Source: an uncultured Acidobacteriota bacterium | Lineage (GTDB): Bacteria; Acidobacteriota; Thermoanaerobaculia; UBA5066 | Length of the DNA: 52,066 bases | NCBI GenBank assembly: GCA_937888435.1 | Contig: CALAQS010000288.1 | Span: forward strand, 1-52,066 | Direction of reading: 5' to 3' | In this document: positions 1 through 52,066 of the stretch, piece after piece | Layout: every line of letters starts with the position of its first letter | How positions within the stretch are numbered: the stretch's first letter is position 1 | The notes under the pieces: generated by a model | Told to the model about the DNA's origin: nothing | What the model saw: the letters and a program-made list of their open reading frames with translations, nothing else | Databases searched by the model: none | Translations under genes and position numbers: made by a program

Positions 1-101
1 GGAGGCGTGTATCGCGCGCGCGCCAGACCTCGCCCATGCCTCCGGCCCCGAGAGGGCCGAGAATCTCGTACGCCCCAAGGCGCGAGCCGGGTGCGACGCG
101 C

Positions 102-1586
102 ATGACGCTGTCCCCGATTATCTACAATCAGGGTTTCATGTTCGTTCGCTGGACGCACGCCGCTCGTTCACCCCTCTTCGTTTTCGCGGTTCCCGCCTTT
201 CTCGCGGCTCTTTCCACGCAGCCAGCTCTCGGTGCCGGCGCGGACGCATTCGTATTGTGGGAGGCGTGGCCGCACACGGTAGAGGTCTCGCCGATCGCCC
301 TCAAGCACGAGGAGCTGCGCGTCCGGCTCGCCGCGATCGCCGCCCGATACCCCGGGCTTTTTTCGATCGCCGAGGAAGGCGTTTCGGCCGAGGGACGGAA
401 AATTCCCCTGCTCGTCGTCGGCAGCGGCCCCACGACGATTCTCCTCTGGTCGCAAATGCACGGCGACGAGCCCACGGCGACGAGCGCGCTCCTCGACATC
501 CTCGAGTATCTCGGAAGGACGCAAAAGACGCCCGACACGGAGCGACTGGTCTCTCGCCTCACGCTCGCGATCATCCCGATGCTCAATCCGGACGGCGCCG
601 CGCGGACGCGCCGCACGAACGCACAAGGCATCGACGTCAACCGCGACGCGCTGCGCCTTCAGACGCCCGAGGGGCGGTTTCTCAAGTCCGTACGCGACCG
701 GTTGAAACCCTCCGTCGGGTGCAACCTCCACAACCACAGCCCGAACGTGACGGCGGGGAAGCACGGAAGGCAGGTCGCGATCTCGCTTCTTTCCGTTCCG
801 TTCGACGACGCGTTCACCGTGAATGAAGGGCGCCGGACGACCATGCGGATGGCCGTCCTCGTCCAGCAGCTTCTCGAACCGTGGGCGAAGGATCGCGTGG
901 CCCGTTATGACATGGACTACACGGCGCGCGCCTTCGGCGATTCGATGACGCGCTGGGGCACGCCGACGCTCCTCATCGAGTCGGGAGGTTTCTTCGGGCC
1001 CGACGAGGCGAACACGCTCGTGCGCCTCGATTTCGTCGCGATTCTGGGAACGCTTCACGCGCTCGCCGACGGCTCGCTCGCGAAAGTGGATTTCAAAGCG
1101 TACGACGCGATTCCGCTCACCACACGGGACCGCCTTTTCGACGTCCTCGTGCGCAACGCGCGCGTCATCGGAGGTGGCGGCCTTCCGCCTTATCTCGCGG
1201 ACGTGGGCCTGAACGTCGCGTCGGCGCGTCCCGGCTTCTCGGGCTCGTCTCCACGCGGGACGCGCGGAGGCGTCACGGAGGTGGGCGACCTGACGGACTT
1301 CCTCGGCAAGACCGAGATCGATCTCAGCGGCCGGCTTCTCGTCGTCGCCCCGCCGGGCGGCGAGGACGGCTGGAAGAAGGCGCTCGCCAGCCTCGCGGCG
1401 CACGGACTCGCGACGGCGGACGGCTTCCTCACAGTCTCCGAGTCCAACCTCTCCGCGGAAGCGAAGGCGTGGCTCGGCGGCGCCGCGCCCCTCGCGCCCG
1501 GCTACGGCGGGGATTTCCTGGTCCTTGTACCGGCGGGCGCGGGTCGCTTCCGCGTCGAGCGCCGGATTTCGCCCGTCGGGCCCTGA
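102..1586 (+). CDS. Secreted zinc carboxypeptidase, peptidase M14 family
   Basis: ORF 36..1586. M14 zinc and active-site motifs [12 protein letters not shown] (HxxE), IPMLNPDGA and GIDVNRD. Signal-like N-terminus [25 protein letters not shown]. Start is ambiguous: ATG at 36, 102 or 138. Confidence 0.75.
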
Positions 1587-1600
1587 CGGTTCAGTTGAAC

Positions 1601-2737
1601 ATGCCGACGAGGATCGGCGCGATGTTAGGCTTGTGCGTGTCCCGGCGTATCCCCCTTCTCGCGGCTCTCCTCGCGGTGTTCGCGCTGGTTATCGCCTGGG
1701 GGCCGTTCCTCTCGCACATGGATGTCGTCGTGCGCCACTTCGACGGCCCGAACTATCTCGTCGTCGCGAAAACGCTTTACGTGCCCACGGCGGTCAACCC
1801 TCTCCCGGGTTACGCACTGAGGCCTTCCTATTTCGCGGCGCACACGCCGCTCTATCCCCTAGTTCTGCGGGCGTGCTCGCTCTTCGGCGGCTGGAAGGCG
1901 GGCCTCTTCCTCGCGACGGCGCTTCTGGCCGCCGCTTCGGCCTCGGCGTTCGCCGTCTACGCGAAAGATGCCGCTCCCGACGTTCCGACCCTCGTCGCGG
2001 TCCTCGCGTTTCTCTTCCTGCCCGCGCGGATGTTTCTGTACCGCGCGCTCGGGGCGAGCGAAGCACTCATGTCGCTCCTCGTCGTCCTCGCGGTTCTGGC
2101 GTGGCGCCGGGGTCGCGTGGACTGGGCGCTCTTCGCGGCGGCTCTCGCGACCGTCACACGCCTGAACGGCATCCTCGTGGTCGGCGTTCTCTGCCTCGCG
2201 CTCCTTTTCTCGGGCCGCGTGAAGACCGCGCTTTTCGGCGGCGCGCTGGCGGCCGTGCCGCTCCTCCTGCTCCTTTCGTGGCACCGGTTTCTCTTCGGCG
2301 ACTTCTTTGCGCTCCGCCTCGGCCGAGAAGTCGCCGACAGCCCGGGCCGCTTGTGTCTCCCGTTTGCGTTCATCGGCGAGATGGCCACCCGAAATGACTG
2401 GGAGACGGCGGAAATGCTGCTGGGTCTGCACCTGTTCTTCATCCTGTGCGCGGCGCGGCTCTTCGCGAAGGGAGACCGGCTCGAGGCGGGTCTCATCGCG
2501 GCGCACGTGGCGCTGTTTTCACTCCTCCGGGAACGCGACCTCGCCCGGTACTACCTGACGGTCGCCCCCTTCGCCGTCGTCGTCGCGTGGCGCGACGTCT
2601 GGAGCCGGCCGCGCCTCGCCGCGGCTGTTCTCGCCGTCCTCGCACCCCTCTCAGTCTTCTACGCGTGGAAGACGATTCCGATGAACCTGTGCAGCGAGCC
2701 TGCCTACCGCGCGCTGCTCTCGTTCCTCGCCTCCTGA
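1601..2737 (+). CDS. Polytopic membrane protein, GT-C-type glycosyltransferase-like (PIG-V/DUF2029-like)
   Basis: ORF 1469..2737 trimmed to ATG 1601, 14 nt after the upstream stop. About 10 hydrophobic helices. The first-loop motif HFDGPNYLVVAKTLY resembles the (W/F)DxxxYLxIAxxGY loop of PIG-V/DUF2029-type mannosyltransferases. Family call is by eye only. Confidence 0.4.
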   Translation: MPTRIGAMLGLCVSRRIPLLAALLAVFALVIAWGPFLSHMDVVVRHFDGPNYLVVAKTLYVPTAVNPLPGYALRPSYFAAHTPLYPLVLRACSLFGGWKAGLFLATALLAAASASAFAVYAKDAAPDVPTLVAVLAFLFLPARMFLYRALGASEALMSLLVVLAVLAWRRGRVDWALFAAALATVTRLNGILVVGVLCLALLFSGRVKTALFGGALAAVPLLLLLSWHRFLFGDFFALRLGREVADSPGRLCLPFAFIGEMATRNDWETAEMLLGLHLFFILCAARLFAKGDRLEAGLIAAHVALFSLLRERDLARYYLTVAPFAVVVAWRDVWSRPRLAAAVLAVLAPLSVFYAWKTIPMNLCSEPAYRALLSFLAS

Positions 2738-2771
2738 CGCGACCTCAGGCTGCGCAAAAGGCGTCCTCTCG

Positions 2772-3257
2772 TCAGCTCCCGATGAGGGTCGGCGCACGCG
2801 ACGCGGCGCTGGCTTTCGCCGGGGCGCGGTCGCAATAGCGCGCCCAGATCGTCGCGGCCGCCAGCAGGATCACGCCCACGGTCGTCACGAGGAACACGGC
2901 GACCGGGCGCGCCTTGCGCACGGGCGCGATGGAGAGCGAGGAGATGAGGCGCTCGGCGCTCGTCGTCTCGCGTGACTCGATTTCGAAGACGGCGTCGACC
3001 TCCCCGAAGCGCACGGCCGCCCCCGTGACGAGCGGCGCCTCCCGAACGCGCGCGCCGTCCACGCTCGTCCCGTTCGCGCTGCCGAGGTCGCGCACGACCC
3101 AGCCGTTCGGCGTCTTTTCCACGAGGGCATGGCGGCGCGAGACCGAGCGGCTCGCGAGGGGGATGTCGCAGTCCAGGTCGCGCCCGACGACTGCCTGCTG
3201 CTCGAAAACGTATCGCCGCGCCACACCCTCGTCGCGAACGGTCAAGACACCCGGCAT
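2772..3257 (-). CDS. FHA-domain protein with C-terminal transmembrane anchor
   Basis: N-terminal FHA signature VVGRDLDCDIPLASRSVSRRHALVEKTPNGWVVRDLGSANGTSVDG. C-terminal helix VAVFLVTTVGVILLAAATIWA. ATG at 3257. Confidence 0.8.
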   Translation of the reverse strand: MPGVLTVRDEGVARRYVFEQQAVVGRDLDCDIPLASRSVSRRHALVEKTPNGWVVRDLGSANGTSVDGARVREAPLVTGAAVRFGEVDAVFEIESRETTSAERLISSLSIAPVRKARPVAVFLVTTVGVILLAAATIWARYCDRAPAKASAASRAPTLIGS

Positions 3258-3281
3258 GGATCCTCTTCTCCTCCGGGAATC

Positions 3282-4655
3282 TTATGCCGGCCGGGGGACG
3301 GTGGGCGAATCGTCCTCGGCGACGGGAGGGCCGAGAACGAACGCGACGTCTCCGACGTTCGTGCCGGTCGGCCCGGGGGAGAACGCGTCGCCGAGCGCCC
3401 GAAAGAACGGGCCGGTGTCGTTGTCGAGGAGAGCGCGCGCGGGATCGAGTCCCAGCGCCTCGGCGCGCGCGAGCGTCGTGCCGTCGACGAAGGCGCCGGC
3501 GGCGTCCGGCTCGTGGTCGACGCCGCCCGTCCCCGCGCAGAGCATCGCGATGCCGGGAGCCTCCGCCATCTCGCGGGCAGCGGCGAGCGCGACCTCGCGG
3601 TTTCGGCCGCCGTGGCCGTGACCCTTCACCGTGACGGTCGTCTCGCCTCCGAGGATCGTCACGTGGCGTCTCGGCGCGAGCGCAGACCTCTGGCGTCTAA
3701 GGTCTCCTGCGGTCGCGCCCGCGAACGCGAGACGCCGGCCCGTGACGCGTGCCTCGCCGGAGAGAAGCTCGTGCACGACGCGCGGCTCGATGCCGAGGCG
3801 CAGCGCCTCGACGCGCGCTCCCTCAAGCGCCGTGTGCACGTCCGCGAGGAGCACGCTCCAGCGCGGGCCGCCCGGCCGCGCCACCGCCGGCTCGAAGCCG
3901 TACGTGAGGTGTGCGCGCACGGACGGAGGCACGAGCGCGGCGATCCGGTACCGGTCGAGCACGGCGCGCGCCTCGGAGGGGCGTGTCGGTGAGCCCAGCG
4001 TGGGGCCCGAAGCCACGAGATACCATCCGGCGTCGCCGAGGTCGGAAAGCACGAGCGTCACGACGTCGGCGCTGCCCGCGGCCGCTGCGAGACGCCCGCC
4101 CTTGACGCGCGACAGCGCGGCGCGCACGGCGTTCACGTCGACGATTGGCGCGCCCGCCGCCAGAAGCAGCGTCCCCGTCTTCGACTTGTCCTCGAGCGAG
4201 ATTCCCGGCGCGGGCGCGCACAGGAGGCTCGAGCCGCCTCCCGAGAGGAGGACGACGAAGAGATCGCCCTTGCCGAGCGAGAGAGCGAGCGAAAGGGCCG
4301 CCTCGCCGGCGACGAGGCTGCCCTCGTCGGGAAGAGGATGACGCGCCGCGACCGTGCGCGTCGAGGGAGGCAGGGTGCGGAAGGGAGCGTCATCGGGCGC
4401 GACGACGAGCATCTCGTCGATGCGCGAGCCCAGCGTCGTGTGCGCGGCGGCGGCCATCGGGACCGCCGCCTTGCCTACGGCCAGCACCGCGACGCGCGAG
4501 GGAGCGAAGACGAACTCGCGCCGCGCGCGCGACGACACGGAGCGGACGAAGACCCCGGCCCCGCGGCGCCCGAGCGCCTCGGAAACGAGGGCCGCCGGAT
4601 CGACGGTCGCGACCGCAGCGCGATAAAGCTGTATGAGAATTTCGCGCGCGTCCAC
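3282..4655 (-). CDS. Glycerate 2-kinase / hydroxypyruvate reductase-type protein (DUF4147 + MOFRL)
   Basis: 457 aa with a GTG start. Motifs GKAAVPMA, LLSGGGSSLL and GGETTVTVKGHGHGGRNRE are typical of the TtuD/MOFRL glycerate kinase family. Confidence 0.75.
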   Translation of the reverse strand: MDAREILIQLYRAAVATVDPAALVSEALGRRGAGVFVRSVSSRARREFVFAPSRVAVLAVGKAAVPMAAAAHTTLGSRIDEMLVVAPDDAPFRTLPPSTRTVAARHPLPDEGSLVAGEAALSLALSLGKGDLFVVLLSGGGSSLLCAPAPGISLEDKSKTGTLLLAAGAPIVDVNAVRAALSRVKGGRLAAAAGSADVVTLVLSDLGDAGWYLVASGPTLGSPTRPSEARAVLDRYRIAALVPPSVRAHLTYGFEPAVARPGGPRWSVLLADVHTALEGARVEALRLGIEPRVVHELLSGEARVTGRRLAFAGATAGDLRRQRSALAPRRHVTILGGETTVTVKGHGHGGRNREVALAAAREMAEAPGIAMLCAGTGGVDHEPDAAGAFVDGTTLARAEALGLDPARALLDNDTGPFFRALGDAFSPGPTGTNVGDVAFVLGPPVAEDDSPTVPRPA

Positions 4656-4733
4656 GAGCGGCGCAGTCTATCGGAGGCGCTTTACGGGAGTAAGATCGGT
4701 CCGGCCGCGTCCGGCGGCGCAGGGAGACTCAAC

Positions 4734-5009
4734 ATGGCACGTACACGGGTTGGCGACATCCTCGGGTCGATGCGCGAAAGCCTCTCCGATGCCGGCGAGA
4801 GGGGACAGGACCTCGCAAGGGACGTAGCGGAGCGCGTGGAAGACGTCCTCGACGAAGCCGGCGTTCAGGGAAAGCGCATTCGCAAGGAGCTCGCGCACCG
4901 GTGGAAGGCGGTCGACCGGGTCGGCCGCGAGAACGCTTTCGTCATGGCGATCGCCGCGCTCGGAGTCGGCATCGTCGTCGGCTACCTCCTGTCGCGCGAC
5001 GACGACTGA
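4734..5009 (+). CDS. Small membrane-anchored stress protein, DUF883 (ElaB/YqjD/YgaM-like)
   Basis: ORF 4338..5009 trimmed to ATG 4734, with GGGAG 7 nt upstream. 91 aa: a charged helical N-part plus the C-terminal TM helix AFVMAIAALGVGIVVGYLL. The upstream part of the ORF overlaps the glycerate kinase gene antisense. Confidence 0.55.
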   Translation: MARTRVGDILGSMRESLSDAGERGQDLARDVAERVEDVLDEAGVQGKRIRKELAHRWKAVDRVGRENAFVMAIAALGVGIVVGYLLSRDDD

Positions 5010-5085
5010 ACCGACGTTTCTCGAGCTAGCGCGCCGCGGGCTCCGCCCGCGACCAGAGAGGGGCGCGCTAGCAGCTGCGAGAAAT

Positions 5086-5110
5086 GGGGGAAACACGGTC
5101 GTGTTCCCCC
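5086..5110. terminator. GC-rich stem-loop between convergent genes (candidate bidirectional terminator)
   Basis: GGGGGAAACAC-GGTC-GTGTTCCCCC: a 10-bp stem with one bulged A and a 4-nt loop. It lies about 60 nt past the ferredoxin stop and about 75 nt past the DUF883 stop. Only a weak T-tract is present, on the minus strand (CATTTCTC). Confidence 0.4.
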
Positions 5111-5171
5111 CCGCCCCCCTTCACCGCTCGAGGAACGCCGGTTCGCGGGCGAGGATTACTCAGACGGGCTC

Positions 5172-5432
5172 CTAGGCGTAGTGGTCCGCGTTGATCTTCA
5201 GGTAGTGCGCCCACTTCTCCGGGATGGTCTCTTCCGTGAAGATGGCCTTTACGGGGCAGACGGGCTCGCAGTTGCCGCACTGGATGCACGTGTTCGGGTC
5301 GATGTAGAGCATCGTCGCCTCGGCGAACCCGTCCTCGTCCTTCTTCGGGTGGATGCAGTCGACGGGACAGACCTCGACGCAGGCGGTGTCCTTCGTTCCG
5401 ATGCACGGCTCGGCGATGATGTACATGCCCAT
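5172..5432 (-). CDS. fdxA: 7Fe ferredoxin ([3Fe-4S][4Fe-4S])
   Basis: 86 aa. Cluster motifs CIGTKDTACVEVCPVDCIH and CIQCGNCEPVCPVKAI. Strong RBS GGAGGAGG 9 nt upstream of the ATG. Confidence 0.9.
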   Translation of the reverse strand: MGMYIIAEPCIGTKDTACVEVCPVDCIHPKKDEDGFAEATMLYIDPNTCIQCGNCEPVCPVKAIFTEETIPEKWAHYLKINADHYA

Positions 5433-5545
5433 GCTGCGGATCCTCCTCCGGCCCGGAAAGTCTACTCGACCGCACAGCGCAGGGAAACGCGGTTGACGTC
5501 CCCCGGCCGCCCCGTGAAGATGCGCTCCGGAGATACACGAAAACC

Positions 5546-6799
5546 GTGGGCCTTTCCGAGCGCCTCCGCGTCCTCAGGACGGGGTTCACGCGCACCTTCT
5601 GGGTGGCGAACACCCTCGAGCTGTTCGAGCGGTTCGCGTTCTACGGCAGCAAGGCCGTCCTCGCCGTCTATCTGAACCGTGCCGTGGGGCTCGGGACGGC
5701 CGGGAACGACCTCGTCGGCGTCTACGGGGGCCTCGTGTTCGGGCTTCCGATCCTGGCGGGCGTCGTCGTCGACCGCTTCGGCTTCAAGAGAAGTCTCCTC
5801 GCGTGCTTCACGATCTTCTGCGCCGGATACACGCTCATCGGCCTCGCGGGGCTGCCCGCGGGGCAGCCCTTCGTCGACGCCCTCGGGAAGAAAGCGTTCG
5901 TCGTGCTCGCGCTGGTCGTGACCGCGATCGGCGGCTCGCTCATCAAGCCCTGCATCGTCGGTACGGTCGCGCGTACGACGAACGAAGAGACGAAGGGCCT
6001 CGGCTATTCGATCTACTACACGCTCGTGAACATCGGCGGATTCCTCGGGCCGATCCTGGCCGGCGAGGTGAGGACGCGCCTCGGGATCGCCGAGGTACTC
6101 GTCATGTCGGCGGCCGTGGCCGGGCTCCTCGTCCTCGGGACGCTCCTCTTCTATCGCGAGCCCGCGGGAGAGCGCGAGGGCCGAACGTTCGGCCGGGTCT
6201 TCTCGGACGCCGTTTTCGTCTTTCGGAACGCGCGCTTCATCACGTTCCTCGTCATTTTCTCGGGCTTCTGGATCATGTTCTGGCAGATCTTCTATGCGCT
6301 CCCGTTCTACGTGACGGACGTCCTGAAGATCGGCCGGTTCGAGCTGCTCGAGACGGTCGACGCCCTTGGGATCATTTTCTTCACGGTTCCGGTGACGGCG
6401 CTCATGAAGAAGCTCCGCCCCATCCGCGCGATGGCCGGCGGCTTCGCGGTCGCGAGCGCGTCGTGGCTCGTCATCGCGTTCAGCCAGAGCTGGCAGGGCG
6501 TCGTCGTGGCGATGCTCCTGTTCGCGCTGGGCGAGTCCATGCAGGCGCCGCGCTTTTACGAGTACGTCGCGGACCTCGCGCCTAAGGAGCAGACCGGCAC
6601 GTTCATGGGCTTCGCTTTTCTGCCCGTCGCGATCGGCGCCTTCGTGGGGGGACGGCTCTCGGGCTATCTCGTCGAGCACTACATCAAGGGGGGAAACCCC
6701 GCGGGCATGTGGATCCTGCTCTCGGCGATCGGTTTCGGCACGACGATCCTCATGCTCCTCTACGACCGGATCTTCACGCTCCGGAGGGCGGCCGCCTGA
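5546..6799 (+). CDS. MFS transporter, proton-dependent oligopeptide transporter (POT/PTR2) family
   Basis: 417 aa with a GTG start. The N-terminal motif ELFERFAFYGSKAVLAVYL matches the POT signature (ExxERFxYYG-like). About 12 TM helices. Confidence 0.75.
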   Translation: MGLSERLRVLRTGFTRTFWVANTLELFERFAFYGSKAVLAVYLNRAVGLGTAGNDLVGVYGGLVFGLPILAGVVVDRFGFKRSLLACFTIFCAGYTLIGLAGLPAGQPFVDALGKKAFVVLALVVTAIGGSLIKPCIVGTVARTTNEETKGLGYSIYYTLVNIGGFLGPILAGEVRTRLGIAEVLVMSAAVAGLLVLGTLLFYREPAGEREGRTFGRVFSDAVFVFRNARFITFLVIFSGFWIMFWQIFYALPFYVTDVLKIGRFELLETVDALGIIFFTVPVTALMKKLRPIRAMAGGFAVASASWLVIAFSQSWQGVVVAMLLFALGESMQAPRFYEYVADLAPKEQTGTFMGFAFLPVAIGAFVGGRLSGYLVEHYIKGGNPAGMWILLSAIGFGTTILMLLYDRIFTLRRAAA

Positions 6800-6814
6800 C
6801 GCGGCCCTGACGAC

Positions 6815-9694
6815 GTGATCCTGCTTGCGCTCCTTTTGGGACTCGCGGCGCTCGCCTTCGGCGCGTGGCTGCGTGAACGCGTCGCGCGCGACGCGGAGCG
6901 GGTCGCGCTGCTGGAATGGGAAGTCAAGTCTCTCAGAGAAGACGTCCGGAAGATCTCTGCTCCCTCTCGGCCCGTAACACCTATTACGTCGCCTGCGGTC
7001 GATGCGCAGACCCAGGCCGCCCCGCCGGTCGCCTTCGCTCCTCCGGTCATTCACCCTTCTAAGCAAACCACCGATGCCGCTGCTCCTGCCGCGCCTCCTG
7101 GCGCAGCCGCTTCGATGCGAGAGGGAGCAGAAAAACCCCCGGTTGACTGGGAAAACTTCGTCGGCGTGAAGCTCTTCTCGTGGGTCGCCGGAGTCTTCCT
7201 GACGATCGGCGCGGTCCTTTTCCTGCGCTACTCGATCGACCACGGGTGGCTGTCGCCGCCGGTGCAGATGGCGATCGGCCTTCTCGCGGGGATCGGCCTT
7301 CTCGTCGCCTGCGAGCTCGAGGCCGCGCGCCGTTACGCCGTCACCGCGAACGCGCTCGGCGCGGCGGGCCTCGCGATTCTCTTCGCCACGGTGTTCGCCG
7401 GGCATGCCCGGTGGAACCTCGTCGGCGTCGTCCCCGCCTTCCTCCTGATGGCGGTCGTCGCGGCGCTCGCCGTCGTGCTCGCGCTGAGGCGCGACTCCCT
7501 GTTCATCGCGGCGCTCGGGCTCCTCGGCGGCTTCGCGACGCCCGCGCTCCTGTCGACGGGACAAGACCGCCCGATCGAACTCTTCTCGTACCTCCTACTC
7601 CTCAATGCGGGGCTCGCCTGGGTGGCGCTCCGAAAACGGTGGGCGCTTCTCTCGGTTGCGAGCCTGGTCCTGACGACGTGCTACCAGTGGGGCTGGGTAG
7701 CCCGCTTCCTCGCGGGCGAGAACCTGGGCCTCGCGGCCGGGATCTTCCTCGTGTTTCCGCTCGTCTTCGCCGCAGGGCCGGCGCTCGCGAGCCGCGAGCC
7801 GGGCGCGGGCGGGGACGTTTTCGGAAGGACAGCGGCCGTCGCGGCGGCGCTGCCCTCGCTCTTCGCGCTCTACGTCGCGGGCGTCGGCGCGTATGGAGAG
7901 CACTGGGGGCTCCTTTTCGGCTTCCTCGCCCTTCTCGACGCCGGGCTCTTCGCGCTCGCCGTGTTCCGCGGGCCGGCTCTCCTGCATGCCGTCGGCGGGA
8001 TCGCGACGCTAGCCGTCCTCGGCGCGTGGTTCGTGAAGTCGATGACGCCGGACCTCATGGAACCGGGGCTGACCGCGGCCGTGGGGTTCTCGCTTTTCTA
8101 CCTCTTCGCGCCCGCGCTCGCCGGGCGCCTGAGGGAGAATGCGCCGCTCGCGCCGCAACTGGCGGCACTTGGTCTTCTCGGGCACGTCCTGCTGCTCTTC
8201 GTCGCGACACAAAAAAACCTGTCTCTACCACCTGACCCGCGAGCCGCGAGCGCCCTGGCGCTCGTCACCGTCGCCGCGGGCTTCGCGGCACGGCGCGGTG
8301 GGGCGTCGGAGGTGCACGCGGGCGCTCTCGCGCTCGGCCAAGGCGCCGTCATCGCGTTCGCCCTCGTCGCGACGCGCGCGCCCTGGCCCACGGCCGCGGT
8401 CGCGGCGGCGGTCGCGGTGGCACTCTGGGGCGTCGGGGCCTGGGTCCTGGACAGCCGGCGCGAGTTCGCGCGCGCGGCGGTCGTCGGTCTCGTGCTCGCC
8501 GAGGCCGCGGCGATCACGACGTCGCTCGCGTCCGGCGCGCCGAATGTCACCGTCCATCTCACCGCGCTCACGCTCTTCCTTGTCGCCCTCTTCGCGGTGG
8601 CGGCCGCGTCCGAAATTCCGAACGTGTCTCTCCTCGGGGGAGCGCTGGCGGTCCTGGCCGCTTACGTCTGGCGGCTCGGGCCGCCGCGCCACGACCGCTG
8701 GGATCAGGCGCTCATCCTCGGCGCGGGCATCTGGATCGTCTGCCTGGTCCACCCCATCGTCCTCGGCAGGCGTGCCGCGCGCTCGTCGGAGCCGTATCTC
8801 CTCGCGGTTTTCGTGAGCGTCGCCCTTTTCCCGCTGTTTCGCGTCGCGCTCGAGGACGGCGGCGGCTTCGACCGCGTCATCGGCCTCCTTCCGCTCGCTC
8901 TCGCGCTCGGGTTGGCGGCGCTCCTCGCGCGCCTCCTGACGCTCGGCGTGCCGCCCGAAGAGAATCGCGGCCGGCTCGCTCTCGTCGCCGGGGTTGCGCT
9001 CGCCTTCGTGACCGTCGCGATCCCGCTCCAGTTCGAGCGCGAGTGGCTGACGCTGGGCTGGGCGCTCCTCGGCGCGGCCCTCGCGTGGCTGTGGGGGCGT
9101 ATCCCGCACCGCGCGCTCGTCCCCTGGTCGCTGGCGCTCTTCGGAGCCGCCTTCGTGCGCCTCGCGTTCAACCCCGCCGTCCTGGCCTATCACCCGCGCA
9201 CGCCGACGCCGGTCTGGAACTGGTACCTCGCGGTCTACACCGCCGCGGCCGCGGCGTTCTTCATTGGGTTCGCACTCTTTCGCCGGACGGAATCTGTTCC
9301 GTACGGCGGGGCCGTCCGCCTCCTGCCCGCAGGCGGGGCAGCGCTCCTTTTCGTCCTCCTGAACCTCGAGATCGCCGACTTTTTCGCCGAGGGCAGGGCG
9401 CCTTCGTTCAACGTCCTCTCGCCGTCCCTGTCCGAGGGGCTCGCGTACACGCTTTCGTGGGCGCTCTTCGCGATCGCGCTTCTCGTCGCGGGCCTTCTCG
9501 TCAAGAGCCGCCCGGCCCGCATCGCGGCGCTCGTCCTCCTCGTGGTCACGATCCTGAAGTGCTTCCTCTTCGACCTCGCGCAGCTCGGCGGCCTTTACCG
9601 GGTCGCGTCGTTCGTCGGCCTCGCGGCGTGCCTGGCGGCGGTCGCGCTCCTACTCCAGCGCTTCGTCCTCGCGCGGAGCGACCCGGAGCCCTGA
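6815..9694 (+). CDS. Giant polytopic membrane protein, DUF2339-like
   Basis: 959 aa with a GTG start. It has an N-terminal TM helix plus a short coiled segment, then a Pro/Ala-rich linker, then DWENFVGVKLFSWVAGVFLTIGAVLFLRYSIDHGW followed by more than 20 hydrophobic helices. This is the DUF2339 layout. Confidence 0.6.
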   Translation: MILLALLLGLAALAFGAWLRERVARDAERVALLEWEVKSLREDVRKISAPSRPVTPITSPAVDAQTQAAPPVAFAPPVIHPSKQTTDAAAPAAPPGAAASMREGAEKPPVDWENFVGVKLFSWVAGVFLTIGAVLFLRYSIDHGWLSPPVQMAIGLLAGIGLLVACELEAARRYAVTANALGAAGLAILFATVFAGHARWNLVGVVPAFLLMAVVAALAVVLALRRDSLFIAALGLLGGFATPALLSTGQDRPIELFSYLLLLNAGLAWVALRKRWALLSVASLVLTTCYQWGWVARFLAGENLGLAAGIFLVFPLVFAAGPALASREPGAGGDVFGRTAAVAAALPSLFALYVAGVGAYGEHWGLLFGFLALLDAGLFALAVFRGPALLHAVGGIATLAVLGAWFVKSMTPDLMEPGLTAAVGFSLFYLFAPALAGRLRENAPLAPQLAALGLLGHVLLLFVATQKNLSLPPDPRAASALALVTVAAGFAARRGGASEVHAGALALGQGAVIAFALVATRAPWPTAAVAAAVAVALWGVGAWVLDSRREFARAAVVGLVLAEAAAITTSLASGAPNVTVHLTALTLFLVALFAVAAASEIPNVSLLGGALAVLAAYVWRLGPPRHDRWDQALILGAGIWIVCLVHPIVLGRRAARSSEPYLLAVFVSVALFPLFRVALEDGGGFDRVIGLLPLALALGLAALLARLLTLGVPPEENRGRLALVAGVALAFVTVAIPLQFEREWLTLGWALLGAALAWLWGRIPHRALVPWSLALFGAAFVRLAFNPAVLAYHPRTPTPVWNWYLAVYTAAAAAFFIGFALFRRTESVPYGGAVRLLPAGGAALLFVLLNLEIADFFAEGRAPSFNVLSPSLSEGLAYTLSWALFAIALLVAGLLVKSRPARIAALVLLVVTILKCFLFDLAQLGGLYRVASFVGLAACLAAVALLLQRFVLARSDPEP

Positions 9695-9712
9695 ACAGCC
9701 TCTTTTGTCCGA

Positions 9713-12700
9713 TCAGTATTCGCCGGCCGGGAGCATCCGGAGAATGCTGCCGTCGGACGTCTTCGCGTCGTTCAGGACGCCATACGCGAGCCATGTGTCG
9801 TCGCCCGCGACGCGCGTGATGACCGCGTAAGCCGCCGTCGTGCCGGCGGGCACGCCCGCGATGTCGAAGATGCCCGACCACTGCGTCCAGTCGCCCGGCT
9901 GCAGCGTGACGGTGATCTCTCCGCCCACGGCCTGAGAGGTGGTGGCGTCGTAAAGGCGCACGGACAGCGAGAGCGGGAGCTCCGACCCGCCACCCAAATG
10001 GACGACGGCGAGATTCGAGCGCACGGAAGCGTCGCTCGCGAGGCCCGGCACGAGCGCCGAGGCGCGTGCGCCGCCCCCCTTCGCCGCGGCAGGGTACGCG
10101 ACACCGAACGCGCCGCCCGTGGCCGTATCGGTGTTCGGCGTCGTCGTGCGCGCGAGCGCGACCGTGTTCGGCGTGTCGAGGTTGCCGAGATTCCGGAACG
10201 CCACGGAAAGCGAGCCGGCCTGAGGACCGGTCGAGGGGTCAGGGATGTTGACGCCCTTCGACCTCAGGTACGCGAGGATGTCCGGAATCGTGGCCTGCTG
10301 GTGTGCGGCGAGCGTGAAGGTGACGACCGGGACGCCCGTCGAGGACCCGAAGTTCGGCGCCGGCTGGTAGACGAGGTCCACGGGCGTCGAAAAATTGCCG
10401 TCGTTCGCGACCGTGAGCTCGGTCGTGTAGTGCGACCCGGCGGCGCCGAATACGTCGAGGACGACGGGCACGACGAGCGTGCGTCCGGCCGCGAGGCCGC
10501 CCGGCCGGTACAGCGGAAGGATCGAGCCGTCCGAGGTCCTCGCGTCGTTCACGACACCGTATGCCGTCCAGGCGCCGGTTCCGTTCGTCCGCGTGATCTT
10601 CGCGTAGCCGTAGGCCGGCTCGGCGAGGCCGGCCTGCAGGAGGACGCCGTTGAGCTGCTTCCACTCTCCGGAGGCGAGCGTGATGGGGATCGGAGCGCCC
10701 GCGGCGGCGCCGGACTGGTCGAAGACCTGGACCGAGAGCGTCACCGTCCCGGCGCCGGGGCCTGGAAGGGCGCCGCGGCCCGGAACGTACCCGACCGCGA
10801 GATTCGACCGGGACGTGCCGGAGATGCTGCGTAGCCCGTAGATCGCGCCCTCGTCCTCGGCTGCCTCGAGGTCGGACGGTGCGTCGAGGAACGTGCCGAA
10901 GCTACCGGCGGCGCTTTCCGTGTACGCGCGGGAGAACGCGTAGACGGCATCGGTCGCGGCCGCGGGAAGCGCCTGCGGGTCGGCCGCCACCCAGATCGAG
11001 CCCGCGATGCCCGAGTTGCCGGCGATTGGAAGGCCGTTATCGCGCAGGAACTGGAGAGCATCTGCCGCGCGCAACTCCGAGGAAGGAGCCAGCGGGACGG
11101 AGATAGAACCCCCGCTCGTGGTGAGCGGGAAGTCGGGCGCGGGGACGAAGCCCACCGTGACCGTCACGGGCGAGGTCGAGCGGTTTCCGAGCGTGAGGTC
11201 GGATTGGAAGTGCGCTCCGGTGGCGCCGACGAGGTCGAGAACGACGGGAAGGTATTTCGCTGAGGAAAGGGTCGACGCCAGATAAAGCCCGCTGCCTGCC
11301 GTGCCCGCGTACAGATTCGATCCGTCGTCGCTCCGCTGCACGACACGCGCGTCGGCGCCCGGCGGAAGCCCGGCATTCTCGGGTTGCCAGCCGCCGGCGA
11401 TCCGGCGGAGGACCCCCGCCGTGCCGGCGCCCGCGAATGCCATCCCGCCGCCCACGTCGAGCGACGAGACGAACGCCGTGCTCGCGCCGAAGTCGTCCTC
11501 GCGCCACGGGCCCGTCGAAGAGAAAACTCCGCCGAACACGGGCGCCGCGAAAAGCACGCTCGCGTCGCCGGCGAGGGCCTGAACGTTCGCCGGCGCGCCG
11601 GAGAGGGCCTGCCAGGTCCCCTGCGCGCGGACGAAAAAGCTCCCTCCGACGGAGGCGTAGAGGTTCCCGGCCACCTCGCGCGTCGCCTGGACCGCTCCGC
11701 TCGCGGGCAGGCCCGCGTTGTCGGACGACCACGTGCTGGCCACGAGCCGCCACATTCCCGCGCTCGACGTGCCGCCGGCGATGCTGTCGTCGGAGACCGC
11801 CGCCAGGGACGTGATGGCGACGCCGAGAGGAAGGCCCGCCTCGACGGTTGAGGGCGGAGCAGATAAGCCCGGCCCGAGCGCCCAGGCGTAAAGGTGGCAG
11901 TTCGTCGCGGCGAAAAGGCTCACCGAGTTGCCTGTGATCGCGCTCGCGTCCCCGCAGCCCTCCGGGGCGAAATTCCCTCCGGGCGGCGAGGCCACGGCGA
12001 GGCCGGCCCCGTGCGCGGCCGCGAACGTCGTGCCCGCGACGGTTTTCACGTCCGAGACGGAGGCCGCGTAGAGCCCGGTTCCCACGGCGCTCCACGAGCC
12101 GCCGGAAAAGCGGGAGACGGGGGCGCCGGCCGTGCCGACGTAGAGATCGCTTCCCAGCGTCGCGAAGCTCTTGGCCGACGCGACGAGGAGGCCCGCGTTG
12201 ACGGGCGCCCATGAGATCGCGCCGGAGAGGACTCCCGCATCGGCGGTGGCGGCGAACACCGTGCCGTTCGAGCCCGCGACGGCACGCACGTCGTGCGCCC
12301 CGAAGCCGGACACGGCGTTCCACGCTCCCGCGTAGGAATAGAGAGTCTGGCCGGTGCCCGCGTACAGCTTGCCGTTCGCGTCGAGACCGAGCGCCTGAAC
12401 GGTGGAGGTGGCGGGAATTCCCGTCGAGATCGGAGTGACGGCCGCGCCGGCATACTGCGCCGCGCCGCCGTGCAGGCCGACCACGATATCGCCGGACACG
12501 GTCGAGAAGAACGCGGCCGTCACGAGTCCGCCCGGATTCGCGAGCAAAGTCCAGGCCCCCGAGGAGCGCTTCGCGACGCCGACGCCCGCGGCCCACACGG
12601 CGGTGCCGTCCGTCGCGAGCAGCGAGGGAAAAACGAGCCCCGAGGGGAGAGGTTCGGTGCTCCACGTTCCGTCGGCGCCACGGCGCCACACGTTCTCTCC

Positions 12701-12985
12701 GTCGGCGGCGTAAACGGTATCGGCGACGGCGACCGAGGAGATCTTCTGCGCCGAGAGCCCGTCGAGACTCCACGTGCCGGTGGCGTCCAGACGCCAGACG
12801 CCGCGCGGCGTGGCTGCCCAGAGGGTTGCGCCGCTTCCGGCGAGCGCGGCCGCGTCGGCCCCGGGGAGCGTATTCACGGGGACGAAGACGAGGCCCGCGC
12901 TCATCGGCGCCGCCAGAAGAACCGTGAGCAACTCCACCATCATGACGCGGGCGGGCAAACCTCGGACCTCGAAAAGTCGTCTCAT
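9713..12985 (-). CDS. Secreted 1090-aa protein: BNR/Asp-box-like beta-propeller region plus two tandem copies of an uncharacterised ~258-aa module
   Basis: ORF 9713..13141 trimmed to ATG 12985, which has GAGG 8 nt upstream. Codons upstream of it are atypical for this genome. N-terminus MRRLFEVRGLPARVMMVELLTVLLAAPMSAG is signal-like. Degenerate repeats of the GADGTWST / SSGAWTLL / SGGSWSAVG / AQGTWQAL type fill about 600 aa. The C-terminal half is an internal duplication. Confidence 0.6.
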   Translation of the reverse strand: MRRLFEVRGLPARVMMVELLTVLLAAPMSAGLVFVPVNTLPGADAAALAGSGATLWAATPRGVWRLDATGTWSLDGLSAQKISSVAVADTVYAADGENVWRRGADGTWSTEPLPSGLVFPSLLATDGTAVWAAGVGVAKRSSGAWTLLANPGGLVTAAFFSTVSGDIVVGLHGGAAQYAGAAVTPISTGIPATSTVQALGLDANGKLYAGTGQTLYSYAGAWNAVSGFGAHDVRAVAGSNGTVFAATADAGVLSGAISWAPVNAGLLVASAKSFATLGSDLYVGTAGAPVSRFSGGSWSAVGTGLYAASVSDVKTVAGTTFAAAHGAGLAVASPPGGNFAPEGCGDASAITGNSVSLFAATNCHLYAWALGPGLSAPPSTVEAGLPLGVAITSLAAVSDDSIAGGTSSAGMWRLVASTWSSDNAGLPASGAVQATREVAGNLYASVGGSFFVRAQGTWQALSGAPANVQALAGDASVLFAAPVFGGVFSSTGPWREDDFGASTAFVSSLDVGGGMAFAGAGTAGVLRRIAGGWQPENAGLPPGADARVVQRSDDGSNLYAGTAGSGLYLASTLSSAKYLPVVLDLVGATGAHFQSDLTLGNRSTSPVTVTVGFVPAPDFPLTTSGGSISVPLAPSSELRAADALQFLRDNGLPIAGNSGIAGSIWVAADPQALPAAATDAVYAFSRAYTESAAGSFGTFLDAPSDLEAAEDEGAIYGLRSISGTSRSNLAVGYVPGRGALPGPGAGTVTLSVQVFDQSGAAAGAPIPITLASGEWKQLNGVLLQAGLAEPAYGYAKITRTNGTGAWTAYGVVNDARTSDGSILPLYRPGGLAAGRTLVVPVVLDVFGAAGSHYTTELTVANDGNFSTPVDLVYQPAPNFGSSTGVPVVTFTLAAHQQATIPDILAYLRSKGVNIPDPSTGPQAGSLSVAFRNLGNLDTPNTVALARTTTPNTDTATGGAFGVAYPAAAKGGGARASALVPGLASDASVRSNLAVVHLGGGSELPLSLSVRLYDATTSQAVGGEITVTLQPGDWTQWSGIFDIAGVPAGTTAAYAVITRVAGDDTWLAYGVLNDAKTSDGSILRMLPAGEY
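9716..11263 (-). repeat. Intragenic tandem duplication: two ~258-aa modules (10487..11263 and 9716..10486)
   Basis: Colinear motif pairs: YLPVVLDLVGATGAHFQSDLTLGN / VVPVVLDVFGAAGSHYTTELTVAN; PAPDF / PAPNF; LQFLRDNGLPI / LAYLRSKGVNI; SRSNLAV / VRSNLAV; GAWTAYGVVNDARTSDGSILP / DTWLAYGVLNDAKTSDGSILR. Confidence 0.8.
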
Positions 12986-13159
12986 GTGGCGTGCCTCGGG
13001 CGCTGAAAGCGCCTTTTTGCAGTGTACATGGCACGGCTCGTGCGAACTCCATGCCGGGAGACCGGTTTCCAGAAGGAGACGATCAGCGACAGCTGGTACT
13101 GGGCTGAAGGGCGCTGGAAGTAATCTTCGACATTCAGTCACGTCGATGAACAGCTCGTC

Positions 13160-14179
13160 CTAGCTCTTCCCGACGAAGCGCCTCGCGGCGGCCCGGACGC
13201 GTGCCTCGAGGGCACGCGTCCTAGGGAGGACGCGGGGGACGTGCAGCGCGCCGCGGGTCAGCCCCTCGCGTGCCGCGAGGCGGGTGAGCACGCGGTCGGA
13301 CCTTTCGAAGGATGCGACGAGGTGTTGGAGCGCCTTCCGGTCGCGGATCGCCGCGAGAGCCGTGCGGAGCTCCTCGGGAGTCGCGCTTCCCGAGAGGTGC
13401 GCGTCGCCGTCCGGAGCCGCGAAGGGCGTCGGCCCGTTCGCCGCGGCATACGGCGTGCCGAAGACGGCGCGGAACAGCGCGCCGAGGAGGAGGTTCTCGT
13501 ACGCGCCCGCCGCGAGGTCCGATTTTTCGGCGAGGAGCGTCTCGAAGCGCGGGCCCAGGACTCCGCCGAACGTCTCGCGCGCGATCCGGATCGCGGTCGC
13601 GGCGCTGAAATCCGCGAGGCGCGGGGCCGCCGCGGGAGGCACGTCGACGATTTTCTTGCCGCGCGCGCGCAGGGCGATGGCGGCGCGCTCGCCCGGCCGG
13701 CGGTAGATGGCGTGCGGCCATCTCTCGAGCACCTCGAAGGACGGCGCAAAGACGGGCGCCTTCAGCGTGCGATACACCTCGCGCCGCGCGAGGAGCGCGA
13801 GAACGTCGGGCGGCCCGGTGCGGGGGAGCAGCGAGACCGCCGCCACCGTCGGATCCTCGAAGTAGCCGAGAAGCGACGCGACCCACTCGCCGTCGAGCAC
13901 GAAGACGCCCGGGTCGAGGAGGAAAAGGACGTCTCCTTGCCGCTCGAGCGCCGCCTCGTAGAACTCGACGGCATCGAGAGCCTCGAAGGAGGGGGCGAGG
14001 AGTGTCGCGCCGGGAAAGGTCCTCGGCTCGAAGCCCTCGGGCGTCGTGTCGCGGAAGAGAAGGACCTCCACGTCGGCACCGGCGCTTCTGAAGGCGGGCA
14101 GGAGATCCCGCGCCACGGACCGGAACCAAAGGCGCGCGAGGTCGGGGTACCGGTGTGCTGCAGCGAGGACGACCTTCAA
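13160..14179 (-). CDS. Hypothetical protein (339 aa), no family recognised
   Basis: ORF 13160..14353. Its first ~58 codons are Arg-rich and overlap the upstream mini-gene out of frame. I prefer the TTG at 14179, which overlaps the upstream TGA (TTGA). GC3 bias is normal. The N-terminal segment KVVLAAAHRYPDLARLWF...FLLDPGVFVL might be a nucleotide-sugar-transferase-like alpha/beta fold, but this is unsupported by any clear motif. Confidence 0.5.
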   Translation of the reverse strand: MKVVLAAAHRYPDLARLWFRSVARDLLPAFRSAGADVEVLLFRDTTPEGFEPRTFPGATLLAPSFEALDAVEFYEAALERQGDVLFLLDPGVFVLDGEWVASLLGYFEDPTVAAVSLLPRTGPPDVLALLARREVYRTLKAPVFAPSFEVLERWPHAIYRRPGERAAIALRARGKKIVDVPPAAAPRLADFSAATAIRIARETFGGVLGPRFETLLAEKSDLAAGAYENLLLGALFRAVFGTPYAAANGPTPFAAPDGDAHLSGSATPEELRTALAAIRDRKALQHLVASFERSDRVLTRLAAREGLTRGALHVPRVLPRTRALEARVRAAARRFVGKS

Positions 14180-14457
14180 GGGTGCACGGTGCGGGGATGG
14201 TACTTTCCGTCGGGGCCGAAGCCGCGCTCCCACGCCCCCCCTTTCCACGTACCACCCAGCCACACGCCGCCCCAGAACACGCCGCCGAGGAACGTGCCGG
14301 ACCGGAAGAGCCCGCCCGCCATGACGCCCGACTCGAAGACGCCCCCGTCCCACGTACAGTCGAGGAGGACGGCGCCGCGGTTCACCGTGGCGCGGCCGAA
14401 GCTCTCGTTCTGGTGAAGCTCGCCTTCGCCGAGGACGAGAACGGGCACGTCGGCCAT
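14176..14457 (-). CDS. 93-aa Trp/Phe-Gly pentapeptide-repeat mini-protein
   Basis: ORF 14176..14760 trimmed to ATG 14457. GC3 is strongly biased, as in real genes. Nine consecutive 5-residue units: WDGGV FESGV MAGGL FRSGT FLGGV FWGGV WLGGT WKGGA WERGF. Confidence 0.6.
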   Translation of the reverse strand: MADVPVLVLGEGELHQNESFGRATVNRGAVLLDCTWDGGVFESGVMAGGLFRSGTFLGGVFWGGVWLGGTWKGGAWERGFGPDGKYHPRTVHP

Positions 14458-14533
14458 GTCACGCGATGATACGGCGAAGGTCCGGCACGAGACGGAACGT
14501 CGCGCCTCGCGTCTCGCACCTTCAGGCGCAGCC

Positions 14534-15220
14534 TCATTTCGAGAAACGCAGCGCGAGGAGCAGTGGCAGGCCCTGGTCCGCCGTGTACCGATCCAGCTTC
14601 TTCGCGTGCTCGTAGAAAGGCCGCACTTCCATGCCGACGCCGAGCGAGCCCGCGGCGTCGAAGGTGAGCCCCGCCGCGCGCGCGGCGGCCTCGTGGGCGT
14701 CCGCGTCGTGCACGACGTGGTCGACGACGTGCGTGGCTCCGGAGGCGTCGCGAAACGCACGCGCGTGCCCGCGCCGGATGGCGTCCGGGTGGAAGTCGGT
14801 CACGACGGCGTATCCGCCCTTGCGAAGGACTCGCCCGAACTCGCGGTACAGCGGCGCGATCTTCAGCAGGTGCCCGGCCGCGAGCCGGCACCACACGACG
14901 TCGAAGCGCTCGGCGCCGAAGGGCAGCGCCCGGAGGTCGCCGCTCGCGGTCGTGCGCGGCCGCGCCGGGTCGCGGTGGCCGGCCGCCAGCATCTCGAAGA
15001 CGAGGTCCACCCCGCAGGCGCTCTTCGGCGCGTGCCCCTTCGGGAAGACGAGCCGGCGCGCGGTGCCGCAGGCCGCGTCGAGGAGACTCTTCCCCACGAT
15101 GTCGTGCGAGAAAAACCGGACGGCGAGCGAGTCCATGGTCGTGAGCGGGTTTTCCACGTCGTACGTCGCCGCCCACAACCGGTACGCGGGACCCGTCCCG
15201 AGGGGCGGCTCGGCGCTCAC
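14534..15220 (-). CDS. Class I SAM-dependent methyltransferase
   Basis: ORF 14534..15553. Motif I LLDAACGTARRL, then FDVVWCRLAAGHL and LRKGGYAVVTDFHP. I prefer the GTG at 15220, which has GAGG 8 nt upstream and gives 228 aa. ATG 15328 is an alternative start. Confidence 0.7.
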   Translation of the reverse strand: MSAEPPLGTGPAYRLWAATYDVENPLTTMDSLAVRFFSHDIVGKSLLDAACGTARRLVFPKGHAPKSACGVDLVFEMLAAGHRDPARPRTTASGDLRALPFGAERFDVVWCRLAAGHLLKIAPLYREFGRVLRKGGYAVVTDFHPDAIRRGHARAFRDASGATHVVDHVVHDADAHEAAARAAGLTFDAAGSLGVGMEVRPFYEHAKKLDRYTADQGLPLLLALRFSK

Positions 15221-15573
15221 GCGGGCGGCCTCAGGTGTCCATAAGCTTGTGAGTCCGAAAGCACGAGCCCTCCCTTGAGCCGTCGCGCGAAGTTTTCCAC
15301 ACGTTGCGTGAGTATTTCTCAACAACATCGCGGCGGACGAGCACCGCGTGCAGCTTGCCACGGCGGCGCCCGCGGTCGCAGGAATCCAGCTCAGGGCGGG
15401 CGCGGGCCGTTCCGCCGAGAAGGCGTAACCTTTCGGGATTCCATGCGTCATACGAGGATGCTTTCGGCCCCCGGCTGCGCGCGGGCCTCTTCGGGCTCCG
15501 GCCTGGCCCTGGAGTTGCTCGGAAGAATAAGGAACGGTCCGGCCCTCGGTCAATTAGGCGTGGAGGTTTTCCG

Positions 15574-18500
15574 ATGAGACACCTTCGAGATAGTCGTTCC
15601 GGAGCTCGCGGGATGGCCCGCGGCCTCTCGCTGCTCTTGCTTCTCGCGCTCGCTCTTTCGACCGGCGCCGCGCGTGCCGGCGAGATTCGCGGGCGGCTCC
15701 TCGTCAGCGACCGCGCCGACAAGCCCGTGGGTGGCCTCATGGTCAGCGCGGTGCCGTGGGAGACGCCGGGCGACGAAGCGCGCCGCGCCATGAAAGGGGG
15801 CGAGGCCCCGAAGCCGATCGCCTCGGCCGTCACCGGAGCCGACGGCTCGTTCGTTCTGGCCGTTCCCTCCGAACCCGGAAGGGAGAGGTCGTTCCGCGTG
15901 CGGGTGGAGGGCGCGGGTGTCGTCCCCGTGCTCTTCGAGGACGTCTACGACGCGGCCGAGACCGAGGACCTCGGCGAGCACACGCTGCCGCATGGCGAGA
16001 AGGTCACGGGCGTCGCGGTGGACGCGTCCGGCAAGCCGCTCCCGGGAGCGGAAGTCTCCCTCGAGGCCGGCGTCGCCGACGGCGACGACCTCGCGTATCG
16101 CGTCGTGACGCGCTCTGCCGTCACGGGCGAGGACGGCAAGTTCCAGTTCGAAGAGGCGAGCGCCACGGGGAACCGCATCACGATCGAGAAGGCGAATCTC
16201 GCGCCGACGCTCCAGACGAGCCTCAAAGCCGGCACGATTCCGAGGCCGATCGCGGTCGTCGCGGGCGACCTGGTCACCGGCACCGTAGTCGACGCCGGGA
16301 AGCATCCCGTTGCCTCGGCGCTCGTGCGCCTCGAAAGCCTCAAGGCAACGACCCGCTGGGTGGAGACGGACACGGAGGGCCGGTTCACGATCCCGCACGC
16401 TCCCGACGGGCGCGGCTCGATCGTCGTCGACGCCGGCGACGCCGGCTGGGGCCGCAAGCCCGACGTCAAGCTGCCGCTCGGCGAGGGCAAGGCGCTCGCG
16501 ATCACTCTCGCGCGCCCCGCGTCGCTCGAGGGCAAAGTGCTGGACGACAAGACGGGGCACGCCGTGCCGCGCGCCAAAGTCTTCCTCAAGGCGAACGGCT
16601 TCGTGCGCCTCGTGCGCACGGGCCCCGACGGGACGTACCACCTGAAGGGAGTACCCACGCAGAAGTACCGCCTCACGGTCGACGAGGCGCGATACGTGCC
16701 GTGGGTGAAGCCGGATCTCGCGCTCGCGCCCGGCGAGGCGAAGCATCTCGACATCGCCGTGACGCTGGGAGCGACGATGATCGGCAAGGTCGTCGACGAG
16801 AACGGCGCTCCAGTCCCCGCGGCCCGGGGATCGCTCATTCGCGGGGGCGAGAGCGCGCTCGCGGGGATTCGCCGGATGCTGCGCGTTGGCGGCGGCGAGA
16901 CGACTGCGTTTCGGACGCATGCCGACGGCACATTCAAAGCGACGCGCCTCGCTCCCGGCGAGAACCAGCGCCTCTTCGTGAGCCACGCCGATTTCGAGCG
17001 CGCGACGCTGGCCGGCCTGTCGCTCCCGTCGGGCGGAACGAAACCCAACGTGGCGATCGTGATGCACCGCGGCGCGACGATCTCGGGCGTCGTCAGGGAC
17101 ACCAACAACCTGCCGATCCAGGACGTCGAGGTCGAGGTCGATCCGTCCGTCAACTTCCGCGCGGGCGCGGGCGGCATGGTCGCGAATTTCGCGCGCCTGG
17201 GAGGCGCGAGCACGCGCCCGAGGACGAAGACCGCCGCCGACGGCACGTTCCTGATCAAGGGCATGTCCGTGGGCGAGTACGCGCTCCAGATCCGGAAGCC
17301 GGGATTCGCGAACGAACGCGTCGACCCCGTGAAGGTGACCGAGAAGGGCGTGGACCCGATCGCGGTGACCCTCGGGCCCGGCGCGAGCCTCTCGGGAATC
17401 GTGCGCCGCAAGAACGGCGACGGCGCCGAGGGCTTCATAGTGCGCGTCGGCGGGGGTGGAGGTCGCGGAGCGGGAGGCGGCATCCTCGGCGGTTTGGGCA
17501 CCGATCTCGCGACCGCCTCCGACGGCCTCTTCGTGATCGACGGGCTGAAGCCCGGCCAGGCCTACGACCTCTCGGTCTTCGGCGGCGCGGGCCTCGGGCC
17601 GCAGAAGCGCGGTGTCGTGGCGCCGGCCACGAACGTCGAGATGGTGGTCGCGGGCACCGGCCGTATCGCAGGCACCGCGCTCGACGCGCGCTCAGGCCAG
17701 CCCCTCAAGAACTTCTCGGTCTCGTTCGAGCCCGATCGTGGCGGCGGCGCCATCATCCGCATCGTGGCGCGCGGCGCGGGCGCGCAGACGGGCATCGGCC
17801 AGAAGCGCGATTTCGACACCGACGACGGCTCCTTCACGCTCGAAGACGTGCCGGCCGGGACGTGGACGGTGGTCGTCGAGGCGAAGGGCTACCAGCCGGC
17901 CCGCGTCGCGAACCTCCTCGTGGAGGAGAACGGCGTGAAGGACGGCGTCGAGGTGCGGGCCACGCCCGGCATGGTCCTCAAGGGACACGTCACGGACGCG
18001 CGCTCGGGGCGTCCCGTGGCGAACGCGAACATCACGTACCAGGCGACCGACAGCGGTGGCGGGCCGGGAGGAGGTTTCGGCGGTCGCGGGGGCGCGATCT
18101 CGGGGCTCGACCCCTCCCAGGACATCACGAGCGACGCCGACGGCCATTTCGAGATCGAGGGCATCCCCACGGGGAAGGTAAAGGTCACCGCGAAGAACCC
18201 CGATTACACGGACGGCAGCGAAGTGGCCGACGTGAAGGACACGGGTGGCACCGTCGAGATCAAGCTCACGGGGGGCGGCTCGGCGAGCGGCATCGTCGCG
18301 CTCGGCAGCCAGCCGCTTCCGAACGCACAGGTCGCTCTCGCGGGCGCGGGGGACGCGGGCTTCGGGCGCATCCTCGGCGGCAGCCAGACGACGACCTCGG
18401 ACGGCCAGGGACACTTCGAGTTCGACCACCTCGGGGCCGGCCGCTACACCGTCTCGGCGGGACTGAACGGCCAGTCGAGCAACCTCACCGACTTCGTCCT

Positions 18501-19860
18501 TCAGGCGGGCGATTCCAAGAACGACATCGTCCTCTCGCTTTCCGGGGGCTCCACCATCCAGGGGGCGGTCTCCGGGCTGCCGGACAACTGGAAGAACGGC
18601 ACGACCGTGACCGCGAACGGCGCTCAGGCCTTCGTCGCGAGCACAAAGGTCGGCGGCGACGGCACGTTCCAGATCACGAATGTGCCGGCGGGCCCGGTCA
18701 CTCTCCGCGCGCAGGCGGGTGACGGTCTCGGCGACTCGCGAAGCGCGACGAAGCTGGTCACGGCCAGCGACGACGTGCCCGTGCTCCCAGCGGAGATCGT
18801 TTTCGAGGTCGGCTTCAACCTGACAGGCCATGTCACGCAGGCCGGCCAGCCCACCGCGAACGTGATGGTCCTCGCGAGCCTGCAGGGCGGCGGAGGAAGG
18901 CAGGCCACGACCCGCACCGACAGCAGCGGCGCCTACACACTGCAAGGCCTGCAGGAAGGCTCGTACACCGTCACCGCCACGTCCGATCCTCTCGCCGGCA
19001 GCGGCGCCCAGGTCCGCCAGACGATCTCTCTCACGAGCGACCAGAGCCTGGACCTGATCTTTCCCACGGCGCGCGTGTCGGGTGTCGTGAACGACGCCGA
19101 CACGAAGCAGCCGCTCTCCAACGCCACGATTTCGCTGGCCGCTGCCGCTGGGGCGGGCACGCCGATGCAGCGCATGGCGACGACGGACAGCAACGGGCAC
19201 TTCCAGTTCACGGACGTCCCGCCCCAGTCGTACACGCTCAACGCGCAGATGACCGACTACCAGTTCGACAACCGCACGATCACGGCCGCCGACGACGGCA
19301 GCACCGACAACCTCTCGATCGACCTCGTGCACGGGCAGGGCATCGGGATCATCGCGCGCGACGGGATCTACGGCGTCCCGATGCGCAGCCTTTCTGCGCG
19401 CGCCCTCGACGGTAACAAGAACGCGGTCTTCCAGGGCACGATCGCGCTCGACTCGACCGGCAGCGGGGAGATCCCGTCGCTCCAGCCGGGCGGGTACACG
19501 CTCTTCGTGAACGCGAGCGGCTACGCCACCCTCTACATTCCGAGCGTCACGGCGCCCTCGCAGCAGCCGCTGCCCGTCAGTCTCACGCCGGGCGGTTCCG
19601 CCGACATCTCGGTCGGCCCGAAGTCGTTCGTGAACGGCATCATGCGCGGCACTCTGAAGAACTCGTCGGGCATTCCGTACCCGTACACGCTGTTCAACAC
19701 GGACGGGCGAATCGCGATTACTGCCGACGCGACCGGCCAGACCGGATTCAGGCGCCTTTCGAACCTTGCGCCGGGCAGCTACATCCTGACCCTCGACAAC
19801 GGGGGTGGCACCTCCTTCAACATCTCGGAGGGGTCGATCACGCCGGTCCCTCTGCCATAG
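15574..19860 (+). CDS. Secreted 1428-aa protein of ~15 tandem CarboxypepD_reg-like (Ig-like beta-sandwich) domains
   Basis: ORF 15304..19860 trimmed to ATG 15574, with GGAGG 7 nt upstream. Signal peptide MARGLSLLLLLALALSTGAARAGE. Repeating units of about 85-95 aa follow the pattern (I/L/V)xGxVxDxxGxP...A.V......T.(T/S)DxxGxFx(F/I/L)xxhxxGxYxLxh. Confidence 0.8.
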   Translation: MRHLRDSRSGARGMARGLSLLLLLALALSTGAARAGEIRGRLLVSDRADKPVGGLMVSAVPWETPGDEARRAMKGGEAPKPIASAVTGADGSFVLAVPSEPGRERSFRVRVEGAGVVPVLFEDVYDAAETEDLGEHTLPHGEKVTGVAVDASGKPLPGAEVSLEAGVADGDDLAYRVVTRSAVTGEDGKFQFEEASATGNRITIEKANLAPTLQTSLKAGTIPRPIAVVAGDLVTGTVVDAGKHPVASALVRLESLKATTRWVETDTEGRFTIPHAPDGRGSIVVDAGDAGWGRKPDVKLPLGEGKALAITLARPASLEGKVLDDKTGHAVPRAKVFLKANGFVRLVRTGPDGTYHLKGVPTQKYRLTVDEARYVPWVKPDLALAPGEAKHLDIAVTLGATMIGKVVDENGAPVPAARGSLIRGGESALAGIRRMLRVGGGETTAFRTHADGTFKATRLAPGENQRLFVSHADFERATLAGLSLPSGGTKPNVAIVMHRGATISGVVRDTNNLPIQDVEVEVDPSVNFRAGAGGMVANFARLGGASTRPRTKTAADGTFLIKGMSVGEYALQIRKPGFANERVDPVKVTEKGVDPIAVTLGPGASLSGIVRRKNGDGAEGFIVRVGGGGGRGAGGGILGGLGTDLATASDGLFVIDGLKPGQAYDLSVFGGAGLGPQKRGVVAPATNVEMVVAGTGRIAGTALDARSGQPLKNFSVSFEPDRGGGAIIRIVARGAGAQTGIGQKRDFDTDDGSFTLEDVPAGTWTVVVEAKGYQPARVANLLVEENGVKDGVEVRATPGMVLKGHVTDARSGRPVANANITYQATDSGGGPGGGFGGRGGAISGLDPSQDITSDADGHFEIEGIPTGKVKVTAKNPDYTDGSEVADVKDTGGTVEIKLTGGGSASGIVALGSQPLPNAQVALAGAGDAGFGRILGGSQTTTSDGQGHFEFDHLGAGRYTVSAGLNGQSSNLTDFVLQAGDSKNDIVLSLSGGSTIQGAVSGLPDNWKNGTTVTANGAQAFVASTKVGGDGTFQITNVPAGPVTLRAQAGDGLGDSRSATKLVTASDDVPVLPAEIVFEVGFNLTGHVTQAGQPTANVMVLASLQGGGGRQATTRTDSSGAYTLQGLQEGSYTVTATSDPLAGSGAQVRQTISLTSDQSLDLIFPTARVSGVVNDADTKQPLSNATISLAAAAGAGTPMQRMATTDSNGHFQFTDVPPQSYTLNAQMTDYQFDNRTITAADDGSTDNLSIDLVHGQGIGIIARDGIYGVPMRSLSARALDGNKNAVFQGTIALDSTGSGEIPSLQPGGYTLFVNASGYATLYIPSVTAPSQQPLPVSLTPGGSADISVGPKSFVNGIMRGTLKNSSGIPYPYTLFNTDGRIAITADATGQTGFRRLSNLAPGSYILTLDNGGGTSFNISEGSITPVPLP

Positions 19861-19948
19861 GAAGACAAGAAGAGAAAATTATTAGTAAGAGAAGAGATAG
19901 AAAAGCACCGAAACCTGCTGCTTCGAAGTCAGCCGTTAAGATCCGCGC

Positions 19949-22900
19949 ATGAAGAAGCACAGGGGCAAAACTCTTTTCCTCGTCCTCCTCGGACTCGCCG
20001 TGCTCATGGCGCACGCCGAGACGCCCGAGCAGGTTCGGGGAAAGAAGCAAGCCGCCGCTCTGTGGCGCCCCGCCGACGGCGACGCGGCGGCTTTCGAGGC
20101 GTTCGCGAGGGCGAACACCGCGTCCGACGCCGCCACGCGCGACGCCCTGTTCACGCGTCTTTCGGCCGCGGTCGTCTCGCTCGAGGGCCACATGCGCGAG
20201 GCCAGCCGCGATCTCAGAATGCACGTGGACCTGGACCGGGGTCCGATCCTGCCGTTCGACGAGGCGCTCGCGGCTTACGACCCCGGCGCTCACCTCACGG
20301 ACGACCTCTTCGAGAACAAGGTCGCGTTCACGACGCTCCTCAACTTCCCCGTGTACACGCTCGAGGAGAAGCTCCGCCTCGGTTCGGCGTGGACGCGCCG
20401 CCAGTGGGCGGAAGCGCGCCTCGCCGACCGCTTTGCGACGCGCGTCCCGGCCAGCGTCAACCTCGCGATCGCGAAGGCTCAATCCGACTCGGCGCAGTAC
20501 ATCGCCTCGTACAACATCTGGATGCACCACCTCGTGGACGACAAGGGGGTCCGCCTCTTCCCCGCGAAGATGCGGCTCCTCTCGCACTGGAACCTGCGCG
20601 ACGAGATCAAGTCCGATTACGCCGACAAAGAGCGCGGGAGAGCGAAGCAGCGCGCGATCCGCAAGGTCATGGAGCGCATCGTCGACCAGACGATCCCGAA
20701 GGCCGTTCTCGACAACCCGAGCGTCGACTGGAATCCGTTCACGAACGAAGTCCACCCGGCCGCCGTGAAGGATTACGAGGACGTGGACGTCCCCGAGAAA
20801 GAAGCGGGCCCCGGTCCCGAGCCCGACACGCGTTACGCCACCCTTCTCGCCGACTTTCGCGCCGTGAGGCAGGCCGATCCTTACTCGCCCACGGCGCCCA
20901 CGTTCATCGCGCGGAAGTTCGACGAGGACCGCCAGATCCCCGAGGCGCGCGTCAGGAAGATGCTCGAGGAAGTTCTGTCGTCGCCGCTCGTGCCGAAAGT
21001 CGCGGCGCTCATCGAGAAACGCCTCGGGCGGAAGCTTTCGCCCGTCGACGTCTGGTATCCCGGCTTCCGGCCTCAGCCCGCCCAGTCCGGCGCCGAGCTC
21101 GACGCCCTCGTACGGGCGAAATACCCCACGCCCGAGGCGTACGCGAAAGACATCCCGAACCTCCTCGCCAAGCTCGGGTTCTCGAACGAGAAGGCCCAGG
21201 AAGTCGCCGCCCGCATCGAGGTGCATCCCGCGCGCGGCTCCGGCCATGCGTCGGGCGCCGAGCTGAAGGGCTACAAGGCGTACCTCAGGACGCGCGTCGA
21301 AAAGGACGGCATGAACTACAAGGGCTACAACATCGCCGTTCACGAGATGGGGCACAACGTGGAGCAGACGTTCTCCCTTTACGAAATCGACGAGCCGCTG
21401 CTCCAGGGCGTGCCGAACACGGCTTTCACCGAGGCGCTCGCGTTCGTGTTCCAGGGCCACGACCTCGAGCTGCTCGGCCTCGCGAAGCCCTCGGAGAAGG
21501 CGCGTGCCGAGAAGGTGCTCGACGCGTTCTGGGGCGCGTACGAGATCGCGGGGGTCGGCCTCGTCGACATGGGCGTCTGGCACTTCATGTACGAGCACCC
21601 CGAGGCCACGCCCGCCGAGCTGAAGGCAGCGACGCTCGCGATTGCGCGCGACGTGTGGAACCGCTTCTACACTCCCGTCCTCGGCGAGAAGGACGTCACG
21701 CTTCTCGCGGTGTACTCGCACATGATCGAGGCGTTCCTGTATCTGCCCGACTATTCGATCGGCCACATGATCGCGTTCCAGATCGAGCGGCAGATGGAGA
21801 AGGCTGGAGCGATCGGCCCCGAGTTCGAGCGCATGGCGAAGCTGGGCAACATCGCGCCCGATCTCTGGATGACCGAGGCCACGGGCGCGCCCGTGGGACC
21901 CGAGGCGCTGCTCGCCGAGACGGAGAAGGCGCTGTCGACGATGACTTCCGCGGCTGAGACAAACGAGGTCCTGCCCTTCATCGCGGACGATTACCCGAAG
22001 GCTCTCGCGTTCGCGCGCGCCGAAAGGAAGCCGATCTTTCTGGAGGCCTGGGCGCCGTGGTGCCACTCGTGCCGCTCCATGAGGGCCTTCGTCTTCAACG
22101 ACAAAGCGCTCGAGCGGCAGGCCGGACGGTTCGTCTGGCTCTCGATCAACACCGAAAAGCGCGAAAACGCGGCGGTCCTCGCGAAGTTCCCGGTCCAGGC
22201 GTGGCCCTCGTTCTACGTCATCGACCCGAAGTCGGAGAAAGTCGTCCTGCGCTACGTGGGCGGCGCCACGGTGCCGCAGCTCCAGCGCATCCTCGACGAC
22301 GGGGAGAGGGCGACGAGCGAAGCAGGCCGCTCCCCAAGGCCCGATGAGATTCTCGCGAAGGCGGACCGTTTCTTCGCGGAGGGAAAGAACGTCGAGGCAG
22401 CGGACGCATACCGCGCGGCCCTCCCAGGGCTGCCGCCCTCGTCGCCGTCTTACACCCGCACCGTCGACTCGCTTCTGTTCGCGCTCACGGTGAGCCGCCA
22501 GCCGGAGCCGTGCGCGACGATCGCGCGCGACGCCTTTCCGCACCTTCGCTCCTCGCCCTCGGCCGCGAACGTGGCCGGCTCCGGCCTCGACTGCGCGGTC
22601 TCGCTCCCGAAGGACGCGCCGCAGAAGGCCCCTCTCGTTCAGGCCCTCGCCGCGGACGCGCGCGAGGTCCTCGGGGGCAAGCGCGCGGGTCTCGCCGTGG
22701 ACGACGTCTCGTCGCTGTACCAGTCGCTCGCCAGCGCGCGCGAGGACGCGGGCGACGAGACCGGAAAGAAGAAGGCGCTCGAGGAGTGGGCGGCGTATCT
22801 CGAAGGCGAGGCTGCGGTGGCGAAGACCGCCGAAGGTCGCGCCGCGTTCGACGCGCACCGCATCACGGCGTACCTCGAGCTGGGCCAGCCCGAGCGGGGA

Positions 22901-23218
22901 ATCCCGATGCTCGAGGCCTCCGAGCGCGACGTTCCCGGCGACTACAACCCACCCGCACGCCTCGCCCTCGCGTACCGGGCCATGAAGAAGTACGACGAGG
23001 CCCTCGCGGCTTCCGACCGCGCGCTCCAGCACGCCTACGGCCCGCGAAAGCTCGTCATTCTGAGCGCACGCGCCGACATCTACGACAAGAAGGGAGACCG
23101 GGCGGGCGCGCGCAAAACGCGCGAGAACGCGTTGGCGTGGGCCGAGGCGCTCCCGAAGGAGCAGGTCTCCGAGCGCCAGATCGCCGCGCTGAAAAAGCAG
23201 CTCGAAACGCCCAAGTAG
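19949..23218 (+). CDS. Secreted tri-domain fusion: gluzincin-type metallopeptidase-like domain + thioredoxin-like CxxC domain + TPR repeats
   Basis: 1089 aa. Signal peptide MKKHRGKTLFLVLLGLAVLMAHAE. HEMGH lies at nt 21341..21355, with a candidate third ligand in FTEALAF 26 residues later. WAPWCHSCRSM (CxxC at nt 22061..22072) sits in a thioredoxin-fold context (...FPVQAWPSFYVIDP...). The C-terminal ~300 aa are TPR-like helices. Confidence 0.75.
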   Translation: MKKHRGKTLFLVLLGLAVLMAHAETPEQVRGKKQAAALWRPADGDAAAFEAFARANTASDAATRDALFTRLSAAVVSLEGHMREASRDLRMHVDLDRGPILPFDEALAAYDPGAHLTDDLFENKVAFTTLLNFPVYTLEEKLRLGSAWTRRQWAEARLADRFATRVPASVNLAIAKAQSDSAQYIASYNIWMHHLVDDKGVRLFPAKMRLLSHWNLRDEIKSDYADKERGRAKQRAIRKVMERIVDQTIPKAVLDNPSVDWNPFTNEVHPAAVKDYEDVDVPEKEAGPGPEPDTRYATLLADFRAVRQADPYSPTAPTFIARKFDEDRQIPEARVRKMLEEVLSSPLVPKVAALIEKRLGRKLSPVDVWYPGFRPQPAQSGAELDALVRAKYPTPEAYAKDIPNLLAKLGFSNEKAQEVAARIEVHPARGSGHASGAELKGYKAYLRTRVEKDGMNYKGYNIAVHEMGHNVEQTFSLYEIDEPLLQGVPNTAFTEALAFVFQGHDLELLGLAKPSEKARAEKVLDAFWGAYEIAGVGLVDMGVWHFMYEHPEATPAELKAATLAIARDVWNRFYTPVLGEKDVTLLAVYSHMIEAFLYLPDYSIGHMIAFQIERQMEKAGAIGPEFERMAKLGNIAPDLWMTEATGAPVGPEALLAETEKALSTMTSAAETNEVLPFIADDYPKALAFARAERKPIFLEAWAPWCHSCRSMRAFVFNDKALERQAGRFVWLSINTEKRENAAVLAKFPVQAWPSFYVIDPKSEKVVLRYVGGATVPQLQRILDDGERATSEAGRSPRPDEILAKADRFFAEGKNVEAADAYRAALPGLPPSSPSYTRTVDSLLFALTVSRQPEPCATIARDAFPHLRSSPSAANVAGSGLDCAVSLPKDAPQKAPLVQALAADAREVLGGKRAGLAVDDVSSLYQSLASAREDAGDETGKKKALEEWAAYLEGEAAVAKTAEGRAAFDAHRITAYLELGQPERGIPMLEASERDVPGDYNPPARLALAYRAMKKYDEALAASDRALQHAYGPRKLVILSARADIYDKKGDRAGARKTRENALAWAEALPKEQVSERQIAALKKQLETPK

Positions 23219-23268
23219 AATCGGCCCGCCAAGACGGGGCTCCTGACCCTCTGCGCGGACTTTTGGAT

Positions 23269-23850
23269 TCAGCCCAGGAACGCCTTTGCGAAGAGGGCGA
23301 GGCCGATCAGCCCGACGCCGATCGACCCGAACCACACGAGCCTGTTGCTCGTCAGCGCGGCCACGGCCCCGAGCGCGATCGACACCTGGAGAAGTGCGAC
23401 CGTGTTCGCGAAGCCGTGGTGCTCGTGCAGCAGGTGGTCCGCCTCCTTCGACTTCGCGTCCCGCTCGTGCTCTTTCTCCTCGGCTTTCTTCTTGATCTCG
23501 GCCTGCTCGTCCTTGTAGCGCTTCTGCTCCTCCGCGTACTTCGCCGGGGCCTCCCGGCCCGTCGCGAGCCACGGCGTGGCCGAGGCCTCCTGCACCGCGG
23601 CCTTCAGTCCCTTCGCCTGGTAGTAGGCCCACTCGTCGGATGCCTCCGCCTGCAGGCGCGTCGCCTCCGTCTTCAGCACGAGCGCCTCGTTCACGGTAGC
23701 GCCCGCGCGCAGGGAGGCGATCGCCGCGGCGACCGCGAGGAGCGCCGTCGTCAGCGCGATCTGCCTGAGGAAGGAGCCGCCCTCCTTCTCCATCTCTTCC
23801 TGGATCGCCTCGCGCAGGTTTTCTGTCTCGACTTCCGGGCCTTCGGGCAT
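23269..23850 (-). CDS. DUF4337-like membrane protein
   Basis: 193 aa. Charged N-terminus, TM helix LTTALLAVAAAIASL, a long coiled region (EATRLQAEASDEWAYYQAKGLK...) and a C-terminal pair of helices. This layout is typical of DUF4337. Confidence 0.6.
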   Translation of the reverse strand: MPEGPEVETENLREAIQEEMEKEGGSFLRQIALTTALLAVAAAIASLRAGATVNEALVLKTEATRLQAEASDEWAYYQAKGLKAAVQEASATPWLATGREAPAKYAEEQKRYKDEQAEIKKKAEEKEHERDAKSKEADHLLHEHHGFANTVALLQVSIALGAVAALTSNRLVWFGSIGVGLIGLALFAKAFLG

Positions 23851-24054
23851 CTGACCCCCCTTCGCGGGAGGGATTCTGCCTCACCCCAGGCCGGCGCAAG
23901 CCGATGTGCGCTATACTCCCCTCGTTCGCCCTTTCTCTCGTACTGACGGAGCGGACCGAGACCGAAAGGTCCCCGTCGACCATCTTTCGTACCTCTCACC
24001 ACCATCTGCCAGCCGCACGCGTCCTTCGGACGACGTGTTCAACAAAGGATCCCC

Positions 24055-24348
24055 ATGAAGCTCTACGTTGGAAACCTGTCCTACTCCGTGAACGACTCCA
24101 CCCTCCGCGCCCTGTTCGAGCCCTTCGGCAACATCGAGTCCGCGCGCGTCATCTCCGACCGCGACACCGGCAGCTCGAAGGGCTTCGGCTTCGTCGAGAT
24201 GTCCGACGACGACGCTCAGAAGGCGATGGGCGCCCTCAACGGCCGCGACAACGACGGCCGCGCCCTCAAGGTGAACGAGGCCAAGCCCCAGGAGAACCGC
24301 GGCGGCGGCGGTGGCTATGGCGGCGGCGGCGGCGGACGCCGCTACTAG
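24055..24348 (+). CDS. RRM-type RNA-binding protein with glycine-rich tail
   Basis: 97 aa. RNP-2 LYVGNL and RNP-1 KGFGFVEM. C-terminal tail RGGGGGYGGGGGGRRY. Confidence 0.9.
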   Translation: MKLYVGNLSYSVNDSTLRALFEPFGNIESARVISDRDTGSSKGFGFVEMSDDDAQKAMGALNGRDNDGRALKVNEAKPQENRGGGGGYGGGGGGRRY

Positions 24349-24374
24349 TCCCTCAGGGACCAGTTTTTCTCGAG

Positions 24375-24415
24375 CGGCGCCGGAGTGGAGTCACTTCGGC
24401 GCCGGTTCTGTTTTT
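24375..24415 (+). terminator. Intrinsic terminator downstream of the RRM gene
   Basis: CGGCGCCGGAGTG-GAGT-CACTTCGGCGCCG: a 13-bp stem (one G-U pair) with a tetraloop, spanning 24375..24404. It is followed by GTTCTGTTTTT. Confidence 0.6.
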
Positions 24416-24435
24416 GGGGCCGTTAGACTCCGCCC

Positions 24436-25074
24436 ATGGTGTCTCCGAAGAATCCGCAAACCGAGGTCCGCTGGCCGGTTCTCTTCGCGCTACTCGCGCT
24501 CGGCCTCCTCAACTTTGCTCTGCCGCCCACTCTCATCGTGGGTCCGCGCTGGGTGGTTCTCGTCGTCTTGGCCGTCCTCGCCATCCCGGCTGTGCTCGCC
24601 CAACGGGCGGGCCGCGTCTCGCTCAGTCGCACGCTCGGTTTCGTCATGAGCGGCATCGTGACGCTGACCCTCGTTGGCTCCCTCGCGCTCCTCATCGCGG
24701 GGCTGCCGAAAAAGAGCGAGACGCCGGCGGAGCTCGCGAGGTCCTCCGCGTGTCTCTGGGTCGCCAACGTGCTGGTCTTCGCGATCTGGTACTGGAGGCT
24801 CGACGCGGGCGGGCCGTTCGCCCGGGACGGCCGCGGCGCGCACACCGAGGGAGATTTCTTCTTTCCCCAGATGATGGAAGGGTGCCCGGGGCCGAAAAAC
24901 TGGACACCCCGGTTCGTGGACTATCTCTTCATCGCTTTCAACAACAGCACGGCCTTCTCGCCCACCGACACACCCATCCTCTCGCGCTGGGCGAAGGTCC
25001 TCACGATGCTCCAGTCGCTGATCTCGCTTCTTGTGGTCGCGGTTCTCGCCTCGCGCGCCGTCGGCCTGATCTGA
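24436..25074 (+). CDS. Membrane protein, DUF1345-like
   Basis: 212 aa with 4-5 TM helices. The segment FVDYLFIAFNNSTAFSPTDT...WAKVLTMLQSLISLLVVAVLASRAV resembles the conserved DUF1345 core. Call is by eye only. Confidence 0.45.
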   Translation: MVSPKNPQTEVRWPVLFALLALGLLNFALPPTLIVGPRWVVLVVLAVLAIPAVLAQRAGRVSLSRTLGFVMSGIVTLTLVGSLALLIAGLPKKSETPAELARSSACLWVANVLVFAIWYWRLDAGGPFARDGRGAHTEGDFFFPQMMEGCPGPKNWTPRFVDYLFIAFNNSTAFSPTDTPILSRWAKVLTMLQSLISLLVVAVLASRAVGLI

Positions 25075-25078
25075 GAAA

Positions 25079-25124
25079 TCCGGATTTTCCCCATCCTCCG
25101 GACTCTTTCCGGCCCTCCTCCGGA
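25079..25124 (+). promoter_or_regulatory. Array of TCCGG(A) palindromic boxes upstream of the small-protein pair
   Basis: TCCGGA at 25079, 25097 and 25119, plus TCCGG at 25108. The last three boxes are phased at exactly 11 nt. The array lies 110-155 nt upstream of ATG 25234. No known operator consensus was recognised. Confidence 0.25.
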
Positions 25125-25233
25125 ATCTGCCCGGCGCGCCTCGGGAGTTTTTCCGCGCGACCCCCGGCCCCGTCCCGATTGAGGAAACCCTGGCCGGGCC
25201 CCACATTGTCCGTGTCAGAGCAAGGAGGACGTC

Positions 25234-25539
25234 ATGAAAAACGAAAAGAAGGAAACCAGAGGCGGAAACAGAGTCGACGGGGGCTTTTACCTGAACCGGA
25301 AGACGTGGGACCTCGTGACCGTGAACGGAAAGAAGGGCGTCCTCCCCGGGGTGGCGGACGACCTCTATCTGAAAGTTCCGACGCTGGCGATGCTGGCGGC
25401 GGCTCCCGTGCTCGGCGCCACGCTCGTCGTCTTCCTGCCGTTCGTCGGCTTCGTGCTCTTCGCCGTGGCTGGCCTCCGCAAGGTGGCGGGCCTCGACAAG
25501 GCGGCAAAGGCCGCCGAGCCCGCGCGCGAGACCCGCTGA
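25234..25539 (+). CDS. Small membrane protein, paralog 1 (101 aa), uncharacterised family
   Basis: RBS AAGGAGGA upstream. Core GGFYLNRKTWDLVTVNGKKGVLPGVADDLYLKVP followed by a hydrophobic helix-hairpin, LAMLAAAPVLGATLVVFLPFVGFVLFAVAG. Confidence 0.6.
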   Translation: MKNEKKETRGGNRVDGGFYLNRKTWDLVTVNGKKGVLPGVADDLYLKVPTLAMLAAAPVLGATLVVFLPFVGFVLFAVAGLRKVAGLDKAAKAAEPARETR

Positions 25540-25594
25540 CCCGGGCACTCGACACCCCCCATCAAACGAAAAAAGAAGGGAACAGGAGCATTCC

Positions 25595-25891
25595 ATGAAA
25601 CGGTTCGAAGGTAATAGCAGGGCCCCAGGCGGGTTCTATTTCAACCAGAAGAGCTGGGAACTCGTGACCGTGAGCGGGAAGGCCGGCGTCCTGCCCGGGA
25701 CGATCTCCGACCAATACCTGAAGGTGCCGCTTTTCCTCATGCTCCTCGGGGCACCCGTCTTCGGCGCGACGCTCGTGATGTTCCTTCCCTTCGTCGGCAT
25801 CGCGCTGTTCTTTCACGCGATGTTCCGGAAGGCCGTGAAACCGTTCGCGGCGAGGTCGCTGGAGAAGGCGCCGGCGCGCGTGACGCGCTGA
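25595..25891 (+). CDS. Small membrane protein, paralog 2 (98 aa), uncharacterised family
   Basis: RBS AGGAG upstream. Core GGFYFNQKSWELVTVSGKAGVLPGTISDQYLKVP followed by LMLLGAPVFGATLVMFLPFVGIALFF. By manual alignment, about two thirds of the ~60-aa core is identical to paralog 1. Confidence 0.6.
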   Translation: MKRFEGNSRAPGGFYFNQKSWELVTVSGKAGVLPGTISDQYLKVPLFLMLLGAPVFGATLVMFLPFVGIALFFHAMFRKAVKPFAARSLEKAPARVTR

Positions 25892-25903
25892 GCCACCCCA
25901 TTC

Positions 25904-26557
25904 TCAGACTTGAATGATTCCGCGGCGGAGGGCGAAGCGGATGAGCTCGGTTCGCCCGTGGACGCCGAGCTTGCCCATGACGTGCTCGCGGTGGGACATC
26001 GCCGTCTTCACGCCGATGCCGAGCAGCTCGGCGATCTCCTTGTTGCTGCGCCCCTCGGCCACGAGCTTCAGAACCTGCTTCTCGCGGTCGGTGAGCGTCT
26101 CGTACGCATCCACGGTCTGGATGCCGGCGGCCGCAGCCTCACGCTCTTCGAGAGCGACGCGCGCGACCTCGGGAGCGAGCACGAGGCCGCCGCGAACGAC
26201 CGCGCGGATGGCCGAGGCCAGCTCGGCGCCCGCCGCCTTCTTCAGGACATAGCCCGAAACGCCGATCTTGAGGAAGCGCGCGACGTACTCGCGGTCCTCG
26301 TACTGCGTGAGGACGATGATCTTCGTGCGCGGGCAGAGCTTGCGGATCTCGAGCGCGGCCTCGAGACCTCCGAGGTTCGGCATCGCGATGTCGAGGAGAA
26401 GGACGTCGGGGAGGATCTCGACGCAACGATCGATCGCCTGCCGTCCATCCTCGGCCTCGCCCACGACCTCGATGTCGTCCGCTTTCTGGAGGAGAGCCCT
26501 TACGCCTTCGCGCATGAGGGCATGGTCGTCGGCGATCACGACGCGCGTCCTAGGCAT
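25904..26557 (-). CDS. Response regulator, NarL/FixJ (LuxR-type HTH) family
   Basis: REC domain (VVIADDH..., LLLDIAMP, KIIVLT) plus LuxR HTH (LTDREKQVLKLVAEGRSNKEIAELLGIGVKTAMSHREHVMGKLGV). The ATG overlaps the kinase stop by 8 nt (ATGCCTAG). Confidence 0.9.
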   Translation of the reverse strand: MPRTRVVIADDHALMREGVRALLQKADDIEVVGEAEDGRQAIDRCVEILPDVLLLDIAMPNLGGLEAALEIRKLCPRTKIIVLTQYEDREYVARFLKIGVSGYVLKKAAGAELASAIRAVVRGGLVLAPEVARVALEEREAAAAGIQTVDAYETLTDREKQVLKLVAEGRSNKEIAELLGIGVKTAMSHREHVMGKLGVHGRTELIRFALRRGIIQV

Positions 26558-28367
26558 GGAAGACCTCTTTTGGAATCGGAATCTCGAGCGTGATGTGCGC
26601 GCCGTCGCCGGGCGCGGAGTCGAGGCTCATCTTCCCGCCGAGGATCTCCACGCGTTCGCGCATGCCGAGGAGACCGAGGCCGCGGCCTGTCTCCGACGGC
26701 AGCTCGACGCTCTTCGGGTCGAACCCCCGGCCGTCGTCCTCGATCTCGATGAGCAACCGCTTCTCGTCGGCGGCGATCTGCAGGAGGACGTTCTCGGCCT
26801 TCGCGTGGCGGGCCACGTTGAGGAGCGCCTCCTGCACGATCCGGAAGACCGCGGTCGCGACGTCCCTGGGCACGCGGCTCTCGACGTCCTCGAACTCGCA
26901 CCTCACGGCGATGCCGAGCGGCTCGATGTGGCGCGCGGCGTACCAGCGCACGGCGGCCAGGAGGCCGAGGTCGTCGAGGATCGACGGGCGCAGGTCGAAG
27001 ATGACGCGGTGCAGGTCGTCCAGGGCGCGTCCCGCGAGGCCCTTGACCTCCTCGAGGCGCGCGCGTATCCCGCTTTCCGGCAGCTCGCCGAGCGCGCTCT
27101 CGAGGCGGAAGGACAGAGCCACGATGGTCTGGCACGTCTCGTCGTGCAGCTCACGCGCAATGCGCATGCGCTCGCGTTCCTGCGCGCTCAAGAAGCGCTT
27201 GAGCAATTCGGCGCGCCTCTCGTCGCGGTCGCGCAGCTCCGCATAGAGGCGCTGAAGCTCCTGGGTGCGCGCAGCGACGCGCGCTTCGAGCTGCTCGTTG
27301 GCGCTCCGGATCTCGTCGAGCGACGCACCGAGGCGGACGCGCATCGTCTCGAGCGAGCGGCCGAGCCGGCCGACTTCGTCGTCGGGCAGCGGGGGAATCG
27401 GCCGCTCGAGGTCGCCGCTCGTGATGTGCTCGGCGGCGCGGGTGAGGACGAGGAGCGGCCGAAGCACGCTGCGCGCGGCGCCCCACGTGAAAAACGCCGC
27501 GAGCGCGAGAAAGACGGGCGTCAGGGCGAGCATCCGCCGCCGGAAAGCGTATGCGGGCGCGAAGGCGTCGGCCGCCCGTTCACGCACGACGACTCCCCAC
27601 GGGAACAGGTGAAGGGGTGCGAACGCGACGACATCCTCTCCCGCGCGGCCGGCGAACGGCCGCTGGTCGTGAAGGAGCGGCCGGAGGAGCTCGGGAGCGA
27701 CAGAAGGCCTCCGCGCGGGCCCCGTGTCCGTCGTCGCGACGACCTCGCCCGCGGCGTCGACGAGATCGGTCGCGTGGCCCTCGCCGGTTTGCGGGGCTGG
27801 CAGGAGGCTCGCGAAGACCGGCCGGGCGGGATCGAGGCTCGCCCCTGCGATGCCCGTGGTCTTCCCGTCGAGATCCACGAGCGGGACGAAGAGAAAGAGG
27901 CGTTGCGCGCCGTTCGGGAGCGTTGTCAGCGCGGACGCCGCGCGGCGGCCGGTCGCGATCGCCTCTTGGGCCGCCGGCATCGCGATGAGCCGGTCGTCAC
28001 GATGCCCGCCGGCCGGCTCCTCCCACAGGATCTCGCCGGCCGGGCTCAGAAGAAAAACGCTGGAGAACAAACGCGAGCGGCGATAGGTGGCGAGGAGCGC
28101 GGCCCTGCGAGCGGGGCTGTCGGGCTCGACGCCTCCGCCGTAGAGGCCCTCGAGGTCGTCGCGGATGATCTCCTCGACGTGGTCGACGGCGCTGCGGGCG
28201 AGACGCTGCTGGTCGCGCACGACACGGGCGGAGAGGTCGTCGAGGGCACTCATGCTCAGGATCCCGAGGATGACGAGCGGCGTGAGAAGCCCGAGGGCGA
28301 CGAGCAGGAGCGCCCGCGTCTGCAGGGCATTTCGGACCCCGAGGCGCGGATGTCGCTCGCCTCTCAC
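26550..28367 (-). CDS. Sensor histidine kinase, NarX-like (periplasmic Cache-like domain, HAMP, HisKA_3, HATPase_c)
   Basis: 605 aa. TM1 [19 protein letters not shown], a periplasmic region of about 250 aa, then TM2 [23 protein letters not shown] ([28 protein letters not shown]). H-box [18 protein letters not shown]-boxes EDDGRGF and [10 protein letters not shown]. The GTG start overlaps the cytochrome b stop (GTGA). Confidence 0.85.
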
Positions 28368-29113
28368 GGTTTCGGCGGTATTTCCGGCGCGGGAGGCGCA
28401 CTCTCGCCGTGCGCGAGCTCGCCCGGCACGAGCTCACCCGGCACGAGCTCACCGTAGAGCCGGGCGTACTCGAGCGGGTGCTCGTGCCTGAGCCGTTCCT
28501 TGCTGATCTTGCCTGTGAAGATGCTCGCATCGTACGGGAAGATGCCGGGCGCGAGGTGGGCGTTGTAGATGTGCCAGGTGATGACGACGAGGAAGGCCAT
28601 GAGGCCTTCGTTGCTGTGCGCGACCTTCGAAACCGGGATCAGCTCGCCCGGAAAGAAGCGTGTCACGACCATGGGAAAGTAGAGGACGAGGCCGGTCGAG
28701 ATCATGACGAGGCCGCCGAGGACGAGCCCCCAGTACTCGAACTTCTGCCGGTAGTCGAACCGGTCGAACCTCGGCTGCGACTCCACGGCGCCGAGGTCGT
28801 AGCGGAGCTGCTGGACGGCGTCTATGAAGTCCTGGCGGTTCGGCAGCAGCGTGAGCTTCATCTTCCGCTGCGCCGCGAGGATCACGGCTGCGCCGAGATG
28901 CCACAGCGTGAGGAGCGAGAAGACGAGGCCCGAGGCGCGGTGGACGAAGCGCACGTGGTCGAGCCCTCCGAGAACGCTGACGATCCCGCGCGCCCACCCC
29001 GTCTCGAAGAACTTCTGCGGAAAGCCAGTCAACGCGAGGAGAACGAACGTCGTCATGACGACCACGTGCTCGAAGCGCTGCCTCCTCGAAAAGCGAACGG
29101 CGTATTCGGTCAT
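28364..29113 (-). CDS. Membrane b-type cytochrome, FdnI/HydC/PhsC-like (dihaem)
   Basis: ORF 28364..29521 trimmed to ATG 29113, which overlaps the upstream TGA (ATGA). 249 aa with 4-5 TM helices carrying conserved His: [62 protein letters not shown]. Confidence 0.75.
28415..28454 (-). repeat. 15-nt tandem repeat (about 2.6 copies) encoding [13 protein letters not shown] in the cytochrome b C-terminal tail
   Basis: Plus-strand units gagctcgcccggcac, gagctcacccggcac and gagctcacc... are read directly from the sequence. Confidence 0.8.
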
Positions 29114-30168
29114 CTGTTCACCAGCACGCGCCAGAGGTGGAGGAGGATCTGCAGGCAGAGCCCTCCGATGATGAAGGGAATGAAGATCTTGTAGAAAACG
29201 CCGACCGCCCACACGAGAGGGGCCCTCTTCAGGCTCGGTTCGTAGTGCGAGAGCCACGCGGAGGGAAAGTTCTTCGAGGCGCCCACATGGCACTTCGCGC
29301 AGGTCTTCTGGAGGTTCGCCTTCAGCACCTGAGAGTTGCCGTCCCTGGCCTTCGTGATGTCGTGCGTGCCGTGGCAGTCGATGCAGAGCGCCGTGACGAC
29401 CTTCGGCTTCTCGCCGGAGGTGGCCAGCTTCGCGCTCATGCCGTGAAAGTCGGAAAGATACGACGCGAGAACGTTCGTCGAGAGGCCGTACTTGGCCATC
29501 ATCGGCTTGTTCGTGTGGCACTTGGCGCAGAGGTCGATCGTCGTGAGGCGCCAGTCCTTCGTGCGCGGGTCGGCGATGTCGTGCGCATGGTGGCAGTCGG
29601 TACAGACGGGCACGTCCGGATTGCCCGCGGCCAACGCCATGCCATGGACGCTCTTCGCATAGGTCTCGGCCATGTCGCCGTGGCAGGCCCCGCAGGTTTC
29701 GGAGACTCTCGTGCGCGGCACGGTGGGGTGCATGATGTCGTGCGCGCCGTGGCAGTCCACGCAGAAGGGCGCGCTGCCCCCCTTCGCGAGGATCTGGTAA
29801 TGCACGCCGTCGAGCGCTTTCGTGTAGTTCTCGAAGTGGCAGGTCTTGCAGAGATCCTTGAATCCCGCGCTGAAGGCCGCCTTGTCCTTCGCCGTAAGCG
29901 AAGCGTGCGGTACTTCGGTCTGCGCCGGATGGCAGCCCGTGCAGCCCTGCCGCGCGCCGTGGACGGACTTCTCGAAGACGTCTCGCGGCACGTAAAGAGA
30001 CTGCTTCTCACCGCTCGGAAGCGTGACCGACGCGTCCTTTTCGCCGTGGCAGCCCAGGCAGGTTTCGACTTCTTCGTTGCGCGTCGTCGAGGCCTCGGCC
30101 CGCAGGGAAGGTGACCCGGCCAGCGGGATCAAGAGAAGACAGAAAAAGCCCTCCCGGATCGACTTCAA
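29110..30168 (-). CDS. Nonahaem c-type cytochrome, periplasmic with C-terminal membrane anchor
   Basis: Nine CxxCH motifs: CLGCH, CTGCH, CKTCH, CVDCH, CGACH, CTDCH, CAKCH, CIDCH, CAKCH. C-terminal helix [23 protein letters not shown]. The ORF extends to TTG 30222. I prefer TTG 30168, which has GGAGG 7 nt upstream and gives the signal peptide (M)[25 protein letters not shown]. Confidence 0.85.
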
Positions 30169-30346
30169 CGACGCGCCTCCAGCGTCAAACTGAAGGCAAG
30201 GCTCGTTCGTCACAATAATCAAGGCGCACTAGCGAAAGCCATGGAACGAGCGAAACAAGTGGTCCTTCCGGAGACGTTTGCGGTCTGTTGCGCGCGGGAA
30301 AACGTGGGTCGGGGAGTCGCGCCGTCGCCTCGGCCATAATCCGCGC

Positions 30347-33300
30347 GTGACGCGGCGGAGGGATCCGCTGTTTCAGACGCTCGCCGCCGCACCCGCGGTG
30401 CAGCGTCTGGCCGGGCGGATCGAGGCGGGGATCCTCGGGACGTCGACGGGAAGCGTGTCTCTGTCGGGAGCGCCCCCCGGCCTCCTGCCCTACCTCCTCG
30501 AGGCCGTCGGCGCGCCGCTCGGACTGAGATGGCTCGTCGTGTTCGCACACGAGCGCGATGCCGCCGCCTTTTCGCGCGACGCCGCGAGCGTTCTCGGCGA
30601 AGAGCGCGTGGCGTTTTTTCCGGCGCCCGCGCTCTCGCCCTACCAGCAGATCGCGCCGTCGCTGAAAGTGCGGCGCGAGGAGTTCGGGACGCTGACGCGC
30701 CTCGCGGAAGGCTCGGTGGATCTTCTCGTCGTCCCGGCGCGAGCCCTGCTCCGGCGCCTGCCGCCGGCGGATGACTTCAAAAAGCGTACGCGCACTCTCG
30801 CGGCGGGCGACGAGATGCCGCCCGCGCGCATCGCCGAGGCGCTCCTCGACGAGGGCTACGCGCGCGCCGATCTCGTGACCGAGACCGGCGATCTCGCCGT
30901 GCGCGGGGGTCTTCTCGACGTCTTCCCGCCGCACCTCCCGGAACCCGTGCGCATCGAGTTCGATTTGAACGCCATCGCCTCGATCCGGTCGTTCGACCCC
31001 GATACGCAGCGGTCGACGGGCGCGCTCTCGATGGTGTCGCTCCCGCCTATGGCGCTCGCGCCTGACACACGCGCGACGCGCGAGACGGCGCAGCGCGTTC
31101 TCGCCGACTGCCGCACGGCGGTGGACGACCCGCCGGTGCCGCGCGACCTTTCGCTCGCGCGCCGCAACGACGGCCTCGAGGAGCTGCTGCCGCTTTTGGC
31201 CTCGGACGAAGCCCATATCCTCGACCATGCGGGGAACTTCGTCCTCGCCGTGGACGACCCCGACGCGGTCGCCGCGGAGCTCGTCCGCGCGGCAGACGTT
31301 CTCAACCTCGACTACGAGAAAGCCCGCAGGAAAGGACGCGTCGTGCCCGATCCGACGCGCCTCGCGGGAGACGCGGATCGGCTGAACCGGGATGTCGAAA
31401 AGCGCGTGCAGGTCGCGCTCCAACCGGCCGTGCCGGCGGGCGAGACGATTCCGATCGGAGCGGAGTCGGTCGTGTCGTTCGAGGACCGGCTGCCGGACGT
31501 GACGAAGGAAATTGCGCGCGCGCGGAGGGACGGCCTCGCCGTCGTGCTCGCGGCCGCGACGAAGGGCGAGCGCGAGCACGTGGAGCGGCTCCTTGCCGAA
31601 TACGAGATCGAGCACCAGGGAAAGGCCGAGGACGTGGTCTCTCCGCTCGTGCCAGGGGCGTGCCGTGTCCTCTCGGGCGGCCCGCGCTCGGGTTTCCTGT
31701 TCCGTCCGGCGGGCGTTTTCCTTCTTACGGCGGTTGATCTTTTCGGCGAGCCGCGCACCCAGGCGCCGAGAAGGAAGTCCGCGTCGGAGGCCTTCCTTTC
31801 GGACCTGCGCGACCTGAAGGTGGGCGACATCGTCGTGCACCGCGACTACGGGCTGGGACGGTTCGCCGGTCTCGCGCACGTCGAGGACGCGGGAGTCACG
31901 CGCGAGATGGTGGACGTGCGCTACGCGGGAGACGCGAAGCTGCTCGTCCCCGTCGAGCGACTGGACCTCATCCAGAAGTACGCCGCGGCAGGCGAAGGGC
32001 CGCTCCCCGCGCTCGACAGACTCGGCGGCCTCGGCTGGGAGAGGCGGAAGTCCTCGGTCAGGAAGGCCGTGAAGGACATCGCCGACCAGCTCCTGAAGCT
32101 CTACGCGCGCCGTGCGGCCGCGCCCGGGCACGCGTTCTCGAAGGACTCACCCTGGCAGGAGGAGTTCGAGGAGGCTTTCGAGTACACGGAGACGCCCGAC
32201 CAAGCCGCGGCGATACACGACGTGAAGCGGGACATGGAGTCCGACAAGCCGATGGACCGGCTGTTGTGCGGCGACGTGGGGTACGGGAAGACCGAAGTCG
32301 CGATGCGGGCGATCTTCAAGTGCGTGCTCGACGGCAAGCAGGCCGCGCTTCTTTCGCCCACGACGATCCTCACGGACCAGCACTTCCGTACGCTGAAGAG
32401 GCGGTTCGCGGCGTTTCCCGTTTCGATCGACATCCTGACGCGTTTTCGCTCGAAGGACGACCAGAAAGAGCTGCTGAGGCGCCTTCAGGGTGGAACGCTC
32501 GACGTCGTCGTGGGGACCCACCGGCTTCTCAGCAAGGACGTCGCGTTCAAGGATCTCGGCCTCCTCGTCGTGGACGAGGAGCAGCGCTTCGGCGTGGCGC
32601 AGAAAGAGCGCATCAAGTCGTGGCGCGCGTCGGTGGACGTCCTCGCGATGTCGGCGACGCCGATTCCGCGCTCGCTCCACCTGTCGCTCGCGGGCATTCG
32701 CGACCTTTCCGTCATCGAGACGCCGCCGAAGGATCGCCTCGCGATCGCGACGCACGTCGTGCCGGTGGACGACGCGGTCATCCGCGACGCGATCCGCGCG
32801 GAGGTCGACCGCGGAGGGCAGGTTTTCGTCGTCCACAACCGCATCGAGTCGCTCGGCTTCTGGCGCGAGAAGCTCGCGGCGCTCGTGCCGGAAGTCCGAG
32901 TCGTCACGGTCCACGGCCAGATGTCGGAAGGCGAGCTCGAGCGCGCGATGCGCGCGTTCGTCACACGCGCGGCCGATCTTCTCCTCGCCACGACGATCGT
33001 CGAGAACGGCCTCGACATCCCGTCGGCGAACACGATGCTCATCGACCGCGCCGAGATGTACGGTCTCTCGCAGCTCTACCAGCTTCGCGGGCGCGTCGGC
33101 CGCAGCGACAAGGCCGCGGCGTGCTGGCTCCTCGTGCCGCCGGGGATCGCGGTCTCGGATGACGCGCGCCGGCGCCTGCGCGCGATTCAGGAGTTCTCGG
33201 ACCTCGGCGCGGGGTTCCGCATCGCGGCGAAGGACCTCGAAATCCGCGGCGCGGGAAATCTCCTCGGCGGGGAGCAGTCGGGGCATATCGAGTCGGTGGG

Positions 33301-33859
33301 CTTCGAGACCTACGTGAACCTCCTCGAGGAGGCGATGGCCGAGCTGAAGGGCGAGCCGGTGCCCGAGACGCGCGACGTGACGCTTCAGCTCGGCGTGCCG
33401 CTCGCGATTCCACCGGCGTGGATTCCCGAGGAGAGCCTGCGCATGGCACTTTACAAGAGGATCGCGGCGGCGTCCGACGAGGAGATGCTCCTGCGCGAGG
33501 CCGCGACCGCAGCCGATCGCTACGGTGCGCCGCCGCCGGCGTTCTCACGGCTGCTCGACCTCGCGCGCCTCCGCCTCCTCGCGCGTGCCCTCGGCGTGAA
33601 GGCGCTCCAGCGCCGAGGCGACGAGCTGGCCGCTTCGTTGGAGAAGGACCACGGCCTCGATCCAGACAAAGTCGTCGCAATGCTCCGGAAGGGGGATCTC
33701 TTCGCGTCCGGCCCCGATGCCTTCCGGCTGCCGAAGGCGTTCGCCGGAATTCCCGCCGACGGCGCCGGCGTCCCGGGCCGCGCTGCGCGGGCTCTCCTCG
33801 ACCTCGCCGGGGCACGCGTGCGAGCGCTGCCGGTTTCGCTTTTCGCGGAGGCCGTGTGA
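30347..33859 (+). CDS. mfd: Transcription-repair coupling factor Mfd
   Basis: CarD/TRCF domain (VGDIVVHRDYGLGRFAGL), DEAD/DEAH helicase motifs (LCGDVGYGKTEVA, VVDEEQRFG, MSATPIPRS) and the TRG/C-terminal domain. Start is uncertain: TTG 30278 or GTG 30347. Confidence 0.9.
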   Translation: MTRRRDPLFQTLAAAPAVQRLAGRIEAGILGTSTGSVSLSGAPPGLLPYLLEAVGAPLGLRWLVVFAHERDAAAFSRDAASVLGEERVAFFPAPALSPYQQIAPSLKVRREEFGTLTRLAEGSVDLLVVPARALLRRLPPADDFKKRTRTLAAGDEMPPARIAEALLDEGYARADLVTETGDLAVRGGLLDVFPPHLPEPVRIEFDLNAIASIRSFDPDTQRSTGALSMVSLPPMALAPDTRATRETAQRVLADCRTAVDDPPVPRDLSLARRNDGLEELLPLLASDEAHILDHAGNFVLAVDDPDAVAAELVRAADVLNLDYEKARRKGRVVPDPTRLAGDADRLNRDVEKRVQVALQPAVPAGETIPIGAESVVSFEDRLPDVTKEIARARRDGLAVVLAAATKGEREHVERLLAEYEIEHQGKAEDVVSPLVPGACRVLSGGPRSGFLFRPAGVFLLTAVDLFGEPRTQAPRRKSASEAFLSDLRDLKVGDIVVHRDYGLGRFAGLAHVEDAGVTREMVDVRYAGDAKLLVPVERLDLIQKYAAAGEGPLPALDRLGGLGWERRKSSVRKAVKDIADQLLKLYARRAAAPGHAFSKDSPWQEEFEEAFEYTETPDQAAAIHDVKRDMESDKPMDRLLCGDVGYGKTEVAMRAIFKCVLDGKQAALLSPTTILTDQHFRTLKRRFAAFPVSIDILTRFRSKDDQKELLRRLQGGTLDVVVGTHRLLSKDVAFKDLGLLVVDEEQRFGVAQKERIKSWRASVDVLAMSATPIPRSLHLSLAGIRDLSVIETPPKDRLAIATHVVPVDDAVIRDAIRAEVDRGGQVFVVHNRIESLGFWREKLAALVPEVRVVTVHGQMSEGELERAMRAFVTRAADLLLATTIVENGLDIPSANTMLIDRAEMYGLSQLYQLRGRVGRSDKAAACWLLVPPGIAVSDDARRRLRAIQEFSDLGAGFRIAAKDLEIRGAGNLLGGEQSGHIESVGFETYVNLLEEAMAELKGEPVPETRDVTLQLGVPLAIPPAWIPEESLRMALYKRIAAASDEEMLLREAATAADRYGAPPPAFSRLLDLARLRLLARALGVKALQRRGDELAASLEKDHGLDPDKVVAMLRKGDLFASGPDAFRLPKAFAGIPADGAGVPGRAARALLDLAGARVRALPVSLFAEAV

Positions 33860-34737
33860 GGCGCGCACGGGCCCTGCGCGTTCTTTTGCTCGTGCTGCCT
33901 TTCGCGGGTTTTGTGACTTTCACGACGGTGGGCTGTGCGCGGAAGGGCGGCGCTCGCGCCGCGGGCAGGCCGGAAACGGTCGCGATGGCGGGCGAAAGGC
34001 CCGTCACGCTGGACGAATTCATGGCCTGGGCGAAGAAGGCGACGAGCGAAGACCCGAAAAACGTCTCGCCGCGTGTCCTTTCGAGCCTTCTCGACCAGTA
34101 CCTCGAAGAGGTGCTGCTCGCACGGGCGGTCGAAGCCGCCGAGCCCCCGGCCCCGGGAGCGAATCCCGTGGAGAAACGCCGCGCGTTCCTCGCCCGCTCG
34201 GCCGGGCTCGAAACGCTTCAGGACTCGGACCTCCGAAGGGAATACGACGCCCACCCCGAGCGCTACAAGAGGCCGGCGCTCCTGCGCGTGTCGCAGCTCC
34301 TCTTTTATGACAAGGAAAGCGCCGACGCGGCCGTGAAGCGGCTCGACCTCGGCGTGGCGTGGCTGGACGTGTCGCGCGAATCGAGTGTCGCGCCGAACGC
34401 CGCGTCCGGCGGTTCGCTGGGCCTGCTTTCTCGCGCGGACCTCCCGCGCGAGTTCGAAAAGGCCGTGTGGAACCTTCCCGCGGGCAAGAGAAGCCCGGTC
34501 GTCGCGACGCCGCACGGCTTCCACGTGTTCCGCATGGACGAGCGGCTGGACACACGCGACGTGACGTTCGAAGAGGCGCTGCCGGCGCTCCGGATGGCCG
34601 TGGCCGAGGACCGGAGCTCGAAAGCCGTGGAGGAGGCGATTGCGGGGGCGCGCCTCCGCTTCCCCGTGACGGTGGTCGAGGATCACCTTCCGTTCCCCTA
34701 CGTCGGAACGAACGCCCGCAACACCGCTCAGCGGTGA
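33856..34737 (+). CDS. Lipoprotein peptidyl-prolyl isomerase, PpiC/parvulin type
   Basis: ORF 33418..34737 trimmed to GTG 33856, which overlaps the mfd stop (GTGA). Lipobox-like signal RRARALRVLLLVLPFAGFVTFTTVGC. Parvulin motifs GGSLGLLSRADLPREFEKAVWNLPAGKRSPVVATPHGFHVFRMDE. Confidence 0.7.
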   Translation: MRRARALRVLLLVLPFAGFVTFTTVGCARKGGARAAGRPETVAMAGERPVTLDEFMAWAKKATSEDPKNVSPRVLSSLLDQYLEEVLLARAVEAAEPPAPGANPVEKRRAFLARSAGLETLQDSDLRREYDAHPERYKRPALLRVSQLLFYDKESADAAVKRLDLGVAWLDVSRESSVAPNAASGGSLGLLSRADLPREFEKAVWNLPAGKRSPVVATPHGFHVFRMDERLDTRDVTFEEALPALRMAVAEDRSSKAVEEAIAGARLRFPVTVVEDHLPFPYVGTNARNTAQR

Positions 34738-34776
34738 GGCCGGGACAGAGGCCCGGAATTCGCTAGACTGCGCCCC

Positions 34777-35808
34777 GTGAAGTCATTCCGGCGCCCGCCT
34801 GTCCTCTTTTTCGTCATGCTCGCCGCGGTCGTGTCCGTCGCCGTGCCGCTCCGCGCCGGCGAGATCATCAACCGCATCCTCGTGCACGTGAACTCGCGCA
34901 TCATCACGCAGAGCCAGTTCGACGCGCGCATCGAACAGACCGTGCGCGAGGCCGGTCCCCCGCCCAATGCCGCCAAGGGCGAGGAAATGAAAAAGAGCGT
35001 GATGGAGGAGCTCGTGAACGAGGCGCTCCTCGAGGACCGCGCCAAGGAGCTCGACCTCGTCACGTCCGACGCGGAGATCGAGGATCAGGTCAAGCGGCTG
35101 AAGGAACAGAACAACGTCACGACGGACGAGGACTTCGGCAAGGCCCTCGCCCAGTCTGGTCTCACGATCGACCGCCTGCGCGACCAGCTCCGCCGCACCG
35201 TGACGCTGCAACGCGTCGTGGGGCGCGAGGTGAACAGCAAGGTCGACCTGTCGGACGACGCCCTGCGGATCCTCTACGAGCGCGAGAAGGAGACGTGGCG
35301 GGTTCCTGAGAAGGCGCATCTCGCCGAGATCCTCGTGTCGAACGGCGACGATTCTGCGCGGGCGGCGCGCCGGGCGAAGGAGGCGTCGGACCTCATCAAG
35401 GGCGGCGCGAAGTTCGAGGCCGTCGTGAAGGACTATTCCGACGGCGCGACGAAGAGCCGGGGCGGCGACCTCGGGCTCGTCGCGAAAGGCGAGCTCACCG
35501 CGGAGATCGACAAGGCCGTCTTCTCGCTGCCCGTCGGCTCGGTGTCGGACCCGATCGGGACGAAGTTCGGCTGGCACCTCGTGAAGGTGATCGACAAGAT
35601 CCCGGTCTCGTACAAGCCGTTCGCCGACGTGAAAGCCGAGCTCCTGAAGCGTGAGCAGGACACTCAGTTCCAGAAGAAGCTCGCTGAGTACCTCGACAAG
35701 CTCAAGCACGACGCCGTCATCCGTGTTTTGCCCCCAGGGCAGGCGTATTACACGCCTCCAGTGGGTGTCGCCTTGCCGACGCCGACGCCGGCAGCGAAGA
35801 AAAAGTAG
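34777..35808 (+). CDS. SurA-like periplasmic chaperone / peptidyl-prolyl isomerase
   Basis: 343 aa with a GTG start and a signal peptide. SurA_N-like helical domain (INRILVHVNSRIITQSQFD...). One parvulin domain (GGDLGLVAKGELTAEIDKAVFSLPVGSVSDPIGTKFGWHLVKV). Confidence 0.75.
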   Translation: MKSFRRPPVLFFVMLAAVVSVAVPLRAGEIINRILVHVNSRIITQSQFDARIEQTVREAGPPPNAAKGEEMKKSVMEELVNEALLEDRAKELDLVTSDAEIEDQVKRLKEQNNVTTDEDFGKALAQSGLTIDRLRDQLRRTVTLQRVVGREVNSKVDLSDDALRILYEREKETWRVPEKAHLAEILVSNGDDSARAARRAKEASDLIKGGAKFEAVVKDYSDGATKSRGGDLGLVAKGELTAEIDKAVFSLPVGSVSDPIGTKFGWHLVKVIDKIPVSYKPFADVKAELLKREQDTQFQKKLAEYLDKLKHDAVIRVLPPGQAYYTPPVGVALPTPTPAAKKK

Positions 35809-35819
35809 CCACTCGGGCG

Positions 35820-37001
35820 TCAGCTCGCGAGGAGCTCGGCGCGCCAACGCGACAGGCCGCCCTGCTCGACGAGGAGATCGGCCGTGAGACGTCCGTTCGC
35901 GCGTCGCGCGCGCGCCGCCACGGTGAGGACCGCCCGAGAGGCGAGGATGCCGGGGTCGAGCCCGAGCTTCGCGGCCTTCGCATCGCGCGATTTCTTGAGG
36001 GTCTCCACCTCGCGCTCGAGCGCGGGGTCGACCTCGATCCGCTCGCCGCGGCGCGCCTTCGGCCATTCGGCCGGCGCGAGGGCGGCGGCGCGCGCGAGCG
36101 CCTCGTTGAGGGCGGTCGCGAAGGAATCCGGCAGCGAGCGCGGGCCCGGGAACAGCTTCCGGAGGTCCTTTTCGCCGCCGGCGGCCGGTTTTGCCGCGAG
36201 AAGCAGCCGCTCGTTCGTGAGGACGCGGAACGGGGGAAGGTCGAGGGCGCGGGCGCGGGCCTCACGCGTCTCCCAGAGGGCACGCACAAACGCGCGTTCC
36301 TTGTCAGTGAAGGCGTTCGTCCCCTTGAGCCGCCAGTCGTTTTCAGGGTCGGCTTCGCGCCCGGCGGAGAAAACCGTCGCGGCCAGCCGGGCGCACTCCT
36401 CGGCATGCCACGCGAGGCGGCCCTTCGCCTCGAGGTCGCGCGTGAGCGACTCCACGAGCACGCCGAGGTGAAGGACGTCCGCGGCGGCGTAGGCGACCAT
36501 CGGCGGCGTGAGCGGCCGCGCGCTCCAGTCGGATCGCTGGTGCGTCTTGTCGAGCGTGACGCCGGCGCGGGCGGAGAGGAGCGCGGCGAGGCCGATCTCC
36601 TTCTCGCCGAGAAGCTGCGCCGCGAGCATCGTGTCGAAGAGGGATGTCGCGCGAAAGCCGTATCCCCGAAAGAGGAGCCTGAGGTCGTAGTCGGAGCCGT
36701 GCATGAGGAGCCGCCGCGGAACGAGGCGCGCGAGGAGCGCGGGGACATCGAGCGGCGCGAGAGGGTCCACGAGGTGGGCCGTGCCATCCCAGGCGAGCTG
36801 CAGGAGGCAGGCTTTCTCGAAGTAGTGGTGGAACGAGTCCGCCTCCGTGTCGAGCGCGACGTCGGCCTCGGGTTGCTGATCGAGGGCGGCGAGGAGGCGG
36901 CCGAGAGAGTCCGGATCGTGCACAACCCGCGTGATCGACGGGGCGGGCGTTGAAGCGGTCACGTCCGAATGTACACCGCGGTGGCGCCAGACTCGCAACA
37001 T
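35820..37001 (-). CDS. rnd: Ribonuclease D (DEDD 3'-5' exonuclease + HRDC)
   Basis: Exo motifs VALDTEADSF, LMHGSDYDLRLL and YAAADVLHL. C-terminal HRDC-like region. ATG at 37001, with an alternative GTG at 36962. Confidence 0.8.
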   Translation of the reverse strand: MLRVWRHRGVHSDVTASTPAPSITRVVHDPDSLGRLLAALDQQPEADVALDTEADSFHHYFEKACLLQLAWDGTAHLVDPLAPLDVPALLARLVPRRLLMHGSDYDLRLLFRGYGFRATSLFDTMLAAQLLGEKEIGLAALLSARAGVTLDKTHQRSDWSARPLTPPMVAYAAADVLHLGVLVESLTRDLEAKGRLAWHAEECARLAATVFSAGREADPENDWRLKGTNAFTDKERAFVRALWETREARARALDLPPFRVLTNERLLLAAKPAAGGEKDLRKLFPGPRSLPDSFATALNEALARAAALAPAEWPKARRGERIEVDPALEREVETLKKSRDAKAAKLGLDPGILASRAVLTVAARARRANGRLTADLLVEQGGLSRWRAELLAS

Positions 37002-37022
37002 CCCTCCGCGCAGGGATTTCGC

Positions 37023-37052
37023 TTGACTGAGTCCCTTTCGAGGCCGGATACT
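37023..37052 (+). promoter_or_regulatory. Candidate sigma70-type promoter of the dcw cluster (Pmra-like)
   Basis: TTGACT (37023..37028), an 18-nt spacer, then GATACT (37047..37052). This lies about 95 nt upstream of the mraZ ATG and immediately upstream of the GTGG repeat array. Confidence 0.4.
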
Positions 37053-37057
37053 CGCGA

Positions 37058-37091
37058 GTGGAAAAAAGTGGTTAGCGGTGGCGCCTTGTGG
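37058..37091 (+). promoter_or_regulatory. MraZ-type operator: four GTGG direct repeats at exact 10-nt phasing
   Basis: GTGG at 37058, 37068, 37078 and 37088 (aGTGGaaaaaaGTGGttagcgGTGGcgccttGTGGattc), between the candidate -10 and the mraZ ATG at 37145. This matches the known MraZ mode of binding direct repeats spaced one helical turn apart. Confidence 0.55.
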
Positions 37092-37144
37092 ATTCGAAGG
37101 GATTCCCGTGACGCCAGCGCGGGCTTTCTTCCCAAAGGACGATT

Positions 37145-37591
37145 ATGGACCGCCTTCGGGGCAGCGCGGAAACGACGGTGGACGAGAAGGGCCGCTTCAA
37201 GGTCCCGTCCGTCTTCCGCGCGCCGATCGAGGAGACGTTCGGGCCCGAGTTCTTCCTGACGTCCATTTCCGGTGTCGACGTTCTGATCTTCCCGATGCCC
37301 GTCTGGAACGCGCTCGAGGAGAAGCTCGCCGCGATGCCCGCGATCCACCGCGCGAAGGCGAAGTTCCAGGAGCGTTTCAACACGTACGGGCAGGTGGCGC
37401 GCATGGACGCGCAGGGCCGGCTCCTCGTGCCATCGCTCCTGCGCGAGGTCTCGGCGCTCGAGGGCGACGCGCTCGTTCTCGGCCAGACCGACCACCTGAA
37501 GCTCGTCGATCGCACGAAGCATCTCAAGGGCCTGCGCTCGACCACGATCACGGATGAGGACTACGACGAACTCGCACGCCATCTCGTCTGA
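37145..37591 (+). CDS. mraZ: Transcriptional regulator MraZ
   Basis: 148 aa. Duplicated SpoVT/AbrB-like halves carry the DxxGR motifs VDEKGRFKVPSVFR and MDAQGRLLVPSLLR. Confidence 0.9.
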   Translation: MDRLRGSAETTVDEKGRFKVPSVFRAPIEETFGPEFFLTSISGVDVLIFPMPVWNALEEKLAAMPAIHRAKAKFQERFNTYGQVARMDAQGRLLVPSLLREVSALEGDALVLGQTDHLKLVDRTKHLKGLRSTTITDEDYDELARHLV

Positions 37592-37597
37592 CGCGGC

Positions 37598-38569
37598 ATG
37601 GCCGACGCCGGCGCGGTTCACGTCCCGGTCCTGCTCCGGGAGGTCGTCGCCGCGCTCCGGCCGGAGCGCGGCGGCGTCTACGTCGACGCGACGCTCGGCC
37701 TCGGCGGCCACGCGCGGGCGCTCCTCGAAGCATCTCCCGAGGTGCGCGTGGTCGGGATCGACCGCGATCCAGAGGCCCTGCTTCTCGCGAAACAGCGCCT
37801 CGCGGCGTTCGGCACGCGTCTCGTCATCGTGGAGGGGCGCCACGAGGATCTCGCGGAGCATCTCGACCGCCTCGGCCTCGCGCGCGTCGACGGGATCCTC
37901 GCGGATCTCGGCGTTTCGACGATGCAGCTCGACCGCGCCGAGCGGGGATTTTCGTTCATGAAGGAAGGTCCGCTCGACATGCGCATGGGCGCCGACGGGC
38001 CGACGGCCGCCGACCTCGTGGCGACGGCCTCTCGCGAAGAGCTGACGCGGATTTTCCGCGAATGGGGGGAGGAGCGCATGGCGGGACCGATCGCCCGTAC
38101 GGTGGTGGAAGCTCGGAAGACGGCTCCGATCCGAACGACCGGCGAGATGAGGCGGCTCGTGCTGAAGGTTCTCGGGCCGCGGCGCGAGATGCACAAGGAC
38201 CCCGCGACCCGCGTTTTCCAGGCGCTGCGCATCGCGACGAATCACGAGCTCGTCGAGCTCGAGCGGTTCCTCGACGACGCGATCGCGCGCCTCGCGCTCG
38301 GCGCGCGACTCTCCGTGCTCTCGTATCACTCTCTCGAAGACCGCATCGTCAAGCGCGCGTTCCAACGCCACACGGCGGGCTGCACGTGCCCGCCCTCGTT
38401 CCCCGTGTGCGTGTGCTCACGGCGCCGCGTCATGGCCCTCGTCACGCGCAAGTCCATCCGGCCCTCGCTCGCCGAGCTCGGCGGGAATCCCCGGGCGCGC
38501 TCGGCGCGGATGCGCGTGCTCGAGCGCATCGCCGAGGACGGCGCCGGTCCGCTGACGCCTCAAGGGTAG
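37598..38569 (+). CDS. rsmH: 16S rRNA (cytosine1402-N4)-methyltransferase RsmH
   Basis: Motifs HVPVLLREV, DATLGLGGHA, ADLGVSTMQLD and SYHSLEDRIVK. Confidence 0.95.
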   Translation: MADAGAVHVPVLLREVVAALRPERGGVYVDATLGLGGHARALLEASPEVRVVGIDRDPEALLLAKQRLAAFGTRLVIVEGRHEDLAEHLDRLGLARVDGILADLGVSTMQLDRAERGFSFMKEGPLDMRMGADGPTAADLVATASREELTRIFREWGEERMAGPIARTVVEARKTAPIRTTGEMRRLVLKVLGPRREMHKDPATRVFQALRIATNHELVELERFLDDAIARLALGARLSVLSYHSLEDRIVKRAFQRHTAGCTCPPSFPVCVCSRRRVMALVTRKSIRPSLAELGGNPRARSARMRVLERIAEDGAGPLTPQG

Positions 38570-38578
38570 GCCCAGCCG

Positions 38579-38965
38579 ATGGCGTACGCGGTCCGTCGCC
38601 CGGTCGAAAATGTTTATCTCGTGCGGGAGCGCGACCGGCGGCGGACGCGCGAGCTCGCCGCTCTCGCCCTGGCGGCGGTGCCGCCGGCGATCGTCCTCTT
38701 TCTCGCCATCTGGGCGAATCTCGAGACGGTGCGCCTCGGATACCAGCTCGCGACGCTCGCGCGGATGCGCGAGACGCTGTTCGAGAGAAGGCACCTGCTC
38801 GAGATGGACCGCGCCCAGGCGGTCGCGCTCGCGCGCGTGGAGCGGATCGCGCGCGGCACGCTGGGCCTCGTGCCGCCCACGCTCGATCAGGTCATCCTCG
38901 TGAAGGACACGGCTCTCGTCGCCCCCGGGCCGCCGGCGCTCCCGCCGGGGAAGGTCCTGCCCTGA
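38579..38965 (+). CDS. ftsL: Cell division protein FtsL-like
   Basis: 128 aa in the position between rsmH and ftsI. Basic N-terminus, one TM helix (LAALALAAVPPAIVLFLAIWA), then a coiled segment. Confidence 0.6.
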   Translation: MAYAVRRPVENVYLVRERDRRRTRELAALALAAVPPAIVLFLAIWANLETVRLGYQLATLARMRETLFERRHLLEMDRAQAVALARVERIARGTLGLVPPTLDQVILVKDTALVAPGPPALPPGKVLP

Positions 38966-41016
38966 GCGCCGCACCGCGCCCGGACCGCCGGGCTCTCCTC
39001 CTGCTCGCGGGGGTCGGTCTTTGGATCCTCGTTCTTGTCGTGCGACTCGTGGACCTGCAGGTCTTGAGGCGCGACGAGTTCCAACGCCGCGCCCGCAGGC
39101 AGCAGGAACGCACGGTCGAGCTCGCCCCGCGACGCGGCGTCATCCGCGACGCCGACGGCACGCTCCTGGCGGTGAACGCGCGCGCCGAGTCGGTCTTCGC
39201 GATTCCCTCCGACGTGGCCGACGCCGAAAAGGAAGCCGCGCTCCTGGCGCCGCTCCTCCGGCATCCGGCGAAGGAGCTCGTGAAAAAGCTCGCGAGCGAA
39301 GATCGCGACTTCATCTGGCTTTCGCGCCGCGTGAGCGACCCGGTTGCGGCGCGCGTGCGCGGTCTCGTCGGCGAAAAACGCCTTCCGGGCATCCAGCTCG
39401 TGGCTGAGTCGACGCGGCGCTATCCCGAGGGAGCGCTCGCGGCCGCCGTGCTCGGATACGTGGGAACCGACAACCAGGGCCTCGCGGGCCTCGAGTATCG
39501 CTTCGACGCCGACGTGCGCGGCAAGCCCGCGCGCGTGACGCTCTTGCGCGACGCGGCACAGCGGTCCTACGCGGCGCGGGCGCGCGAGGGCGGCGAGGCG
39601 CCGCGCGAGGGCTACGAGGGTGCGCGGCTCACCCTCACGATCCGGACGTCCATCCAGCACGCGGCCGAGCGCGAGCTCGCGAAGGTCATGGCGGAATCCC
39701 ACGCGCGCGGAGCCTCCGCCGTCGTCCTCGATCCGGCCTCGGGCGCGATTCTCGCGCTCGCCTCGTTCCCCACGTTCGATCCGAACCGCTACGGAGACGT
39801 GGACGCGGAGACGCGGCGCTGCCGGCCGCTCGCGGACGTCTACGAACCGGGCTCGACGTTCAAGATCGTGGCGGCCGCGACGGCGCTCGACTCCGGGACG
39901 ATCTCTCTCGACGACCCGATCGACTGCGGAGGCGGCACGCTCACGATCGGGACGAACACGATTCACGAGCACGGCGGAAAAGGCTGGAGCACGCTGACGA
40001 TCGGGGACATCCTCGCGCTTTCCTCGAACATCGGGATCGCGCACGTCGCGATGACTCTCGGCCGCGCTTCGTTCTACAAGTCGGTCCGCGCCTTCGGATT
40101 CGGAGAAAAGACGGGCATCGAGCTGGAGGGGGAGACCGCCGGCCTTCTCGCGGACACGTCGGGCTGGAGCGCGCTCACGCTGCCGACGATGGCGTTCGGC
40201 CAGGAAATCGGCGTCACCGTGCTCCAGATGGCGCGCGCCTACGCCGCGATCGCGAACGGCGGCGTGCTTCCGCCGGTCCATCTCGTGGATTCGATCGGAG
40301 ATTCGAATCAGAGCCCGGATGCGGCGAATCGAAGAATCGAGCGGCCCGTACCGCGGCGCCTCATGAGCGAGGACACGGCACGCCGGCTGCGGATCCTCCT
40401 CGCGAGGGTCGTCGAGATGGGAACGGGGAAAGCCGCCGCGATTCCGGGCTACACCGCCGCCGGCAAGACGGGCACGGCGCAGAAGGCGGTGCCGGGCGCG
40501 GGGTATTCGAAGGACCGTTACGTCGCCTCGTTCATCGGGTTCGCGCCCGCCGATCGGCCTCGCATCGTCATCGCGGTCGTCGTGGACGAGCCGAAGGGGA
40601 AGACTTACGGCGCCGAGGTCGCGGCGCCGGCTTTCTCCGCGATCGGAGCGGACGTCCTCAGGATCCTGCGAGAGCCCCCCGCTCCCGTCGACGCCACGCG
40701 TCCCTCCATCCTCACCGCGGACCTCGGCGCGGGCGCCGCGGCCGTCGCACTCAGCGCGCGCCTGAATGCCGACGACCTCGTGCCTGCCGCGAACCGGGCG
40801 GAGAGGGCCGACGAGAGCGAGGACCGCGTGCCGGACGTCTCCGGCAAGAGCGCGCGCGACGCGGTGCGGCTTCTCGCTTTTCGCGGTCTTTCCGCGCGGC
40901 TCTCGGGAGCGGGGTTCGTGGTGTCGCAGGAACCGCCGGCGGGATCGCCCGCCGAGCGGGGAAGCTCCTGCGCGCTTCAACTCGCACAGCAAGTCGCGCC
41001 GGGAGAGACACCATGA
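38962..41016 (+). CDS. ftsI: Peptidoglycan D,D-transpeptidase FtsI (class B PBP) with C-terminal PASTA domain
   Basis: TM anchor RRALLLLAGVGLWILVLVV. SxxK PGSTFKIV, SxN LSSNIG and KTG AGKTGTA. C-terminal PASTA-like VPDVSGKSARDAVRLLAFRGLSARLSGAGFVVSQEP. The ORF runs from 38062, but the first 900 nt overlap rsmH and ftsL out of frame. There is no ATG, GTG or TTG near the TM helix. I placed the start at the CTG that overlaps the ftsL TGA. The 5' end is uncertain. Confidence 0.85.
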   Translation: MSAAPRPDRRALLLLAGVGLWILVLVVRLVDLQVLRRDEFQRRARRQQERTVELAPRRGVIRDADGTLLAVNARAESVFAIPSDVADAEKEAALLAPLLRHPAKELVKKLASEDRDFIWLSRRVSDPVAARVRGLVGEKRLPGIQLVAESTRRYPEGALAAAVLGYVGTDNQGLAGLEYRFDADVRGKPARVTLLRDAAQRSYAARAREGGEAPREGYEGARLTLTIRTSIQHAAERELAKVMAESHARGASAVVLDPASGAILALASFPTFDPNRYGDVDAETRRCRPLADVYEPGSTFKIVAAATALDSGTISLDDPIDCGGGTLTIGTNTIHEHGGKGWSTLTIGDILALSSNIGIAHVAMTLGRASFYKSVRAFGFGEKTGIELEGETAGLLADTSGWSALTLPTMAFGQEIGVTVLQMARAYAAIANGGVLPPVHLVDSIGDSNQSPDAANRRIERPVPRRLMSEDTARRLRILLARVVEMGTGKAAAIPGYTAAGKTGTAQKAVPGAGYSKDRYVASFIGFAPADRPRIVIAVVVDEPKGKTYGAEVAAPAFSAIGADVLRILREPPAPVDATRPSILTADLGAGAAAVALSARLNADDLVPAANRAERADESEDRVPDVSGKSARDAVRLLAFRGLSARLSGAGFVVSQEPPAGSPAERGSSCALQLAQQVAPGETP

Positions 41017-42620
41017 GGCTCTCGGCGCTCGCCGCGGATTTTCCGCACCGGCGCGCCGGTGCCCCGGGGGACCCCGAGGTTCTCGCCGTCACGCACGACT
41101 CGCGCGCCGCGGTGGACGGAACGCTGTTCGCCGCGCTGCCCGGCCTGAGAATCGACGGCCGCCGCTTCGTGGCCGATGCGGTCTCGCGCGGCGCCGTCGC
41201 GGCGCTCGGTCTCGCGCCCGCGCCCGACGCCACGGCCGTGCCGTATCTCGAGGTCGAAAACCCCCGGCGCTCAGCGGGCCTCGTGGCCTCGCTGCTCGCG
41301 GGCCGGCCGTCGGAGCGGCTCGTGATGGCGGGTGTGACCGGCACGAGCGGCAAGACGACGACGACGTACCTTCTCGACGGCCTTTTCGCCCTCCGCCATC
41401 AAAAGCGCGGTTTTTTCGGCACGATCGTCTACCGCGGCGGCGGCGCAGCGGCGATTCCGGCGCCGCACACGACGCCGGAGGCCACGGACCTCCAGCCGAT
41501 GCTCGCGACGCTCGCCGCGGAGGGCGGCACAGCCGCGATTCTCGAGTGCTCCTCGCATGCGCTCGTCCTCGAGCGCCTAGCGGGCTGCTCGTTCGACGTC
41601 GCGATCTTCCTCAACCTCTCGCGCGATCACCTCGACTTCCATCGCGACATGGACGACTACTTCGAGGCGAAGGCACGCCTCTTCTCGATGCTCAAGCCGG
41701 GAGGAAAAGCGGTCGTCAATCTCGGAGATGAGTACGGGCGGAGACTGGCGGGTCGGCTGCCTGCAAAGAGCACGATCGGATTCTTCTTAGAAGGTAATTG
41801 GTCGCCGGATCAGACCGTGCCGGCGGCGCCGACAGGCGAGGGCGGTCTCCTTGCAACCGTCATCGGGCGCGCCGCGCTTTCGACGACCGGAACCCGGCTC
41901 GATGTCTCGACCCTCGCCCCATTCCCCTTCAAAGAAAAACCACCGTCACCGCCAACCCCACTGAAGCGTGAAAGAACGGACGAGCCTGCAACCCTATTAA
42001 CAATAAATTCCCCTCTCCTCGGCCGATCGAACGCCGAAAATCTGTTGGCGGCTGCCGCCGCTGGAGTCGCGCTCGGGCTTTCGCCCGCCGAGATCGCGGC
42101 GGGCCTCGAGGCCGTGACGAGCGTTCCCGGACGCCTCGAAGCCGTGCCGAACACGCGCGGATTCACGGTCCTCGTGGACTACGCGCACAAGCCCGCCGCC
42201 CTCGAGGGCGTGCTCCGTACGGTGAGGCCGATCGCGGCGGCGGGAGGCGGCCGCGTGATCGTCGTGTTCGGATGCGGCGGCGATCGTGACAAGGGCAAGC
42301 GCCCCGAGATGGGCCGCATCGCGGCGCTGCTCGCCGACGAGGTCGTCGTGACGTCCGACAACCCGCGCTCGGAGCAGCCCGAAGCGATCCTTCGTGACGT
42401 GCGCGCGGGCATCGAGGCGGCCGGAAAGACGGCGCGTTACGTGGCGGACCGCCGCGAGGCGCTCGCTGAAGCCTTCGCGCTCGCGCGCGCCGGCGACGTC
42501 GTCCTCGTGGCGGGCAAAGGGCACGAGACGAGTCAGATCGTGGGCGGCCGCGAGCTGCCGTTCGACGACCGCCTCGTTGCGAAAGAACTTCTCGCGAAAG
42601 CTGAGACGGCGGCGCGATGA
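41013..42620 (+). CDS. murE: UDP-N-acetylmuramoyl-L-alanyl-D-glutamate--2,6-diaminopimelate ligase MurE
   Basis: P-loop GVTGTSGKTTT and the DAP-specific DNPRSE motif. The ATG overlaps the ftsI stop (ATGA). At 535 aa it is about 30-35 aa longer than typical, owing to a Pro/Lys-rich insertion (see findings). Confidence 0.9.
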   Translation: MRLSALAADFPHRRAGAPGDPEVLAVTHDSRAAVDGTLFAALPGLRIDGRRFVADAVSRGAVAALGLAPAPDATAVPYLEVENPRRSAGLVASLLAGRPSERLVMAGVTGTSGKTTTTYLLDGLFALRHQKRGFFGTIVYRGGGAAAIPAPHTTPEATDLQPMLATLAAEGGTAAILECSSHALVLERLAGCSFDVAIFLNLSRDHLDFHRDMDDYFEAKARLFSMLKPGGKAVVNLGDEYGRRLAGRLPAKSTIGFFLEGNWSPDQTVPAAPTGEGGLLATVIGRAALSTTGTRLDVSTLAPFPFKEKPPSPPTPLKRERTDEPATLLTINSPLLGRSNAENLLAAAAAGVALGLSPAEIAAGLEAVTSVPGRLEAVPNTRGFTVLVDYAHKPAALEGVLRTVRPIAAAGGGRVIVVFGCGGDRDKGKRPEMGRIAALLADEVVVTSDNPRSEQPEAILRDVRAGIEAAGKTARYVADRREALAEAFALARAGDVVLVAGKGHETSQIVGGRELPFDDRLVAKELLAKAETAAR

Positions 42621-43702
42621 TCCTCTGGCTGCTCTACCCGCTGCACGGCCGGCTGCCGCTCTTCAACGTCTTCCGGTACATCACGTTCCGGGCGGCGAAC
42701 GCGGCGCTCATGGCGCTTCTGCTCTCGATCTTCCTCGGGCCCGCCCTCATCCGCTGGCTGCGCGTGAGGCAGATCGGCCAGTCCATCCGCGAGGAAGGGC
42801 CGAAAGGCCATCAGGTGAAGGCGGGCACGCCCACGATGGGCGGCGTCCTCATCAACCTGGCGATCGTCGTACCAACGCTCGTTTTCGCCGACCTTTCGAA
42901 TCGCTACGTGTGGGTCGCTCTCGTCGCGACCCTCCTCGCCATGCTCATCGGCATCGGCGACGACTGGCGCAAGGTGTCGCGAAAGAACAACCGCGGCCTC
43001 TCGGGTCGGCAGAAGCTGGTGCTGCAGACCGCGATCGGGCTCGGCGTGGCGTGGGCGTCGGTGAAGCTCTTCGACGCGCGCGTGGACGCCACGCACGTCG
43101 CCCTGCCGTTCCTGAAAAACGTCCACCCGGACCTCGGCCTTTTCTACGTCCTTCTGGCGACGGTCGTCGTCGTGGGCTCGTCAAACGCCGTGAACCTCAC
43201 GGATGGCCTCGACGGGCTCGCGATCGGCGCGACGCTCGTCGCGTCGGCCACGTTCGCGATCCTCGCGTACATCGCGGGGAACGCGAAGGCCGCGGGCTAC
43301 CTCCTCGTGCCGTCCGTGCCGGGCACGGGCGAGCTCGCGGTCTTTTGCGCGGCCATCGTGGGCGCGTCGCTCGGATTCCTCTGGTTCAACGCGCATCCGG
43401 CCGAGGTCTTCATGGGCGATACGGGCTCGCTCGCGCTCGGGGCGGCGCTCGGAACGGTCGCCGTGCTCATCAAGCAGGAGATCCTGCTCGTCCTCGTCGG
43501 CGGGCTCTTCGTCGTCGAGGCCGCTTCGGTGATCCTGCAGGTGGGCTCTTTCAAGCTGCGCGGCAAGCGCATCTTCCGGATGGCGCCGCTCCACCACCAC
43601 TTCGAGCTCGCCGGATGGCCTGAGTCGAAGGTCATCATCCGGTTCTGGATCGTGGCGATCCTCTTCGCGCTTTTCGCGCTTTCCACGTTGAAGCTCCGAT
43701 GA
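42617..43702 (+). CDS. mraY: Phospho-N-acetylmuramoyl-pentapeptide transferase MraY
   Basis: Motifs KAGTPTMGG, NAVNLTDGLDGLA and FMGDTGSLALG. ATGA overlap with murE. Confidence 0.95.
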   Translation: MILWLLYPLHGRLPLFNVFRYITFRAANAALMALLLSIFLGPALIRWLRVRQIGQSIREEGPKGHQVKAGTPTMGGVLINLAIVVPTLVFADLSNRYVWVALVATLLAMLIGIGDDWRKVSRKNNRGLSGRQKLVLQTAIGLGVAWASVKLFDARVDATHVALPFLKNVHPDLGLFYVLLATVVVVGSSNAVNLTDGLDGLAIGATLVASATFAILAYIAGNAKAAGYLLVPSVPGTGELAVFCAAIVGASLGFLWFNAHPAEVFMGDTGSLALGAALGTVAVLIKQEILLVLVGGLFVVEAASVILQVGSFKLRGKRIFRMAPLHHHFELAGWPESKVIIRFWIVAILFALFALSTLKLR

Positions 43703-45102
43703 CGCTCTCGCTCGGACCCGACCTGCCCGAGATCCGCTCCGCGGCGGTCTTCGGCCTCGCCCGCTCGGGCCGTGCCGCCGTGGCGGCGCTCGCCGAGCGC
43801 GGCGTCGAGGTGACCGGGACGGACTCGAAGGCCGATCTCGAGAGCCTCGCGGAACGCCCCGGCGTGCGGTATGTCCTCGGCGGGCATCCCGAGTCCCTCC
43901 TCGACGGCATCGACCTCGTTGTCGTGTCACCCGGAATCCCGCTGACGCTGCCCATTTTCGACGCGGCGCGGGCACGTGCGCTGCCCGTGGTGGCGGAGAT
44001 CGAGCTGGCCTCGCGCCTCCTGCCGGGCGTCGTCGTGGGCGTCACGGGCACGAACGGAAAGTCCACGACCACGGCGCTCGCCGCCGCGCTCCTGAAGAGC
44101 GCCGGCCATTACGCGGTGGCCTGCGGAAACTTCGGGACGCCCTGGATTCACTTCGCGACCAAGGAGGGGGCGAACGGGAGCGGCACCGCGCCGCGCACGT
44201 GGGTCGTCGAGCTGTCGTCCTTCCAGCTCGAAGGCATCCGGCGGTTCGCGCCCGACGTGGCGGTACACCTGAACCTCACGCCCGATCACCTCGACCGCTA
44301 CCGGTCGATGGACGACTACGGCGCGGCCAAGGCGCGCATCTTCGAAAATCAGCGCGAGGCGCAGGTCGCCGTGCTGAACGCGGACGACCCGCTCGTCGCG
44401 CGCGTGAGGCCGCGCGCGCGACGCCTCGCATTCTCGCGGCGAAACTCGCCGGGCATGGGCACGTGGCTCGCCGACGACCTCTTTCTCGCGGACGTGACGG
44501 GCAAGGGCCCGCGGATCGTCGCGAAGCGGTCGGATCTCGCACTGCCGGGCGCTCACAACGTCGAGAACGCGCTCGCCGCCCTCGCCGCGACGATGCCGCT
44601 CGGCGTCACGCCCGAAGCCGCCGTCGAGACGCTGCGCACGTTCCGCGGCCTGCCGCATCGGACGGCGCTCGTGCGCACGGTGAACGGCGTCGGCTACTGG
44701 AACGACTCGAAGGGCACGAACGTCGACGCGACGCTGAAGAGCCTCGAGGGATTCGAGGACCACAGGGTGCACCTCATCCTCGGCGGGAAGGACAAGGGCG
44801 ACGACTTCGCACGGCTCGGCCCGCTCGCGGTGCGCAAGGCCCGCCGAATCCTCGCCATCGGGGTGGCGGCGCCCACGATTGCGCAGGCGCTCGGAAGCCT
44901 GCCCGGCGTCGTGCTCGAGGTCAAAGGGACGCTCGAGAAGGCCGTCGAGGACGCCGCCTCCAACGCGGAGCCGGGCGACGCCGTCCTCCTGTCGCCCGCT
45001 TGCGCGTCGTTCGACCAGTTCCGCGACTTCGAGCATCGGGGTGAAGTGTTCGAGTCGCTCGTAAAAGCGCTCCCCGAGCGGACCGTCGCGGGAAGGCGCT
45101 GA
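43699..45102 (+). CDS. murD: UDP-N-acetylmuramoylalanine--D-glutamate ligase MurD
   Basis: N-terminal GLARSG Rossmann motif and P-loop VTGTNGKSTT. ATGA overlap with mraY. Confidence 0.9.
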   Translation: MTLSLGPDLPEIRSAAVFGLARSGRAAVAALAERGVEVTGTDSKADLESLAERPGVRYVLGGHPESLLDGIDLVVVSPGIPLTLPIFDAARARALPVVAEIELASRLLPGVVVGVTGTNGKSTTTALAAALLKSAGHYAVACGNFGTPWIHFATKEGANGSGTAPRTWVVELSSFQLEGIRRFAPDVAVHLNLTPDHLDRYRSMDDYGAAKARIFENQREAQVAVLNADDPLVARVRPRARRLAFSRRNSPGMGTWLADDLFLADVTGKGPRIVAKRSDLALPGAHNVENALAALAATMPLGVTPEAAVETLRTFRGLPHRTALVRTVNGVGYWNDSKGTNVDATLKSLEGFEDHRVHLILGGKDKGDDFARLGPLAVRKARRILAIGVAAPTIAQALGSLPGVVLEVKGTLEKAVEDAASNAEPGDAVLLSPACASFDQFRDFEHRGEVFESLVKALPERTVAGRR

Positions 45103-46208
45103 TGGCCCGGAAGCTCGCCTTCGACCGCCTTCTCTTCGGGTCCGTCGTGCTCCTCGTCTTCCTGGGCCTGCTCATGATCTACAGCGCCTCGGCGATGCAG
45201 ATCTACCTGCCGACCTCCGCGGCCCCGGCCGGTGCCTACTTCTTCGTGATCAAGCAGACGATCGCCGTCGTCATCGGCTCGGCCCTCGCGTTCCTGGCGA
45301 TGTCGATCGACTACCGCCGCTTGAACGACCCGCGCCTCATCGGCGCCTCGCTCGTCCTCCTCGCGGGCGCGCTCGCGGCGGTACTCTTTCGAGCTCCCGT
45401 CAACGGCGCGCGGCGCTGGCTGTCTTTCGGCATCGTCAAGTCGATCCAGCCCTCGGAGCTCGCGAAGATCGGACTCGTCATCGCGGTCGCGGCGCTGCTG
45501 TCGCGGCGGGAGCGGGAGGTCACGCATCCGACGCGGACCCTGCTCCCGATTCTTGGACTCGTCTCCCTTTTCGCGGGGCTCGTCCTCCTCGAGCCCGACT
45601 TCGGTACCGCCCTCACGTATTTCGTGATCGCCGGCGCGATGCTCTTCTTCGCCGGCCTGCCGTTGAAGTATTTTCTCGGCTCGGCGCTGCTCCTCGTGCC
45701 CACGCTCTCGGCATTCGTGTGGACGGCGCAGTACCGGCGCGACCGCCTCATGGCGTTCCTGCATCCGGAGGCAGACCCCCTCGGCCGGGGCTTTCACGCG
45801 ATCCAGTCGCTCATCGCCGTCGGCACGGGCGGCGTCACGGGCCTCGGCCTCGGGCACGGCAAGCAGAAGCTCTTCTTCCTGCCCTATCCGTACACGGACT
45901 TCATCTACGCGATCGTGGGCGAGGAGCTGGGGCTCATCGGCTGCGCCGCCGTCCTCGCGCTGTTCGGTTTCCTCTTCGCGCGCGGCGTCCGCGCCGCCGC
46001 GAACGCTCCCGACTCCTTCGGGCGGCTTATGGGGATCGGCTTCTCCGTGATGATCGTCGTGCAGGCGCTCGTCAACATCTCCGTCGTCCTTTCGCTCCTG
46101 CCCACCAAGGGGATCCCGCTGCCGTTTCTCTCGTACGGCGGGTCGGCGCTCTTCGCCGACCTTCTCGCGGTCGGGATCCTCCTCAACCTCTCGCAGCACG
46201 CGTCATGA
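45102..46208 (+). CDS. ftsW: SEDS peptidoglycan glycosyltransferase FtsW
   Basis: Motifs IQPSELAKI, EPDFGTAL, PYPYTDFIYAIVGEELG and PTKGIPLPFLSYGGS. The ATG shares 1 nt with the murD TGA (TGATG). Confidence 0.9.
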   Translation: MARKLAFDRLLFGSVVLLVFLGLLMIYSASAMQIYLPTSAAPAGAYFFVIKQTIAVVIGSALAFLAMSIDYRRLNDPRLIGASLVLLAGALAAVLFRAPVNGARRWLSFGIVKSIQPSELAKIGLVIAVAALLSRREREVTHPTRTLLPILGLVSLFAGLVLLEPDFGTALTYFVIAGAMLFFAGLPLKYFLGSALLLVPTLSAFVWTAQYRRDRLMAFLHPEADPLGRGFHAIQSLIAVGTGGVTGLGLGHGKQKLFFLPYPYTDFIYAIVGEELGLIGCAAVLALFGFLFARGVRAAANAPDSFGRLMGIGFSVMIVVQALVNISVVLSLLPTKGIPLPFLSYGGSALFADLLAVGILLNLSQHAS

Positions 46209-47299
46209 CGGAGCGGGGCTTTCTCATCGCGGGCGGAGGGACGGGCGGGCACGTCTTCCCGGCGCTCGCTCTGGCCGGCGAGATCCGGCGGCGGCGGCCG
46301 GGTGCACCCATCGTATTCGTGGGCACCGCGCGCGGGCTCGAGACGACCCTCGTGCCGAAGGCCGGCTTCCCCCTCGAGCTCGTCCGCGCGAAGGGCCTCG
46401 TGGGCAAGGGCTGGCGCGCGCGCCTCGACGGATTCCTCGCGCTGCCCCTGGCGTTCCTCGATTCGCTGCGCCTTCTCGCGCGGCACGCCCCGCGCGCCGT
46501 CGTGGGCGTCGGGGGCTATGCCTCGGGCCCGCTCGTGGCGACGGCGTGGGCGCGCCGCGTGCCGACGCTGATTCATGAACAGAACGCGGTCCCCGGCCTG
46601 ACGAACCGCCTGCTCGCGCGTGTGGCGAAACGCATCGCGGTCGGCACCGCAAGCGCAGCCGCGGCGCTGCCCGGAGCGATCGTGACGGGCAATCCGGTCC
46701 GAAAAGACTTTTTCGAGATCCCATCCCTCGTCTCGCGAGAGAAACATCGCCGTCTCCGGATTCTCGTCGTCGGCGGCAGCCAGGGCGCGCAGATCCTGAA
46801 TCGCCTCGTGCCTCCCGCGCTGGCGCGCGTCGCCGCGGCGGGGATCGCCTTCGACGTCGTGCATCAGGCGGGAAAGGACCACGCCAGTGAGGTCGTGACG
46901 TCGTACGCGAGGCTCGGCCTTCCCGCCGATCGCGCGTTCGTCCACGAATTTCTCGACGACATGGCCGCCGCGTACGCGGCCGCGGATCTCGTGGTCGCGC
47001 GCGCGGGCGCGATGACGATCGCCGAGATCGCGGCGGCCGGCCGCCCGGCGCTCCTCGTGCCGTTCGCCGCCGCGACGTACGCTCACCAGGAAGCGAACGC
47101 CCGCGCGCTCGAGTCGAGTGGCGCGGCCGTGGTTCTCACGGAGGCCGAGGCGACGGACGAGACCCTCGGAGCGGCGCTCGCGGGGCTTCTGGGCGACCCG
47201 TCGCGCCTCCTCGAGATGGGCGAGGCGGCGCGCCGCTCGGCTCTTCCGGACGCGGCTTCGCGGCTGTGCGATCTGCTGTTCGAGGTGGAGGCGGCATGA
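46205..47299 (+). CDS. murG: UDP-N-acetylglucosamine--N-acetylmuramyl-(pentapeptide) pyrophosphoryl-undecaprenol GlcNAc transferase MurG
   Basis: ORF 45719..47299 trimmed to ATG 46205 (ATGA overlap with ftsW). Motifs GGGTGGHVFPALALA and HQEANA. Confidence 0.9.
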   Translation: MTERGFLIAGGGTGGHVFPALALAGEIRRRRPGAPIVFVGTARGLETTLVPKAGFPLELVRAKGLVGKGWRARLDGFLALPLAFLDSLRLLARHAPRAVVGVGGYASGPLVATAWARRVPTLIHEQNAVPGLTNRLLARVAKRIAVGTASAAAALPGAIVTGNPVRKDFFEIPSLVSREKHRRLRILVVGGSQGAQILNRLVPPALARVAAAGIAFDVVHQAGKDHASEVVTSYARLGLPADRAFVHEFLDDMAAAYAAADLVVARAGAMTIAEIAAAGRPALLVPFAAATYAHQEANARALESSGAAVVLTEAEATDETLGAALAGLLGDPSRLLEMGEAARRSALPDAASRLCDLLFEVEAA

Positions 47300-48690
47300 A
47301 TTTCCTGAGGGTGAAGCGCCTCCATTTCGTGGGGATCGGCGGCATCGGGATGAGCGGCCTCGCCGAGCTGCTGAAGAGCGTCGGGCTCGACGTGACCGGG
47401 TCGGATCTGGCGCTCGGGGAGACGACCACGCGCCTGAGGAGCCTCGGCATAGAGGTGCACCAGGGCCACCGGGCCGAGAACACGTCCGGCGCGGACGTCG
47501 TCATCTATTCGAGCGCGGTCAACGAGAGCAACCCGGAAGTCGCCGCCGCGAGGTCCGCCGGCCTTCCCGTCATCAAGCGGGCCGAAATGCTCGCGGAGGT
47601 CATGCGCGTCAAGCGGGGAATCGCGATCTCGGGCGCGCACGGCAAGACGACGACGACGTCCATGACCGGCGCGATCCTGATGGCGGCGGGCCTCGATCCC
47701 ACGATCATCGTGGGCGGCCGCATGCGCGAGGTGGGCACGGCCCGGCTCGGGCACGGGGAATACCTCGTGGCCGAGGCCGACGAGTTCGACCGGTCGTTCC
47801 TGGCGCTCTCGCCGATGCTGGCGGTCGTCAACAACATCGACCTCGAGCATCTCGACACCTACCGCGACCTCGCGGACATCCAGGAGACGTTCGCGCGCTT
47901 CGCGCGAAGCGTGCCCTTCTTCGGCGCCGCGATCCTCGGACTGGACGATCCGAACGTGCAGGAGATCCGGCCTCTCGTCTCGCGCCGCGTCGTGACGTTC
48001 GGCCTGACGCCTCAGGCCGACGTGACGGTGCGCGACCTCGTGCTGGATCGGACGGGCTCGCGGTTCATCGCGACCGCGGGCCGCGACTTCATGGGGGCCG
48101 TCGCTCTCAAGGTGCCGGGCCTCCATAACGTGAAAAACGCGCTCGCCGCGCTCGCCGTCGCGCGCGAGCTGTCGATTCCGTTCGGGATCGCCGCCCGCGC
48201 ACTCGAGGAATTCGCGGGCGTAATCCGGCGCTTCGAGAAAAAAGGAGAGAGGGACGGCATCGTCGTGGTCGACGACTACGCGCACCACCCGACGGAGGTG
48301 GCCGCGACGCTCGCGGCCGCCCGCCAGTCGTACCCGGACCGGCGCATCGTCGCGCTCTTCCAGCCGCATCTCTACTCCCGCACGAAAGACTTCGCGGCGA
48401 CCTTCGGGGCGGTCCTTCTGAACGCGGACGTCCTGCTCGTGGCGCCGGTCTACGGCTCGCGCGAAGCGCCGAGGGAAGGCGTGACGGGCGCGCTCGTGGC
48501 CGACGCGGCGACGGCGCGCGGACACCGGGCCGTGCGTTACATCGCGGACCGCGCGGAGATCGGAAAAGCGCTGGACGAAGAGCTCAAGGGTGGCGATCTC
48601 CTGCTCACGATGGGGGCGGGCGACGTGAATCGTTTTGGAGAAGACTTTCTGAACAAAGCGCAGCAGCGCGAGGGGCGCAAAGAGACTTGA
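47296..48690 (+). CDS. murC: UDP-N-acetylmuramate--L-alanine ligase MurC
   Basis: ATG 47296 (ATGA overlap with murG). Motifs HFVGIGGIGMSGLAELL, ISGAHGKTTTTSM and DDYAHHP. Confidence 0.9.
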   Translation: MNFLRVKRLHFVGIGGIGMSGLAELLKSVGLDVTGSDLALGETTTRLRSLGIEVHQGHRAENTSGADVVIYSSAVNESNPEVAAARSAGLPVIKRAEMLAEVMRVKRGIAISGAHGKTTTTSMTGAILMAAGLDPTIIVGGRMREVGTARLGHGEYLVAEADEFDRSFLALSPMLAVVNNIDLEHLDTYRDLADIQETFARFARSVPFFGAAILGLDDPNVQEIRPLVSRRVVTFGLTPQADVTVRDLVLDRTGSRFIATAGRDFMGAVALKVPGLHNVKNALAALAVARELSIPFGIAARALEEFAGVIRRFEKKGERDGIVVVDDYAHHPTEVAATLAAARQSYPDRRIVALFQPHLYSRTKDFAATFGAVLLNADVLLVAPVYGSREAPREGVTGALVADAATARGHRAVRYIADRAEIGKALDEELKGGDLLLTMGAGDVNRFGEDFLNKAQQREGRKET

Positions 48691-49496
48691 GCTCGTTCTA
48701 CCGCCTCCCCGCCTCCCGCACCGTGCGCCCCATGCGGCGCCGCGCGGGACGGCAGCTGCTCGTGCCGGCCGTGGTTTCCCTCCTCCTCGTGATCCTCGGC
48801 CTTTCGGGCCTGCTCCTCCTGCGGACGCACCCGCGCTTCGCCGTGAATCGCGTCGTCCTCGAGGGCGTGCCGGAGGGGCGGCGGTCCGAGGCGGAAGAGC
48901 TGACGGACGGCTGGATCGGACGCCCGCTCCTCTTTCTCGATCTCGACCAGCCGGTGGCAGAGCTGTCGAAGCGCTCGTGGGTCGCGTCCGCGACGGCACG
49001 CCGCATCGTGCCGGACACGATCGCCGTGCACGTCGTGGCACGGCCGCCCGTCGCGCTCGTGGCGCGCGCCGACAAGGACGGCGAGCTCTGGACGATCGAC
49101 CGCGGAGGCAGCTTCATCGGCCCGTACACGGGCCGCGCGCTTTCGAAGAGCGACGACTTCGTGGTCCTCTCCGGCGCGTCCGACGCGGCGGCGCTCACGC
49201 GCGGCGCGAGGTTCCTCGAGGTCCTTCGGGAGGAGGATCCCGAGCTCCTGGCGCGCGTGTCCGGCATCGTCCTCGTGCCCGAGGGCTTCGCCGTGACGGA
49301 CCGCATCGCCAAGGCGGGCCTCCTCTTCGGGCTCGACGCCACGGAGCCGAAGCGCGCCGCGCCGCTGTGGCGCGCATTCCTCGCCCTCCGCCCGGAGCTC
49401 GACCGCCATTCCCTGCCCGCGACCGAGGCGGACCTGCGCTTCGCGGGACGCATCGTGCTGAAAGCGCCCGGCGACACCGGGCGCGGGAAGACCTGA
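48687..49496 (+). CDS. ftsQ: Cell division protein FtsQ (POTRA domain)
   Basis: TM helix LLVPAVVSLLLVILGLSGLLLL, then a POTRA-like segment FAVNRVVLEGV. TTG 48687 overlaps the murC TGA (TTGA). ATG 48732 is an alternative start. Confidence 0.7.
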   Translation: MSSFYRLPASRTVRPMRRRAGRQLLVPAVVSLLLVILGLSGLLLLRTHPRFAVNRVVLEGVPEGRRSEAEELTDGWIGRPLLFLDLDQPVAELSKRSWVASATARRIVPDTIAVHVVARPPVALVARADKDGELWTIDRGGSFIGPYTGRALSKSDDFVVLSGASDAAALTRGARFLEVLREEDPELLARVSGIVLVPEGFAVTDRIAKAGLLFGLDATEPKRAAPLWRAFLALRPELDRHSLPATEADLRFAGRIVLKAPGDTGRGKT

Positions 49497-49507
49497 GAGG
49501 ACCTTGG

Positions 49508-50755
49508 ATGCCGAAACCCGCTTCGTACCTCGTCAGCCTCGACATCGGATCGACGAAGGTCTGCGCCCTCATCGCTGAACCGGACGCGACGGGCCGCATC
49601 GACATCATCGGCAAGGGCACCGCCGCGCACAAGGGCGCGCGCAAGGGCGCCATCATCGACGTGCCCGTCACGGTCGATGCGATCAAGCGCGCGACGGAGG
49701 AAGCCGAGATCATGGCTGGCGCCCAGATCGAGCGCGCGGTCGTGGGCGTAGCCGGGCCGGCCGTCAAGTCGTTCAACAGCCGGCAGGTCGTCGCGGTGGC
49801 CGCGAAGAACCGCGAGATCACGCGCGAGGACATTCAGCGCTCGCTCGACGCGGCGCGCTCGGTGCCGATTCCTTCGGAGTTCGAGATCCTCCACGTCCTC
49901 CCGCGCGAGTTCGTCGTGGACGGGCAGGACGGGGTCGCCGACCCGCTCGGCATGGTGGGCAGCCGGCTCGAGGCCGACGTCCACGTCGTCACCGTGGCCG
50001 TCGCGACGACGCAGAACCTCCTGAACTGCGTGAACCGAGCGGGCGTCGAGGTGATCGAGATGGTGCTCGAGCCGCTCGCCGCGAGCGAAGCGGTGCTGAC
50101 TCCGGACGAGCGCGAGCTGGGCGTCGTCCTCGCCGACATCGGCGGCGGGACCACGGAAGTCGCCGTCTGGCGCCATGGAGCGCTCGCGCACACGTCCGTC
50201 CTGCCCGTGGGCGGGGACCACTTCACGAACGACCTCGCGGTCGTCCTGAAGACCCCCGTGCCCGACGCCGAGCGGCTCAAGCGCAAGTACGGCGCGGCGA
50301 TGGCCGCGCTCGTGAGCGAAAGCGAGTCGCTCGACGTGCCGCTCACGGGCGGGCGCGGCGTCCATCCCGTCAAGCGGCGCGAGATCGCCGAGATTCTCCA
50401 GCCGCGCGCCGAGGAGCTTCTCACGCTGCTCTGGGAGGAGTCGGTCCGGGAGGTTCCCGCGGGCGAGCTGCGCGCCGGACTCGTCCTGACGGGCGGCGGC
50501 GCCGAGCTGGACGGCCTCATGGAGGTCGCCGAGCAGGTTCTCGGTGTGGCCGTGCGCCGGGGTGTGCCGCGCGGCCTCGGCGGGCTGACGGACGTCATCG
50601 CCTCGCCGGAATGGGCCTGTGCGGCGGGTCTCCTGCTCTACGGCCGCGGCACGGCCGCCGCGTCGAGGAAGCGCTCGCGCAGCACCGGTCCGGGCCTTCT
50701 CGAGAAGCTCAAAGGCTCCCTCAAGAACTTATTTCCCGCGTCAACCGCTCTGTGA
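49508..50755 (+). CDS. ftsA: Cell division protein FtsA
   Basis: ORF 48977..50755 trimmed to ATG 49508. Actin-fold phosphate motifs [14 protein letters not shown] and [12 protein letters not shown]. Confidence 0.9.
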
Positions 50756-50774
50756 TATCGATGGAGGGAAGAAC

Positions 50775-51971
50775 ATGATCCTTTTCGACGACGAGCCCGG
50801 GCCGTCGCTCCCGATCTCCCTGAATGACGAGGTTCCTCCTCCCGCGAAGATCAAGGTCGTGGGCGTGGGCGGGGGCGGCGGCAACGCCGTCAACCGCATG
50901 ATCCAGGCCGGCATCAAAGGGATCGAGTTCGTGGCCGCGAACACCGATCTCCAGGTGCTGCGCGTGAACCGCGCCTCGACGAAGCTCCAGCTCGGCCTCA
51001 CGACTTCGCGAGGCATGGGCGCGGGATCGAACCCCGAGGTCGGCCGCAATGCCGCGCTCGAGGACGCCGAGAGGATCACGCAGGTCCTCACGGGCTCGGA
51101 CATGGTCTTCGTGACGGCCGGCATGGGTGGCGGGACGGGCACGGGCGCGGCGCCGATCGTGGCGCGGCTCGCGTCCGAAGCGGGCGCACTCGTCGTCGCC
51201 ATCGTCTCGAAGCCGTTCTCCTTCGAAGGGCGTCGGAAGCTGCGCTACGCCGAAGACGGCATCGCGGAGCTGCGCGAGTACGTCGACACGCTCATCACGA
51301 TCCCGAACGAGCGCCTCTACTCGTTCGTGGAGCGGAACGTGACGACCTGGGAGGCGTTCCGCATCGCGGACGACGTGCTCCGGCAGGCCGTACAGGGCAT
51401 CAGCGACCTCATCACGGTGCCCGGCGTCGTGAACCTCGACTTCGCCGACGTGAAGACCGTCATGGAGAACATGGGCATGGCTCTCATGGGCACGGGCACG
51501 GCGTCGGGCGAGCACCGGGCCGTCGAGGCCGCGCAGCGCGCGATCTCGAACCCGCTCCTCGAAGAGCAGTCCATCCAGGGCGCGCGCGCCATCCTCATCA
51601 ACGTGACCGGCGGCGACGACCTCACGCTCGCCGAGGTGAACGAGGCGTGCGCGATCATCCAGCAGGCGGCGGACGAGGAGGCGAACGTCATCTTCGGCCT
51701 CGTCCTGGACAAGGACATGAAGGACGAGGTCAAGATCAGCGTCATCGCGACGGGTTTCGACGCGCCGGCGGCGCTCGCTTCGCGCCGCGAGGTTTCGCTG
51801 CCCGTCACGCCGAGCGGTGCGCGGCCGGCAGCCGAGAGGGAGCGCGTGCGCACGGCTCCCGAGACGCCGATCCCGGAGGATCAGGGCTACGGCGTGAACC
51901 TCATCAACGTGCGCGACCCGCGCGAGGACATTTTCGACATCCCGACGTTCCTGAGAAGGCAGATGGACTGA
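50775..51971 (+). CDS. ftsZ: Cell division GTPase FtsZ
   Basis: ORF 50619..51971 trimmed to ATG 50775, with GGAGG 7 nt upstream. Motifs [13 protein letters not shown] and the tubulin signature [15 protein letters not shown]-terminal peptide DIPTFLRRQ. Confidence 0.95.
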
Positions 51972-52066
51972 TTTTGGTCCTTGGCGAGGATCAGAACACG
52001 GTCTCGCGCGCGCCGCGCGGCGGGGCCTGCCGTCTGCTCATGCTTTCTTCGGAAAGATGCCCCGGC

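Follow-up and report, generated by a model that had tools for sequence, protein, structure and literature searches.

A split CbcL-type membrane cytochrome shares a single operon with its own sensor kinase and response regulator in a soil Acidobacteriota

Introduction

Among the closest described systems is CbcL of Geobacter sulfurreducens (GSU0274), one of the CbcL/MtoC/MtrH inner-membrane quinol oxidases/quinone reductases. The protein comprises an N-terminal periplasmic c domain with nine haems, all of them bis-His ligated, followed by a transmembrane (TM) helix and a dihaem b domain of the FdnI/HydC type. In Geobacter, cbcL is expressed constitutively, indicating that regulation is not inherent to CbcL-type proteins. 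The cbcBA genes, by comparison, are turned on by the response regulator BccR when the potential is low, and split Cbc-like gene pairs have previously been noted in Carboxydocella. With regard to signalling, apo-TorC binds and inhibits the kinase TorS in E. coli.

Here, we confirm that a soil Acidobacteriota encodes a split CbcL-type "electron exit" membrane cytochrome that is combined in a single operon with a dedicated sensor kinase and regulator. The initial annotation knew of no CbcL-type module described within a two-component operon. This holds for CbcL-type modules in the literature searched; however, CbcBA with GSU0596/BccR represents a close precedent among bc cytochromes.

Results

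The window, i.e. the entire stretch of 52,066 nucleotides that was analysed, harbors four open reading frames on the minus strand, which are listed below together with two adjacent genes and a short upstream element.

29110..30168, minus strand: nonahaem cytochrome c, 352 aa
28364..29113, minus strand: FdnI/HydC-type cytochrome b, 249 aa
26550..28367, minus strand: sensor histidine kinase, 605 aa
25904..26557, minus strand: NarL/LuxR-class response regulator, 217 aa
25595..25891, plus strand: small membrane protein, copy 1, 98 aa
25234..25539, plus strand: small membrane protein, copy 2, 101 aa
30209..30234, minus strand: short conserved upstream element CGCTAGTGCGCCTTGATTATTGTGAC, from the alignment of upstream regions

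The linkage of the four coding sequences by ATGA, GTGA and 8-nt overlaps, as proposed by the initial annotation, is borne out by the coordinates and by direct reading of the junctions. The c gene ends in AAC AGA TGA over the ATG ACC of the b gene (ATGA), the b gene ends in CCG TGA over GTG AGA (GTGA), with GTG serving as the start codon of the kinase, and CAT GCC TAG of the kinase gene overlaps ATG CCT AGG of the regulator gene by 8 nt (ATGCCTAG). The c gene starts with the TTG codon at 30168, which is preceded by GGAGG; a longer reading frame from TTG 30222 is present as well but was not favoured. Independent gene callers yielded the same products of 352, 249, 605 and 217 aa on more than 10 metagenome contigs.

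Overlaps of 4 nt are not unusual in this high-GC genome; those between the dcw genes of the window are of the same kind. Among the related loci, ATGA is present at the c-b junction in 37 of 51, and the kinase and regulator genes overlap in about two-thirds. The start/stop overlap between the b and kinase genes is limited to a few loci, mostly close relatives, and is elsewhere replaced by gaps of 3-60 nt or a 1.5-kb insert. The protein features and the gene order shared across phyla, unlike the 4-nt overlaps, exceed chance. Within the operon, no promoter-like or terminator-like site was detected above background.

The element at 30209..30234 is located in the 109-bp intergenic region between mfd and the cytochrome c gene and is kept in the closest relatives (window and five further loci, L011-L015, aligned); it is a candidate for a promoter or operator. 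No sigma-70 consensus was detected upstream of the c gene, nor was an operator motif, either among close relatives or shared across 54 loci. The flanking genes are housekeeping genes; catalytic partner or porin-cytochrome genes are not present nearby, nor does the 52-kb window contain other genes for extracellular transfer.

The c protein carries nine CxxCH motifs (residues 37, 76, 107, 136, 159, 189, 214, 262 and 290), a signal-like N-terminal segment and, according to hydropathy, one C-terminal hydrophobic helix (328-346), in agreement with the nine motifs, signal peptide and C-terminal anchor assigned before. In an alignment of 18 family members, all nine motifs are invariant together with nine further His residues (H70, 88, 123, 143, 175, 196, 242, 269 and 308). 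His344 within the TM anchor is nearly invariant. Nine additional His residues for nine haems conform to a predicted all-bis-His pattern, as described for CbcL. Domain searches returned multihaem families, and the protein matches the periplasmic domain of CbcL plus its first TM helix. The models for NrfH, NrfB and DmsE scored far below their cut-offs, and no enzyme family is among the PDB matches. We ruled out a catalytic multihaem enzyme (NrfA, Otr, HAO or MccA), as only canonical CxxCH motifs are present, each with an invariant His, and no variant motif or ligand (CxxCK, Lys/Tyr ligation) was found in the protein. In line with the expectation of the initial annotation, the c protein does not fall into a known enzyme family with a catalytic partner encoded nearby.

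The b protein matches PF01292 (Ni_hydr_CYTB, E=1.6e-12) and the FdnI-gamma model TIGR01583 (E=8.6e-16, below the cut-off of the model), and FdnI is its sole solved relative (PDB 1kqf_C, E=5e-4). Across 57 sequences, His16, His58, His72, His166 and His181 show no or almost no variation, and CbcL has all five. Hydropathy indicates three strong TM segments plus the helix bearing His166 and His181, as compared with one TM segment in c. These matches and the five conserved His residues corroborate the assignment as an FdnI/HydC-type cytochrome with His residues in its helices.

BLASTP comparison of the concatenated c and b proteins with CbcL of G. hydrogenophilus (618 aa) yielded 228 bits (E=8e-71; 604 columns, 29% identical). 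The nine CxxCH motifs pair one-to-one and in order with those of this CbcL orthologue, the b-haem His residues align too, and the TM helix following the c domain of CbcL aligns with the anchor of the c protein. Because the haem motifs and the b-haem ligands match collinearly, the c-b pair is, as judged by alignment, a genuine split homologue of CbcL. The full-length match likewise upholds the proposal that the locus encodes both parts of CbcL as separate, coupled genes.

The kinase consists of TM1, a periplasmic double-Cache-like domain of ~240 aa, TM2, HAMP, HisKA_3 (PF07730, E=4.3e-13) and HATPase_c (PF02518, 1.9e-16), with dCache_1 scoring below its cut-off, and the regulator combines Response_reg (PF00072, 4.7e-26) with a GerE HTH domain (PF00196, 3.8e-19). 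The Cache/HAMP/HisKA_3 and NarL-like designations are hence supported by the Pfam matches, although the NarL model scored 142 bits on the regulator against a cut-off of 250. The term "NarX-like" applies to the HisKA_3 transmitter of the kinase but not to its sensor: the NCBIfam models for NarX and NarQ reached 69 bits (cut-off 578) and 76 bits (cut-off 553), respectively, and covered the transmitter only, and a double-Cache domain takes the place of the nitrate-sensing four-helix bundle. We therefore rejected a NarX/NarQ equivalog. In profile comparison, the sensor matches double-Cache domains of the ligand-binding type (KinD, 4jgq, E=1.9e-4; PctC, 5ltv, E=8.9e-4).

A survey of the c-b-kinase-regulator order in relatives revealed that the kinase and regulator are syntenic with the cytochromes. 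At all 37 assessable loci with a c protein scoring at least 340 bits, an orthologous kinase is encoded on the same strand and the regulator is also carried; these loci stem from Acidobacteriota, Myxococcota, Nitrospirota and Chloroflexota. Among more distant c loci, the kinase is present at only 1 of 14. Conversely, starting from the kinase sensor, the c-b pair is located directly upstream at 28 of 29 assessable loci. The module occurs in Acidobacteriota, Myxococcota, Binatota, Nitrospirota, Nitrospinota, Methylomirabilota and Chloroflexota; in the latter the gene order is rearranged but the linkage is kept. Several genomes (loci L066, L074 and L075) contain the c-b pair and the small protein but no kinase. 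Whether one starts from the cytochromes or from the kinase, the linkage between cytochromes and two-component system is retained in several phyla and is not due to chance. The conservation of this package suggests that the cell probably monitors or controls the electron route directly.

In addition, we observed a CxxCH haem-c motif, not noted before, in the sensor of about half of the orthologous kinases: 16 of 37 contain CxxCH and one more CxxxCH, at the same position in the membrane-proximal Cache module. The kinases predicted to bear haem are placed on deep branches in four phyla (rough NJ tree), and the haem-less kinases retain synteny with c-b. As regards the two readings offered by the initial annotation, an autoregulated respiratory module or a redox-sensing complex, the motif favours redox sensing in the family. 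The window kinase has no Cys between its TM helices, no haem motif and lacks the insert of roughly 18 residues that carries the haem site; its lineage has lost the haem-c site, and direct haem-based redox sensing cannot apply here.

A conserved component missed in the first reading is encoded in the region 25234-25891. It represents a so far unannotated family of small membrane proteins that is syntenic with the c-b module and present here in two copies. Copy 1 is convergent with the regulator gene, separated by a 12-bp gap, and is predicted to form a four-strand beta-meander and one long TM helix; copy 2, which is 58% identical, is located upstream in tandem.

Discussion

The data are best explained by a module that is complete in itself and widely conserved, with a CbcL-type inner-membrane conduit at its core and a dedicated kinase and regulator, a reading to which we give about an even chance. 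The two halves of CbcL would be produced as separate, translationally coupled polypeptides. The membrane-embedded cytochrome b would exchange electrons with the menaquinone pool via its two b haems and hand them to the anchored, all-bis-His nonahaem c protein in the periplasm, which may serve as a wire rather than an enzyme and pass them on to soluble or outer acceptors not encoded at the locus. The co-transcribed double-Cache/HAMP/HisKA_3 kinase and the NarL-class regulator would be dedicated to this conduit, the kinase signalling the condition of the electron path, with feedback by the regulator on the promoter of the operon and possibly on the adjacent genes for the small membrane proteins. 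In about half of the orthologous systems, a covalent c-haem site in the kinase could equilibrate with the nonahaem wire. For the window, sensing would have to rely on contacts of the kinase with the cytochromes or with the small membrane protein, or on some ligand. The direction of electron flow, the physical contact between kinase and cytochromes, redox as the signal and autoregulation are what we infer from this arrangement. A bolder proposal, which we regard as speculative and probably overreaching, is that the module represents an undescribed class of redox-potential sensors spanning multiple phyla, in which the CbcL-type pair would link, electrically or physically, the menaquinone pool and periplasmic electron carriers to an ancestrally haem-c Cache kinase with the small membrane protein as a further subunit. 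If so, the cell would measure the performance of its electron sink and adjust expression, a form of electron-flux sensing.

Respiratory operons often lie next to the genes of their cognate two-component system (ttr, tor, mcc), and a plain ligand-controlled reading consequently fits the synteny equally well. The locus would then be a conventional respiratory branch under substrate control. Its double-Cache domain would bind a small molecule (an electron acceptor, a metal or an organic acid), and the regulator would turn on the c-b quinol dehydrogenase feeding a reductase or extracellular pathway elsewhere, the cytochromes being output only. The similarity of the sensor to ligand-binding domains (KinD, PctC, dCache_1), the lack of a haem site in the window kinase, the maintained synteny of haem-less kinases and the response-regulator control of cbcBA are all consistent with this possibility, which we consider real, though it probably does not apply. 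A CxxCH motif at one fixed sensor position in about half of the orthologues points to redox or gas rather than a metabolite, the operon comprises across phyla only cytochromes and signalling genes, with no conserved reductase or transporter that would identify a substrate, and the kinase family essentially never occurs apart from the c-b pair.

The opposite emphasis, namely that the cytochromes serve chiefly as an accessory in signalling, appears rather improbable. As a probe within a sensor of four or five components, the pair would inform the kinase of the redox state of the menaquinone pool or periplasmic carriers while carrying little respiratory flux, and the main targets of the regulator would lie elsewhere in the genome. 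The order accessory-accessory-kinase-regulator is indeed typical of kinases with membrane-protein partners, as in the transcripts of LiaFSR, BceAB-RS and YycFGHI, and TorC-TorS provides a precedent for a cytochrome that modulates a kinase. Likewise in favour are the haem-c site in the sensor of many orthologous kinases, the occurrence of the module in phyla not known for extracellular respiration (Nitrospirota, Binatota, Methylomirabilota) and the lack of downstream electron-transfer partners encoded nearby. Yet the full CbcL architecture is strongly conserved, with nine haems and all b-haem ligands, which exceeds the needs of a probe, and the occurrence of the pair with the small protein in several genomes devoid of the kinase indicates that it has a function of its own. 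That kinase and regulator merely adjoin the cytochromes without functional relation is hardly credible: start/stop overlaps do occur frequently in this high-GC genome, but the synteny holds in both directions (37/37 and 28/29), the linkage survives the rearrangement in Chloroflexota, and protein identities of 40-60% among the fetched loci do not suggest one recently transferred element.

Comparison with described systems

NarX-NarL and NarQ-NarP share with the window system the HisKA_3 kinase core and a regulator composed of REC and GerE/LuxR domains, whereas the NarX sensor is a four-helix bundle with a P-box and the window sensor a double-Cache domain. Periplasmic haem-c sensors (the PAS-like GSU0582/GSU0935; sCache_heme/DUF3365) combine an extracytoplasmic PAS/Cache fold with a CxxCH-bound haem, a motif that the window kinase lacks. 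The haem-type orthologue L025 matches dCache_1 and sCache_3_2 but not DUF3365, and none of the described haem-c sensor families is reported with a CbcL-type partner.

In the TorS-TorC system, a membrane-anchored multihaem respiratory c cytochrome binds and modulates the periplasmic domain of its cognate kinase. TorC is a pentahaem protein of the NapC/NirT type, unlike the nonahaem c protein, and TorS has a helical-bundle sensor requiring TorT with TMAO instead of a double-Cache domain. In addition, torCAD and the regulatory genes of the system are transcribed separately. The split Cbc-like pairs of Carboxydocella thermautotrophica, likened to the window pair by description, consist of a TM dihaem b protein and a neighbouring multihaem c protein with one TM segment and were read as a CbcL homologue; the host is Gram-positive and no two-component system was reported.

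CbcBA of G. sulfurreducens (GSU0593-0598) is likewise split into a dihaem b protein and a multihaem c protein with a C-terminal TM anchor, and its operon contains one response regulator and is under the control of a dedicated one that reacts to falling redox potential. To our knowledge, no cognate kinase has been identified for CbcBA. According to the published description, CbcA has seven haems, b precedes c and the regulators belong to the sigma-54 enhancer-binding proteins, whereas the window has nine haems, c precedes b and a NarL-class regulator is accompanied by a complete, co-transcribed Cache kinase. Compared in this way, haem count, gene order and regulator class set the locus apart from CbcBA/BccR.

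The homology to CbcL extends over ~570 residues. CbcL is one fused polypeptide with six TM helices, whereas two polypeptides are encoded here by genes overlapping by ATGA; the alignment stops at CbcL residue 570 of 618, leaving the additional C-terminal TM helix of CbcL unmatched. Around the fused cbcL genes of Desulfuromonadales, neither a kinase nor a regulator of this kind was found within about 7 kb, and the small membrane protein is absent as well, in contrast to the window, where the pair is linked to kinase and regulator and accompanied by this protein. Low-potential quinol oxidation for extracellular electron transfer is a putative role of the window pair.

Operon structure and genomic surroundings

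Direct reading of the sequence confirmed the four minus-strand open reading frames as first described, and likewise the three overlaps by which the initial annotation had chained them:

29110..30168, minus strand, c gene, c-type cytochrome of 352 aa
28364..29113, minus strand, b gene, b-type cytochrome of 249 aa
26550..28367, minus strand, sensor kinase gene, 605 aa
25904..26557, minus strand, response regulator gene, 217 aa

The c gene starts with TTG at position 30168, preceded by GGAGG. Its stop codon TGA shares the sequence ATGA with the start of the b gene, the b stop codon and the GTG start of the kinase gene share GTGA, and the kinase stop codon TAG is located inside ATGCCTAG, the first bases of the regulator gene. 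Gene callers returned products of these same four lengths on more than 10 independent soil-metagenome contigs and one MAG, all of which carry the identical b protein. The closest genome relatives of the window, which has a G+C content of 69%, are Thermoanaerobaculia (Acidobacteriota) MAGs. As read from the sequence, the overlaps show that the four genes form a putative operon; they are not remarkable per se, because four-base overlaps are frequent in the window, where the mur/mraY/ftsW genes overlap likewise. In loci fetched from other genomes, for which ORF starts are approximate, the ATGA junction between c and b occurs in 37 of 51 loci, an overlap of 1-11 nt between kinase and regulator in about two-thirds, and an overlap between b and kinase in five, four of them from Acidobacteriota and including the closest relatives of the window.

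The operon is embedded in the following surroundings:

upstream of the c gene: mfd, divergent, followed by PpiC/SurA-type rotamases and an RNase D-like gene
downstream of the operon: DUF1345, an RRM protein, DUF4337 and a large thioredoxin-domain protein
farther away in the window: an MFS transporter, DUF2339 and the dcw cell-wall cluster

A scan for sigma-70 promoters and terminators yielded nothing above background, no NarL-type repeat was recognisable in the aligned upstream regions of the closest relatives, and k-mer enrichment over 54 upstream regions returned only GC-rich words from adjacent coding sequence. Between mfd and the c gene, the closest relatives share a single conserved element of 26 bp (30209-30234, minus strand); in the alignment of upstream regions it is kept in the window and in the fetched loci L011 and L012, and a diverged form is present in L013-L015.

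The cytochrome pair is a split CbcL homologue

The c protein comprises a signal-like N-terminus, nine CxxCH motifs and a single C-terminal hydrophobic helix. It matched only the generic multihaem families Paired_CXXCH_1, cytochrome c3/c7 and MtrC domain, and every NCBIfam match was far under the cut-off. It belongs to a large family: a search at E<=0.001 returned 3080 database proteins, and species-representative genomes contain at least 582 loci. When 18 members with 55-70% identity were aligned, the nine CxxCH motifs and exactly nine further His residues proved invariant, a pattern that argues for an electron wire with bis-His ligation of all haems and not for a catalytic multihaem enzyme. 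An enzyme of the Nrf, Otr or HAO type was rejected, given that only canonical bis-His haems are present and no partner enzyme is encoded nearby. The initial annotation would have counted a well-characterised enzyme family with its catalytic partner in the vicinity against its own reading; neither was found, and the 52-kb window lacks any reductase, porin-cytochrome or further multihaem gene. The AlphaFold2 model of the c protein, obtained with an 18-sequence alignment, was poor (mean pLDDT 55.8). The anchor (29110-29200, minus strand) is among the most conserved parts of the protein, with the pattern IPFxIGGLxLQxLLHLWRxxVNR and a nearly invariant His344.

The b protein belongs to PF01292 and is formate-dehydrogenase-gamma-like, FdnI being its only solved relative. 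Among 57 sequences, His16, 58, 72, 166 and 181 show no or almost no variation; His72 is a fifth invariant His in addition to the four that two b haems would be expected to require. At the 3′ end of the b gene (28409-28453, minus strand) a 15-bp unit is present in three tandem copies, twice as ggtgagctcgtgccg and then as ggcgagctcgcgcac, encoding 15 residues of a C-terminal tail that is otherwise rich in Pro and Ala. In several Anaerolineae loci (L069:9012-11003; L070, L071, L077, L078, L081 and L082), the b protein that follows the nonahaem c protein is fused C-terminally to a long low-complexity region, which in L069 contains several extra CxxCH motifs; L077 has only one CxxCH instead, and in another domain. 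Most of these Anaerolineae loci lack the kinase and the regulator.

CbcL, the Geobacter inner-membrane cytochrome, has according to published descriptions a nine-haem domain in the periplasm (residues 30-279) and, after it, a dihaem b domain of six helices. CbcL loci were found in Desulfuromonadales genomes, with machine-read fragments of a published (supplementary) alignment as bait. The orthologue of Geobacter hydrogenophilus, 618 aa in length with nine CxxCH motifs, aligned with the window c and b proteins joined end to end in one collinear BLASTP alignment (228 bits, E=8e-71, 29% identity). Each of the nine haem motifs has its own partner in the other sequence, the His residues of the b domain are likewise aligned, and the c anchor corresponds to the helix that comes after the c domain in CbcL. 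The alignment ends at CbcL residue 570, and the last CbcL TM helix has no counterpart in the window pair. Therefore, on sequence comparison, the c-b pair is to be regarded as a true CbcL homologue, split after the first TM helix and ahead of the b domain, in line with the earlier claim that the parts of CbcL are encoded here as separate, coupled genes. Carboxydocella has already been reported to carry split 'Cbc-like' pairs; the main genomic survey of CbcL, MtoC and MtrH gave polypeptides of 416-1034 aa and is silent on regulators. The 'cytochrome c3 family' and 'cytochrome b' genes of the present module, so far annotated generically, can be labelled as a split CbcL-type module.

The kinase carries a double-Cache sensor

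The kinase contains two TM helices around a periplasmic domain of about 240 residues, followed by HAMP, HisKA_3 and HATPase_c; the regulator consists of REC and GerE. The periplasmic domain gave a weak dCache_1 match and, when used as a profile, matched the double-Cache sensors of KinD and PctC. The models for NarX and NarQ scored only 69-76 bits against cut-offs above 550. The label 'NarX-like' of the initial annotation thus holds for the transmitter class but not for the sensor, and a nitrate-sensing NarX was rejected on account of the wrong sensor fold.

Sixteen of the 37 orthologous kinases carry a CxxCH motif in that half of the periplasmic domain which is nearer the membrane, always at the same position and within a Cache-domain insert of about 18 residues; the kinase of L048 has CxxxCH at this position. 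The loci encoding these haem-type kinases are:

L022, L025 (11317-13218), L027, L028, L031, L032, L034, L036, L038-L040, L050, L060, L063, L064 and L067

They derive from Anaeromyxobacter, Nitrospirota, Chloroflexota, Vicinamibacterales and other Acidobacteriota. The window kinase belongs to a haem-less group of Acidobacteriota, with neither the insert nor any Cys in the sensor. In a rough neighbour-joining tree without support values, the haem-type kinases are located on deep branches with the haem-less ones nested among them, which suggests that the haem site may be ancestral in the family and was lost several times. Known PAS/Cache sensors with haem c are GSU0582 and GSU0935, and the recently described DUF3365 Cache_heme family senses NO. 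Membership in the latter was rejected, since a haem-type orthologue, that of L025 (Anaeromyxobacter terrae), matched dCache_1 and not DUF3365.

The cytochromes are linked to the two-component system across phyla

The best 80 of at least 582 c loci were screened with the four window proteins. Where the c protein scored at least 340 bits, all 37 assessable loci contained the orthologous kinase on the same strand; among more distant c proteins it was found in only 1 of 14 loci. Acidobacteriota, Nitrospirota and Myxococcota, among the last the cultured Anaeromyxobacter terrae, share the order c-b-kinase-regulator. Chloroflexota have kinase-regulator-c-b instead, and the linkage between cytochromes and two-component system has therefore outlived rearrangement. 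A reverse test, which started from the kinase sensor domain and is confined to the haem-type sensor subgroup, revealed the c-b pair directly upstream in 28 of 29 assessable loci and added Binatota, Nitrospinota and Methylomirabilota. The initial annotation had made its reading depend on such synteny in relatives, which is thus retained in both directions. In the 49 fused-CbcL loci (L091-L139), no HisKA_3 kinase or NarL-type regulator was found within about 7 kb. Numerous uncultured lineages from soil and groundwater carry the module; its presence in cultivable Anaeromyxobacter renders it experimentally tractable.

Fourteen loci contain an M48/M56 (BlaR1-like) metallopeptidase with a HELAH motif between the b and kinase genes, together with a membrane protein of ~180 aa without family match. 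Examples of this insert are:

L025:9750-11320
L021:9752-11272
L174:10954-12468

In several genomes a second, more divergent c′-b′ pair adjoins the cluster, upstream on the same strand in L034, L161 and L165-L168 and on the opposite strand in L150 and L156. The c′ proteins comprise about 430-480 aa and score 160-190 bits to the window c protein.

A small membrane protein adjoins the module

Beyond the regulator gene, and convergent with it, we observed two tandem paralogues that are 58% identical:

25595-25891, plus strand, small membrane protein of 98 aa
25234-25539, plus strand, small membrane protein of 101 aa

The family has no Pfam or NCBIfam model, and its database homologues are all annotated 'hypothetical'. 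A family profile placed it next to the module in 57 fetched loci of other organisms from several phyla, and in none of the fused-CbcL loci. In Acidobacteriota, Binatota and 'delta' lineages the gene is convergent and follows the regulator; in Chloroflexota and Nitrospirota it is located just upstream of the c gene on the same strand. It is likewise found just upstream of c in L066 and L075, where no kinase orthologue is detectable, and in L074, where the only kinase orthologue is divergent and on the opposite strand, which indicates that the small-protein gene travels with the cytochrome genes. An independent look-up yielded a distant member (39% identical), convergent after the regulator of a c-b-M56-X-kinase-regulator cluster. 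The confident structural model (pLDDT 82) predicts a beta-meander of four strands and, after it, a single long TM helix, and comparison with PDB folds gave no significant match (best E-value 0.49). In two Binataceae/'delta' genomes (L158:9548-10108 and L159:9533-10198) the protein is duplicated in tandem and fused in one ORF with two beta-domain/TM units. A widespread unannotated small membrane protein is thereby flagged as part of the system.

Proposed function and comparison with known systems

Taken together, the evidence, all of it genomic, from homology, dedicated synteny in both directions and operon structure is best accounted for by a CbcL-type conduit that would transfer electrons between quinol and periplasm and would be served by its own kinase and regulator. 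The direction of electron flow can be assigned only tentatively, because CbcL oxidises quinol whereas MtoC relatives have been proposed to reduce quinone; autoregulation of the module likewise appears plausible. As to the signal, a redox signal tied to the cytochromes is favoured, since a haem site is present in half of the orthologous sensors and no substrate-defining gene is conserved with the module; with such a signal, the haem-less window kinase would have to rely on protein contact or on a ligand. The main rival reading, in which a conventional Cache kinase senses a ligand and turns on a respiratory branch, accounts for the synteny just as well. Purely sensory cytochromes are less likely, because the c-b pair also occurs without the kinase.

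The initial annotation knew of no described case of a CbcL-type module in a two-component operon. This still stands for the searchable literature, in which we likewise found no description of the kinase family or of the small-protein family; the claim has to be tempered, as the building blocks are all known and CbcBA-BccR is a close conceptual precedent. The locus touches on the question of how bacteria that respire metals or electrodes gauge the redox potential of their acceptor and select among the inner-membrane exits ImcH, CbcL and CbcBA. With a CbcL homologue packaged with a complete kinase-regulator pair, and a haem-c site in the sensor of many of these kinases, sensing of acceptor potential becomes directly testable.

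Each half of the proposed arrangement has a precedent in a known system. In the TorC-TorS system, apo-TorC binds and inhibits the kinase TorS. In Geobacter, where cbcL is constitutive, low potential induces cbcBA through the response regulator BccR, for which no upstream sensor was identified in the literature examined, and a second response regulator is encoded within the operon.
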